From an uncultured Rickettsiales bacterium (GTDB taxonomy: Bacteria > Pseudomonadota > Alphaproteobacteria > Rickettsiales > JABIRX01), in contig CAXDRM010000002.1 in NCBI GenBank assembly GCA_963991775.1, positions 1 to 43,980 on the forward strand: a stretch of 43,980 nt of DNA, written 5' to 3'. Each line of letters opens with the position of its first letter. Within the stretch, counting starts at the first letter, position 1. This document shows positions 1 through 43,980 of this stretch, one piece after another. The notes beneath the pieces are model-generated. The model saw only the letters and a program-made list of their open reading frames with translations, had not been told where the DNA came from and made no database searches. Both the position numbers and the translations under genes were made by a program.

Positions 1-340
1 CTAGCTCTGCACCATAAGCACGTAAAATTTTACGACGCTCTAATGACATTGATTCAGGCATAGTAAGAATCAATTTATAACCTTTGATTGCAGCAGCAAA
101 AGCAAGGCCAACACCAGTATTACCAGAAGTTGGCTCAATTAAAGTTGTTTGTCCGGCTTTGATTAAACCCTGCTCTTCAGCTTCATTAATCATATTAACA
201 CCGATACGGTCTTTTACTGAATTAGCTGGATTATAATATTCAAGCTTAGCAGCAATAGTTGCTTCAGTGTTATTAAGACGATTAATTTGCACTAATGGTG
301 TATTACCAATTAGATGAGTTAAATCTTTATAAATATTCAT
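1..340 (-). CDS. cysK: Cysteine synthase A (O-acetylserine sulfhydrylase), N-terminal part; the gene runs off the left window edge
   Basis: Not in the ORF track because there is no stop in the window. My reverse-strand translation from the ATG at 340-338 gives [113 protein letters not shown]. It has the PLP-lysine motif NPxxSVKDR and the TSGNTG loop. It starts 2 nt after the cysN stop. Confidence 0.85.
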
Positions 341-342
341 GT

Positions 343-1698
343 TTACCCCTTTAAGTGGTTAATAAAAAACTCTGCATCTTGTTGACCAAAATGCCTTTTA
401 ACTAATCCTGCAAGATCAGCTAAGAAAGCCTCATTTCTATTTTTCTGTTTAAGCTGATTTATAGATTTGTCAATAAGACCAGCAGCCATAACTTCGTTAT
501 TAGCTTTATTTATTAATAAAAATGAACCAGTAAATTTATTATCAGCAAATTTGTCAAAAGCCATTTCCTCAGCAAGTGAGAAATCTAAATGAGCAATTTG
601 ATTCTGTCTAATGTAATTAAAGTCATAAGTGCTAAAATCATTAATATTAACTAAGTGATTAATTTTAGTAATTTCGGCATTAGCATAATTATGATTTAAT
701 TTAAGGGTAAGATCGTAATTTTTATCTAAGCTAAATTCTTTCTTACTAAACCAAATTACATGGGCAGAAAAACCATTAGCAACTTGTGGTAATTTTTGTG
801 ATTCAGCAAATATTGTACCGCGATCAATATCTAAATCTCTATCTAATACTAAAGAAACTGACTGACCAGCATGCGCTTTTTTAACTTGCTCACCTGAGTA
901 ATGAATCTCTTTTACCTTAGCACTTTTATAACCAGGTAAAGCCATGATTTCTTGATTTGCCGATATATTACCACCAGAAATTATACCTTGATATAGCCGG
1001 TAATCCTGATGTTTAGAAACCACTTGTACTCTAAAACGAAAATCCCCTTCTTCTTGATCTGGATTATTAAATTTAGTAAGATAGCCATAAAGAGTATCAC
1101 CTTTATACCAAGAAATATTCTTACTTTTCTTAACTACATTATCACCACTAATTGCTACTACTGGAATAAAATAAAGATCAGCAAATTCTAAACCTTTAGT
1201 TTTAGCAATAAAATCATTACGAATATCATTAAAGCGATCTTGTGAATAATCAGCTAGATCCATTTTATTTATTACCACAACAAATCTTCTAATCCCAAAA
1301 AGATAAGCAATATATAAATGGCGTAAAGTTTGCACTTTTAGACCGGCTTTAGCATCCACTAGTAATAAAGCCAATTCAGAGTTACTAGCAGCAACTGCCA
1401 TATTTCTGGTATATTCTTCATGACCTGGCGAATCAGCAATAATAAATTTTTTGCCAGCTGCCGTAAAATAACGATATGCCACATCAATAGTAATTTTTTG
1501 ACGACGCTCAGATTCTAAACCTTCTACAAAAAGTGAGTAATCAACTTGATCTCCACCACTTAATTTTTTTATTTCAGAGATTTGATCATCATAGATTGAA
1601 TCTGTGTTATATAATAAATTTCCAATCAAAGTTGATTTACCATCATCAACGCTTCCAGAAGTTAGGAATTTTACAAGTAATTGTTTTTTATCAGTCAT
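343..1698 (-). CDS. cysN: Sulfate adenylyltransferase subunit 1 (CysN GTPase), with no fused APS-kinase domain
   Basis: 451-aa ORF with GTPase motifs [14 protein letters not shown] and NKMD. It has an EF-Tu-like C-terminal half and lies directly downstream of cysD. Confidence 0.9.
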
Positions 1699-1712
1699 TT
1701 TTTTTACCTTTA

Positions 1713-2612
1713 TTAGAAATATCCTTCTGCTTTTTTCTTCTCCATAGAACCTACCTGATCAGCATCAATCAAGCGACCTTGTCTTTCGGAATATTTAGAT
1801 TCTTTGATTTCTTCAATAATCTTATCAAGAGTATCTGCTTCAGAATTAATTGCACCGGTTAGTGGATAACATCCTAAAGTTCTGAAACGGATTTTTTCAT
1901 GCTTGATTTCTTCACCTGGCAATAATTTTAAACGATCATCATCAACCATGATTTTAACACCATCTCTTACTATAACTGGTCTTTTTTTAGCATAGTAAAG
2001 CGGCACAATATCTATTTTTTCTTGGCGAATATATTCCCAAATATCTAACTCAGTCCAATTAGATAATGGGAAAACACGCATAGATTCATCTTTATTCAGG
2101 CGAGTATTAAAAATATTGAATAATTCTGGTCTTTGGTTTTTAGAATCCCAAGCATGAAACTTATTACGAAAAGAAAAGATTCTTTCTTTAGAACGTGATT
2201 TTTCTTCATCACGCCTTGCTCCGCCAAAAGCCATATCAAAACGATATTTATCTAAAGCCTGACGCAAAGCTAAAGTCTTCATAATATGAGTATGCTGACT
2301 GCTACCATCTTTAAAAGGGTTAACATTATTTTTTACACCCTCTTGATTAGTATGCACCATTAAATCCAAATCATATTTCTTAGCTGTAGCATCACGAAAT
2401 TTAATCATCTCTTTAAATTTCCAAGTAGTATCAATATGCAACATTCTGACCGGTGGAGGTGCAGGATGAAAGGCTTTAAGTATTAAATGTAGCAATACTG
2501 AAGAATCTTTACCTATAGAATAAAGAAATATTGGATTTTCAAACTCAGCAAGAGCCTCTCTAATAATATAGATAGCCTCATTTTCGAGATATTTTAAATG
2601 TTCATATTTCAT
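1713..2612 (-). CDS. cysD: Sulfate adenylyltransferase subunit 2
   Basis: 299-aa ORF with the PP-loop [12 protein letters not shown] and a typical CysD C-terminus (RQGRLIDAD...EKKKAEGYF). There is a 3-nt gap to cysI. Confidence 0.9.
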
Positions 2613-2615
2613 AAG

Positions 2616-4235
2616 TTACACCAAATTTATTCTATTAATAAAATCACCAAATGCCTCTCCAGAGTTTCTTTCTGCCTTAAATTTAGGTAAAAGCTGATCT
2701 AGTTCTGTAAGTATTTCAGCTTCGCTTAAAGATTCTTTATATAATTTATTTAAACGCTCACCTCTCGGGCTTGCACCTAAATACATATTATATTTACCCA
2801 TTGCTTTACCAACAAAACCTATCTCAGCTAGATATGGTCGTGCACAACCGTTTGGACAACCTGTCATCCGCACAGAAATTGCTTGCTCGCTAAGTTCATG
2901 CTTAGTTTGCAACTCTTCAATTTTTGTTACTAATTCTGGTAAATATCTTTGCCCTTCAGCAAGTGCTAATGGGCAAGTATTAAGTGCCACACAAGCCATA
3001 GAATTATGGCGCAAAGCAGATTGCTCATTATTAATATTATATTTTTTTAGTATATCTGCTACCTTAGCTTTATTAGCTGGCTCAATATCAGAAAGACTGA
3101 CATTCTGATTATTACTAAAAGTGAAATTGACTAACTTTTGTTCTGCTAATTCATTTAAAGCTGTTTTTAAATCACCTAATACGCGACCATTTTCAACAAA
3201 GATGCTATAATGTAATTTGCCTAGATAATCTTCTTTCCAGCCGAGAGTATCTGTACGAGTTTTAAACTCATATTCTTTTGCTGCCTCTAGCTTAAAGCCT
3301 AAACGTTTTTCAAGCTCAGCTTTAAACCATTCCTCACCTAAACGATCAATAGTATATTTAAGCCTAGCTTGTTTACGATCTTCACGATTACCATTATCTC
3401 TTTGCACTGCCGCAATTTGAAAGCAGACATCTAAAATTTTATCTTTAGGCGCGTAACCAAAAATAGTACCAGCACGTGGATAGGTTTTTTCATTGCCATG
3501 CGTCATGCCCATGCCACCACCAGCTGATACATTAAAACCTAATAATTCGCCATCTTTAATAATAGCAATTAGACCAATATCATGTGCAAATAAATCTACA
3601 TCATTATATGGAGGAATTGCTAAAACAATTTTAAATTTACGTGGTAAATAAACTTCACCATAAAGCGGTTCATGCTCATCTTCCTTGTTAATTTTTTCAC
3701 CATCTAGCCAAATTTCATTAAAAGCATTAGTTTGTGGTAAAAGATGCTCACTAATTTTTTTACTAAATTCATATACTTCATATTCACCTGCACTCTTAGC
3801 TGGCTCAGAAGTAGACATCACATTACGATTCACATCTCCACAAGCAGCGATCGCATCTAAACCATATTTATCAAACCATTTAACTGTGGGCTTTAACTTA
3901 GATTTAATCACACCATGCAATTGAATAGTTTGACGCGTAGTAATTTTAATAACTCCTGTTGAATTATGTTTAGCAACTTCATTAACCCCTAACCATTGCT
4001 CAGCAGTAATTTTACCTCCAGGAATACGCAAGCGAATCATAAAAGAATAATCACGCTCTAATTTTTTAAGCGCGCGCTCAGTTCTACGATCACGATCATC
4101 TTGCTGATAAATTCCATGAAATTTTATTACCTGTTGATCATCAGCAGAAATTTGGCCTGTAAGCTGATCTTTTAGACCAGACTCCAAAGTTCCACGTAAA
4201 TAATTACTATTAATTTTAATTTTTTCGTTGCTCAT
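2616..4235 (-). CDS. cysI: Sulfite reductase hemoprotein (beta) subunit
   Basis: 539-aa ORF. The siroheme/[4Fe-4S] cysteine ligands are present: ACVALNTC (Cx5C) and TGCPNGC (Cx3C). Confidence 0.9.
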   Translation of the reverse strand: MSNEKIKINSNYLRGTLESGLKDQLTGQISADDQQVIKFHGIYQQDDRDRRTERALKKLERDYSFMIRLRIPGGKITAEQWLGVNEVAKHNSTGVIKITTRQTIQLHGVIKSKLKPTVKWFDKYGLDAIAACGDVNRNVMSTSEPAKSAGEYEVYEFSKKISEHLLPQTNAFNEIWLDGEKINKEDEHEPLYGEVYLPRKFKIVLAIPPYNDVDLFAHDIGLIAIIKDGELLGFNVSAGGGMGMTHGNEKTYPRAGTIFGYAPKDKILDVCFQIAAVQRDNGNREDRKQARLKYTIDRLGEEWFKAELEKRLGFKLEAAKEYEFKTRTDTLGWKEDYLGKLHYSIFVENGRVLGDLKTALNELAEQKLVNFTFSNNQNVSLSDIEPANKAKVADILKKYNINNEQSALRHNSMACVALNTCPLALAEGQRYLPELVTKIEELQTKHELSEQAISVRMTGCPNGCARPYLAEIGFVGKAMGKYNMYLGASPRGERLNKLYKESLSEAEILTELDQLLPKFKAERNSGEAFGDFINRINLV

Positions 4236-4254
4236 TTTTTAACTTTCACCTTAC

Positions 4255-5643
4255 TTAATAAACATCTTTCAAATATCTCCCCTCTTCTTCAAGAGCTTTT
4301 AATTGCTCCTCGCCAAGAATTTCAATTAAAGTATTTTCAACATCTTTAGCCATATGCTCCTTATCACCACAAACATAAAAATATGCGCCATTTTCTAGCC
4401 AGCTTTTAACTTCAGCCGCATTTTCTTTAATACGATGTTGCACATAGATTTTTTCTTCTTGATCGCGCGAAAAGGCCAAATCAATTTTAGTAAGCAAACC
4501 AGAAGCAATATATTCTTGCCACTCAGCTTGATATAAAAAATCTGTACGCGCATGTTGATCACCAAAAAACAACCAATTTTTACCTACAGCAGCTTGTGCA
4601 TCACGCTCAGCCATAAATGCTCTAAATGGTGCAATACCAGTACCTGGACCAACCATAATAATATCTTTATTAGCATCTGGTAATCTAAATTTATTATTTT
4701 TACTGATATAAAAATCTATTTTATCACCTACTTTTACTTCAGCTAAATAGCCTGAGCATAATCCGGTAACTTGTTCACCTTGCTCATTTTTATATTCAAC
4801 TTTAGCGACAGTTAAATGAACCTCGTCTTCAGTTTGCTCTAATGAGGAAGCAATTGAATATAAACGTGGTGAGTTATTACCAATTTTAATACCTAGCGCA
4901 TCACCTGGTTGATATTCAAGATCCTCCGCAGCAATTTCTACATGGTAAGTTTTTTTATTTGAACCAACATCATTAAGTAAGATATTATTGATTATCTCAC
5001 CTTGATATTTATTAGATTTTTTCTTTTTAGCAGGAGCTGCCGCAATAGTTTGCTTAGCACCTGATAAAGTTAGCGCATTAGTTACTTTAGCAAACCATTC
5101 ATCTAAATAATCTTCATAATCAAGATCATAAATGCTAAGCTCAACTAATTCTTTAGCACCAAGCTCAGTAAAACGTTTATGAAAATCTTTGGCGGTTTGA
5201 TTATAAAATTTGTAATTAGTATCACCTAAACCAAGTACTGCTACATTTAATTTATCTAACTTAAGCTCTTGCTCCATTACAGTTTCATAAAAACTTTCTG
5301 CGACTTCAGGAGGATCTCCTTCACCATGCGTACTAGTTAAGAAAATAACAAATTTTTCTTTTGCTAAATCAGCAGCTTGATAAGTCTCAATAGCTTTTAA
5401 TTTTATTTTTATACCAAGCTTTTTAAGGTGCGCACTTAAATCACTAGAAATCTTTTTAGTATTACCAGTATCTGTAGCATAAATAATTGTGGCTTTATCA
5501 ACATAGGTTGCATCACTTATTTGTGCTACTGCAGTAGTATCACCACTTAAACCTGCAAGATAACCGCTGGTCCAGCTTAATTCATTACCAGAAAGACCTG
5601 CAATAAATTGTTTTAATTCTGCTAACTTTTTATCATTTAACAT
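4255..5643 (-). CDS. cysJ: Sulfite reductase flavoprotein (alpha) subunit, compact form
   Basis: 462-aa ORF. It has a CysJ-type N-terminus (ELSWTSGYLAGL), a flavodoxin domain (IIYATDTGNTKK, LTSTHGEGDPP) and an FNR module (RLYSIASS, GPGTGIAPFRAF, YVCGD, C-terminal RYLKDVY). Confidence 0.8.
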   Translation of the reverse strand: MLNDKKLAELKQFIAGLSGNELSWTSGYLAGLSGDTTAVAQISDATYVDKATIIYATDTGNTKKISSDLSAHLKKLGIKIKLKAIETYQAADLAKEKFVIFLTSTHGEGDPPEVAESFYETVMEQELKLDKLNVAVLGLGDTNYKFYNQTAKDFHKRFTELGAKELVELSIYDLDYEDYLDEWFAKVTNALTLSGAKQTIAAAPAKKKKSNKYQGEIINNILLNDVGSNKKTYHVEIAAEDLEYQPGDALGIKIGNNSPRLYSIASSLEQTEDEVHLTVAKVEYKNEQGEQVTGLCSGYLAEVKVGDKIDFYISKNNKFRLPDANKDIIMVGPGTGIAPFRAFMAERDAQAAVGKNWLFFGDQHARTDFLYQAEWQEYIASGLLTKIDLAFSRDQEEKIYVQHRIKENAAEVKSWLENGAYFYVCGDKEHMAKDVENTLIEILGEEQLKALEEEGRYLKDVY

Positions 5644-6361
5644 CTTTGTTCCTAACTAATTTACCATTAACCATGTGTAAGCCACATTCTTTTTGCTCAT
5701 CACTTTCCCACCACCAGCGACCAGCTCTAACATCATCAATTGCTCTTACTGCTCTACTACAAGGTGCACAACCAATTGAACGATAACCTTCATCATAAAG
5801 CTTATTATAAGCAATATTATGTTTTTTTATTTCTGCCCAAACTTCCATCTCATCAAGATCAAGAATCGGGTAAAATTTAATAATATTTAAAGCCTCATCA
5901 TATTCAAAATAATCTTTATCAGCTCTTTCAGCTGAATGTTCACGCCGCAAACCACTAATCCAAATTTTCTTGCCTGCAAGTGCGCGTTGTAAAGGTTCAA
6001 CCTTTCTAATGTGGCAGCAATTAAGACGTAGCTCTTTACTATCATAAAAAGCATCAATGCCATTTTTAGTTACAAATTCTTGCAGAACTTCAACATCTGG
6101 ATAATAAGCTTTAATTTCTTTTTGATATTTCTTTTTATTATGCTGCCATAATTTATAAGTGTCGGTAGGTAATCTGCAAGTATCCAAAGTGAAGACCTCG
6201 ATAGCTAAATCATTTTTAAAAATTTCATCTAAAATGATTTGATCTTCAATGCTAAAACTAGTCGAAAAAGTTACGTCAGCTTCTTTAGCAATATAGGCTA
6301 GCTTTTCACGCCAATTAAGCTTTGCTGTATCAGCTAGATATTTTGTTATGAGCTCAACCAT
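5633..6361 (-). CDS. cysH: Adenylylsulfate (APS)-type sulfonucleotide reductase
   Basis: 242-aa ORF with the catalytic ECGLH motif plus Fe-S cluster cysteines CC (LNCCHIRKVEPL) and CxxC (SIGCAPCS). These cysteines mark APS rather than PAPS reductases. Confidence 0.8.
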   Translation of the reverse strand: MVELITKYLADTAKLNWREKLAYIAKEADVTFSTSFSIEDQIILDEIFKNDLAIEVFTLDTCRLPTDTYKLWQHNKKKYQKEIKAYYPDVEVLQEFVTKNGIDAFYDSKELRLNCCHIRKVEPLQRALAGKKIWISGLRREHSAERADKDYFEYDEALNIIKFYPILDLDEMEVWAEIKKHNIAYNKLYDEGYRSIGCAPCSRAVRAIDDVRAGRWWWESDEQKECGLHMVNGKLVRNKDVK

Positions 6362-7793
6362 GTTTCACCTGCTTTTCATCTTGTTTGAAATCAGCAAAAT
6401 ATTTGCCAGTAAGATTTTCTTCAAACCATTTATAATGTTCAATTTCTGCAACTGCTTCACCAATAATCACAATTGAAGGAGATACAAATTTTGTGCCGGA
6501 ATATTTTTTAGTAAAATCTTTAAGCGAAGAAACATAAGTTTTTTGAAACTCGGTTGTAGCTTGCTCTATTACTGCAACTCCAGTATCTGGGTTTTTAGCA
6601 AATTTTAGCAAATTAGCAACAATCATCTCAACCTGACTAGCAGACATATAAAATACCAAAGTATCATTTGAACGTGCCATATCCTGCCAATATGCTTCAT
6701 TGTAGATATCCTCTTTATAAAGAGTTAAAAATCTTACGGCTTTTACTTGATTACGAATTGTTAGTGGAATGCCGCTATAAGCAGCTGCACCATTAGCTGA
6801 GCTAACTCCTGGCACAACTTGAAAAGGCACTTTAAATTCTTTAATAGCAGCTATCTCTTCTGCTAAATGCGCAAAAATTGCTGTATCACCACCTTTTAAG
6901 CGAGCAACAATATTGCCTTCTTTAACATATTGGCGCAGCAATTCATTTATCTCTGCTTGGCTTTTATGGTGGTGATCTTTAGTTTTTCCAACGCTTATTT
7001 TTAAAGCATCTTTACGCGCATAATTTAAAATTTGTGGTGCCACTAAACGATCATATAATACAATATCTGCTCGTGATAGTAAGCGTATCGCTTTTAAGGT
7101 CATTAGGTCAGGATCACCAGGACCTGCTCCAATGAAATATACTGCAGCATTATCATTATCCGCACTTTGATTTAATTTGCTTAGCAATTTTTTTTCAGCT
7201 TTTTTTGTATTACCAGCTGTTATTTCCTCGACAATTTCACTTTCCAATACTTCTTGCCAAAATATTCTGCGTGGTTGCACTTCAGTTAGTTTAGCTTTTA
7301 CTTTTGCTCTGACTGATTTGATAAACTCATCTAATTTGGTAAAGCTAGCCGGTATGATTTTTTCGATTTTTTGCTTTACTAAACGCGCCAGCACTGGCGA
7401 AACTCCACCTGAAGAAATTGCCACGATAAAATCATTACGTTTTACAATAGCAGGAAAGATAAAATCAGATTTAGCCGGATCATCGACAATATTAACTATC
7501 TTGCCCTGGCTAGAAGCATCACGCGCAATATCTTCATTTAATTTATGATCATCTGTTGCACCAATAATCACATCATAATTAGCAATACCAATATCTGCAT
7601 AATCTGCAGTAATCAGCTTTAAATCATATTGCTCAGCAAGCTCTTTAGTATCTGCCAAAAAATCTAAAGCCACTAAAGTAATATTAGAGCTATATTCAAC
7701 CAATGTTTCTAATTTAGCGAGCGCAATTCTGCCTCCGCCAACTATTAGTAGTGATTTTTTCTTTAAATTGTAAAATAAGGGAAAGTAACCCAT
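6354..7793 (-). CDS. cysG: Siroheme synthase (precorrin-2 dehydrogenase/ferrochelatase plus uroporphyrinogen-III methyltransferase)
   Basis: It has an N-terminal Rossmann motif (LIVGGGRIALAKL) and a C-terminal SUMT domain (VYFIGAGPGDPDLMTLKA). The ORF track starts at a TTG at 7799; the ATG at 7793 (MGYFPLF...) is the more likely start. Confidence 0.85.
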   Translation of the reverse strand: MGYFPLFYNLKKKSLLIVGGGRIALAKLETLVEYSSNITLVALDFLADTKELAEQYDLKLITADYADIGIANYDVIIGATDDHKLNEDIARDASSQGKIVNIVDDPAKSDFIFPAIVKRNDFIVAISSGGVSPVLARLVKQKIEKIIPASFTKLDEFIKSVRAKVKAKLTEVQPRRIFWQEVLESEIVEEITAGNTKKAEKKLLSKLNQSADNDNAAVYFIGAGPGDPDLMTLKAIRLLSRADIVLYDRLVAPQILNYARKDALKISVGKTKDHHHKSQAEINELLRQYVKEGNIVARLKGGDTAIFAHLAEEIAAIKEFKVPFQVVPGVSSANGAAAYSGIPLTIRNQVKAVRFLTLYKEDIYNEAYWQDMARSNDTLVFYMSASQVEMIVANLLKFAKNPDTGVAVIEQATTEFQKTYVSSLKDFTKKYSGTKFVSPSIVIIGEAVAEIEHYKWFEENLTGKYFADFKQDEKQVKHG

Positions 7794-8037
7794 CGTCAAA
7801 AAAATAAATATCTAAAAAATTTGTCTTAAGAAATTTCCAGCCTCTAACTTTAAAATCTTAGACAAAGAAAATGCTAAGTGATTAGCAACATGAAATTTGA
7901 CGACAGCAACAACAGCACAGCACTTGTCTTAAAGTGTTTGCGAAAGTTTTAGAGTTGTAAAAGTTAGTAGCAACCATTCTTCTAAAATTGTTGTTGTTAA
8001 AAATCTGCAGCAGAATATATAAATATCACGGTAAATG

Positions 8038-8898
8038 TCAAGCTTTGCTTTGCTTAGCAGCTTTTACACTATTCATCATTAAGCAAGCAATAGTCATTGG
8101 CCCAACGCCACCAGGAACTGGAGTAATAGCTGCAACCTTATCTAACACCTCATCAAAGGCCACATCACCAACTAATTTTGCCTTGCCAGATCTTTCAATA
8201 CGGTTAATTCCTACATCAATAATTACAGCACCATCTTTAACATATTCTGCTGTAACAAATTCTGGCTTGCCTATTGCAGCTATTATAATATCTGCACTGG
8301 CAGCCTCTGCCTTAATATCTTTACTGCGTGAATGAAGCATTACTGTCGTACAATTTTCTTGTAGTAATAATTCAGCCATGGGGCGCCCTACTATATTTGA
8401 ACGACCTAGAATCACCGCTTTTTTACCAGAAAGATCTCCTAAATATTCTTTAAGCATTAATAAACATCCTTGCGGTGTACATGGTACTAGCGAATCTTGC
8501 CCTGTATATAATCTACCAGTATTTACTACATGAAAACCATCAACATCTTTTTTAGGATCAATAGCATTAATGATTTTATCTTTATCTATATGCTGCGGCA
8601 AAGGTAATTGCACTAAAATACCATGCACTGCTTCATCTTGATTAAGCTTGGTGATATGTTCTAACAGCTCGGATTCTGCTACATCTGCAGGTAGTAATAT
8701 TTCTTGCGAGTTAATGCCTAACTCTCGAGCTTTTTTATTTTTATTACCAACATAAACTTTACTTGCTGGATCATCTCCTACTAGAACTACTGTAAGGCCA
8801 GGAACTAAATTATGCTGATCTTTTAATGCAATACATTCTTGTTTTACTTGCTCGCATAATTTAGCAGCAAAAGCTTTACCATCTATTATTTTATTCAT
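8038..8898 (-). CDS. folD: Bifunctional methylenetetrahydrofolate dehydrogenase/cyclohydrolase
   Basis: 286-aa ORF with FolD motifs [23 protein letters not shown] and [10 protein letters not shown]. Confidence 0.9.
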
Positions 8899-8939
8899 AA
8901 AAACTCTGTAAGATTTATGAATATTATTTAGGTGAAATT

Positions 8940-11180
8940 TTAGAATTTTGCAACATATTCGAGCAGCGCCGCATGCTCAAAATCATTATTGCCAAGATAG
9001 CGTTGTTGATTAGTAACTAAATTAAATTTTAGCTCTCTATTTTTACCTAGATGCTTATAGTAAAAAATCTCATAATCATAAAATTCTATAGCACCCAAAT
9101 CAACTGTGAGACTATCAGTAATTACCCTACCATCATCAGTCAATCCCGTTGATATTACTAATTGAACTGCACCTTGTTCAATCTGCCAAGGACGTGCCAC
9201 TGAAAAACCCAATTTTTCCTTCGTATTTAGATTATAAACTGCACCTAAAGTAAAATTACTCGTAGTAAAATTGTTTGATGTAGTAATTAATGAATCTTGT
9301 TGTTCAGCTTCACTTAGTAAATAACCATATTTAATAAAATAGTTAAATTTAAGATTTTTTGAAGTTAAGGCTATATCAAAACTATGATTTTCTGCTGAAT
9401 CTGCACTCACAAAGCCTTCACTACCTGTAAAACCTAAAACACCATTCTCTTCATGATAAAAACTATGTGCAAAATTTATGGCAAATTTTTTAAATGATTT
9501 ATTTAAAGCATTAGAAAAACCATAATATTCATCATCAGAGGCTAAATTCGTTGCTCTAAAGAAGCTTGAAGTTAAGGCTAAATTCTTACTAGCTTGATAG
9601 GTCAAAGCAAAATTTTGACTATTATCTATATTATTGTCGTAATAGCTATTAAACGCTGTTTCGTTAGCAATATTAAAATTACTTAAGAAATCATATTGAT
9701 TAACTATATTTGATTGATGACTAGTAGCTGAGAAATTAAAAGCTAATTTGGGTGCAATATTTCCACTGAAAAACAAATTATCAAACTCAACATTTTGATT
9801 TTCTGTTTCAGGATTTTCAAAAATAAATTCTGCTTTACGGTCAGTAATATTATTAAAATTAAAAGCAAAATTATTACTATTAAAACCAATATTTTCTGCT
9901 TCTACATAATGATCTGTAAAGAAAAAATCCAAACCTCTACTATCATTATAATATTCTAATTTACTGATATAATCTGCTTTAAAATCACGGCCATATTTAT
10001 CATAAAACACACCTTGATTCAAAAAGTCTGTTACAGACTCACTTGAAAATAACGCCTGATAACTTGTAGGAATATTAAGCTCTGTATTATCATATTGATA
10101 GCTTTCACCAGTGCTTGATACTGAAAGTGAAATACCTTGATTAGTTACAGCATTTTCAAGATCCAACATGCCAGCTCCATAAACCGAGCTATCTGCAAAT
10201 ACTCCTGAACTATCTGCAGTATCTAACAAGATAGTAACGACTTGAGCACCAGTTAGGCTTGGCCAAGCTGACTGCAAAATTGCTGCAGCACCTGATACTA
10301 CAGGAGCTGACATTGAGGTTCCTGAATTTAAACCATAGCCGCCATTATTTGTAGTTGAATAAATATTAGTACCGGGCGCTGCAAGACAATTATTTATAGA
10401 GCCACAACTATCACTAAATGAAGCTAGTGAACCATTATCTGTAGCAACTACTGCTAGCATTTGGCCATTAAAGTCAAACGGATCATCACTATCATAATCC
10501 GCATTTCTAGCTGGGTAAGAAGGCTGAGTATCGCTATCATTACCTGCAGCAAAAACCATAACTATATTCTGGTTGCTAGAGATAATTTGCTCTATTTCAA
10601 AATTTACCAATGCAGAATCTACCGTATCCCCGTTATCATCTACAGTTCCCCAGCTATTATTAATTACTGTTGCTCCAGTATTTATAACATCTGCTGATAA
10701 ATCTCCTGTATAACTATCAGCAACAAAATTGACTGAAGCAATTTCAACACCTGGTGCAATACCATGCATACCTGAACCATTATATTCAGCTGCCACAATA
10801 CCTGCCACATGCGTACCATGCCCATCACTATCTACATTTGCGCCAGCAGAACTACTGCTAGAATTAAAATTATTATCTAAATCACTATGGCTTGCTAAAA
10901 CACCAGTATCTACAATTGCAACTGTTACACCATTTCCAGCCCAGTTTTTTTCATTATTAGCTAAAATTGCATAAGCATCATCTGCATTAACAGCGCTCAA
11001 AAAATTCTGGCCACCGTTGCTAGCATTAAAATATTCACTAGAAGAACTAAAATCTGAAGCGCTGCAAGAAGTGCCACATGGGCTGACGGTTGTAATATTT
11101 GCTCCTGAACCTCTGCTACCTCCTCCTCCTCCACATGAAATTAACAATAAAAAAATCAATAATTTATTAAGTCTTAACAT
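8940..11180 (-). CDS. Lipoprotein subtilisin-like (S8) serine protease autotransporter, NalP/SphB1-like architecture
   Basis: 746 aa. It has a signal peptide with lipobox LLISC followed by a Gly-rich linker ([10 protein letters not shown]). The catalytic triad motifs are [17 protein letters not shown] and [16 protein letters not shown]. The C-terminal ~300 aa are rich in alternating aromatic residues and end in ...LLEYVAKF, an OMP beta-barrel signature with terminal Phe. Confidence 0.75.
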
Positions 11181-11324
11181 ATTTTTAGTGAAGTTATTTT
11201 TTTATAATTAATTTTTACCATAACATTTTTTAAGACAAAATAATATAATTTTCTATTTGTTATTTCTGAGTAGAAATATTATTATCGCAAATCTTACAAA
11301 TAACAATTTATTACAGAGAATTTT

Positions 11325-12359
11325 ATGGATAAATCAAAAGCTTTAGAATCTGCATTGGCTCAAATAGAACGATCATATGGTAAAGGTTCAGTAATGAAGC
11401 TTGGTCAAACTGATACAGTTGATATAGCAGCAATTTCTACAGGTTCTATTTCTATTGATTGGGCTCTGGGTATTGGAGGCTTTCCTCGTGGTAGAATTAT
11501 TGAAATTTATGGACCTGAATCTTCAGGTAAAACTACATTAGCTTTAAGCGCAATTGCAGAAGCGCAAAGATCAGGAGGAACTTGCGCCTTTATTGATGCA
11601 GAACATGCTCTTGATCCTATTTATGCGCAAAAATTAGGTATTAATCTTGATGAGCTAGTCATTTCACAACCTGATACAGGTGAGCAATCTCTTGAAATTA
11701 CTGATACATTAGTTCGCTCTGGAGCAATTGATCTGATTGTTGTAGATTCTGTAGCTGCTCTGGTACCAAAAGCAGAATTAGAAGGTGATATGGGTGATAC
11801 TCATGTTGGTTTACAAGCGCGTTTAATGAGTCAGGCCTTACGTAAACTTACTGGCTCAGTTGCCAAAACTAATTGTATTGTAATTTTTATCAATCAGATT
11901 AGAATGAAAATTGGCGTTATGTTTGGCAACCCAGAAACTACTACTGGTGGTAATGCTCTTAAATTTTACTGCTCAGTAAGAATAGATATTCGTAGAAGCA
12001 CAGCTTTAAAAGATAAAGATGAAGTTATAGGTAACACCGCTAAAATTAAAGTGGTTAAAAATAAGGTTGCACCACCATTTAGATCAGTTGAAGTAGATAT
12101 TATGTATGGTGAAGGAATCTCTAAAACTGGTGAATTAATTGATCTTGGTGTCAGAGAAGAAATTGTCGAAAAATCTGGCTCTTGGTACTCTTATGAAGGA
12201 GAACGAATTGGCCAAGGTAAAGAAAATGCAAAAATCTTTTTAAAAGAAAATGCAGATATAGCTAATGATATTGAAGCTAAAATTAGAGCAAAATTAGGTA
12301 TTGGCGCTGAACAAGAACCAACGGCTAAAGCGGCAGATTCTGCTGAAAGTGCTGCTTAA
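11325..12359 (+). CDS. recA: Recombinase A
   Basis: 344 aa with Walker [10 protein letters not shown], the loop regions and the conserved N-terminus [26 protein letters not shown]. Confidence 0.97.
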
Positions 12360-12387
12360 TTTTTAGCGAACTGGCTTTTTTGAGAGA

Positions 12388-12491
12388 GCTGTGAATGTGC
12401 ATAAATATGCAAGCCGAGGCTTGTAGCGTTACATGAAACCTTACCAAGTGCTTCACGCTACAAGCCCGGTTCTGCGGACTAGATTAGAACC
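12388..12491. repeat. Palindromic intergenic element downstream of recA (mosaic, related to families A and B)
   Basis: There is a perfect 12-bp stem, GGCTTGTAGCGT (12418-12429) with ACGCTACAAGCC (12455-12466). A second hairpin is GGTTCT...AGAACC (12468-12491). The 5' part GCTGTGAATGTGCAT resembles family A ends, and CCCGGTTCT resembles the family B block. Confidence 0.6.
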
Positions 12492-12575
12492 TGAAAAATC
12501 ATCATAAATAGTAATATTTTATTTTACAATAAGTTTTTTTAAATTTACTTTTAGGTAAATTTATTACGTCGCACT

Positions 12576-14078
12576 ATGGAATATGGTATTAGTTATACTG
12601 TTGCTTTAACCGGTCTTAAAGCAAGAAAAATCATTGTACAAACCCACATTGAAAACACCTCACCTTACTTTAATATCGTTGGACTTGGCGATAAAGCAGT
12701 TAGTGAATCAAAAGAAAGAATCAGAGCAGCTTTAAGCTCAATTGGTATTAGCTTACCAGCAAAACGCATCATTGTGAATCTTGCACCTGCTGATTTACAA
12801 AAAGAAGGCAGCCATTATGATTTGGCCATTATTATTTCGTTACTTGCAGCTTTAAAATTAATACCTCAACAAGAAGCTAGTAAATATATTTTCTGTGCTG
12901 AATTAGCTCTTGATGCATCTATAAGCTCTGTTTCGGGCATTTTACCTGCTGCTATATTTGCTAATCAATTAGAGAAAGGCTTTATCTGTTCAAAGCATAA
13001 TGCACAAGAAGCAACTATCTCTGGCAATAATAACTTAATTTGTAGTGATTTTTTAACCGAGATAATCAAATTTTTAAAAGGTGAAAAATCAATTTTGCCG
13101 GTGCAAAATAAACTAGCTTTTAAAAAGAAAGAATTAAGTGATTTTAGCGAAGTAAAGGGCTTAGAATCATGTAAAAGGGCCTTAGAGATTGCTGCAGCTG
13201 GCAGACATAATGTTTTAATGATTGGCCCGCCTGGTGCAGGTAAATCAATGTTAGCTGAACGTTTTAAGTCAATATTGCCTGAATTAAGCGCAGCTGAACA
13301 GCTAGAACTTGCTACTATACAAAGTATTACTGGAGAATTTAACGATAAAGAATTTGCAATAGATATTCCTTTACGCTCACCGCATCATAGCGCCTCTTTA
13401 GTTGCATTAACTGGTGGTGGTAGCAAAGTTTCTCCTGGTGAAGTAACTTTAGCACATCATGGCATATTATTTTTAGATGAGTTACCTGAATTTAAAAGAA
13501 GCAGCTTAGAGGCTTTGCGCCAACCTTTAGAAAGTAAAGAGATTCATATAGCAAGAGCAGAAAAAACCATTACCTACCCTGCAAATTTTCAGTTAATTGC
13601 AGCCATGAACCCTTGTAAATGTGGCTATTTACAAATCCCGGAAAAAGCCTGTAACAAGGTGCCACTCTGCGCTAAAGATTATATGAAGAAAATTTCTGGC
13701 CCTTTATTAGAGCGCATCGATTTAATTTGCAAAATACCTTATCAAAAAACCAAACTTTTTACAAGTGATGCGAGTGCAGCTGAATCATCTGCACAAATTA
13801 GAAACAGAGTAAGTGCTGCACGTATGTTACAAAAAGATAAATTAGCAAATTTAAACTTGAATTATAACTCTGAATTATCTCTTAAAAATTTTGAAAATAA
13901 TCAAAATATTACAGCATCAGCTAAGGCTACTTTAGAAAATGCTATTGAAAGATATTTACTCTCCAATCGTGCAGCGCTACGCATTTTAAGAGTAGCACAA
14001 ACCATCGCTGATCTTGCAAAATCAGAACAACTAAAAGAAGAGCATATATTAGAAGCCTTAAATTATCGTTTGCATTAG
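12576..14078 (+). CDS. comM: YifB/ComM family Mg-chelatase-like AAA+ ATPase
   Basis: 500 aa with a Lon-protease-like N-domain (VGLGDKAVSESKERIRAAL, NLAPADLQKEG), Walker A GPPGAGKS and Walker B ILFLDELPEF. Confidence 0.85.
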   Translation: MEYGISYTVALTGLKARKIIVQTHIENTSPYFNIVGLGDKAVSESKERIRAALSSIGISLPAKRIIVNLAPADLQKEGSHYDLAIIISLLAALKLIPQQEASKYIFCAELALDASISSVSGILPAAIFANQLEKGFICSKHNAQEATISGNNNLICSDFLTEIIKFLKGEKSILPVQNKLAFKKKELSDFSEVKGLESCKRALEIAAAGRHNVLMIGPPGAGKSMLAERFKSILPELSAAEQLELATIQSITGEFNDKEFAIDIPLRSPHHSASLVALTGGGSKVSPGEVTLAHHGILFLDELPEFKRSSLEALRQPLESKEIHIARAEKTITYPANFQLIAAMNPCKCGYLQIPEKACNKVPLCAKDYMKKISGPLLERIDLICKIPYQKTKLFTSDASAAESSAQIRNRVSAARMLQKDKLANLNLNYNSELSLKNFENNQNITASAKATLENAIERYLLSNRAALRILRVAQTIADLAKSEQLKEEHILEALNYRLH

Positions 14079-14086
14079 AGACTATT

Positions 14087-14188
14087 AAGATTTTGACTTT
14101 GCTGTGCATTTGCATATCAGGAGCATTTATAAATAACCATTACGTCATTTATAAAGCGCAAGTAAATCCATAGTGAAGGCAAAATTTT
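14087..14188 (+). repeat. Family A palindromic interspersed repeat, copy A1
   Basis: The core GCTGTGCATTTGCATATCAGGAGCATTTATAAATAACC... matches copy A2 at 55 of 70 positions in my hand alignment (27 of the first 28). The imperfect terminal inverted repeats are AAGATTTTGACTT and AAGGCAAAATTTT. Confidence 0.7.
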
Positions 14189-14292
14189 AATTACTATTAG
14201 ATTACAATTTTAAAATATAGCTCAGTTCCTCTTGAATGTAGTAAGCTTTGCTTTATCATAATTCACACCAAAGTTCTATCTTTATAAGAAAT

Positions 14293-14808
14293 ATGCAGCA
14301 CAATAATCTTATCGATAAAATTATCCGCGTTAATCATGCTGGTGAATATGGCGCAAAAAGAATTTATCAAGGTCAAATAGCCTATACTAAGAATCCAGCG
14401 ACTAAAAAACTTTTAAAAGAAATGCTTGAGCATGAAGCTGAACATCTGCAATATTTTGAGCAGCAAATTAAAGAGCGCAAGGTGCGTCCTACTGCTTTAT
14501 TTCCGCTGTGGCATGCTCTAGGTTATGGCTTAGGTGCCGTTACTGCAATGCTTGGTGAAAAAACTGCTATGGCATGTACTTATGCTGTTGAAGAAGTTAT
14601 TGAAGGGCACTATCAAAATCAACTTGATAAGCTAGATAAATCTGAAGCAGCGCTCAAAAAAAATATCAAAAAATTCCAAGCTGAAGAAGTACATCACCGC
14701 GATATTGCTACTGAACATTCTGCAGAAGAAGCTTTTGGCTTCAGCATCTTTAAAAATTTAGTTGCAAAAACTTCTAAAACAGCAATTTGGCTTTCTGAGA
14801 GATTTTAA
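14293..14808 (+). CDS. coq7: Demethoxyubiquinone hydroxylase (Coq7/Cat5 family di-iron carboxylate protein)
   Basis: It has RVNHAGEYGAKRIYQGQ and two ExxH motifs (EHEAEHL, AEEVHHRD). The ORF track starts at a TTG at 14248; the ATG at 14293 (MQHNNLIDKIIRVNHAGE) is preferred. Confidence 0.8.
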   Translation: MQHNNLIDKIIRVNHAGEYGAKRIYQGQIAYTKNPATKKLLKEMLEHEAEHLQYFEQQIKERKVRPTALFPLWHALGYGLGAVTAMLGEKTAMACTYAVEEVIEGHYQNQLDKLDKSEAALKKNIKKFQAEEVHHRDIATEHSAEEAFGFSIFKNLVAKTSKTAIWLSERF

Positions 14809-14809
14809 C

Positions 14810-15925
14810 ATGCAAATTGATAATAAAATTAAAATTCGTAAAACAGGCAAACTTAAAACTGCGCATCTTACGGCAACATTAATAATCATCTTTAGCTTAT
14901 TATGGATTTTAAGTGGTAAGCTAAAAGATAAAGAAATCCCTGACTTTAACGCAGCAAAACCTCAAACCGTTTTTAAAGTAGTAACTGAAAGCTCACAAGC
15001 TATAGAAAAATATCGTGAATTATTTTTTTATGGCAAAGCATTCGCTGCACAAAAGGTTGAATTAAAATCTGAAATTGATGGTAAAATTGCCAAGATAATA
15101 AAAGAGGATGGCAACTATCTAGCAGCAGGTGAAGAAATTATTGCTCTAGATAATAGACAATATGAAACTAGCTTTAGACAATTTAAAGCAAATTTAGCAG
15201 AAAAAAAACTAACTTTACGTTCTACCAAAAATCTGGCCCGTAAAAAGCTTGCATCAAAGGCTCAACTTGCAGTAGCTCAGGCAGATTTCGAAAAAGCTCA
15301 AGCAGATCTTAAACTTGCAGAAATAGATTTAAAAAACACTAAAATTATTGCTCCTTTTGCAGGCAAGATAGAAAAAATCTATATTGAAGAAGGTGAAGTA
15401 ATTAAAAAATTTGATACTCCGTTAGTACAGTTTTTAAATGATAATAAAATTTTAATTGAATCATATATCCCAGAAAAATTAATTTTTGCTATTGATGCTA
15501 TAGAAAATGTCACTGTAAATTTTTCTGACGAAATCATTAAAAAAGCTGAGTTAAATTATATTGCAAATTTAGCTGATCCTGAAACTAAAACCTACAAGAT
15601 AGAACTAGCTGTCGACAATATTGATGGTTTAATTAAAGATGGTATGACTGCTAAGGTTACTTTTTTAACTAATCCAGAAGTTGCTCATAGGATTAAAGCC
15701 TCCACTTTAACTATTGATGAGGCTGGTAATATTGGAGTAAAACATATTACAGCAGAAAATCTAGTTATCTTTAGTGAAGTAAAAATCATAGCTGAAGAAG
15801 GCGAGGAGATTTATGTCTCAGGCTTACCAAATAGCGCTGAAATAATCACTGTTGGGCACAGCTTCGTTAAAATTGGTGACCAAGTACAAATTAAGCAAGA
15901 TAAAGTTTCTGATGAGCCTAATTGA
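14810..15925 (+). CDS. RND efflux periplasmic adaptor (membrane fusion protein, HlyD family)
   Basis: It has an N-terminal TM anchor, a coiled-coil hairpin region (KLASKAQLAVAQADFEKAQADLKLAEIDLKNTKIIAPFAGKI) and beta-barrel domains. The ATG at 14810 is 1 nt after the coq7 stop, so the ORF-track start at 14762 is an upstream extension. Confidence 0.75.
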   Translation: MQIDNKIKIRKTGKLKTAHLTATLIIIFSLLWILSGKLKDKEIPDFNAAKPQTVFKVVTESSQAIEKYRELFFYGKAFAAQKVELKSEIDGKIAKIIKEDGNYLAAGEEIIALDNRQYETSFRQFKANLAEKKLTLRSTKNLARKKLASKAQLAVAQADFEKAQADLKLAEIDLKNTKIIAPFAGKIEKIYIEEGEVIKKFDTPLVQFLNDNKILIESYIPEKLIFAIDAIENVTVNFSDEIIKKAELNYIANLADPETKTYKIELAVDNIDGLIKDGMTAKVTFLTNPEVAHRIKASTLTIDEAGNIGVKHITAENLVIFSEVKIIAEEGEEIYVSGLPNSAEIITVGHSFVKIGDQVQIKQDKVSDEPN

Positions 15926-18900
15926 TAATCTGATAGCTAGACGTAAAGCTTTTACTTTTTTATTTATAGTACTGGTTTTTCTTGGTTTTAAATCATATCA
16001 GAATATCCCGCGTGAAGAATATCCAGATGTACAAATTCCTATAGTATTTGTTTCACTTGATTATGAAGGTATTTCTCCTGAGGATGGTGAAAAGCTTTTA
16101 CTAAAACCTGTAGAAAAAGAAGTTCAATCCATAACTGGCGTCAAGAAAATGACTTCTTATGCTATTGAGGGTAAAGCCTCTGTAGTTTTAGAATTTGATG
16201 CAGGTTTTGATAGCGACAAAGCTATTGATGATGTTAGAGAAAAAATAGATCTAGCTAGACCAGAATTGCCTACAGATATTGATGAGCCTAAAATAAAAGA
16301 AATAATCTTTAGTGAATTCCCAGTACTAAATGTTATTTTAACTGGCGCGGTGAATGAAAGAGCTTTAGTAAGAATTGCGCGTAATTTACAAGATAGAATT
16401 GAAGAAATCTCCGAAGTATTAGAAGTCAATATTGCGGGTGATCTTGAAGAGACTGTAGAAATAGTCATTGATCCTATAAAGCTTGAAGCATTTGGCATAT
16501 CTTTTTCTGTCATTGAAAGAATCCTTAATAATAATCGCCTAGTTACAGCTGGAGCATTAATTTCAGGCTCAAGCCGTTATGCAGTTAAGATACCAGGCTT
16601 ACTTGAAGACCTTGATGATATTTTAGAACTACCATTAAAATCTAATGGTGATCGCGTGGTTAAAGTTGCAGATATTGCTGAAATTAAAAAAAGCTATAAA
16701 CCAAGAACCTCAATTGCTCGGGTTAATGGACAAACTGCTGTAACCTTAGAAGTTTCAAAACGCTCTGGTGAAAATGTAATTGCGACAGTTAGAAAAGTTA
16801 GAGAGCTAGTAGAAATAGAACGTAAATTCTTACCTGAAACTTTAGAAATTATCTTTGCTCAAGATTCATCTGCACGTATTATGACCTCAAATGATGATTT
16901 GCAAAATAACATTATTTTTGCAGTACTCTTAGTTTTAATCACTTTGCTTTTTACCGTAGGTTTAAAACCTGCATTTTTAGTAGCGCTAAGTATTCCTGGT
17001 ACCTTTGTTTTAGCAGCACTTATTTTAAAGCAGCTTGATATTAGTTTGAATATTGTGGTGCTATTTTCACTTATTCTCTCAGTTGGCCTTTTAGTTGATG
17101 CAGCTATTGTAATTACTGAATATGCAGATCGTGAATTAAGCAAACATAATTCTGGTATCAAAGCATTTTCTGCTGCTGTAAAAAGAATGGCTCTGCCTAT
17201 CATAATTTCTACCATCACTACTTTAATAGTATTTATGCCTTTGCTTTTTTGGCCAGGTGTAGTTGGTCAATTCATGCTCTTCATTCCGCTTACCTTAATA
17301 ATTACCCTATCCTGCTCTTTATTAATGGCTTTAATCTTTGTACCAATTATTGGCTCTTGGTCTAGTAAAGATAAAGAAAGCGACTTACGCTCAAAATTCG
17401 CTAAAAATTTTGTAAGAGCCTATGGCAAGCTGGTAACTAAAGTCCTACATTTTCCAGTAATTTTTGCTTTAATAGTCTTTATGGCACTGATTAGCTCAAT
17501 TTATAGCTTTGCAAAATTTGGTAAAGGTTCTGAGTTTTTTCCAGAGATTGAACCTGACAATGCATCTATTAATATTAGAGCTAGAGGAAATCTATCTATC
17601 TATGAAAAAGATGAAATCGCTCAAAAAGCCGAAGAATTAATGGGCCATGATAAAAAGCAAATTACCACAATATATTCACGTATTGGTGATACAGGCAGTA
17701 ATCAAGGTGATAATGCAGGACCAGCAGACACTATTGCAGCTTTACAATTAGAGCTTAATGATTGGCGCTACCGAGATAAGGCTAAAGATATTTTAGCTGA
17801 TCTTGGTACAAAACTTTCAGAGATGTATGGTATTATTATCGAGGCTGACCAAGAAAAGAAAGGACCAGCTTCAGGAAAAGATATTCAAATAGAAGTTAGC
17901 TCGCGCAATACTAAAATAATAGATGTTAATGCATTGAAACTTGTTGAATTTATGCAAGCTTCAGAGCTATTTAAAGATATTGAAGATTCACGACAATTAC
18001 CCTCAATTGAATGGAAATTTGACGTTGATCGCGAATTAGCTGAACAATCTGGTTTAACTGTTAGTGAAATAGGTAATTATATGAAATTAGTAACTAATGG
18101 TATTGTAGCTACTAGTTATCGTCCAGATTATAGTGACGATGAAGTTGATATAGTAATTAGATTTCCAGAAGAATACCGTAATATTTCACAATTTGATTTA
18201 TTAAAAGCAATTTTACCAAATGGCGATGCTGTACCAATTACTAGTTTCATAACCCAAACTGCTCAGCAAGAAGTTAATAAGATTGATCGTATAGATGGTT
18301 ATAGAGTTGTAACCATTAAAGCCAATATTACTGAAGGAACTTTAACTAATATAGGTGTTAAGCAAATTGCTGAATGGTTAGCAGCTGGCAATTTATCGCC
18401 AGAAGTGAATGTTAAATTTGGTGGAGAAGACGAAGATAGCAAAGAAACTGGAGCATTTTTACAAAGTGCCTTTGGTATTGCCTTATTAGTAATGGCCCTA
18501 ATCTTAGTTATTCAGTTTAACTCTATCTATAAAATGATCATTATTATAAGTGCGGCTTATCTTTCTACTGCTGGAGTGTTAATTGGTTTATTAGTAAGCA
18601 ATAGCCCTTTTGGTATTGTAATGTGTGGTGTCGGTATTATCTCACTTGCTGGTATAGTGGTTAACAACAATATTATCTTTATTGATACTTATGATAGATT
18701 AAGAAAAAACAGCATTAGCCCGGTAAGAGCTATTGTCTCAACTGCCACAAAACGTCTTAGACCTATTTTGCTTACTTCTATTACTACTGTCTTAGGTTTA
18801 TTACCTATGGTTTTTAGTATGAATATTAATTTCTTTTCTAGGGAGGTTTATTTTAATTCACCATCAAGTGATTGGTGGCAACAATTATCCACTACAATTG

Positions 18901-19016
18901 CTAGCGGCTTAATTTTTGCGACTATTTTAACCTTATTCTTTACCCCTGCTCTACTGTTGATTGGAGAAAAATGTAGTTACTTTTGGCAAAAGAAATTAAG
19001 TAAAAAGAGCAATTAA
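15912..19016 (+). CDS. RND family efflux transporter permease (AcrB/AcrD/AcrF family)
   Basis: About 1030 aa with two large periplasmic loops and 12 predicted TM segments. The likely start is MSLIDNLIARRKAFTFLFIVLV at 15912, overlapping the adaptor gene by 14 nt. No outer-membrane factor gene follows. Confidence 0.85.
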   Translation: MSLIDNLIARRKAFTFLFIVLVFLGFKSYQNIPREEYPDVQIPIVFVSLDYEGISPEDGEKLLLKPVEKEVQSITGVKKMTSYAIEGKASVVLEFDAGFDSDKAIDDVREKIDLARPELPTDIDEPKIKEIIFSEFPVLNVILTGAVNERALVRIARNLQDRIEEISEVLEVNIAGDLEETVEIVIDPIKLEAFGISFSVIERILNNNRLVTAGALISGSSRYAVKIPGLLEDLDDILELPLKSNGDRVVKVADIAEIKKSYKPRTSIARVNGQTAVTLEVSKRSGENVIATVRKVRELVEIERKFLPETLEIIFAQDSSARIMTSNDDLQNNIIFAVLLVLITLLFTVGLKPAFLVALSIPGTFVLAALILKQLDISLNIVVLFSLILSVGLLVDAAIVITEYADRELSKHNSGIKAFSAAVKRMALPIIISTITTLIVFMPLLFWPGVVGQFMLFIPLTLIITLSCSLLMALIFVPIIGSWSSKDKESDLRSKFAKNFVRAYGKLVTKVLHFPVIFALIVFMALISSIYSFAKFGKGSEFFPEIEPDNASINIRARGNLSIYEKDEIAQKAEELMGHDKKQITTIYSRIGDTGSNQGDNAGPADTIAALQLELNDWRYRDKAKDILADLGTKLSEMYGIIIEADQEKKGPASGKDIQIEVSSRNTKIIDVNALKLVEFMQASELFKDIEDSRQLPSIEWKFDVDRELAEQSGLTVSEIGNYMKLVTNGIVATSYRPDYSDDEVDIVIRFPEEYRNISQFDLLKAILPNGDAVPITSFITQTAQQEVNKIDRIDGYRVVTIKANITEGTLTNIGVKQIAEWLAAGNLSPEVNVKFGGEDEDSKETGAFLQSAFGIALLVMALILVIQFNSIYKMIIIISAAYLSTAGVLIGLLVSNSPFGIVMCGVGIISLAGIVVNNNIIFIDTYDRLRKNSISPVRAIVSTATKRLRPILLTSITTVLGLLPMVFSMNINFFSREVYFNSPSSDWWQQLSTTIASGLIFATILTLFFTPALLLIGEKCSYFWQKKLSKKSN

Positions 19017-19051
19017 ACTGATAAAACCTTAATAATCTGACTAATAGATTT

Positions 19052-19402
19052 ATGTTAACTATCTACGGAATAAAAAATTGTGACACTGTCAAGAAAGCTT
19101 TGAAATGGCTTGAAGAAAACAACTGCGAATATCAATTTCATGACTATAAAAAATCAGGAATTGATGAGCCTTTTTTAAAATCACTGATTGATAAATTAGG
19201 TTGGGAAAATGTACTAAATCTTAAAAGCAGAACTTGGCGTTTATTAAGTGACGATAAAAAACCTAGTAATGCATCCGCTGCTCTAAAACTAGCTAAAGAA
19301 CAAACTTCTATAATCAAACGACCTATCTTAGATAATGGTAATAGTGAACAAATTATCGGTTTTAAAGCAGAGGATTATAAAAATCTTATGCTAAAAGATT
19401 AG
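19052..19402 (+). CDS. ArsC/Spx/YffB family protein (glutaredoxin-like fold)
   Basis: 116 aa. The N-terminus MLTIYGIKNCDTVKKALKWLEENNCEYQFHDYKK and the motif IKRPIL are typical of the YffB subgroup. Confidence 0.75.
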   Translation: MLTIYGIKNCDTVKKALKWLEENNCEYQFHDYKKSGIDEPFLKSLIDKLGWENVLNLKSRTWRLLSDDKKPSNASAALKLAKEQTSIIKRPILDNGNSEQIIGFKAEDYKNLMLKD

Positions 19403-19619
19403 CGTCTCTAGTATTTTTTAAATCTAAAACAATAATCCTTTACAACAGAGCTATTTTATTGCATAAAAACTTCGCTAAAATAATTTTAGCCTATCTTATT
19501 TCATGAAGAAAAGACTAAATAAGATACCCAGATATAAATTAAAAAGGGTATATTATTTAAGTATTTTTAATGAGCATGAGAGCAAAAAAGTGTGATGAAA
19601 ATAAGATACCCTTTTTTAA

Positions 19620-19696
19620 GGGCCAGTAGCTCAGTTGGTTAGAGCACGTCGCTCATAACGATGTGGTCGTGGGTTCAAGTCCCTCCTGGCCCACCA
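19620..19696 (+). tRNA. tRNA with CAT anticodon (elongator Met or lysidine-modified Ile2), encoded CCA
   Basis: I folded the cloverleaf by hand. The acceptor stem is GGGCCAG/CTGGCCC, the D arm GCTCAGTTGGTTAGAGC, and the anticodon stem-loop CGTCG-CTCATAA-CGATG. The T arm GTGGG-TTCAAGT-CCCTC has one U-U mismatch. The variable and T regions (TGGTCG.GGGTTCAAGTCC) resemble tRNA-Ile2. It lacks the initiator features of three G-C pairs in the anticodon stem and a 1-72 mismatch. Confidence 0.85.
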
Positions 19697-19714
19697 TTCT
19701 TAAAATAAATTTGT

Positions 19715-20158
19715 CTACCAATGTTTTAGACCTTGAGCACCCCATTTATTTGGCGCCATTGGATTACCAAAAATAGAGGCATCTTCAAGTCTAAGTGGAT
19801 AACCTTGACCCGATGCTTTTGGTGTCATGCCCGCTTCTCTTAAAGTTGATACCGCAACATGTCGACAAAAAATCATGGCAGATGACCAACCATTTAGATA
19901 ATAGGTATTATTATCAATCACCATCTCCTTATCCTTATTATATTTATAAAAAGTTTTATAATAATCATTGGCAAATCCTGTTGATAAACCAGTTTCACAA
20001 CCATCTAACCAACCTTGTTGATAATCAGGCGGACCATCCGGCATTTGCTTAAATAATCTACTTTTTGGCGCAAAAATACTATCCTTGGTTGGATTACATG
20101 CGCCTAATAATAAGCTAAAAATAATAATAAATATGTTAAATAATTTTACTTTGAACAT
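19715..20158 (-). CDS. Lipoprotein L1 with one copy of the uncharacterised two-Cys module
   Basis: 147 aa with a signal peptide and lipobox LLGAC. The module runs PDGPPDYQQGWLDGCETG ... YYLNGWSSAMIFC. It overlaps the stop of L2 by 13 nt. Confidence 0.7.
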   Translation of the reverse strand: MFKVKLFNIFIIIFSLLLGACNPTKDSIFAPKSRLFKQMPDGPPDYQQGWLDGCETGLSTGFANDYYKTFYKYNKDKEMVIDNNTYYLNGWSSAMIFCRHVAVSTLREAGMTPKASGQGYPLRLEDASIFGNPMAPNKWGAQGLKHW

Positions 20159-20646
20159 TGAAATATACCTTTACATCCGACAAACATTGTATTCCACCAT
20201 GCCTCACCTTGACCTGGTAATCTTACCCCACCTCCAAAATTTAAATCAACACCTTGTGCAAGAGGATATGCAACTGTTGGGTTACCAGCTTTACTTTTGT
20301 GAGATTCTGGTCTTAGCCAAAACCATTTATGCTCAGGCTCAATAAATGCATCTATTGGCTCAAATGCATAACGATTAACAATATGAAAGCAATATAAGTA
20401 ACCTCTTCGCCAAGCATCATAATATTCATCATCAGCCATTAACTCACCATCTTGTTCATATCTAAAAAACATCTTTTGAAAACTATTTCCACGTGAGTAC
20501 ATTGCTGTATTACAACCTTGTCTAGCACCTTTTACCAAGCCATATGAACCATATTTAGGCAAGTCAATGTTGGCAGGATATAGCACATATTTTGAGCATG
20601 AAGTTAAGGCTGATAATGTTAATAATAAGATAAGTATTTCTTTCAT
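20146..20646 (-). CDS. Lipoprotein L2 with one (more diverged) copy of the two-Cys module plus a C-terminal extension
   Basis: 166 aa with lipobox ALTSC. The module runs GLVKGARQGCNTA ... FFRYEQD ... YYDAWRRGYLYC. There is an additional C-terminal Cys pair (GCKGIFQC). Confidence 0.7.
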   Translation of the reverse strand: MKEILILLLTLSALTSCSKYVLYPANIDLPKYGSYGLVKGARQGCNTAMYSRGNSFQKMFFRYEQDGELMADDEYYDAWRRGYLYCFHIVNRYAFEPIDAFIEPEHKWFWLRPESHKSKAGNPTVAYPLAQGVDLNFGGGVRLPGQGEAWWNTMFVGCKGIFQCSK

Positions 20647-20654
20647 ATATAAGC

Positions 20655-21275
20655 CTATAGAAAATTTCTTCTTCCTGACTCCATAAGGTCATAGTAACGA
20701 TGACAATACCAGAAGGCAGTTTTCCAACCTGCATTATATTTTGGGTTAAAACGATCACCCTCGATATAACGAGCATCTTTAAAAAAGCGGTATACAAATT
20801 TATGCTTAGTTTTACCATTTGCACCTTTACCGCTGTTACAACCATCTACCCAACCACGACGATATTCTTCTGGCCCTGGCGGTGCATCTGATAATAGGTT
20901 TTTTCTAATACTGCCTGGCATAGCTTTATTTTGTAGACTCCAACTAACTCTAAAAAATGAGGCTGGCCTACCAATTGCCATTGATTTCATCCATAGATAA
21001 CAGTAGGTAAAAGCATCTTGCCAGGTTCTACGATATAATAGTGATCTATTGTTAAGTACCGGATGTTTATAGTAACCTTGGAAAGTACTTGCGAATAAAT
21101 TATATTGATTCTCAGACATTCCAGAATTACAGCCATCAGTAAATCCCGCCTGGAACTCAGGCGGTCCAGGTGGTGGAGTTTTTTTAGCCCATACAGGTTT
21201 AGACAAAAAATTTATCATCTTATTACTACATGAACCTAAAGCTAGAAATGTTACCAAAAATAATATTTTCCACAT
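20655..21275 (-). CDS. Lipoprotein L3 with two tandem copies of the two-Cys module
   Basis: 206 aa with lipobox ALGSC. The modules run PPGPPEFQAGFTDGCNSG ... YRRTWQDAFTYC and PPGPEEYRRGWVDGCNSG ... YNAGWKTAFWYC. Confidence 0.75.
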   Translation of the reverse strand: MWKILFLVTFLALGSCSNKMINFLSKPVWAKKTPPPGPPEFQAGFTDGCNSGMSENQYNLFASTFQGYYKHPVLNNRSLLYRRTWQDAFTYCYLWMKSMAIGRPASFFRVSWSLQNKAMPGSIRKNLLSDAPPGPEEYRRGWVDGCNSGKGANGKTKHKFVYRFFKDARYIEGDRFNPKYNAGWKTAFWYCHRYYDLMESGRRNFL

Positions 21276-21281
21276 AAATTC

Positions 21282-21614
21282 TTACGCAACAACGTTATCA
21301 AGTAAGTACAGACAATGCTCTTCTCCATCAAAGAAACCAGCTGCATAGACTCTATTTTGAGTCAATAACCAACCATCAAATTCAGGTTTTATATTTCTAA
21401 GCATACCCTGTGCTGCAATACCAAATGAGGATTTACAACCATCTCTAAAACCCTTAGTGTAATCATCATCACCATCAGGTAGACCTCTGGCCATATAGGG
21501 ACGACCTCTCAAACCCCAATCCCATGATTTAGGCATACTCCACGCTTCATGCACACATGAGCTTAAAGTTAAGAAAATGATTGATAATGTAAAAAAACGT
21601 CTGATTTTGCTCAT
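21282..21614 (-). CDS. Lipoprotein L4 with one copy of the two-Cys module
   Basis: 110 aa with lipobox TLSSC. The module runs PDGDDDYTKGFRDGCKSS ... VYAAGFFDGEEHC. There is a 6-nt gap to L3. Confidence 0.7.
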   Translation of the reverse strand: MSKIRRFFTLSIIFLTLSSCVHEAWSMPKSWDWGLRGRPYMARGLPDGDDDYTKGFRDGCKSSFGIAAQGMLRNIKPEFDGWLLTQNRVYAAGFFDGEEHCLYLLDNVVA

Positions 21615-21710
21615 TTACCGCCTAAAATTAAAATGCACGTATATTATAGCATATTTTTAGGCTTAGAGCAAATGCAAGGCAGGTTTGAAGCTAAAGAAAG
21701 AAAACCAGGC

Positions 21711-22475
21711 TTAGAAACGATCCAACTTATATGCTAGAACGCAAGTTTTTGAATTTTCATAGTTTGCGTAGGTAGCAAGATCTGTAAGGCAGCTACCACT
21801 TACGCCTAGAGGCGCATAATTGCTACCAATAAAGGCTATAAGATTGCCTTCTGAAGGATGAGCATCATCTATTTTTTTATCGTAGCGTAACGCATCTTTG
21901 GGCAGCAAATTTCCTAACAAAGGCATATTGCTTACATCTGCAGCAATGTCTAAACCACCTACTACTAAATAATTTCTTTCTGCAACTGCAATATCAAGGC
22001 TAGAGCCAGATTTTCTAGAAAAACTACTATAGTGATGAGCCGCATATCTCCCGTAATTATCATAATTTGTTTTTGGAAAAATATCTTCATCTGTAGGAGT
22101 AGAAGAGCTTGATATAGTAAATTCTGGGTTTACAATATTAGCCGCTTTAAGATGCAACCAAAATTTTGAAAACTCAGCGGGGCTCTCAATTAAACCATCG
22201 CCATCACCCGAACAAATATCCGAGCCACCATTATCTCCTAAACAATTATTACCAAAAAATTGGGCTGCTTTAGCAAAATCACCAGGATATTGTCTATATG
22301 TACTTATGAAACTAACTACCGAAGTTTTGTATTTTTCAAGATTAGAAATATCTTTATTAAGAGCTGTAGTATTTAAAAGTCTGCTCCCTGCTACTATACC
22401 AACAGCGAGTAAACCAATAATAATCAAAGTAACTGATAATTCTACTAATGAAAAAGCTCGGTTATTTAACATCAT
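21711..22475 (-). CDS. Type IV pilin / pseudopilin-like protein P1 (prepilin-type N-terminal domain)
   Basis: 254 aa. It has a short basic leader MMLNNRA, then FSLVELSVTLIIIGLLAVGIVAG (Phe+1, Glu+5, hydrophobic helix). A C-terminal Cys pair lies 17 residues apart (GSCLTDLATYANYENSKTCV), like a pilin D-region. It is a paralogue of P2 at 28078. Confidence 0.75.
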   Translation of the reverse strand: MMLNNRAFSLVELSVTLIIIGLLAVGIVAGSRLLNTTALNKDISNLEKYKTSVVSFISTYRQYPGDFAKAAQFFGNNCLGDNGGSDICSGDGDGLIESPAEFSKFWLHLKAANIVNPEFTISSSSTPTDEDIFPKTNYDNYGRYAAHHYSSFSRKSGSSLDIAVAERNYLVVGGLDIAADVSNMPLLGNLLPKDALRYDKKIDDAHPSEGNLIAFIGSNYAPLGVSGSCLTDLATYANYENSKTCVLAYKLDRF

Positions 22476-22519
22476 AAATATTAGTAGCTTAGCACTACTT
22501 AAGTGATCAATAGATAAAT

Positions 22520-23959
22520 CTACTTACCAGTCATGATTCTATCAACTAACTGCTGCGTAGTAGGTATAAAACCATCAGCATAATATGGATCAGCAGCAAA
22601 TTTAAAGGCATTATGACCAGCAAACATTAGCTCATTATCAACATTACCATCTACAATAATATTTTGTAGAGTTTTTTGAATACAGAAACTTCTAGGATCA
22701 GGTTTCTTACCTGTAGTATAATTATGCTCTTCTGAACTATACCAATTACTAAATTTACAAGCAGTTAAACAACCCATGCAATCAGCTTGATCCTTTTTAA
22801 TTTCCATAGCTTTTTCAGGAGATACAAAAATAAGCGTGCTATCTTCAGTTTTCATCACCTCGGTAAAGCCTTGGCTTTTCCAATTTTCAGCTAATTTAGC
22901 AGAGTCTTGATCTGTAAAAAATTGACGATTTCTTCTACCATAAGTAACTGCAACATTATGCTCTGCTGTTGCCTCACTACTATATGCAACTTGACGATCA
23001 GATCTAGCTCGCAATTCTTTGATAAAATCATTATTGACTGCTGATGAATAAAAACCTGTTGGGCTGAAACGGTTTAAAAAAACATCACCTTCTTTTAAAG
23101 TAAGTAGCTTTTGCTTCCATTCTTCAGGAGCAGGGTTCTCTTTAGTTACAATTGGCCTTGTACCATATTGAAAAGCAATTTTACCAATTTTTTTATCATC
23201 TAACCATTCAGCGTAATCTTCTAAGTGCCAAACTCCTCCTGCCATGATAATTGGTACATCTTCAAGACCCACCTCATTCATAAAAGCACGAATTTCAACA
23301 AGACGTGGATATGGATCTTGAGCTTGATTAGGATCTTCAGCATTAGAAAGACCATTATGCCCTCCTGCTTTCCAAGGATCTTCATAAACTACCCCACCAA
23401 TATATTGTGAAAATTTTGAGTAAGATCTTTTCCATAAAGCTCTAAATGCACGCATTGATGAAACAATTGGATAATAAAAGAAATCATATTTTTCTGCGAG
23501 AGGCCCCAAACGATAAGGCATACCTGCACCACAAGTGATACCATGAATTAAGCCTTTTGCTTTTTCCATAACACCATGAATGATACGCTCTGTACCAGCT
23601 GCTTCCCAAAGTAGATTCATATGGATTCTACCGGTATTTTTTGCAATATCTGCAGCAATACGTGCTTGATCAATAGCAGCTTTAATTGAATGCTGCATTA
23701 ATTCTTCATGTTTTTCTAAACGAGTTTTACCTTTGTAAATAAGAGGTATTGCCTCTCCATTTGCATCGATTCTTTCAGCATTTACGCCTGAAAATGTTCC
23801 AACTGCTCCTGTGGCAGCAAAATGGCCTGCACTAAAGCCGTTACTCACTCCAACACCCTTACCACCTTCAATAATTGGTAAAGTTTCTAGCCCAGAAAGA
23901 GCTAATGATTTTAATCCTGATAACAAAATAGATTCACCTGTATGATTTCGATTTAACAT
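22520..23959 (-). CDS. Nitronate monooxygenase / 2-nitropropane dioxygenase family FMN oxidoreductase (long form)
   Basis: About 480 aa with TIM-barrel FMN motifs (PIIEGGKGVGVS, ITCGAGMPY, IIMAGGVW) and a C-terminal Cys motif CMGCLTAC. The start is either the ATG at 23974 or the one at 23959. Confidence 0.6.
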   Translation of the reverse strand: MLNRNHTGESILLSGLKSLALSGLETLPIIEGGKGVGVSNGFSAGHFAATGAVGTFSGVNAERIDANGEAIPLIYKGKTRLEKHEELMQHSIKAAIDQARIAADIAKNTGRIHMNLLWEAAGTERIIHGVMEKAKGLIHGITCGAGMPYRLGPLAEKYDFFYYPIVSSMRAFRALWKRSYSKFSQYIGGVVYEDPWKAGGHNGLSNAEDPNQAQDPYPRLVEIRAFMNEVGLEDVPIIMAGGVWHLEDYAEWLDDKKIGKIAFQYGTRPIVTKENPAPEEWKQKLLTLKEGDVFLNRFSPTGFYSSAVNNDFIKELRARSDRQVAYSSEATAEHNVAVTYGRRNRQFFTDQDSAKLAENWKSQGFTEVMKTEDSTLIFVSPEKAMEIKKDQADCMGCLTACKFSNWYSSEEHNYTTGKKPDPRSFCIQKTLQNIIVDGNVDNELMFAGHNAFKFAADPYYADGFIPTTQQLVDRIMTGK

Positions 23960-24056
23960 TCTATATAAGCACATTTTAAGGTCAAATTATTAATTGATCT
24001 TAATAAGTCAATTAACGTATAATGACGGCTTACATGTAAAATGTCTTATGATAAAA

Positions 24057-24110
24057 TTACTACCGTCCCCTCGGTAAAATTTTTGTCTAAGGTAAAATCA
24101 CTCGGGAATC
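24057..24110 (-). repeat. Family B palindromic interspersed repeat, copy B1
   Basis: The reverse complement reads GATTCCCGAGTGATTTT...AAAAATTTTACCGAGGGGACGG. It shares the blocks C(C/T)CGAGTGATTTT and AAAATTTTACCGAG with copy B2. The local palindrome is TACCGTCCCCTCGGTA. Confidence 0.6.
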
Positions 24111-24126
24111 TAATGTGTAAAATATC

Positions 24127-26763
24127 ATGAAAAAAAACGCATCCACACCAATGATGCAACAATATTTGGATTTAAAAGATAAGTATCCAGATTGCATTCT
24201 ATTTTACCGTATGGGTGATTTTTATGAAATGTTTTATGAAGATGCTGTTAAATCTGCAACAATTCTTGATATTGCCTTAACAAAAAGAGGTAAAGAAAAA
24301 AACCAAGATATACCAATGTGCGGTGTACCTTTTCATGCTTATCAATCTTACTTAGAAAAGCTTATTAAAGCTGGTAATCGTGTCGCAATATGTGAACAGC
24401 TTGAATCACCAGAAGAAGCAAAAAAACGTGGCTATAAAGCTGTTGTAAAAAGAGATGTAGTAAGAGTAGTCACTGCCGGTACAGTTATTGAAGATAATTT
24501 ACTTGATCCAAAAGCAGAAAATTACTTACTTGCTGTTTGTGCCAACAAACAAAAATGTGCACTTGCTTGGGCTGATATCACCACAGGAAATTTCAATTTT
24601 CAGCTAATTAACAAAAATGAACTAGCAGATAAATTAGCAATTATTGCTGCACGAGAAATTATTCTTAGTGATAATCTACTTGCTGACCAAGAATTAAAAG
24701 AACTCTTTTTAGAATATAAAGAAAAGCTAGTTAATTTTCCTGACAGCTATTTTGCTACGCAAAAAAATAAAGAAATCTTAAAAGATTATTATCAGTTAAA
24801 ATTCACTGATGGTTTAGCTTTACAAGATGACCTTGCCTTTGCAAGCTGTGGGGCAATAATCAGCTATTTACAAGTTACGCAAAAAGAACAGCTTCCTGTA
24901 TTAAATCTACCACAAACAGCTGAGCAAAGTAACTATCTTGAATTAGACCGTACCTCACTTAATAGTTTAGAGATTTTTAATAGTAGCGAAAAAAATAATT
25001 CGATCATTGCCCTACTCGATAAATGCATGACCGCTCAGGGTTCACGCTTTTTACGCACTCAATTAGCACGGCCTATCAAAGATAAAAAAAAGCTAGAGCA
25101 AAGATTAAAACAATTAAGCTATTTTTATGAGCAAAATGCGCAACAAGATAATTTACGCAGCTTGCTCAAAAATTTTCCTGATGCAGAGCGCGCTATGCAT
25201 AAATTACTTATTGGTAAAGGCAGCGCCAGAGAATTTTTGATCATCGTAAATAGTTTAAAAGTAATTTTAGAGCTAGTAGCTTATGCTGATGAACATGCAG
25301 AGTTTGCAGAATTTTTTGCTAATTATCTAAAAAAATTACAAAATTTTTCTGAGCTATTTATAGAATTTAATATTTTTAGTGAATCACCACCTTTATTACT
25401 ACGCGAAGGAGGCTTTATTCGTCCTGGAATTGATGATGAATTAGATCGCTTAAAGAATCTTAAAAGTAATGCTAAAGAAAAAATAGCCGAGCTAGAAGTC
25501 AAATATCGAGAAGCTACGAGCATTAATAATCTAAAAATTAGAGCAACTAATATTATGGGTTATTACATAGAAATTCCTTCTAGCCAAGCAGGTAAAATGA
25601 ATCAGGAAGAATTTGCACATAAGCAAACCTTAGCTAATAATATCAGATATACTTCTAGAGATTTGCAGCAAATAGAGGCAGAGCTTGCTAATTCAGCAGA
25701 TTTAGTATTACAGCTTGAATTAAAGATTTTTGCTGAGTTGCTTGAAAAACTTCGCGCCAACTTTGCCAGATTTAGCGAAGCATTTACCTCGATAGCAATA
25801 TTTGATTTCTATAGTAATCTAGCCTATGTCGCGCACAAGAATGGCTTTTGCAAACCAGAAATTGTAGCAAAGAATATTTTAGAAATTAGCGGCGGCTTTC
25901 ATCCTGTGGTTAAAAACAACTTAAAGCTAATGGCTGAAGATTTCACCGCTAATGATTGCAACCTCGCTAAGGAACAATTAATGTGGCTGATCACTGGTCC
26001 AAATATGGCAGGTAAATCAACCTTTTTAAGACAAAATGCTTTAATTATATTACTAGGACAAATAGGCTCTTATGTGCCTGCCACACAGGCTAAAATTGGC
26101 GTCACTGACCGTATATTTTGTCGTGTTGGTGCAAGCGATGATTTAGCAAGGGGCAGATCAACTTTCATGGTTGAAATGCTTGAAGCAGCCAATATCTTAA
26201 ATAATGCAACAGAGCGCTCTTTTATTATCTTAGATGAAATTGGTAGAGGCACAGCCACATTTGATGGAGCATCTTTAGCAGGCAGCATCATTAAATATAT
26301 CCATGATAAAGTTGGTGCACGCACTTTATTTGCTACTCATTATCATGAACTAGGAGATTTTATCAAACAATTGACAAATTTTGCTAGCTATCATGTCTTG
26401 GTCAGTGAATCAGCTGGTCAAATTAACTTTAAGCACCAAATTGTAAAAGGCTTAGCTAGCAAATCTTATGGTGTGGCTGTAGCAGCGCTGGCTGGCATGC
26501 CTAAAGAAGTTATTAGTGATGCTAAGAAATTATTAGCTGATATGGAAGAAGAAGCTGCTTTAAAAGATAAATTACAGCTTTCCTTATTTGAGCAAGCTGC
26601 AGATGTGCCAAACACCACAAGTGCTAATGTTAATGCTGAAAGTGAACGACTTAATAAGGAGGAACTTGAGATTCTTGAAAATTTAAAAAATTTAAATATA
26701 GATGAAATAACGCCTAAACAAGCTATGGACTTAATTTATGAATATCAAAAACAAATTAAATAA
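24127..26763 (+). CDS. mutS: DNA mismatch repair protein MutS
   Basis: 878 aa with the N-terminal mismatch-binding motif (TPMMQQYLDLKDKYPDCILFYRMGDFYEMF), Walker A GPNMAGKST and Walker B ILDEIGRGT. Confidence 0.95.
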   Translation: MKKNASTPMMQQYLDLKDKYPDCILFYRMGDFYEMFYEDAVKSATILDIALTKRGKEKNQDIPMCGVPFHAYQSYLEKLIKAGNRVAICEQLESPEEAKKRGYKAVVKRDVVRVVTAGTVIEDNLLDPKAENYLLAVCANKQKCALAWADITTGNFNFQLINKNELADKLAIIAAREIILSDNLLADQELKELFLEYKEKLVNFPDSYFATQKNKEILKDYYQLKFTDGLALQDDLAFASCGAIISYLQVTQKEQLPVLNLPQTAEQSNYLELDRTSLNSLEIFNSSEKNNSIIALLDKCMTAQGSRFLRTQLARPIKDKKKLEQRLKQLSYFYEQNAQQDNLRSLLKNFPDAERAMHKLLIGKGSAREFLIIVNSLKVILELVAYADEHAEFAEFFANYLKKLQNFSELFIEFNIFSESPPLLLREGGFIRPGIDDELDRLKNLKSNAKEKIAELEVKYREATSINNLKIRATNIMGYYIEIPSSQAGKMNQEEFAHKQTLANNIRYTSRDLQQIEAELANSADLVLQLELKIFAELLEKLRANFARFSEAFTSIAIFDFYSNLAYVAHKNGFCKPEIVAKNILEISGGFHPVVKNNLKLMAEDFTANDCNLAKEQLMWLITGPNMAGKSTFLRQNALIILLGQIGSYVPATQAKIGVTDRIFCRVGASDDLARGRSTFMVEMLEAANILNNATERSFIILDEIGRGTATFDGASLAGSIIKYIHDKVGARTLFATHYHELGDFIKQLTNFASYHVLVSESAGQINFKHQIVKGLASKSYGVAVAALAGMPKEVISDAKKLLADMEEEAALKDKLQLSLFEQAADVPNTTSANVNAESERLNKEELEILENLKNLNIDEITPKQAMDLIYEYQKQIK

Positions 26764-27556
26764 AAATATCTATCTAGATAATGATCTGGTGCTTTTTGCC
26801 AATGAGCTTGCAGATCTTAGTGAAAAAATTATCCACAAATATTTTCGCTCTGATGCTTTACAAGATTTTGAAAAAGATGACGCTTCACCTCTTACTATTG
26901 CAGATACTGAGGTAGAACAAGCCTTACGCAATTTAATTGAGCAGCGTTACCCAGAGCATGGCATTCATGGTGAAGAATTTGGCGAAACTTCAGGTAATAG
27001 CCCTTATAAATGGTATATTGACCCTATTGATGGTACTAGCTCTTTTGTGTGTGGCAAACCAATTTTTACTACTTTAATCGCACTAACTTATGAGCAAAAG
27101 CCTATTTTTGGTATTATTAACCAACCTATTTTAAAAGAAAGATGGCAAGGCGGTGATGCTTTTCAGACTAACCTAAATGGTAGCAATATTTCTACTAGAC
27201 AAATTGCCCAATTAGCTGATGCAATATTTTGTACTACTTCACCCTATTTATTTAATGAGCAACAACTTAAAAAATTTGAGTCAATTAAAGCGCAAACTAA
27301 ATATCAAAAATATGGTGGAGTATTTTTTGGTGGCGATTCATATTCATATGGTTTGCTAGCTTCTGGTCATGTAGATATTATTTTAGAGGCTGGCCTTAAA
27401 GCGCATGATTTTTTAGCATTAGCTCCGGTAGTAAGTTCAGCAGGAGGAATAATCAGTGACTGGCAGGGTAATCCTCTAGAAGAATATTCTAATGGTGAAG
27501 TTCTGGCTTGTGGTTCAAAAGAAATACATCAGCAAGTTTTGGAGTTACTTAGGTAG
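26738..27556 (+). CDS. Inositol monophosphatase family protein (SuhB/HisN-like)
   Basis: 272 aa with IMPase motifs HGEEFG and WYIDPIDGTSSF. It overlaps the mutS 3' end by 26 nt. Confidence 0.8.
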   Translation: MNIKNKLNKNIYLDNDLVLFANELADLSEKIIHKYFRSDALQDFEKDDASPLTIADTEVEQALRNLIEQRYPEHGIHGEEFGETSGNSPYKWYIDPIDGTSSFVCGKPIFTTLIALTYEQKPIFGIINQPILKERWQGGDAFQTNLNGSNISTRQIAQLADAIFCTTSPYLFNEQQLKKFESIKAQTKYQKYGGVFFGGDSYSYGLLASGHVDIILEAGLKAHDFLALAPVVSSAGGIISDWQGNPLEEYSNGEVLACGSKEIHQQVLELLR

Positions 27557-27567
27557 TTTATTTCAAG

Positions 27568-27687
27568 TTCTAAGACTGATGGGCATTTCGGTACAATTTT
27601 AGCTACGCTAAAATCACTCAATGACCGAAATATTAAGGTTGCTCGAGTGATTTTTTATGCAAATAAAAAATTTTACCGAGAGATCCC
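27568..27687 (+). repeat. Family B palindromic interspersed repeat, copy B2 (with TTCTAAGACT...TACAATTTT block)
   Basis: It contains GGTTGCTCGAGTG and TTACCGAGAGATCC blocks. The internal perfect hairpin arms are ATTTCGGT and ACCGAAAT. The 5' block TTCTAAGACT...TTTCGGTACAATTTT recurs at 33252-33285. Confidence 0.65.
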
Positions 27688-27842
27688 ATAAGCTTTGCTA
27701 ATAACTAGATTTAGCTCCAAACAAACTTTAATTATCCTAAAAAATACTCAAAAAATAATAGATTATTATTTAACTTTAATTTATAAGGTTTTCGTAGTTA
27801 TGCAGCATTGTTAACAATTGATATATCATGCTTGTATTTTTG

Positions 27843-27960
27843 ATGAGCACAACTTTTTAAAAGCGCAGCGTATATAGACATACGTGAGCATTTTAAAAGA
27901 GTTGTAGCGAATCACTCTGCTAAAATAATAGTGATTTATCGCTGTTATTTTAGAAAAGAC
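27843..27960 (-). repeat. Family C interspersed repeat, copy C1
   Basis: The reverse complement of 27884-27925 is TTTTAGCAGAGTGATTCGCTACAACTCTTTTAAAATGCTCAC. Extended by 4 nt into the flank, it matches copy C2 at 38 of 46 hand-aligned positions. The internal inverted arms are GCACAACTTTTTAAAAGCGC and GCATTTTAAAAGAGTTGTAGC. Confidence 0.65.
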
Positions 27961-27991
27961 TGCACATAATACTACTTTAAAAACACTCAAA

Positions 27992-28067
27992 GCCGGAATA
28001 GCTCAGTTGGTAGAGCATTCGCCTTGTAAGCGACAGGTCGGGAGTTCGAGTCTCTCTTCCGGCACCA
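27992..28067 (+). tRNA. tRNA-Thr (TGT anticodon), encoded CCA
   Basis: Hand-folded cloverleaf. The acceptor stem is GCCGGAA/TTCCGGC, the D arm GCTCAGTTGGTAGAGC, the anticodon loop CTTGTAA and the T arm GGGAG-TTCGAGT-CTCTC. Confidence 0.9.
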
Positions 28068-28077
28068 TTTTTTTAGG

Positions 28078-28827
28078 TTGTTGATTTTGTCTAAAAAAGC
28101 TTTTTCACTTGTCGAACTTTCTCTTGTCATTGTAATTATTGGCTTGTTAATTGGTGGTATATCTGCTGGTAAACAAGTAATCGAAAATGCCAAATTACGC
28201 GCTACTATTGCTAAAATTAAGCAATATGAAGTGGCTTTAAATAGTTTTTATACGCAATATAAAAAACTTCCTGGTGATATTGATAATGCTACTGATTTTT
28301 GGTCAGGCACTCAAAATGGTGATGCAGATTTTCAGATAGATGCACCATGCACTGGTGGTCCAAATGGTTTGGAATCATTAATAAGTTTAGAGCATCTTAG
28401 CCTAGCTGAGTTAATTACTGGTTCATTTACCGGTATTGGTGTTACTGATGGCGCAGAAAGTGAATTAGCAGCTCTTGGCACAAATGTTGATAATTTTCCT
28501 TATGCAGGTTCTGCTGCTATTTTTCATTATCTTACAAGCTATACTTTATATAGCTCAGGCCCAACTATCACTACCAATAAAAATGTCTTAAATATTGGTG
28601 CACCAAGTGCTAGCTGCCCTACTCTTGATACACCTATTCTTTCTAGCGTAGAAGCTTATATGATTGATCAAAAGCTAGATGATCTAAATCCTGGCACTGG
28701 TTATATTCTAAGTGGCGCAGCTACAACAGATTGCGCCGAGACTGTAAATTCAATTTACGAATATAATGTAGATTCAGATGAAACTTGCCTAATTTATTAT
28801 GTTTTAGAGGGGCTTGATTTGCTATAA
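28078..28827 (+). CDS. Type IV pilin / pseudopilin-like protein P2 (paralogue of P1)
   Basis: 249 aa in the ORF track. It has a leader ...SKKA, then FSLVELSLVIVIIGLLIGGISAG. It shares Y-x-x-[YL]-PGD and D-x-K-[IL]-DD motifs with P1. A C-terminal Cys pair lies 18 residues apart (TDCAETVNSIYEYNVDSDETCL). There is no ATG start: the candidates are TTG at 28078, 28081 or 28087, and the last would give the leader MSKKA. Confidence 0.65.
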   Translation: MLILSKKAFSLVELSLVIVIIGLLIGGISAGKQVIENAKLRATIAKIKQYEVALNSFYTQYKKLPGDIDNATDFWSGTQNGDADFQIDAPCTGGPNGLESLISLEHLSLAELITGSFTGIGVTDGAESELAALGTNVDNFPYAGSAAIFHYLTSYTLYSSGPTITTNKNVLNIGAPSASCPTLDTPILSSVEAYMIDQKLDDLNPGTGYILSGAATTDCAETVNSIYEYNVDSDETCLIYYVLEGLDLL

Positions 28828-28906
28828 CTAATCTTCTTTATTTGCACAAATATTGCATATATGATATAGTATTACAAATAAAAGATCAAATATTGCTAGG
28901 TATATT

Positions 28907-29458
28907 TTGCGCAACAGAATAAATCATTTTTTAACAGAGTTAAATGATTGGTGTAATACTGAGCTAAATTATAATGCAATTAATGCTAATAATATTGGGA
29001 GAGCTTATTTAGACATATACAATGCATTTTATAACTCAGAAATTTGCAATCAAAATGTAGATTTAGATTTGTCATCATATAATTTACGGCATGTGCCATT
29101 TTCAATATTATATATCAGTAGGATTGAGTCACTAAATATTGATAATAATCACTTTAATCAAGAAGAGCTCCAACAATTTTATAATAGATTGGATAATGTA
29201 TCTGCCATTAATAATCATTTTCTTAGTAATAATTATGAATCTTTATCAATTGCTGTACAGCCAGATGATAGTTCTGTTGAATTCGAGACTTCTTCATGGA
29301 GCTCATCATCCGTAGCTACTATAGTGTCTCAAGAATCGCAAAATAGTAATTACAACACATCTAATAACCCATATAATATTAGGCAAATATCAGGATCAGT
29401 TTGGCAAGATAGAGTATTAGAAGATCAATTTATTCTTAGGAGGCATAGAGAGAGATAA
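28907..29458 (+). CDS. Small leucine-rich-repeat protein with Ser/Asn-rich tail (effector-like); hypothetical
   Basis: 183-aa ORF with 2-3 LRR units (VDLDLSSYNLRHVPFSILYISR, IESLNIDNNHFNQEELQQFYNR, LDNVSAINNHF). A Trp/Cys-containing cap region precedes them and a low-complexity S/N tail follows. It has no ATG or internal Met codon; the only candidate start is a TTG at 28907 with an AGG 8 nt upstream. Confidence 0.45.
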   Translation: MRNRINHFLTELNDWCNTELNYNAINANNIGRAYLDIYNAFYNSEICNQNVDLDLSSYNLRHVPFSILYISRIESLNIDNNHFNQEELQQFYNRLDNVSAINNHFLSNNYESLSIAVQPDDSSVEFETSSWSSSSVATIVSQESQNSNYNTSNNPYNIRQISGSVWQDRVLEDQFILRRHRER

Positions 29459-29478
29459 TATAAAGATGGAACTTAGTA

Positions 29479-30258
29479 TTATTTTAAATTTATAGATTTC
29501 TCCAATTTAACACCACCAGTCATCAGAATTTCTCGATTCTCATTTAAGATAATTTTAAGAGACCCGCCAGGCATGGTAATTTGCACAGGTAATTCAATTA
29601 ATTGTTTTTTATAAGCAGCTACTGCCGTAGCACAGGCACCAGTGCCACATGCTGCTGTTGCCCCTGCTCCGCGCTCCCAAGTTTCTAACTTAATATTTTG
29701 TGCATCAGCTATATGTGCAATATTGATATTAATATTTTCTGGAAATAAATCTGCAGTTTCAAGACCAGCAACCTCCTCTGCCAAATTTACCTCAGCAATA
29801 TTCTCAACAAAAAACACTAAATGAGGATTGCCTACATTTACTGCTACTGCTTTGCCAAATTTTTGTGTATCCAACAATTCTAGATTTAATGTATCTAGCT
29901 CATATGCTAGAGGAATATCATACCAAGTAAAATTAGCCTGACCCATATTTACTTGGTAATTCTCAGCTATTTTTTTAGTTGCAAGAATACGATTAACTGT
30001 TTCTATAGTTGCAGCTTCTTGACCAGAGGTTTGGTAAATTATATCTGCAACACATCTAGTAGCGTTGCCACAAGCATCTGCACAGCTACCATCTTTATTT
30101 AAAATTTGCATTTCTAAATCTGCATTTTTTGATGCACGCAAAATTATGAGCTGATCATAGTCATAATCAAATTGATAGTTTTGATAAGCAAAATCTGGGT
30201 TTTTACGCAGGTCAAAAATAGCAAATTTATTACCAAGACCATGCATTAAATATAACAT
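29479..30258 (-). CDS. dapF: Diaminopimelate epimerase
   Basis: 259 aa with MHGLGNKFAIFD and the two catalytic Cys motifs ACGNATRC and ACGTGACA. Confidence 0.9.
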   Translation of the reverse strand: MLYLMHGLGNKFAIFDLRKNPDFAYQNYQFDYDYDQLIILRASKNADLEMQILNKDGSCADACGNATRCVADIIYQTSGQEAATIETVNRILATKKIAENYQVNMGQANFTWYDIPLAYELDTLNLELLDTQKFGKAVAVNVGNPHLVFFVENIAEVNLAEEVAGLETADLFPENININIAHIADAQNIKLETWERGAGATAACGTGACATAVAAYKKQLIELPVQITMPGGSLKIILNENREILMTGGVKLEKSINLK

Positions 30259-30269
30259 AAATTACCTTT

Positions 30270-30470
30270 TTATTTATAGCCATCCGGCTGGTGAGCAATG
30301 CCGAACCACAAGGATGGTGAACATAGCGTTATTAACTATCTCAGATTCCGCCAATTCGGCAGGCTCAGGGAACACATATTCCGATACGCTCATAGTCAAA
30401 AAGACTATCAAGGGATCTTTCGGTACTAACCTTCGCTATGCTCAGGTTCACTCAAGAACCGGGTTAATAA
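30270..30470 (-). repeat. GC-richer ~200-bp palindromic element between dapF and gyrB (contains family B copy B3)
   Basis: The long-range inverted arms are TGAACATAGCGTT (30318-30330) and TTCGCTATGCTCA (30432-30444), complementary at 10 of 13 positions. The local hairpins are CCATCC/GGATGG (30280-30317) and ATAGTC-AAAAA-GACTAT (30392-30408). The B blocks GGATCTTTCGGTAC (30413-30426) and CACTCAAGAACCGG (30449-30462) are reverse complements of the B4 blocks. Confidence 0.6.
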
Positions 30471-30483
30471 GATACTAGTTTTA

Positions 30484-32925
<2,442 letters not shown>

Positions 32926-33050
32926 CTAGTTTTAAAAACATGAAATTTATATTAATTTTTCTTTAATTAGGCAAGTAAAACTATAGGGCATTATCTTGAA
33001 TTAACATATTGCACACGCTTTTATAAAACATAGCACTTTTTAGTAGCATG

Positions 33051-33130
33051 TTTTAGCAGAGTAGCTCGCTTCCACTATTTAAAAATGCTCACCTATATTT
33101 GATAGGCTAAACGTTTCAAAAGTTGAGCTC
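33051..33130 (+). repeat. Family C interspersed repeat, copy C2
   Basis: TTTTAGCAGAGTAGCTCGCTTCCACTATTTAAAAATGCTCACCTAT ... AAAAGTTGAGCTC aligns with the reverse complement of C1 and with C3. Confidence 0.65.
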
Positions 33131-33195
33131 GCCAAAAATCCAAACACACTATATTAATTCAAAATAGACCCAAATAAAATACATAATAATAAATA

Positions 33196-33285
33196 CGGTT
33201 CTCGAGTGGCTGAACGAATGTGAAGCTGTACCGAGAGATCCTTTAGCTAATTTCTAAGACTCACCCAGCCTTTCGCTACAATTTT
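33196..33285 (+). repeat. Family B palindromic interspersed repeat, copy B4
   Basis: The blocks CGGTTCTCGAGTG and GTACCGAGAGATCC match B3 at 12/13 and 13/14 positions. They are followed by TTCTAAGACT...TTTCGCTACAATTTT, which is shared with B2. Confidence 0.65.
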
Positions 33286-33320
33286 TTTTAACGCCAAAAA
33301 TCACTGAAGAACTTAAAGCC

Positions 33321-34085
33321 CTAATTATCTATGTCTTGGATAATCTGTGCACCATGCTCCGCAATGAATTTGCGCAATAACTTTGTGGCTTCATTAATTT
33401 GCTGTTCATCTAGCCCTCTAAAGACCAAAGAAGTTCCCAATTTATCACCACGTATAAAAGGATAGCTACCAATCTCGATATCAGGATGACGATATTGAAT
33501 ATTAGCTAAAGGCTCTGCCAAATCACCTTCAGTAATATATGTACTAATTGTATGTGATTTTTTTTGCGGACCAGCATTTAAATGCTCTTCCGCAGCTTTT
33601 ACCATAGCTTTCATTATTGCTGGCACTCCTGCCATAACAAAAACATTCTCAATTTTAAAACCTGGCGCTGCACTAATAGGATTATTTAACAATGTAGAGC
33701 CTTCTGGCAAATCAGCCATTTTAAGACGTGCTGCATTAAGCTCTTTATCAGTTTTTTCATAATGCTCTTCAAGAAGACGAACAGCTTTTGCATCACGATA
33801 AAGCTCTACACCAAAAGCTTTAGCAATAGATAAGGCAGTTATATCATCATGCGTTGGACCAATACCGCCGCTAGTAAATACATAATCATATTTATACCGC
33901 AATTCATTAACAGCACCAATAATTTGCTCTTCATCATCACACACAAATCTTGCTTCAGCAAAATTAATGCCCAGCTTGTTTAACTCAACAGCTAAAAAAT
34001 TAAGATTTTGATCAGGAGTTCTGCCGCTTAGAATCTCGTTGCCAATTATAATAAAAGCTGCTGTTTGTTGTTTTTTTGCTGTCAT
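33321..34085 (-). CDS. CinA-like molybdopterin-binding (MoCF_BD) domain protein
   Basis: 254 aa. The N-terminus AAFIIIGNEILSGRTPDQNLNFLAVELNKLGI and the motif TSGGIGPTHDDIT are typical of the CinA N-terminal domain family. Confidence 0.75.
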   Translation of the reverse strand: MTAKKQQTAAFIIIGNEILSGRTPDQNLNFLAVELNKLGINFAEARFVCDDEEQIIGAVNELRYKYDYVFTSGGIGPTHDDITALSIAKAFGVELYRDAKAVRLLEEHYEKTDKELNAARLKMADLPEGSTLLNNPISAAPGFKIENVFVMAGVPAIMKAMVKAAEEHLNAGPQKKSHTISTYITEGDLAEPLANIQYRHPDIEIGSYPFIRGDKLGTSLVFRGLDEQQINEATKLLRKFIAEHGAQIIQDIDN

Positions 34086-34143
34086 CTTTACATCAAATTA
34101 TGTCTAAACTAGAATAGCATGTCTCATTTATATATCAAAGATA

Positions 34144-34920
34144 ATGACCATAAAAATTCATAAAGCTAATGATTTCCAAAAAATGCGTAAAGCAGGAAAA
34201 TTAGCGGCACAAACTTTAGACTATATTGCACCTTATGTTAAGCCCGGAGTAAGCACAGAGGAGCTTGATAAATTATGTCATGATTTTATTATCAAACATC
34301 AAGCAATTCCTGCTCCACTAAATTATAAAGGCTTTCCAAAATCAATCTGCACCTCAGTAAATCATGTAATCTGTCATGGCATCCCGGGCAACAAAAAATT
34401 GAAAAATGGTGACATCATAAATATTGATGTAACAGTTATCGTAGATGGCTGGCATGGTGATACTAGCAGAATGTATTTTGTGGGTGAACCACCTATTAAA
34501 GCAAAAAAATTAGTAGATGTTACTTATCATGCGATGCTAGCAGGTATAGAGCAAGTAAAACCAGGTAATTCTCTTGGTGATATTGGCGCAGCAATTCAAA
34601 ACATTGCAGAAGCAGAAGGCTATTCAGTAGTTAGAGATTTTTGCGGCCATGGTATTGGCCAAACATTTCATGATGCGCCAAATGTTTTACATTATGGCAC
34701 AGCTGGTGAAGGTGATATTTTAAAAGAAGGCATGTTTTTTACCATAGAGCCTATGATCAATATTGGTAAATATCATACTAAAACCTTATCAGATGGTTGG
34801 ACAGTAGTAACCAAAGATAAATCTTTATCTGCTCAATTTGAACATACTATAGGAGTTACTAAAGATGGTTATGAGATCTTCACTCTCTCTCCTACAGGAC
34901 TACATAATCCTCCTTATTAA
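34144..34920 (+). CDS. map: Type I methionine aminopeptidase
   Basis: 258 aa with the metal ligand context ICHGIP, DIINIDV, GWHGDTSR, GHGIG, FTIEP and EHT. Confidence 0.93.
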   Translation: MTIKIHKANDFQKMRKAGKLAAQTLDYIAPYVKPGVSTEELDKLCHDFIIKHQAIPAPLNYKGFPKSICTSVNHVICHGIPGNKKLKNGDIINIDVTVIVDGWHGDTSRMYFVGEPPIKAKKLVDVTYHAMLAGIEQVKPGNSLGDIGAAIQNIAEAEGYSVVRDFCGHGIGQTFHDAPNVLHYGTAGEGDILKEGMFFTIEPMINIGKYHTKTLSDGWTVVTKDKSLSAQFEHTIGVTKDGYEIFTLSPTGLHNPPY

Positions 34921-34937
34921 AGGTAAAAACTTTCTCC

Positions 34938-35203
34938 AGAATGAGGAGGTATGTTTAATCGCTCAGGCAGTCCTCGAATTTTATCAAAGAATAGTTAGAC
35001 ACTGTTAGCTAATTATTAAATTTCCATATTCTTTCCTATTTTTGCTTATTTTGTACAAAAATTTATTCGAATATATCCAGATATTAGAAAAAATTTTTGT
35101 AAAAAAACGCTAAAAATATCAAAAAATCTAAAAACAGAATAATTAGCTAACAGTGTCTAATAAAATCCTGTGGAATCTCGCTCTAAACATACCTCCTCAT
35201 TCT
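34938..35203. mobile_element. 266-bp MITE-like non-coding element with nested perfect inverted repeats
   Basis: The outer perfect 20-bp inverted repeat is AGAATGAGGAGGTATGTTTA (34938-34957) with TAAACATACCTCCTCATTCT (35184-35203). The inner perfect 23-bp inverted repeat is TTAGACACTGTTAGCTAATTATT (34995-35017) with AATAATTAGCTAACAGTGTCTAA (35138-35160). The centre is AT-rich. There is no ORF and no obvious target-site duplication. Confidence 0.7.
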
Positions 35204-35222
35204 TTACATGAATAATAATTTT

Positions 35223-35332
35223 ATATAGTCACTGGAGTTTAGCTGTGCATTTGCGTATCAGGAGCATTTGTGAATAGCCATTTTGCTATCACAAAGCGCA
35301 AGCAAATCAGAGCTAAACTCCAGTGACTATAT
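35223..35332 (+). repeat. Family A palindromic interspersed repeat, copy A2
   Basis: The perfect 22-bp terminal inverted repeat is ATATAGTCACTGGAGTTTAGCT (35223-35244) with AGCTAAACTCCAGTGACTATAT (35311-35332). It flanks the core GTGCATTTGCGTATCAGGAGCATTTGTGAATAGCC. Confidence 0.8.
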
Positions 35333-35459
35333 TTATAATAACTTTGCTGAATAAATATGCATAATGTTATCTAACAACAACTTTTCTTAGATGATTTATT
35401 AAAACTTGCTTATAGCAATATTTTGTGGCAAAGATGAAATCTCTTAAAAAAGGAGTAAA

Positions 35460-36860
35460 ATGCAAATTGTACAAAATAAAAAATTTAATAGCTTAATTAT
35501 CTGCTTTGGCCTGTTTTTTCTTATTTTAGGCTTGCCTGACAAATTTTTTGCCTCAGAAAAAGTTCAAACTATCTTGGCTATCGGAGCATTAATGTTCTCG
35601 CTCTGGGTAACTGAAACTTTTCCTATAGCTATAACCTCCTTAATACCTATCCTACTTTTTCCTGTGATGGATGTAATGGACATTAATAAAACTGCTAGCT
35701 ATTACGGCAGTAAGATCATCTTTTTATTTTTAAGTGGCTTCATCCTCGCTTTGGCCTTGGAAAAATGGCATCTCAATAAAAGAATTGCTCTCAATATTTT
35801 AAAATTAACAGGTAATGGACCACGCAATATTTTGCTTGGTTTTATGCTTGCTACTGCCTTACTTAGTATGTGGATCAGCAATACTGCAACTACAGTGATG
35901 ATGCTACCTATAGCGCTTTCAATGATTTATGCCATCGATGATAACCCTGATCCTAATTTCTCTAAAACCTTAATGATTGCTATAGCTTATGCTGCTTCAA
36001 TTGGAGGTATCGCTACAATTATTGGTACACCGCCAAATGCAATATTAGTAAATTACTTAAGTGAATCACAAAATTATGATATTAGCTTCTTTTTTTGGTT
36101 TGTAAGATTTTTACCTCTAACCATCATTGTACTGATGGGTGTCTGGGCCTTTCTAGCTTTCTTTAAGCTTAAAAATACTGCAATGCCTACTTCAAAAACT
36201 ACAGAAGTTATTGATAAAGAGCTTAAAAAATTAGGAGCCATGTCTTATGAAGAAAAGCTAGTAATGAGTATTTTTGCTTTCACAGCTCTGAGCTGGATTT
36301 TTAAAGGCTTACTACCTTTTAAAATTGATGATGTAGCAATTGGTATTTTCGGTGCAGCCTTAATGTTTATCGTGCCTTGTAAAAACTCTGATGATTACTT
36401 GCTTAATTGGGGTGATACAAAAAATCTTTCTTGGGGAACCTTACTACTTTTTGGTGGTGGTTTTGCTTTAGCTAAAGGTATGGAGAATTCTGGCTTTATT
36501 GATATTATTGGTAATTACATCGAGCATATCTCGCAAGGTAAATTAATTATTGCGCTACTCGTCTCAATTTTTATTGCGATCTTTCTTACAGAATTTATGA
36601 GTAATTTAGCCTTAACTGCAATTATTGTACCAGTACTTGCTGCAATTTCGATTACTTATACCGGTAATCCTTTGGCTTTATCTATGCCAGCTGCAGTTGC
36701 TACCTCATGCGCTTTTATGACGCCAATGGCCACACCGCCAAATGCCATTGTATTTTCTAGCGGCTTTATCAAAATGAAAGATATGATTAAAACTGGTATT
36801 TTTTGTAATCTCTTCAGCTTTGTTACCATCTTTATCTATGCTAAGCTGGTGATTAATTAG
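35460..36860 (+). CDS. DASS/SLC13 family divalent-anion:sodium symporter (sulfate or dicarboxylate)
   Basis: 466 aa and polytopic. The two hairpin-tip motifs are SNTATTVMMLP and the related second-half region (MSNLALTAIIVP, TPPNAIV). There is a strong SD (AAGGAG) upstream of the ATG at 35460. Confidence 0.8.
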   Translation: MQIVQNKKFNSLIICFGLFFLILGLPDKFFASEKVQTILAIGALMFSLWVTETFPIAITSLIPILLFPVMDVMDINKTASYYGSKIIFLFLSGFILALALEKWHLNKRIALNILKLTGNGPRNILLGFMLATALLSMWISNTATTVMMLPIALSMIYAIDDNPDPNFSKTLMIAIAYAASIGGIATIIGTPPNAILVNYLSESQNYDISFFFWFVRFLPLTIIVLMGVWAFLAFFKLKNTAMPTSKTTEVIDKELKKLGAMSYEEKLVMSIFAFTALSWIFKGLLPFKIDDVAIGIFGAALMFIVPCKNSDDYLLNWGDTKNLSWGTLLLFGGGFALAKGMENSGFIDIIGNYIEHISQGKLIIALLVSIFIAIFLTEFMSNLALTAIIVPVLAAISITYTGNPLALSMPAAVATSCAFMTPMATPPNAIVFSSGFIKMKDMIKTGIFCNLFSFVTIFIYAKLVIN

Positions 36861-37413
36861 CAAAATAATCAATTGCTGCAAAGCCAATAATATTAAGCAT
36901 ATCTAGCCTCTTTATATTTTGCGGCTTAATTCCTCCTAATGCCACTATATTACTGAAGCCTTTAGTCTGTTTAGCAAATCTTACTGTACCTAAAGCCTGC
37001 TTACCTGGATGTGAGCTTGTCATAAATAATGGTGAGTAAAAAATTAAATCGCGCTTGGCGCCATTGGCAGCGATAATTGAGCTATATTTATGACAAGAAT
37101 TACTCAGCAAAAATCTACTATTATATTGTTTAGATCTAACTTGCTTCTGGTTTTCCTTGTAATGTATACCATCAGCTTTTAGTAATGTGGCAATTCTTAT
37201 AGAGGCGCTAATAAAAAAATATATTTTATTTTGCCAACAAATTTTGCGGCAAAGCTGCAAATATACTCTGCTGTAATTTTGCATATCACGCATGATAAAG
37301 ATTGAGCCTTGTGGTAATTTTTTTATAATCAGATGCGGTTCTTTTATTTTGTGGTAATCACTAAATAAAACCTGGCCTGAAAATTTTTTATAAAAACTAT
37401 TTCTGTTAAGCAT
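36853..37413 (-). CDS. Thiamine-phosphate synthase (ThiE/TenI) family-like protein
   Basis: The C-terminal half resembles the ThiE TIM barrel (ADGIHY, SCHKYSSIIAANGAKRDLIFYSPLFMTSSHPGK, NIVALGGIKPQNI, GFAAIDYF). The preferred start is the ATG at 37413 (MLNRNSFYKKF). The ORF-track 225-aa form adds 39 Cys/Leu-rich residues antisense to the conserved yggS 5' end. Confidence 0.55.
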   Translation of the reverse strand: MLNRNSFYKKFSGQVLFSDYHKIKEPHLIIKKLPQGSIFIMRDMQNYSRVYLQLCRKICWQNKIYFFISASIRIATLLKADGIHYKENQKQVRSKQYNSRFLLSNSCHKYSSIIAANGAKRDLIFYSPLFMTSSHPGKQALGTVRFAKQTKGFSNIVALGGIKPQNIKRLDMLNIIGFAAIDYFAN

Positions 37414-38083
37414 GATGACAGTTGAAAATAATCTCAAAAATATAAAAGAGCAAATTACTAAAGAAGCACAAAATTGGCAAAGAGCTATACCAAAATTAAT
37501 TGCAGTAAGTAAAAGACAAGAGCTCAGCAAAATAGAAGCTGCTTTAGAAGCTGGCCAGAGAATCTTTGGTGAGAATCAAGTACAAGAAGCATCACAAAAA
37601 TGGCCAGAGTTAAAAAAAATCTATAGCAACATTGAGCTGCATTTAATTGGTCATTTACAAAGCAATAAAATCAAAGATGCATTAAATTTATTTGAAGTTA
37701 TCAGTACTGTTGATAGCGAAAAATTAGCCCGAAAAATTGCAGCACAATTTAATACAGCATCTATTACTAAAAGCTTTCTGATTCAGATTAATATCGGAGA
37801 AGAAGAACAAAAATACGGCATTAATCCTAATGAAGCTGTAACTTTTATAAAATATTGCCAGCATGATCTTAAATTACCTATTAAAGGCATTATGTGCTTA
37901 CCACCGCAACATGAAGCTGCAGCACCTTATTTTGCTTACATGCATAAAATAGCTCAGCAAGCAAATTTAAATTATATTAGCCAAGGTATGAGCGGTGATT
38001 ATCTTGATGCAATCAAAGTAGGTACTAATGAAGTAAGAATTGGTAGCGCAATTTTTGGTAAAAGATTAAATAAAATAAGTTAA
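37412..38083 (+). CDS. yggS: YggS family pyridoxal-phosphate homeostasis protein
   Basis: 223 aa with the PLP-lysine motif LIAVSKRQ, plus FGENQVQE, HLIGHLQSNK and VRIGSAIFG. Confidence 0.88.
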   Translation: MMTVENNLKNIKEQITKEAQNWQRAIPKLIAVSKRQELSKIEAALEAGQRIFGENQVQEASQKWPELKKIYSNIELHLIGHLQSNKIKDALNLFEVISTVDSEKLARKIAAQFNTASITKSFLIQINIGEEEQKYGINPNEAVTFIKYCQHDLKLPIKGIMCLPPQHEAAAPYFAYMHKIAQQANLNYISQGMSGDYLDAIKVGTNEVRIGSAIFGKRLNKIS

Positions 38084-38184
38084 TAGCTTAGCTAATAAGC
38101 TCTAATTCGCTTGAGCTTTCTAAATGCCAGGCAAGCATTTATAAATACTCCTGATACGCAAATGCATATTCACTAGCTAAGCTA
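38084..38184 (-). repeat. Family A palindromic interspersed repeat, copy A3 (inverted orientation)
   Basis: The terminal inverted repeat is TAGCTTAGCTA (38084-38094) with TAGCTAAGCTA (38174-38184). The reverse complement of the core, TGCATTTGCGTATCAGGAGTATTTATAAAT, matches A2 at 27 of 30 positions. Confidence 0.75.
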
Positions 38185-38430
38185 CTAAAAAATTATTTCT
38201 GGGAATAAAAAAGGGGATCTGATTTGTCGACCCCCATTTATTTGTTCATACTCTAATGGGCATATTGCACATATATATATGGCAATATAACCGAGTATGA
38301 TAAAAACATTGTTGCGGCTAGTATTAAGCCAAAATCATATAGTTTCACAACCTACCATGTCGAACTATTCAATTGTCAGAATAGCTTAGTAGGTAATATA
38401 ATCCACTTGTATAAAACTAGGTAATTCAAC

Positions 38431-38661
38431 TTATTGGTGTATTACTTCAAAATGACTATCAGTTTCCTGGGTTTTAACTGGTCCTGAATAGAATTTTTTT
38501 ATAAAATCTTCAATGGAAGCTACTCTTTGCTCTATTAGTTCTAGAGCCTCGATTTTATTATCTTCGAGTAATTCTATAAGTTTTTCCTCATAAAGATTTT
38601 GCAAGTCAGTATCTAACTTGAGCTTAACCTTACCCATTCCTTTAACTTTAATAGATATCAT
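38431..38661 (-). CDS. Hypothetical 76-aa acidic coiled-coil-like protein
   Basis: The ORF has a strong Shine-Dalgarno sequence (GGAGGT) 6 nt upstream of the ATG (reverse complement of ACCTCC at 38668-38673). I recognise no family. Confidence 0.5.
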   Translation of the reverse strand: MISIKVKGMGKVKLKLDTDLQNLYEEKLIELLEDNKIEALELIEQRVASIEDFIKKFYSGPVKTQETDSHFEVIHQ

Positions 38662-38798
38662 TTTTTACCTCCTTAAAATGAATATATATTATAACATTTT
38701 TTTTAGCGAAGCACAAATATAAAGTTGCTATTGCTAACTGTGGGGATTGGCATTATGATTTTGCTGATTAAATTTAAGTAAAAATATTGGTCATTTCA

Positions 38799-40988
38799 AT
38801 GAAGCAAATAGTCGAACCAGAAATTACAAAAGAGCTGATTGCAAGCCACGGTCTTAATGAAGCAGAATATCAAAAAATTTTGGATATTTTAGGTAGAGAA
38901 CCTAACCTGACTGAGTTAGGTATTTTTTCTGTTATGTGGAGTGAGCACTGCTCTTATAAATCGACCAGATTACATTTAGCTAAATTGCACACAAAAGAAC
39001 CTTGGGTAATTTGCGGCCCAGGTGAAAATGCTGGTATTATTGATGCTGGTGATGATGATGCAATCATCTTTAAAATGGAAAGCCATAACCACCCTTCTTA
39101 CATTGAACCTTATCAAGGTGCAGCAACAGGTGTAGGAGGAATTATGCGCGATGTTTTTACGATGGGTGCTAGACCTATAGCAATTCTTGACTCGCTACGT
39201 TTTGGCAAAATTAACCACCCTAAAACTAAACATTTAGTATCAGGAGTTACTGCTGGCATATCAGGCTATGGTAATTGTGTTGGTGTGCCAAATATTTCTG
39301 GTGACACAATTTTTCATAAATCATTTAATGGTAACATCTTAGTTAATGCTATGTGTGTTGGACATGCTAAACAAGATAAAATCTTTTATTCTGCTGCTTC
39401 GGCAGTTGGCGCCAAAGTAATGTATGTTGGTGCAAAAACTGGTCGTGACGGTATTCACGGCGCTACTATGGCCTCACAAGAATTTAGTGAAGGCTCAGAA
39501 GAAAAGCGCCCTACTGTTCAAGTTGGCGATCCTTTTAAAGAAAAACTACTTATCGAAGCATGTTTAGAATTAATGGCTGAAGATGCAATTATTGCCATTC
39601 AAGATATGGGTGCTGCAGGTCTTACCTCTTCATCTTTAGAAATGTCTAGTAAAGGTGGTGCTGGTATTTTTATTAATTTAGATCATGTGCCACAAAGAGA
39701 AACTGGTATGAGTGGTTATGAGATTATGCTTTCTGAAAGCCAAGAAAGAATGCTAATGGTAATTAAACCAGAGAAGCAAGATCTAGCTCAGCAGATTTTT
39801 AGCAAATGGGATTTAGATTGCGCAACTATTGGAGAAATAACTGATAGCAAACATCTAGTACTAGAACATCATGGTAAAATTATTGCAGATATTCCGGTTG
39901 ATCCACTTTCTGAAGAAGCGCCAAAATATGATCGTCCTTGGCAAGAACCTAAAATTCCGGCAGCATATATTTATACTGAAAATCAAGATCATGATTTAGC
40001 AGCTGCCCTAGAATCAATTATTACTTCTCCAGATATTGCAGCTAAAAATGCTATTTTTGAGCAATATGATTTTGGAGTGATGGGTGATACAGTTAAAGCA
40101 CAAAATATTGCTTCTGGTATTGTCCGCATTCATAATACAGAAAAAGCTATTGCAGCTACCTCTGATTGTACGCCAAGATATGTTGCAGCTAATCCATATA
40201 TTGGAGCACAACAAGCAGTAATTGAAGCGTATCGCAATCTAATTGTGCTTGGCGCAAAACCCAAAGCAATTACTAATTGTTTAAATTTTGGTAATCCAGA
40301 AAAACCAGAAATTATGGGCCAAATTGTTAAAGCTATTGAAGGTATTGCCAAAGCCTCAAAACAATTAAACTTTCCTGTAGTATCAGGTAATGTATCACTT
40401 TATAATGAAACTAATGGTGAGGCTATTCAACCGACTCCAAATATTGGAGGTGTTGGTCTAATTGAAAATCTAGAGCAACCAATTGCCAATTATTTTACTG
40501 AAGCAGAGGCAGAAATTTTCTTAATTGGTGAGACTAAATCCGAATTAGGTGCTTCATTATTTTTAAGAGAATATCTTGGTCAAGAAATTGGTGATTGCCC
40601 TACTCTTAATTATGAAGCAGAGCAACATAATGCTAACTTTATTTTAGCATTACAACAAGCCCAAGCTATTAATGCAGTTAATGATGTATCAGATGGTGGA
40701 ATTTTAACCTTAATCACTAAAATGTGCTTTGCTAGTAATTTAGGCTGTAATTTAGAACTTCCTGAATCAAACTCACTTAGCGCATTAGAATTTTACTTTT
40801 CAGAAACTCAAGCTCGTTATGTAGTAAGTACTAAAGATGCTGCTCAGCTAACAACCCTGGCTAAGCAACATAATGTGCCGATCTATGCGCTAGGTAAGGT
40901 TATAAGTGACGCAAAATTAATTTGTGCTGACCAAGAAATAGATTTAAAAAATCTTAAAGAAAAATATCAGCAGGTAATTAACTTCTAA
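38799..40988 (+). CDS. purL: Phosphoribosylformylglycinamidine synthase subunit PurL
   Basis: About 730 aa with duplicated PurM-like domains. The motifs are SEHCSYKS, ESHNHPSYIEPYQGAATGVGGIMRD and DMGAAGLTSS. The ATG at 38799 (MKQIVEPEIT) is preferred over the TTG at 38787. Confidence 0.93.
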   Translation: MKQIVEPEITKELIASHGLNEAEYQKILDILGREPNLTELGIFSVMWSEHCSYKSTRLHLAKLHTKEPWVICGPGENAGIIDAGDDDAIIFKMESHNHPSYIEPYQGAATGVGGIMRDVFTMGARPIAILDSLRFGKINHPKTKHLVSGVTAGISGYGNCVGVPNISGDTIFHKSFNGNILVNAMCVGHAKQDKIFYSAASAVGAKVMYVGAKTGRDGIHGATMASQEFSEGSEEKRPTVQVGDPFKEKLLIEACLELMAEDAIIAIQDMGAAGLTSSSLEMSSKGGAGIFINLDHVPQRETGMSGYEIMLSESQERMLMVIKPEKQDLAQQIFSKWDLDCATIGEITDSKHLVLEHHGKIIADIPVDPLSEEAPKYDRPWQEPKIPAAYIYTENQDHDLAAALESIITSPDIAAKNAIFEQYDFGVMGDTVKAQNIASGIVRIHNTEKAIAATSDCTPRYVAANPYIGAQQAVIEAYRNLIVLGAKPKAITNCLNFGNPEKPEIMGQIVKAIEGIAKASKQLNFPVVSGNVSLYNETNGEAIQPTPNIGGVGLIENLEQPIANYFTEAEAEIFLIGETKSELGASLFLREYLGQEIGDCPTLNYEAEQHNANFILALQQAQAINAVNDVSDGGILTLITKMCFASNLGCNLELPESNSLSALEFYFSETQARYVVSTKDAAQLTTLAKQHNVPIYALGKVISDAKLICADQEIDLKNLKEKYQQVINF

Positions 40989-40992
40989 GATC

Positions 40993-42294
40993 ATGCAACA
41001 TATCTTTAGATATTTATTAATCTTTATCTTATTTGGCACAGCGGCAAGCGCATCTGAGCGTTTAGTGATTCGCGGCGGTAATGATAGTAAGATTGGTATT
41101 GAGCTTAGCTCTTTTGACCATAGTGAAGATATCTCGAGTCGTACCGCTAGAAAATTAAAAAAACGCATTACCAGGCAGCTTGAAGATACTGAATTATTCT
41201 CGCTTTATGAAGCCAATAAACTTAACAGCTCATTAAAGCATTTATTTCAAATGCAGCTGAAAAAATTAAATTCGGCAGCTAAGTTAGAACTCTCTTTAGA
41301 AACTGACGAGCTTTCCAACGAGATAACAGCCACTATTAAGATCTACGATATTTTCATTAAAGATTATGTGTTAGAAGAGCAAGTTAGCTTTTATGAAGAT
41401 TTATGGTATCGCGGGGCAGCACAAATTTCCGATCTTATTTATTATCATTTTACTGGTTTAGAAGGCTATCTTGATACTAGATTAGTTTATATCTCTGAGA
41501 AAGGCTCTTTATATAATCGTAATAAAAGAGTTGCACTCATGTCACTTTATGGTGATGAGCATCAATATATTACTAATGGTAAAAATCTAGTACTAACCCC
41601 TAGATTATCTCCTGATGGTAAACAAATAATTTATCTCTCTTATAGTGCAGACCAACCTAAACTTTATCTGCTTGATTTAGAAAAAATGAAAAATAAAAAA
41701 CTTTTAGATTTTAAAGGTTTACTTTATGCACCGCGCTTTTCTCCAGATGGTACTCAAATAGTTATGGCTGCTACATATAATGGCAATAGTGAGATTGTGC
41801 TTTTTGATCTTGAGAAGAAAAAGCTAAAACGTCTTACTCATGATTTAGCTATTGATACCTCACCTTCTTTTTCTCCTGCTGGCAACCGTATTGTGTTTAG
41901 CTCTGATCGCGATGGCTCACAGCAATTATATATTATGGATCTTAATGGTGATAGCCTTACCAAAATTAAATTTGATAAAGGTAATTATGCAAATCCAGTA
42001 TGGTCACCAGATGGTAAATATATTGCTTTTACTAAAATCTATCAGGGCAAATTCCATATCGGAGTTTTAAATATGTATAATTATGAAAGTAAAATTCTTA
42101 CTACTGGCTATAAGGATGAATCACCTAGCTGGTCACCTAATGGCAAATTTATTATCTTTTCACGCAAAAAAGCTAATCGCAAAAAATCACGCAAAAATGT
42201 AGCAAATTTATATCTTGTTAATTTAAATGGTGTAATTATTAAAAAAATCGACACACCAGATGATGCATCAGATCCTGATTGGGTAAAATTATGA
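40993..42294 (+). CDS. tolB: Tol-Pal system beta-propeller protein TolB
   Basis: 433 aa with a signal peptide ending in ASA. It has repeated propeller blades (SPDGKQIIYLS, SPDGTQIVMAA, SPAGNRIVFSSDRDG, SPDGKYIAFT, SPNGKFIIFS). Confidence 0.88.
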   Translation: MQHIFRYLLIFILFGTAASASERLVIRGGNDSKIGIELSSFDHSEDISSRTARKLKKRITRQLEDTELFSLYEANKLNSSLKHLFQMQLKKLNSAAKLELSLETDELSNEITATIKIYDIFIKDYVLEEQVSFYEDLWYRGAAQISDLIYYHFTGLEGYLDTRLVYISEKGSLYNRNKRVALMSLYGDEHQYITNGKNLVLTPRLSPDGKQIIYLSYSADQPKLYLLDLEKMKNKKLLDFKGLLYAPRFSPDGTQIVMAATYNGNSEIVLFDLEKKKLKRLTHDLAIDTSPSFSPAGNRIVFSSDRDGSQQLYIMDLNGDSLTKIKFDKGNYANPVWSPDGKYIAFTKIYQGKFHIGVLNMYNYESKILTTGYKDESPSWSPNGKFIIFSRKKANRKKSRKNVANLYLVNLNGVIIKKIDTPDDASDPDWVKL

Positions 42295-43073
42295 AAGCTT
42301 TAAATTATGTAAATTTTATTGGTAGATATACTGTTGAGCTGGCTAATTTAATTGGTCGTGTAGCAATCTTTTTATATTTAGCTATTTCTAATATTTTTTC
42401 TCGCCCTTTTTATGCTAAACAGCTTTATCGCAACTTAATTGATATTGGCTTTTTATCATTACCTGTGGTGGCTTTAACTGCAGTATTTACTGGTGCAGTA
42501 TTAGCGCTACAAAGCTATACAGGCTTTTCAAGATTTAATGCAGAAAGCACTATTGCTACTGTGGTTGTACTTTCTATAACTCGAGAATTAGGTCCTGTAC
42601 TCGCAGGTCTTATGGTAGCTGGTAGAGTTGGTGCAGCTATTGCTGCAGAAATTGGTACAATGAGAGTTACTGATCAAATTGATGCTTTAAAAACTCTTTC
42701 AACCAACCCTTATAAATATCTAGTTGTACCCAGAATTTTAGCAGCAATGATTGCGCTGCCAATCTTAGTAATAATTGCAGATATTATTGGAGTAATGGGC
42801 GGCTATTTAGTAGCTACTTATAAATTAGATTTTAACGGCACAGCTTATTTAATTAACACAGTAGAGTTCTTAGAATTTAGTGATGTTATGTCGGGTATTT
42901 ATAAAGCTATCACTTTTGGCTTAATTATAAGCTTGATGGGTTGCTATCATGGTTATAATTCTGGCAAAGGTGCTCAAGGAGTTGGTATTGCCACTACAAA
43001 TGCAGTAGTTAGCTCTTCGATACTTATCTTACTCTTTAATTATATGTTAACTGAATTACTTTTTGCTAAATAA
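42291..43073 (+). CDS. mlaE: Phospholipid ABC transporter permease MlaE
   Basis: About 260 aa with the MlaE signature region ITRELGPVLAGLMVAGRVGAAIAAEIGTMRVTDQIDAL. The ATG at 42291 overlaps the tolB stop (ATGA). Confidence 0.85.
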   Translation: MKALNYVNFIGRYTVELANLIGRVAIFLYLAISNIFSRPFYAKQLYRNLIDIGFLSLPVVALTAVFTGAVLALQSYTGFSRFNAESTIATVVVLSITRELGPVLAGLMVAGRVGAAIAAEIGTMRVTDQIDALKTLSTNPYKYLVVPRILAAMIALPILVIIADIIGVMGGYLVATYKLDFNGTAYLINTVEFLEFSDVMSGIYKAITFGLIISLMGCYHGYNSGKGAQGVGIATTNAVVSSSILILLFNYMLTELLFAK

Positions 43074-43813
43074 TGCCTAAATCAAAAGTAAAAATAGAAG
43101 TTAAAAATCTTTATAAATCTTTTGCTGATAAAAAGGTTTTAGAAGGAATAGATCTTAAAATTCATGAAGGTGAATGTTTTGTCTTAATTGGTGGCTCTGG
43201 TAGTGGTAAATCAGTATTAATTAAAAATATTGCTATGTTGCTACAACCTAATTCAGGTAGCATCTTATTAGATGGGCAAGAGCTCACTAAAAATAAAGAG
43301 ATACAAAAAGATTACTTGTCTAAAATAGGTTATCTTTTTCAAAATGGCGCACTTTTTGATAGCCTAACTATTTGGGAAAATATCTGCTTTAAATTACTAA
43401 AAAGTAATATGTCGCGTGTTGCGATCAAAAACAAAGCTATAGATGCTTTAAAAGATGTTGGCCTTGATAGTAATGTTGCTGATTTATTTCCAGCGGAATT
43501 ATCTGGCGGAATGTTAAAAAGAGCGGCCCTAGCTCGTGCTGTGGTATTAAAGCCTGAAATTATTTTCTTTGATGAACCAACTACTGGTTTAGATCCAGTA
43601 ATGGCTGAAGTAATTGACGATCTAATTACGCGCTATGCTAAGCAACTTGGTGCTACTACTATTACTATTACTCATGATATGGCTACTGTATCAAAAATTT
43701 CAGATCAAATAGCTATGCTGCATCGTGGTAAAATTGCTTGGCAGGGTAATCTTAAAGAGCTTTCTAAAACTAAAAATAAGATAGTACAAAGCTACTTCGC
43801 TCGTAAATTCTAA
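43073..43813 (+). CDS. mlaF: Phospholipid ABC transporter ATP-binding protein MlaF
   Basis: 246 aa with Walker A GGSGSGKS, signature LSGGMLKR and Walker B IIFFDEPTTGLD. Its ATG overlaps the mlaE stop by 1 nt (TAATG). Confidence 0.88.
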   Translation: MPKSKVKIEVKNLYKSFADKKVLEGIDLKIHEGECFVLIGGSGSGKSVLIKNIAMLLQPNSGSILLDGQELTKNKEIQKDYLSKIGYLFQNGALFDSLTIWENICFKLLKSNMSRVAIKNKAIDALKDVGLDSNVADLFPAELSGGMLKRAALARAVVLKPEIIFFDEPTTGLDPVMAEVIDDLITRYAKQLGATTITITHDMATVSKISDQIAMLHRGKIAWQGNLKELSKTKNKIVQSYFARKF

Positions 43814-43825
43814 AATTACTATATC

Positions 43826-43930
43826 ATACAGTCTTTTCTGCACATCTAAAGAAGATCTCTCATACAACCTATCTTCTTTAGATGTTCAGCAGAGTGATTC
43901 ACTTCAACTGTCAAAAATTTGCTCATGTAT
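43826..43930 (+). repeat. Family C interspersed repeat, copy C3, with a perfect 15-bp stem-loop
   Basis: The stem is ACATCTAAAGAAGAT (43842-43856) with ATCTTCTTTAGATGT (43871-43885), and the loop is 14 nt. It is followed by TTCAGCAGAGTGATTCACTTCAACTGTCAAAAATTTGCTCATGTAT, which aligns with C1 and C2. No U-tract follows the stem. Confidence 0.7.
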
Positions 43931-43980
43931 AGTAATTTAACTTTATTTACATACTTTAGTATGTTATATATCTGTTAAAA

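Follow-up and report, generated by a model that had tools for sequence, protein, structure and literature searches.

A lipoprotein gene array flanked by a tRNA and a pilin-like gene

Four adjacent minus-strand ORFs, which we labelled L1 to L4, lie between a tRNA(CAT) gene and a pilin-like gene in the window, by which we mean the whole stretch of 43,980 nucleotides that was analysed (Table 1). An earlier note on this DNA, made from the sequence alone, had described these ORFs, separated by gaps of 6 and 8 nt and one overlap of 13 nt, as an array of lipoprotein genes. All four were re-found, and both flanking genes were confirmed. The short gaps and the overlap fit with translational coupling. 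The lipoboxes are present in all four proteins and are followed at position +2 by V, S, S and N, as had been described. L1–L4 satisfy a lipoprotein signal rule of the PROSITE PS51257 type, in which a positively charged n-region and a hydrophobic h-region are followed by a lipobox [LVI]-[ASTVIG]-[GAS]-C, and they are predicted to be lipidated. Their +2 residue is never Asp, from which the earlier note had suggested sorting to the outer membrane. The +2 sorting rule for lipoproteins was established for E. coli, and this lineage may differ.

Table 1. Features of the lipoprotein array and its flanks, by position in the window. M1 to M5 denote the module types in array order.
Feature	Nucleotides	Strand	Residues	Details
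tRNA, anticodon CAT	19620-19696	plus		18 nt from L4 stop codon; convergent with the array
L4, M5-type lipoprotein	19715-20158	minus	147 aa	ORF; lipobox LGAC (Cys21)
L4 module (M5)	19829-20056	minus	35-110	Cys54, Cys98
L4 C-terminal tail		minus	~39 aa	disorder predicted; last residues ...GAQGLKHW
L3, M4-type lipoprotein	20146-20646	minus	166 aa	ORF; lipobox LTSC (Cys17)
L3 module (M4)	20353-20562	minus	29-98	Cys45, Cys86; N-terminal motif degenerate
L3 C-terminal tail		minus	~70 aa	terminates in CKGIFQC (Cys158, Cys164)
L2, M2+M3 fusion lipoprotein	20655-21275	minus	206 aa	ORF; lipobox LGSC (Cys16)
L2 second module (M3)	20673-20897	minus	127-201	Cys146, Cys191
L2 M2-M3 linker		minus	~25 aa	low confidence in AF2 model
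L2 first module (M2)	20970-21188	minus	30-102	Cys49, Cys92
L1, M1-type lipoprotein	21282-21614	minus	110 aa	ORF; lipobox LSSC (Cys20)
L1 module (M1)	21285-21494	minus	41-110	Cys60, Cys101
TGCTATAAT, extended -10-like element	21643-21651	minus		within the 96 nt that separate L1 from the pilin-like gene
Pilin-like gene	21711-22475	minus		same strand as the array, 96 nt upstream of L1; N_methyl motif

Each protein is built from the same module of ~65 aa with two cysteines, which occurs twice in the 206-aa L2, and the count of five copies in the earlier note was confirmed. The motif strings quoted there were all found in the L1–L4 sequences, and its range of 40–44 residues between the two cysteines agrees with measured offsets of 41, 43, 45, 41 and 44. 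The similarity among the five copies is not due to chance: profile HMMs built from four of the window's modules scored the fifth at 22.8–57.6 bits, whereas shuffled modules (500 per module) peaked at 7.4–9.4 bits and none equalled the real score (z-scores of 8–30). No module copies beyond these five turned up when the whole window was scanned in six frames. The description of the module as rich in aromatic residues also held, with F, W and Y making up 14–18% of the mature proteins. This exceeds every one of the 31 other ORFs in the window (mean 9.1%, sd 2.3%, maximum 12.9%). The surface for glycan or peptidoglycan binding that the earlier note had read into this aromatic content is speculative.

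Conservation of the five-module array

An exhaustive profile search for homologues recovered 675 protein clusters (at 50% identity), none of which is named. Their genomic hosts are nearly all MAGs classified as "Rickettsiales" or Alphaproteobacteria from sea and lake water, and no family hits were found on plasmids or phages. A lipobox was identified in at least 111 of the 149 family representatives, and many of the remaining ones are N-terminally truncated fragments. Among 102 array proteins, the strict PS51257-type rule holds for 93, and the other nine are near-matches.

We defined a five-module array as five two-Cys helical modules in the order M1–M5, in one co-directional array, each behind or fused to a lipobox. 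The array in the window, with M1, M2+M3, M4 and M5, falls within this definition. All 21 complete non-redundant arrays, a count that leaves out those interrupted by a contig end, contain exactly five modules that are contiguous, co-directional and ordered from M1 to M5. No module loss or extra duplication was seen among them despite very divergent lineages. The best match of a module lay at the same array position in 94% of cases for M1, 84% for M2, 85% for M3, 52% for M4 and 75% for M5, against 20% expected by chance. M1 is the most sharply defined positional orthologue, and M4 and M5 are weaker in this respect. Judged by these matches, M1–M5 are five distinct positional orthologue types, a point absent from the earlier note.

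In an alignment of 105 modules, G15, G19, C20, Y51 and C62 are conserved at 97–99%, and aromatic residues occupy positions 12, 16, 51, 55 and 61 in at least 90% of the modules. Pairwise identity among the module types is only 18–45%. Some types also have extra elements specific to their position, namely the N-terminal motif of M1, the CxxC tail of M4 and the long tail of M5. A C-terminal CxxC or Cx5C motif was seen repeatedly among M4 orthologues, and the M5 tail ranges from 39 to 102 aa across arrays.

The number of genes that encode the five modules differs between lineages. M2 and M3 are fused, hence the four genes, in the AT-rich lineage to which the window belongs. The fusion was seen in the window, in loci L002, L005/L006 and L090, and in P0002–P0011. 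They are separate genes in loci L001, L007, L088 and L091–L108. By this comparison, the 206-aa L2 is a lineage-specific fusion of M2 and M3, which had also gone unmentioned in the earlier note. Another, different two-module fusion is found in P0061.

Even the closest array pairs have saturated dS, with dN values of 0.09–0.36 and an omega of 0.03–0.19 where it was computable. As far as these substitution rates can be read, purifying selection acts on the array genes. More than 20 genomes carry intact array ORFs, with identities of 25–85%. For the window compared with its relatives, dN/dS is uninformative owing to the saturated dS.

The family also includes single-chain relatives (P0057, P0064 and P0130) in which one polypeptide carries 4–10 tandem copies of a compact 40-aa repeat. 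These repeats are homologous to the module (hhalign probability 97.8%, E-value of 1 × 10−12). P0130 comes from a Campylobacterota MAG (locus L110). A genome scan for P0064 gave no match, nor did a word-indexed search with the compact-repeat profile.

Predicted fold and putative disulfide

AF2 models of L2 and of mature L4 both predict two long helices per module, with one invariant cysteine on each helix, at a pLDDT of 90–97. In L2 the helices span residues 39–54, 79–100, 136–152 and 178–199. In mature L4 they span residues 24–40 and 65–88 (pLDDT 90–97) and are followed by a tail with values below 50. The L2 model has a pTM of 0.69 despite its disordered linker, which suggests that the two module types of this protein pack against each other. 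Foldseek retrieved no solenoid or other structural analogue: neither model had a match at E <1 in the PDB (best E-values of 3.4–4, TM-score <0.3), and the L4 model had none at E <1 in BFVD.

The cysteine pair is retained in 104 of 105 modules. The exception is M2 of locus L091, in which both cysteines are gone, and both are likewise missing from the homologue P0025, which derives from a contig of 593 bp. One disulfide per module, as put forward in the earlier note, is plausible given that the cysteines are kept together and lost together. A single periplasmic disulfide would then join the two invariant cysteines of each module. The joint losses in L091 M2 and P0025 may stem from one evolutionary event.

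A putative envelope complex of paralogous lipoproteins

We propose that the four genes form one operon encoding a fixed set of five paralogous modules, M1–M5, and that this operon is confined to a clade of Rickettsiales-like Alphaproteobacteria that are aquatic and uncultured. Its products would be exported by Sec, lipidated at the lipobox cysteine and cleaved from their signal peptides, resulting in membrane-tethered proteins that each expose one or two ~65-aa domains of two long α-helices. Helix A has the pattern [FYW]-x2-G-[WFY]-x-D-G-C-x2-G, in which the small residues fall at i, i+4 and i+8 and give a GxxxGxxxG-like face. Helix B has the pattern Y-[YF]-x2-W-x-D-A-x2-Y-C, and the putative periplasmic disulfide would staple it to helix A. 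The helical pairs of the five modules may then line up next to one another as a solenoid-like, hetero-oligomeric stack at the periplasmic face of a membrane, where they could form an envelope scaffold with a structural or binding role.

Fixed sets of paralogues usually indicate a machine of fixed stoichiometry. Because the five types always occur together in one constant order, with tight coupling and in some lineages fusion, we infer that they act jointly, and the 4–10 tandem repeats in the single-chain relatives suggest that the modules work in arrays. On balance we lean towards the view that the array encodes a co-functional, probably hetero-oligomeric set of envelope lipoproteins that acts as a complex. 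The specific form that this complex might take is a more tentative proposal: it could be a lipid-anchored 1:1:1:1:1 assembly, stacked or ring-shaped, of five helical pairs that are each stapled by a disulfide. This would in effect be a solenoid split over four or five lipoproteins, and a previously undescribed envelope complex that only free-living aquatic Rickettsiales-like bacteria would have.

Alternatively, the five may be independent paralogues that form no complex and each bind their own envelope partner or ligand, with the gene order reflecting co-regulation and ancient tandem duplication. The low identity between module types and their position-specific extras would fit sub-functionalisation, and a fixed order with strict co-occurrence is also compatible with paralogues that act separately but stay in one operon for co-regulation. 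The weaker positional orthology of M4 and M5 points the same way, and Foldseek offered no oligomer template. However, independent paralogues usually vary in copy number, and no such variation occurs among the complete arrays. Fusion between adjacent modules and the tandem copies within single-chain relatives also argue for modules that function together. We regard independent action of the five paralogues as unlikely, and joint action in a complex as the better reading.

Searches for known families

The view in the earlier note that the module belongs to no named family was borne out. Scans of L1–L4 against Pfam, NCBIfam, PHROGs and PADLOC gave nothing usable, and PDB sequence searches with one of the proteins and with the module profile returned only noise (DHFR, E-value of 0.01; TPR, E-value of 0.5), in line with the Foldseek results above. 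Among 149 relatives, a Pfam scan detected only lipoprotein-signal hits and one sub-threshold hit to DUF2799 (PF10973).

DUF2799 comprises proteobacterial lipoproteins with a W-x3-G-x2-DG-x2-G motif. It is the sole named family with any signal, which falls on the helix-A motif of P0130, aromatic-x2-G-aromatic-x-[DE]-G (E-value of 2.4 × 10−4). The module could thus be a divergent branch of DUF2799 that was missed through limited profile sensitivity, as the P0130 score of 21.9 bits is only slightly below the gathering threshold of 25 bits. Yet that alignment covers half a module, it is the only one among the 149 representatives, and L1–L4 themselves have no DUF2799 hit at E ≤1. We consider such a relationship quite improbable. 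It would also leave the mechanism unexplained, as DUF2799 is itself functionally uncharacterised; no paper mentioning the family was retrieved by a full-text literature search.

Genomic context of the arrays

The earlier note had placed the array in an accessory-looking slot and, by pointing to the adjacent pilin-like gene, implied a link with pili. We compared these flanks with those of other arrays. G1:C72 in the tRNA(CAT) of the window rules out an initiator tRNA, and its best E. coli matches carry a tRNA-Ile annotation. Its probable identity is tRNA-Ile2 (lysidine), not tRNA-Met. No riboswitch or other RNA besides this tRNA was found in the region. A tRNA(CAT) gene also lies 53–235 nt downstream of the array in loci L088, L091, L094, L099, L102, L103 and L105, so the adjacency itself is conserved across lineages. 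Conversely, no protein-coding neighbour was found to be conserved across lineages. The ThiL-like and fabD-like genes that adjoin some arrays are restricted to individual lineages.

The lack of a conserved protein neighbour and the recurrent tRNA(CAT) leave both ideas unsupported. The 21 other arrays occur in varied housekeeping contexts, GC content is not anomalous and no array adjoins an integrase. Together with the absence of the family from plasmids and phages, these observations also led us to reject an origin of the array in a mobile element. On this comparative evidence, the array has been conserved vertically as a unit. In the window, L101 and L102, genes of the AcrB/HlyD type are found on its flanks, but these pumps share just ~24% identity, and we judged this apparent link to RND efflux a coincidence.

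For the pilin-like gene, the corresponding hypothesis is that the array is associated with pili or secretion, its proteins being pilotin-like or docking factors for a type IV pilin-like protein encoded on an accessory island at the tRNA. Besides the gene directly upstream of L1 on the same strand, locus L096 has a homologous pilin-like gene ~3 kb upstream of the array, and locus L005 has T2SSE and T2SSF genes ~4 kb downstream. Nevertheless, a pilin-like gene occurs within 4 kb in only two of 21 loci, and the arrays closest to that of the window have a divergent fabD-like gene upstream in its place. The array also has a promoter-like element of its own: we infer that TGCTATAAT is a candidate promoter, one that the consensus scanner did not list because its −35 match is weak. 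Profile scans of L1–L4 matched no pilotin, secretin or pilus family. Comparative context thus largely refutes an association with pili or secretion, which we consider highly improbable. That the ORFs are chance frames or decaying relics is refuted by the 675 conserved clusters, the intact arrays, a dN far below dS and the invariant cysteines.

Significance

The module defines a well-delimited domain family that has no database name, and a new entry in Pfam or NCBIfam would be justified. Its genomic layout, with five paralogous modules in constant order and sometimes fused, is unusually rigid, and to our knowledge small paralogous lipoproteins seldom form obligate sets. We know of essentially no exploration of envelope biology in the uncultured aquatic relatives of Rickettsiales, which, as hosts of the array, bear on how host association evolved. 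If real, an envelope complex restricted to this lineage would serve as a phylogenetic marker and also as an entry point to the envelope biology of these hosts. A split solenoid, if it exists, might for example take the place of Lpp/Pal-type lipoproteins, which elsewhere act in tethering or scaffolding. As the module is small, confidently predicted and rich in conserved aromatic residues, it lends itself to binding assays and to the determination of its structure.

Comparison with known systems

Secretin pilotins of the PulS/OutS type are small helical lipoproteins with a disulfide. The array proteins resemble them in being small lipoproteins and, in the window, in adjoining a pilin-like gene. 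However, a pilotin is one protein and the array consists of five obligatory paralogues, with no secretin adjacent and no conserved linkage to genes for secretins or pili.

The single-chain relatives P0057, P0064 and P0130 are closer in sequence, as they share the Y-x2-G-Y-x-DGC ... Y-x2-GW-x2-G-x3-C pattern of the module, and they are also uncharacterised. They differ from the array proteins in the size of their unit (40 aa), which has a cysteine offset of 31 and an 11-residue loop deletion. In addition, they have an N-terminal membrane anchor or signal instead of a lipobox, and their very basic repeats are accompanied by additional C-terminal domains.

For the possible stacking of the array modules, an analogy is offered by the Helicobacter cysteine-rich proteins HcpB and HcpC, whose Sel1-like repeats are disulfide-linked α/α pairs that stack into a superhelical interaction scaffold (PMC3851747). 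Like the array proteins, these are exported bacterial proteins composed of repeated α/α helical pairs that are cross-linked by disulfides, which in the array are putative. Homology was not detected: Pfam gave no Sel1 hit in L1–L4 or the 149 relatives, PDB sequence searches gave no Hcp chain, and Foldseek with both models did not retrieve the Sel1-like/Hcp fold (1KLX, 1OUV), with no SLR entries listed. The repeats of HcpB and HcpC measure 36–38 aa, compared with ~65 aa for the array module, and their disulfides tether each repeat to the next, unlike the within-module disulfide that we propose. Finally, HcpB and HcpC carry their helical pairs on one chain, whereas those of the array are split over four or five lipoproteins.

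Four lipoprotein genes built from one module

The window contains the four minus-strand ORFs (L1 to L4) that the earlier note had described, with the same lipoboxes, +2 residues and spacing (gaps of 6 and 8 nt, then a 13-nt overlap for the last pair). Each N-terminus runs from a short charged n-region through a hydrophobic stretch to the lipobox. All motif strings quoted in that note were found in the proteins, and the two cysteines of each module are offset by 41, 43, 45, 41 and 44, which agrees with its count of 40–44 intervening residues. The high aromatic content was likewise borne out: F/W/Y make up 14–18% and Trp 3–4% of the mature proteins, compared to a mean F/W/Y content of 9.1% (maximum 12.9%) and 0.8% Trp in the 31 other ORFs of the window.

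The module similarity that the note had seen withstood shuffled controls. In a leave-one-out test, HMMs built from four window modules scored the fifth at 22.8–57.6 bits, whereas 500 shuffles per module reached maxima of 7.4–9.4 bits and none attained the real score. The similarity among the five modules is therefore beyond chance. A six-frame scan of the entire window with the module profile detected five copies, all in L1 to L4.

Like the earlier reader, we could not assign the module to a named family. L1 to L4 matched no family in Pfam or NCBIfam (E ≤ 1) apart from one meaningless signal-peptide match, and nothing in PHROGs or PADLOC. Against PDB sequences, one protein and a 19-module profile each returned only noise. 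AlphaFold2 models were made of the 206-aa L2 (22-sequence alignment, pTM 0.69) and of mature L4 (27 sequences, pTM 0.58). Both predict each module as two long helices (pLDDT 90–97), linked by an excursion of about 25 residues at lower confidence, with one invariant cysteine per helix in every module; disorder is predicted for the linkers and the L4 tail. Foldseek searches of the PDB with both models, and of BFVD with that of L4, yielded no hit at E < 1.

Coordinates of features in the window and in loci from other genomes
Feature	Location	Coordinates	Strand	Remarks
L1 lipoprotein ORF	window	21282-21614	-	110 aa; lipobox LSSC, +2 = V
L2 lipoprotein ORF	window	20655-21275	-	206 aa; lipobox LGSC, +2 = S
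L3 lipoprotein ORF	window	20146-20646	-	166 aa; lipobox LTSC, +2 = S
L3 C-terminus	window	20146-20220		CKGIFQC
L4 lipoprotein ORF	window	19715-20158	-	147 aa; lipobox LGAC, +2 = N
tRNA(CAT)	window	19620-19696	+	18 nt from L4 stop codon; inverted relative to array
Pilin-like gene	window	21711-22475
NMO-family gene	window	22520-23974	-	484 aa; nitronate monooxygenase/FabK-like
tRNA-Thr	window	27992-28067
Second pilin-like ORF	window	28078-28827	+	249 aa; N-terminus KKAFSLVELS...
ORF without family	window	28907-29458		183 aa; follows second pilin-like gene
Sulfate-reduction and sirohaem cluster	window	343-7799	-	CysN-like GTPase, two PAPS-reductase-family proteins, sulfite reductase haemoprotein and flavoprotein, CysG
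tRNA(CAT)	L088	5323-5399
tRNA(CAT)	L091	5566-5642
tRNA(CAT)	L094	8675-8750
tRNA(CAT)	L099	8578-8654
tRNA(CAT)	L102	8571-8646
tRNA(CAT)	L103	8585-8660
tRNA(CAT)	L105	8770-8843
Module M2	L091	3834-4178		both Cys absent
Two genes downstream of array	L007	9723-12472
P0130	L110	1274-2200		Campylobacterota MAG

A five-module unit across genomes

A module-HMM scan of 26 loci gave 21 non-redundant complete arrays. All arrays that do not run into a contig end held exactly five modules (21/21), contiguous and co-directional, in five genes or in four where one polypeptide holds two modules. The best match in other arrays was at the same position for 94% (M1), 84% (M2), 85% (M3), 52% (M4) and 75% (M5) of comparisons, where 20% is expected by chance. 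Mean scores were 61–81 bits to the same position versus 28–56 bits to paralogues of the same array, and a neighbour-joining tree recovered the same positional grouping. Because modules resemble their positional counterparts over their own paralogues, we type L1 as M1, L2 as M2+M3, L3 as M4 and L4 as M5.

The M2+M3 fusion was found only in an AT-rich lineage (the window, L002–L004, L005/L006, L090 and proteins P0002–P0011). Outside it, protein P0061 carries a different two-module fusion, whose typing as M4 or M5 is ambiguous. The AT-rich lineage also has an M1 N-terminal motif, MPKSWxWG...RPY (window, L002 and L090), and ends M4 in CKGI[FL]QC, where C[VI][LIF]CPNE is usual (M4 proteins of L001, L007 and L091–L098). 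This extra, position-specific cysteine pair may serve as a second disulfide, in redox chemistry or in metal binding. M5 has a Gly/Asn/aromatic-rich tail of 39–102 aa. In L005 (ENA monsoon_2 contig_36376_pilon), many genes are split by frameshifts, including those for 2-oxoglutarate dehydrogenase, LpxB, T2SSE and the M5 lipoprotein (two 70-aa ORFs); they are intact in the near-identical L006, and assembly error is most likely, not pseudogenisation.

We are highly confident that this is a genuine new lipoprotein domain family and a co-inherited five-part unit. The strict number of five, fixed order, tight coupling, fusions of adjacent modules and single-chain tandem-repeat relatives (below) incline us slightly towards a co-functional complex, a hetero-oligomer in which the helical pairs would stack side by side. 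We consider it rather unlikely that the modules are independent paralogues that form no complex.

Hosts and wider relatives

A word-indexed search of 5.8 billion proteins gave 11 relatives with L2 as query and 43 with the module profile; every one is unnamed or "hypothetical", none has a Pfam domain and a few come from "Rickettsiales bacterium" MAGs. Among 1.84 billion cluster representatives searched exhaustively with HMMER, 675 clusters matched at E ≤ 1e-3, of which 260 reached E ≤ 1e-10. Of the 149 best representatives, at least 111 have a recognisable lipobox, many of the remainder being N-terminally truncated. The well-conserved M2 subtype, used to scan species-representative genomes, identified 19 loci, nearly all in uncultured Rickettsiales, Rickettsiaceae or Alphaproteobacteria MAGs from marine and lake environments; the family was absent from plasmid and phage collections. 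The window (GC about 34%) encodes a GyrB at best ~60% identical to represented alphaproteobacteria, and full assimilatory sulfate reduction, purine, folate and ubiquinone functions. Its host is thus a deep-branching, AT-rich alphaproteobacterium that appears to be free-living. The sulfate-reduction and sirohaem cluster is complete, and the host looks metabolically free-living although the array's relatives are labelled "Rickettsiales".

Three of the best matches (P0057, P0064 and P0130) are long proteins with 4–10 tandem compact repeats of 40 aa, with a Cys offset of 31 and the pattern Y-x2-G-Y-x-DGC-x-SA-x-G ... Y-R-R-GW-x-E-G-x3-C. Profile-profile comparison (97.8% probability, E = 1e-12) indicates that these repeats are homologous to the module, from which an 11-residue loop deletion sets them apart. 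P0130 lies on locus L110; no locus was found for P0057 and P0064. All three proteins are very basic and rich in Cys, Tyr and Arg; P0057 has a His-rich stretch at its N-terminus and shares with P0064 a C-terminal domain of about 200 aa without assigned family. We regard them as an uncharacterised repeat-protein family of their own. The sole signal to any named family was that of P0130 to DUF2799 (21.9 bits, below the cut-off of 25). That the module is a divergent DUF2799-type member is unlikely, as the other representatives scanned did not match this family. A full-text literature search returned no paper mentioning DUF2799.

Genomic neighbourhood

The earlier note had placed the array in an accessory-looking slot beside a tRNA(CAT) gene. 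The tRNA was confirmed; the accessory slot was not, as the adjacency recurs across lineages. The tRNA(CAT) gene lies 53–84 nt downstream and co-directional at six other loci, which belong to several lineages; in a seventh it is inverted and 235 nt away. As tRNA(CAT) adjoins arrays in divergent lineages, it marks an ancient, stable locus and not an accessory island. ARAGORN labels these tRNAs as Met. They have G1:C72 and hence are not initiators. Together with best E. coli matches annotated as tRNA-Ile, and an L103-type tRNA matching two places per genome, as expected of ileX and ileY, this suggests that they are probably tRNA-Ile2 (lysidine). The window tRNA differs from the others in its anticodon stem.

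Across lineages, the arrays share no protein-coding neighbour; ThiL-like or fabD/EamA-like genes recur beside them only within sub-clades. In three loci the array is flanked by RND pump genes; with only about 24% identity among the pumps, we judged this a coincidence. The two genes directly downstream of the five-gene array in L007, encoding a 307-aa signal-peptide protein that ends in ...WYGF and resembles an outer-membrane beta-barrel, and a 613-aa MshEN-domain glycosyltransferase-2, are not conserved at other arrays. Immediately upstream of the window's pilin-like gene lies an NMO-family gene, where the array's closest relatives have a divergent fabD-like acyltransferase; that both are of fatty-acid-synthesis type may be coincidence.

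The 96-nt gap between the pilin-like gene and L1 holds TGCTATAAT, an extended -10-like element. A pilus-linked role is very improbable, as only the window and L096 have a pilin-like gene within 4 kb of the array. The window has a second type IV pilin-like ORF, 30% identical to the first, directly 3' of tRNA-Thr and without a Pfam match at E ≤ 0.001; each of the two paralogues has a tRNA gene within about 2 kb.

Selection and conserved residues

Between the closest array pairs (60–85% amino-acid identity), dN was 0.09–0.36 with saturated dS, and omega, where computable, was 0.03–0.19. We take the genes to be functional and dismiss the notion that the ORFs are relics. Across 105 modules, G15, G19, C20, Y51 and C62 are 97–99% conserved, and positions 12, 16, 51, 55 and 61 are aromatic in at least 90%. 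On helix A, G15, G19 and G23 create a small-xxx-small-xxx-small face. The cysteine pair is kept in 104/105 modules, the exception being M2 of L091; protein P0025 likewise has neither cysteine. In these sole members seen without the module cysteines, the replacements are C to L or F and C to G, and the two cases may reflect one evolutionary event. Such joint loss is what a disulfide pair would predict.

For the proposed hetero-oligomer, a parallel is offered by the Helicobacter Hcp proteins, whose disulfide-cross-linked alpha/alpha repeats form a superhelical interaction scaffold (PMC3851747). The parallel is loose and an analogy only, as the module fails Hcp-family sequence and fold tests.

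Follow-up and report, generated by a model that had tools for sequence, protein, structure and literature searches.

The window, a 43,980-nucleotide stretch of contig CAXDRM010000002.1 from an uncultured Rickettsiales bacterium, carries at positions 21711 to 22475 of the minus strand an open reading frame (ORF) for P1, a type IV pilin-like protein of 254 amino acids that belongs to a large unnamed family of ~260-amino-acid pilins. An NMO-family (FabK-like) gene, which is not a pilus gene (22520 to 23974, minus strand; PF03060, 3.1e-11), ends 44 nt upstream. Downstream of P1, after a gap of 96 nt, lie four lipoprotein genes on the same minus strand: L1 (21282 to 21614; 110 amino acids, lipobox LSSC, Cys20 and two further cysteines), L2 (20655 to 21275; 206 amino acids, lipobox LGSC, two L domains), L3 (20146 to 20646; 166 amino acids, lipobox LTSC), and L4 (19715 to 20158; 147 amino acids, lipobox LGAC), the last gene of the array, on whose end a tRNA-Met gene (19620 to 19696, plus strand) converges. 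This layout had been described in the original prediction, including the 96-nt gap and followers that carry lipoboxes and are not pilins, and it held up: L1 to L4 gave no N_methyl match. Four marine metagenome runs yielded independent contigs that cross the junction between L1 and P1, which is therefore not an assembly artifact. A joint seen in two runs ("skips 1413") was considered as a deletion and rejected as cross-matching; the matches involved were of 22 to 34 nt, to the conserved GW-DGC motif in L genes of other organisms.

In the ORF translation, P1 begins with MMLNNRAFSLVELSVTLIIIGLLAVGIVAG. Its leader, MMLNNRA (22455 to 22475, minus strand), has Arg at -2 and Ala at -1 and is followed by the hydrophobic α1-N segment FSLVELSVTLIIIGLLAVGIVAG (22386 to 22454, minus strand), with Phe at +1 and Glu at +5. 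The leader is thus 7 residues long, Ala7 being -1, Phe8 +1, and Glu12 +5, and the prepilin peptidase site read from the sequence is predicted to lie between Ala and Phe. P1 scored above the cutoffs of both class III signal models, PF07963 N_methyl (21.4 bits versus a cutoff of 21.2) and TIGR02532 (21.6 bits versus a cutoff of 16.3), and the columns of the α1-N segment, including Phe+1 and Glu+5, are invariant or nearly so in family alignments A2 and A4. Cysteines occur at positions 78, 88, 229, and 245; the C-terminal pair, Cys229 and Cys245 (21741 to 21791, minus strand), probably closes a D-region-like disulfide loop, and both residues are conserved in at least 90% of a 50-sequence family alignment. 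In the same alignment, Gly90 is invariant and Gly92 and Gly94 are conserved in at least 90% of the sequences; they belong to the loop SGDGDGLIE (residues 89 to 97; 22185 to 22211, minus strand), the P1 version of the family motif NG[DN]G[DN]GxI and possibly a calcium-binding loop. Both the signal and the C-terminal cysteine pair of the original prediction were present as claimed. Judged by testable sequence criteria, P1 is a genuine type IV pilin-like (class III signal) protein.

A second, paralogous gene, P2, lies on the plus strand at 28087 to 28827 (28078 is a less likely start), 20 nt past a tRNA-Thr gene. With TTG at 28087 as the start codon, the leader would read MSKKA before Phe; Ala stands at -1 here as well, as had been noted earlier. 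Over their full lengths, P2 and P1 share 30% identity (E value of 2e-26). No convincing att-like direct repeats were found near P1 or near P2 with its tRNA-Thr gene.

A word-indexed homolog search with P1 returned only three relatives, with 28 to 33% identity. A profile built from P1, P2, and these three relatives was scored against 1.84 billion cluster representatives and matched 17,865 of them at an E value of ≤1e-3 and 5,481 at an E value of ≤1e-30, nearly all as single, full-length matches in proteins of 240 to 290 amino acids. We refer to this group, defined here by alignments A1, A2, and A4, as the P family; a 5-sequence alignment was used to scan genomes for its genes. The family is marked by the pilin helix, the motifs Y-x3-LPGD, NG[DN]G[DN]GxI, and ID-K-DDG-P-G, and two C-terminal cysteines, and its members show no Pfam domain beyond N_methyl. 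P1 and P2 both have the invariant motifs and match the profile over their full lengths (233.7 and 261.8 bits, respectively). P1 is large, as originally remarked, and in this family its size is ordinary.

The same holds for the residue at -1. Invariance of Gly(-1) in bacterial prepilins is a textbook statement, and Ala at this position of P1 had been called unusual. Alanine is indeed there, and it is also there in about one-third of the top ~150 P family representatives (48 of 152, with Gly in the other 104); among P family loci taken from genomes, 62 have Gly and 8 have Ala. Copies with either residue stand side by side in single loci, with Ala, Ala, and Gly at -1 both in the Athabascaceae metagenome-assembled genome (MAG) UBA6187 (locus L021) and in Novosphingobium sp. 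B1 (locus L026), and one peptidase must therefore process both. Published accounts describe prepilin cleavage at Gly or Ala (PMC3244431), and a review gives Gly(-1) as invariant in bacteria and Ala as atypical (PMC4471445).

P family genes stand alone among housekeeping genes or form tandem arrays of 3 to 10 copies. Full-length members come mainly from uncultured Rickettsiales-like and other Alphaproteobacteria, and a minority come from Nitrospira, Delta-, Beta-, and Gammaproteobacteria, and Bdellovibrionales. UBA6187 has such genes at two loci (L021 and L043), and Novosphingobium sp. B1, a cultured carrier, has three tandem copies on a mobile element that also contains TraG-like, MobA, Abi, ArdC, and integrase genes. 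A location outside biosynthetic operons is likewise known for many Gram-negative pilins that have been verified by experiment (PMC3244431). P1 is an orphan within the window, as had been stated, and given that copies in this family are often scattered or in tandem, its orphan status is not out of the ordinary.

P1 could also be a remnant of a rearrangement or of a mobile element, an orphan copy that is decaying or has no function. Among 5.8 billion clusters, we found no P1 ortholog with >36% identity, and the population single-nucleotide polymorphisms (SNPs) in P1 number 13, 7 of them nonsynonymous, compared with 1 of 7 in the NMO-like gene and none in the L array; the mobile element of Novosphingobium sp. 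B1 fits such an origin too. Exposed pilins typically show raised amino acid variation, however, the ORF was intact in all variants seen, and P1 has kept every residue that is invariant in the family (Glu+5, Pro64-Gly65-Asp66, Gly90, Asp199, Lys201, Asp203, Pro207, Gly210, and both C-terminal cysteines). We regard decay as extremely improbable.

An AlphaFold2 model of P1, computed from the 50-sequence alignment (pLDDT of 83.8, pTM of 0.81), has an N-terminal helix at residues 10 to 60 followed by an α/β head of four β strands and three helices; the model thus combines a long α1 helix with a globular α/β head. The top Foldseek matches of this model in the PDB were type IV pilins, all of them weak (E values of 0.047 to 0.14, TM scores of 0.33 to 0.47), and none was a confident structural match for the globular head. 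They included Clostridioides difficile PilA1 (E value of 0.047) and CofA of enterotoxigenic Escherichia coli (ETEC) (E value of 0.14), which share with P1 a head bigger than usual; in contrast to these proteins, P1 has a 7-residue leader, which is of the IVa rather than the IVb type, and it shows no sequence similarity to them past the helix. When the P family profile was compared with the PDB, Neisseria PilE was matched with an E value of 4e-9 over residues 10 to 95, including a shared WPGD motif. Type IVa major pilins such as Neisseria PilE and Pseudomonas PilA resemble P1 in the short basic leader, Phe+1, Glu+5, the hydrophobic α1-N segment, the Y-x3-(W/L)PGD motif that opens the alpha-beta loop, and the C-terminal cysteine pair. 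They differ in length (~150 to 160 amino acids versus 254), and P1 is unlike PilE and PilA in its Ala at -1, in a head that lacks a confident structural match, and in having no adjoining pil genes.

We scanned the window ORFs of ≥90 amino acids for pilus and secretion machinery and found no prepilin peptidase, T2SSE, T2SSF, or secretin in the 44 kb, in agreement with the original prediction. The other ORFs scanned were cysNDIJHG, folD, a subtilase gene, recA, comM, COQ7, an RND pump gene, ArsC, mutS, an IMPase gene, dapF, gyrB, map, purL, tolB, and mlaEF, none of which is pilus or secretion machinery; one 183-amino-acid ORF had no match. Machinery does adjoin P family genes in other genomes. 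In Woeseiaceae, MSHA-like/type IV pilus clusters (loci L041, L046, and L055) contain a P-family-like pilin (113 to 117 bits), and in L041 the P family member lies in a cluster with an MshEN-T2SSE ATPase gene, a T2SSF gene, four unassigned genes, two pilin genes, and a sigma-54 activator gene. The gene content of these clusters shows the P family in apparent use by an MshE-type machine, with the difference that the Woeseiaceae pilin is inside the machinery cluster and P1 stands alone. On a 172-kb contig of a Rickettsiales MAG, MshEN-T2SSE and T2SSF genes lie ~6.5 kb from P0003, a P family gene. Type IV pili have been described in basal Rickettsiales (Mitibacteraceae and Athabascaceae, including UBA6187) and in aquatic lineages, and sulfate assimilation is another trait of basal Rickettsiales (PMC9352585, PMC10847448); the cysNDIJHG genes and small purL of the window would be compatible with a basal or aquatic member of the order.

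P1 could instead be a GspG-like pseudopilin of type II secretion and not a pilus subunit. Some P family members are publicly annotated as "type II secretion system protein," the acidic GDGDG loop may resemble the calcium site of GspG, and the N-terminal 60 residues of P1 and GspG are weakly alike, with TIGR01710 E values of 0.091 for P1 and 8.4e-4 for P2. Those matches are limited to the N-terminal helix (residues ~6 to 65), however, and their scores of 12.8 and 19.4 bits, respectively, are far below the cutoff of 88.85. In the PDB profile search, PilE and other type IVa pilins ranked far above GspG (E value of 0.093); no gspHIJK-like minor pseudopilin genes adjoin P1; and where machinery adjoins P family genes, its ATPase has an MshEN domain and is of the MshE/PilB type. 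By its profile scores, P1 is not a GspG equivalog, and we consider a role as a secretion pseudopilin very unlikely.

L1 to L4 are paralogous to one another, L2 being two copies of the domain. We found no Pfam or NCBIfam family for L1 to L4 or for the L proteins of a distant array. An AlphaFold2 model of L2 was weak (pLDDT of 64) and gave each domain as a helical hairpin with a cysteine pair; Foldseek with this model returned no PDB match, and a pilotin-like (PulS/OutS) identity of the L proteins was considered and dropped. As lipoproteins, L1 to L4 would be sorted to the outer membrane.

A metagenome scan with an L1 alignment yielded 42 loci with conserved gene order, which fall into three groups. 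Homologs of L2 are ~45 to 56% identical, on contigs where the four genes recur in unchanged order. The arrays of the window's own clade (L1 56 to 64% identical; 57 to 64% in loci L005, L008, and L091 to L097) consist of four genes, L2 being fused, and wherever the upstream sequence of a relative can be read, L1 is preceded by a divergent fabD; one relative, L008, also has the same tRNA-Met downstream. In a more distant clade (L1 30 to 43% identical), the array consists of five single-domain genes, the two halves of L2 being separate, and usually has a GT4 glycosyltransferase gene overlapping its 5′ end and nuoL after it. The third group is monophyletic (L102, L103, and L049, the last from the genome scan), and here a prepilin gene with a Laminin_G_3-like domain heads the array. 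A neighbor-joining tree of L1 placed the window inside the fabD-type clade and the group with the Laminin_G_3-like prepilin as sister to the GT4 group.

The gap between P1 and L1 contains a candidate promoter for the array (21643 to 21671, minus strand), composed of TTGCTC, a 17-nt spacer ending in TGc (extended -10), and TATAAT. A simple promoter scanner did not list it (the -35 hexamer matches at 3 of 6 positions), but an alignment shows the same motif ahead of L1 in L005, L008, L091, and L095, which have a divergent fabD and no pilin gene; the L array would therefore have kept an ancestral promoter. No terminator was detectable between P1 and L1, so read-through cotranscription is possible. 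A weak promoter-like site (22545 to 22517) overlaps the 3′ end of the NMO-like gene. All sequencing runs found to contain the window sequence were DNA metagenomes, and no RNA run was among them. The L array is most likely an operon in its own right, conserved independently and served by a promoter of its own.

A pilin-like gene with genes for four small exported proteins behind it recalls the arrangement of gspG-gspHIJK and fimU-pilVWXE. Unlike the products of gspHIJK, the followers of P1 have lipoboxes instead of class III signals, are predicted to form a helical hairpin with a cysteine pair in place of a pilin fold, and have a candidate promoter of their own. Nor is the synteny between pilin and followers conserved in relatives; a different prepilin precedes the array in one other clade only. 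For these two reasons, the missing class III signals and the lack of conserved synteny, the P1 locus is not a minor-pilin operon.

P1 had been proposed to head the L array, and we considered whether P1 and L1 to L4 make up one functional envelope module, for instance with P1 as a short pilin-like stalk or periplasmic scaffold that the lipoproteins, presumably stapled by disulfides, would anchor, cap, or chaperone, the genes being cotranscribed at least by read-through. Four independent metagenome runs confirm that P1 and the L genes are adjacent, and the genes share a strand, with 96 nt and no detectable terminator between them. The L049, L102, and L103 group offers an independent parallel: like P1, its prepilins have a class III signal (KKAFSLVELSVTILIIG in L049), and their genes directly precede homologous L genes. 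At locus L081, a single L-like lipoprotein gene lies ~2 kb from very large pilin-like genes. Apart from these cases, ~268 kb of sequence flanking L arrays holds no other pilin-like ORF; two independent prepilin-L adjacencies, with none elsewhere in these flanks, are therefore above the naive chance expectation, taken with pilin-like genes as ~0.5% of regional genes.

The wider survey points the other way. Matches to the pilin were used to fetch 84 loci, ~50 of which hold a full-length P family gene; none of these ~50 other loci has L genes near that gene, and the window is the only case. L-like genes occurred among the 84 only in L049 and L081, neither of which has a full-length P family gene. 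The gene that precedes L1 in relatives from the window's own clade is fabD, divergently oriented, and not a pilin gene; most distant-clade arrays have a GT4 glycosyltransferase gene coupled to them; and conservation of the L1 promoter does not depend on which gene lies upstream. The two pilins that adjoin L arrays have unrelated globular domains, since those of L049, L102, and L103 carry a Laminin_G_3-like C-terminal domain and are not P family members; their arrays also differ from that of the window in being truly operonic with the prepilin (3 to 34 nt apart or overlapping), in having five genes, and in adjoining nuoL. Finally, P family genes favor tRNA genes, synteny breakpoints, and mobile elements, so accidental placement at an operon boundary is likelier than under a uniform model. 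The original prediction had looked to synteny between P1-like and L-like genes in relatives; this synteny was not found, and by that criterion the idea of a module fails for P1. Nor does P1 appear to be the head of the array, given the ~50 P family loci without L genes, the fabD upstream in relatives, and the conserved promoter in the gap. A functional module at this locus is, in our estimate, unlikely. A broader proposal is that Rickettsiales-like bacteria build a joint envelope structure, so far undescribed, from class III signal proteins and the five-domain L set, on the ground that the L array acquired a prepilin at its head at least two times independently, from the P family in the window and with the Laminin_G_3-like domain in L049, L102, and L103; this we rate as quite unlikely. 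The recurring, nonobligate adjacency of pilin genes and L arrays is a modest lead and not a result.

We therefore favor, with a probability of roughly 0.7, the reading that P1 is a type IV pilin-class subunit encoded beside a separately promoted L operon and that the two came to adjoin through a lineage-specific rearrangement. We infer that P1 follows established type IV filament biology in its processing and assembly. The preprotein would insert into the inner membrane, and a prepilin peptidase of the PilD type, its gene lying elsewhere in the genome, would remove MMLNNRA after Ala(-1). The mature protein would then have Phe1, Glu5, a long α1 helix, a disulfide-stapled α/β head, and the conserved GDGDG loop, and it would be polymerized into a filament, or prime one, by a PilB/MshE-type ATPase and a PilC-type platform protein, also encoded elsewhere. 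P1 and P2 would be two of several scattered alternative subunits, and the adjacency of P1 and the L genes would reflect the rearrangement and not a pilin-lipoprotein machine.

What looked like a hybrid machine of pilin and lipoproteins resolves into two separate, more tractable items, and these are the more original ones: the P family, in which natural Ala(-1) is frequent, and the L operon, which has no annotation. The P family comprises thousands of clusters whose head has no domain model, and the frequency of natural Ala(-1) in it bears on the textbook statement of an invariant bacterial Gly(-1). The L array is a conserved, unannotated operon of lipoproteins with five L domains and probable disulfides, found in the same lineages as the P family. 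In free-living and basal Rickettsiales-like lineages, where a part for pili in attaching to hosts or prey is under discussion, the P family appears to supply the main set of pilins.

The L1-L4 array of small lipoprotein genes (19715-21614, minus strand) is a conserved and unannotated lipoprotein operon, for which searches of Pfam, NCBIfam, and PDB returned no match. Five paralogous two-Cys domains make up the array, as seen in the window and at loci L005, L008, and L091 to L132 from other genomes and metagenomes; in the window's clade, a single gene carries both middle domains, fused. The array is present in dozens of contigs from aquatic metagenomes, usually with a GT4 glycosyltransferase gene before it and nuoL after it.

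Population variation in metagenome contigs differed between the pilin-like gene P1 and its neighbors. P1 (21711-22475) carried 13 single nucleotide polymorphisms (SNPs), 7 of them nonsynonymous and 8 bunched within 21927-21989; the NMO-like gene (22520-23974) had 7, 1 of which was nonsynonymous. No population SNPs were listed for the L array in the same contigs.

The P1 paralogue P2 lies in a plus-strand region (27992-29458), where its start is 20 nt downstream of a tRNA-Thr gene. After P2 comes a 183-amino-acid open reading frame (28907-29458) that has a leucine-rich-repeat-like stretch and no family match. An att-like repeat was sought in the P2/tRNA-Thr region and not found. Assimilatory sulfate reduction is fully represented in the window, by cysN, cysD, cysI, cysJ, cysH, and cysG, and a sulfate symporter is encoded as well (343-7799 and 35460-36860); this pathway is listed among the traits of basal, free-living Rickettsiales lineages (PMC9352585, PMC10847448).

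Elsewhere, a compact pilus-type cluster in a Woeseiaceae metagenome-assembled genome (MAG) (L041, 127-12003; also L046 and L055) encodes an MshEN-T2SSE ATPase, T2SSF, a GAF-domain sigma-54 activator, and two prepilins, one of them P-family-like; four genes in the cluster had no Pfam match. In a high-GC alphaproteobacterial MAG (L081, 5696-13962), three pilin-like genes (274, 869, and 812 amino acids) have a lone L-like lipoprotein (GPPEYKLGWEDGCDSG) encoded ~2 kb upstream of them.

Three tandem P-family genes (-1 residues A, A, and G) occur in Novosphingobium sp. B1 (NZ_FWXL01000004.1; L026, 4048-16682). They are flanked on one side by TraG-like coupling protein and MobA/MobL relaxase genes and on the other by genes for Abi-like, ArdC, and integrase proteins, a setting that places the trio on an integrative mobile element; the carrier is a cultured bacterium. 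Uncultured alphaproteobacterial/Rickettsiales MAGs carry tandem arrays of 5 to 10 P-family genes (L023, 1-8941; L016, 2330-7755; L039, 5089-9950), which suggests that the pilin repertoire is large and variable.
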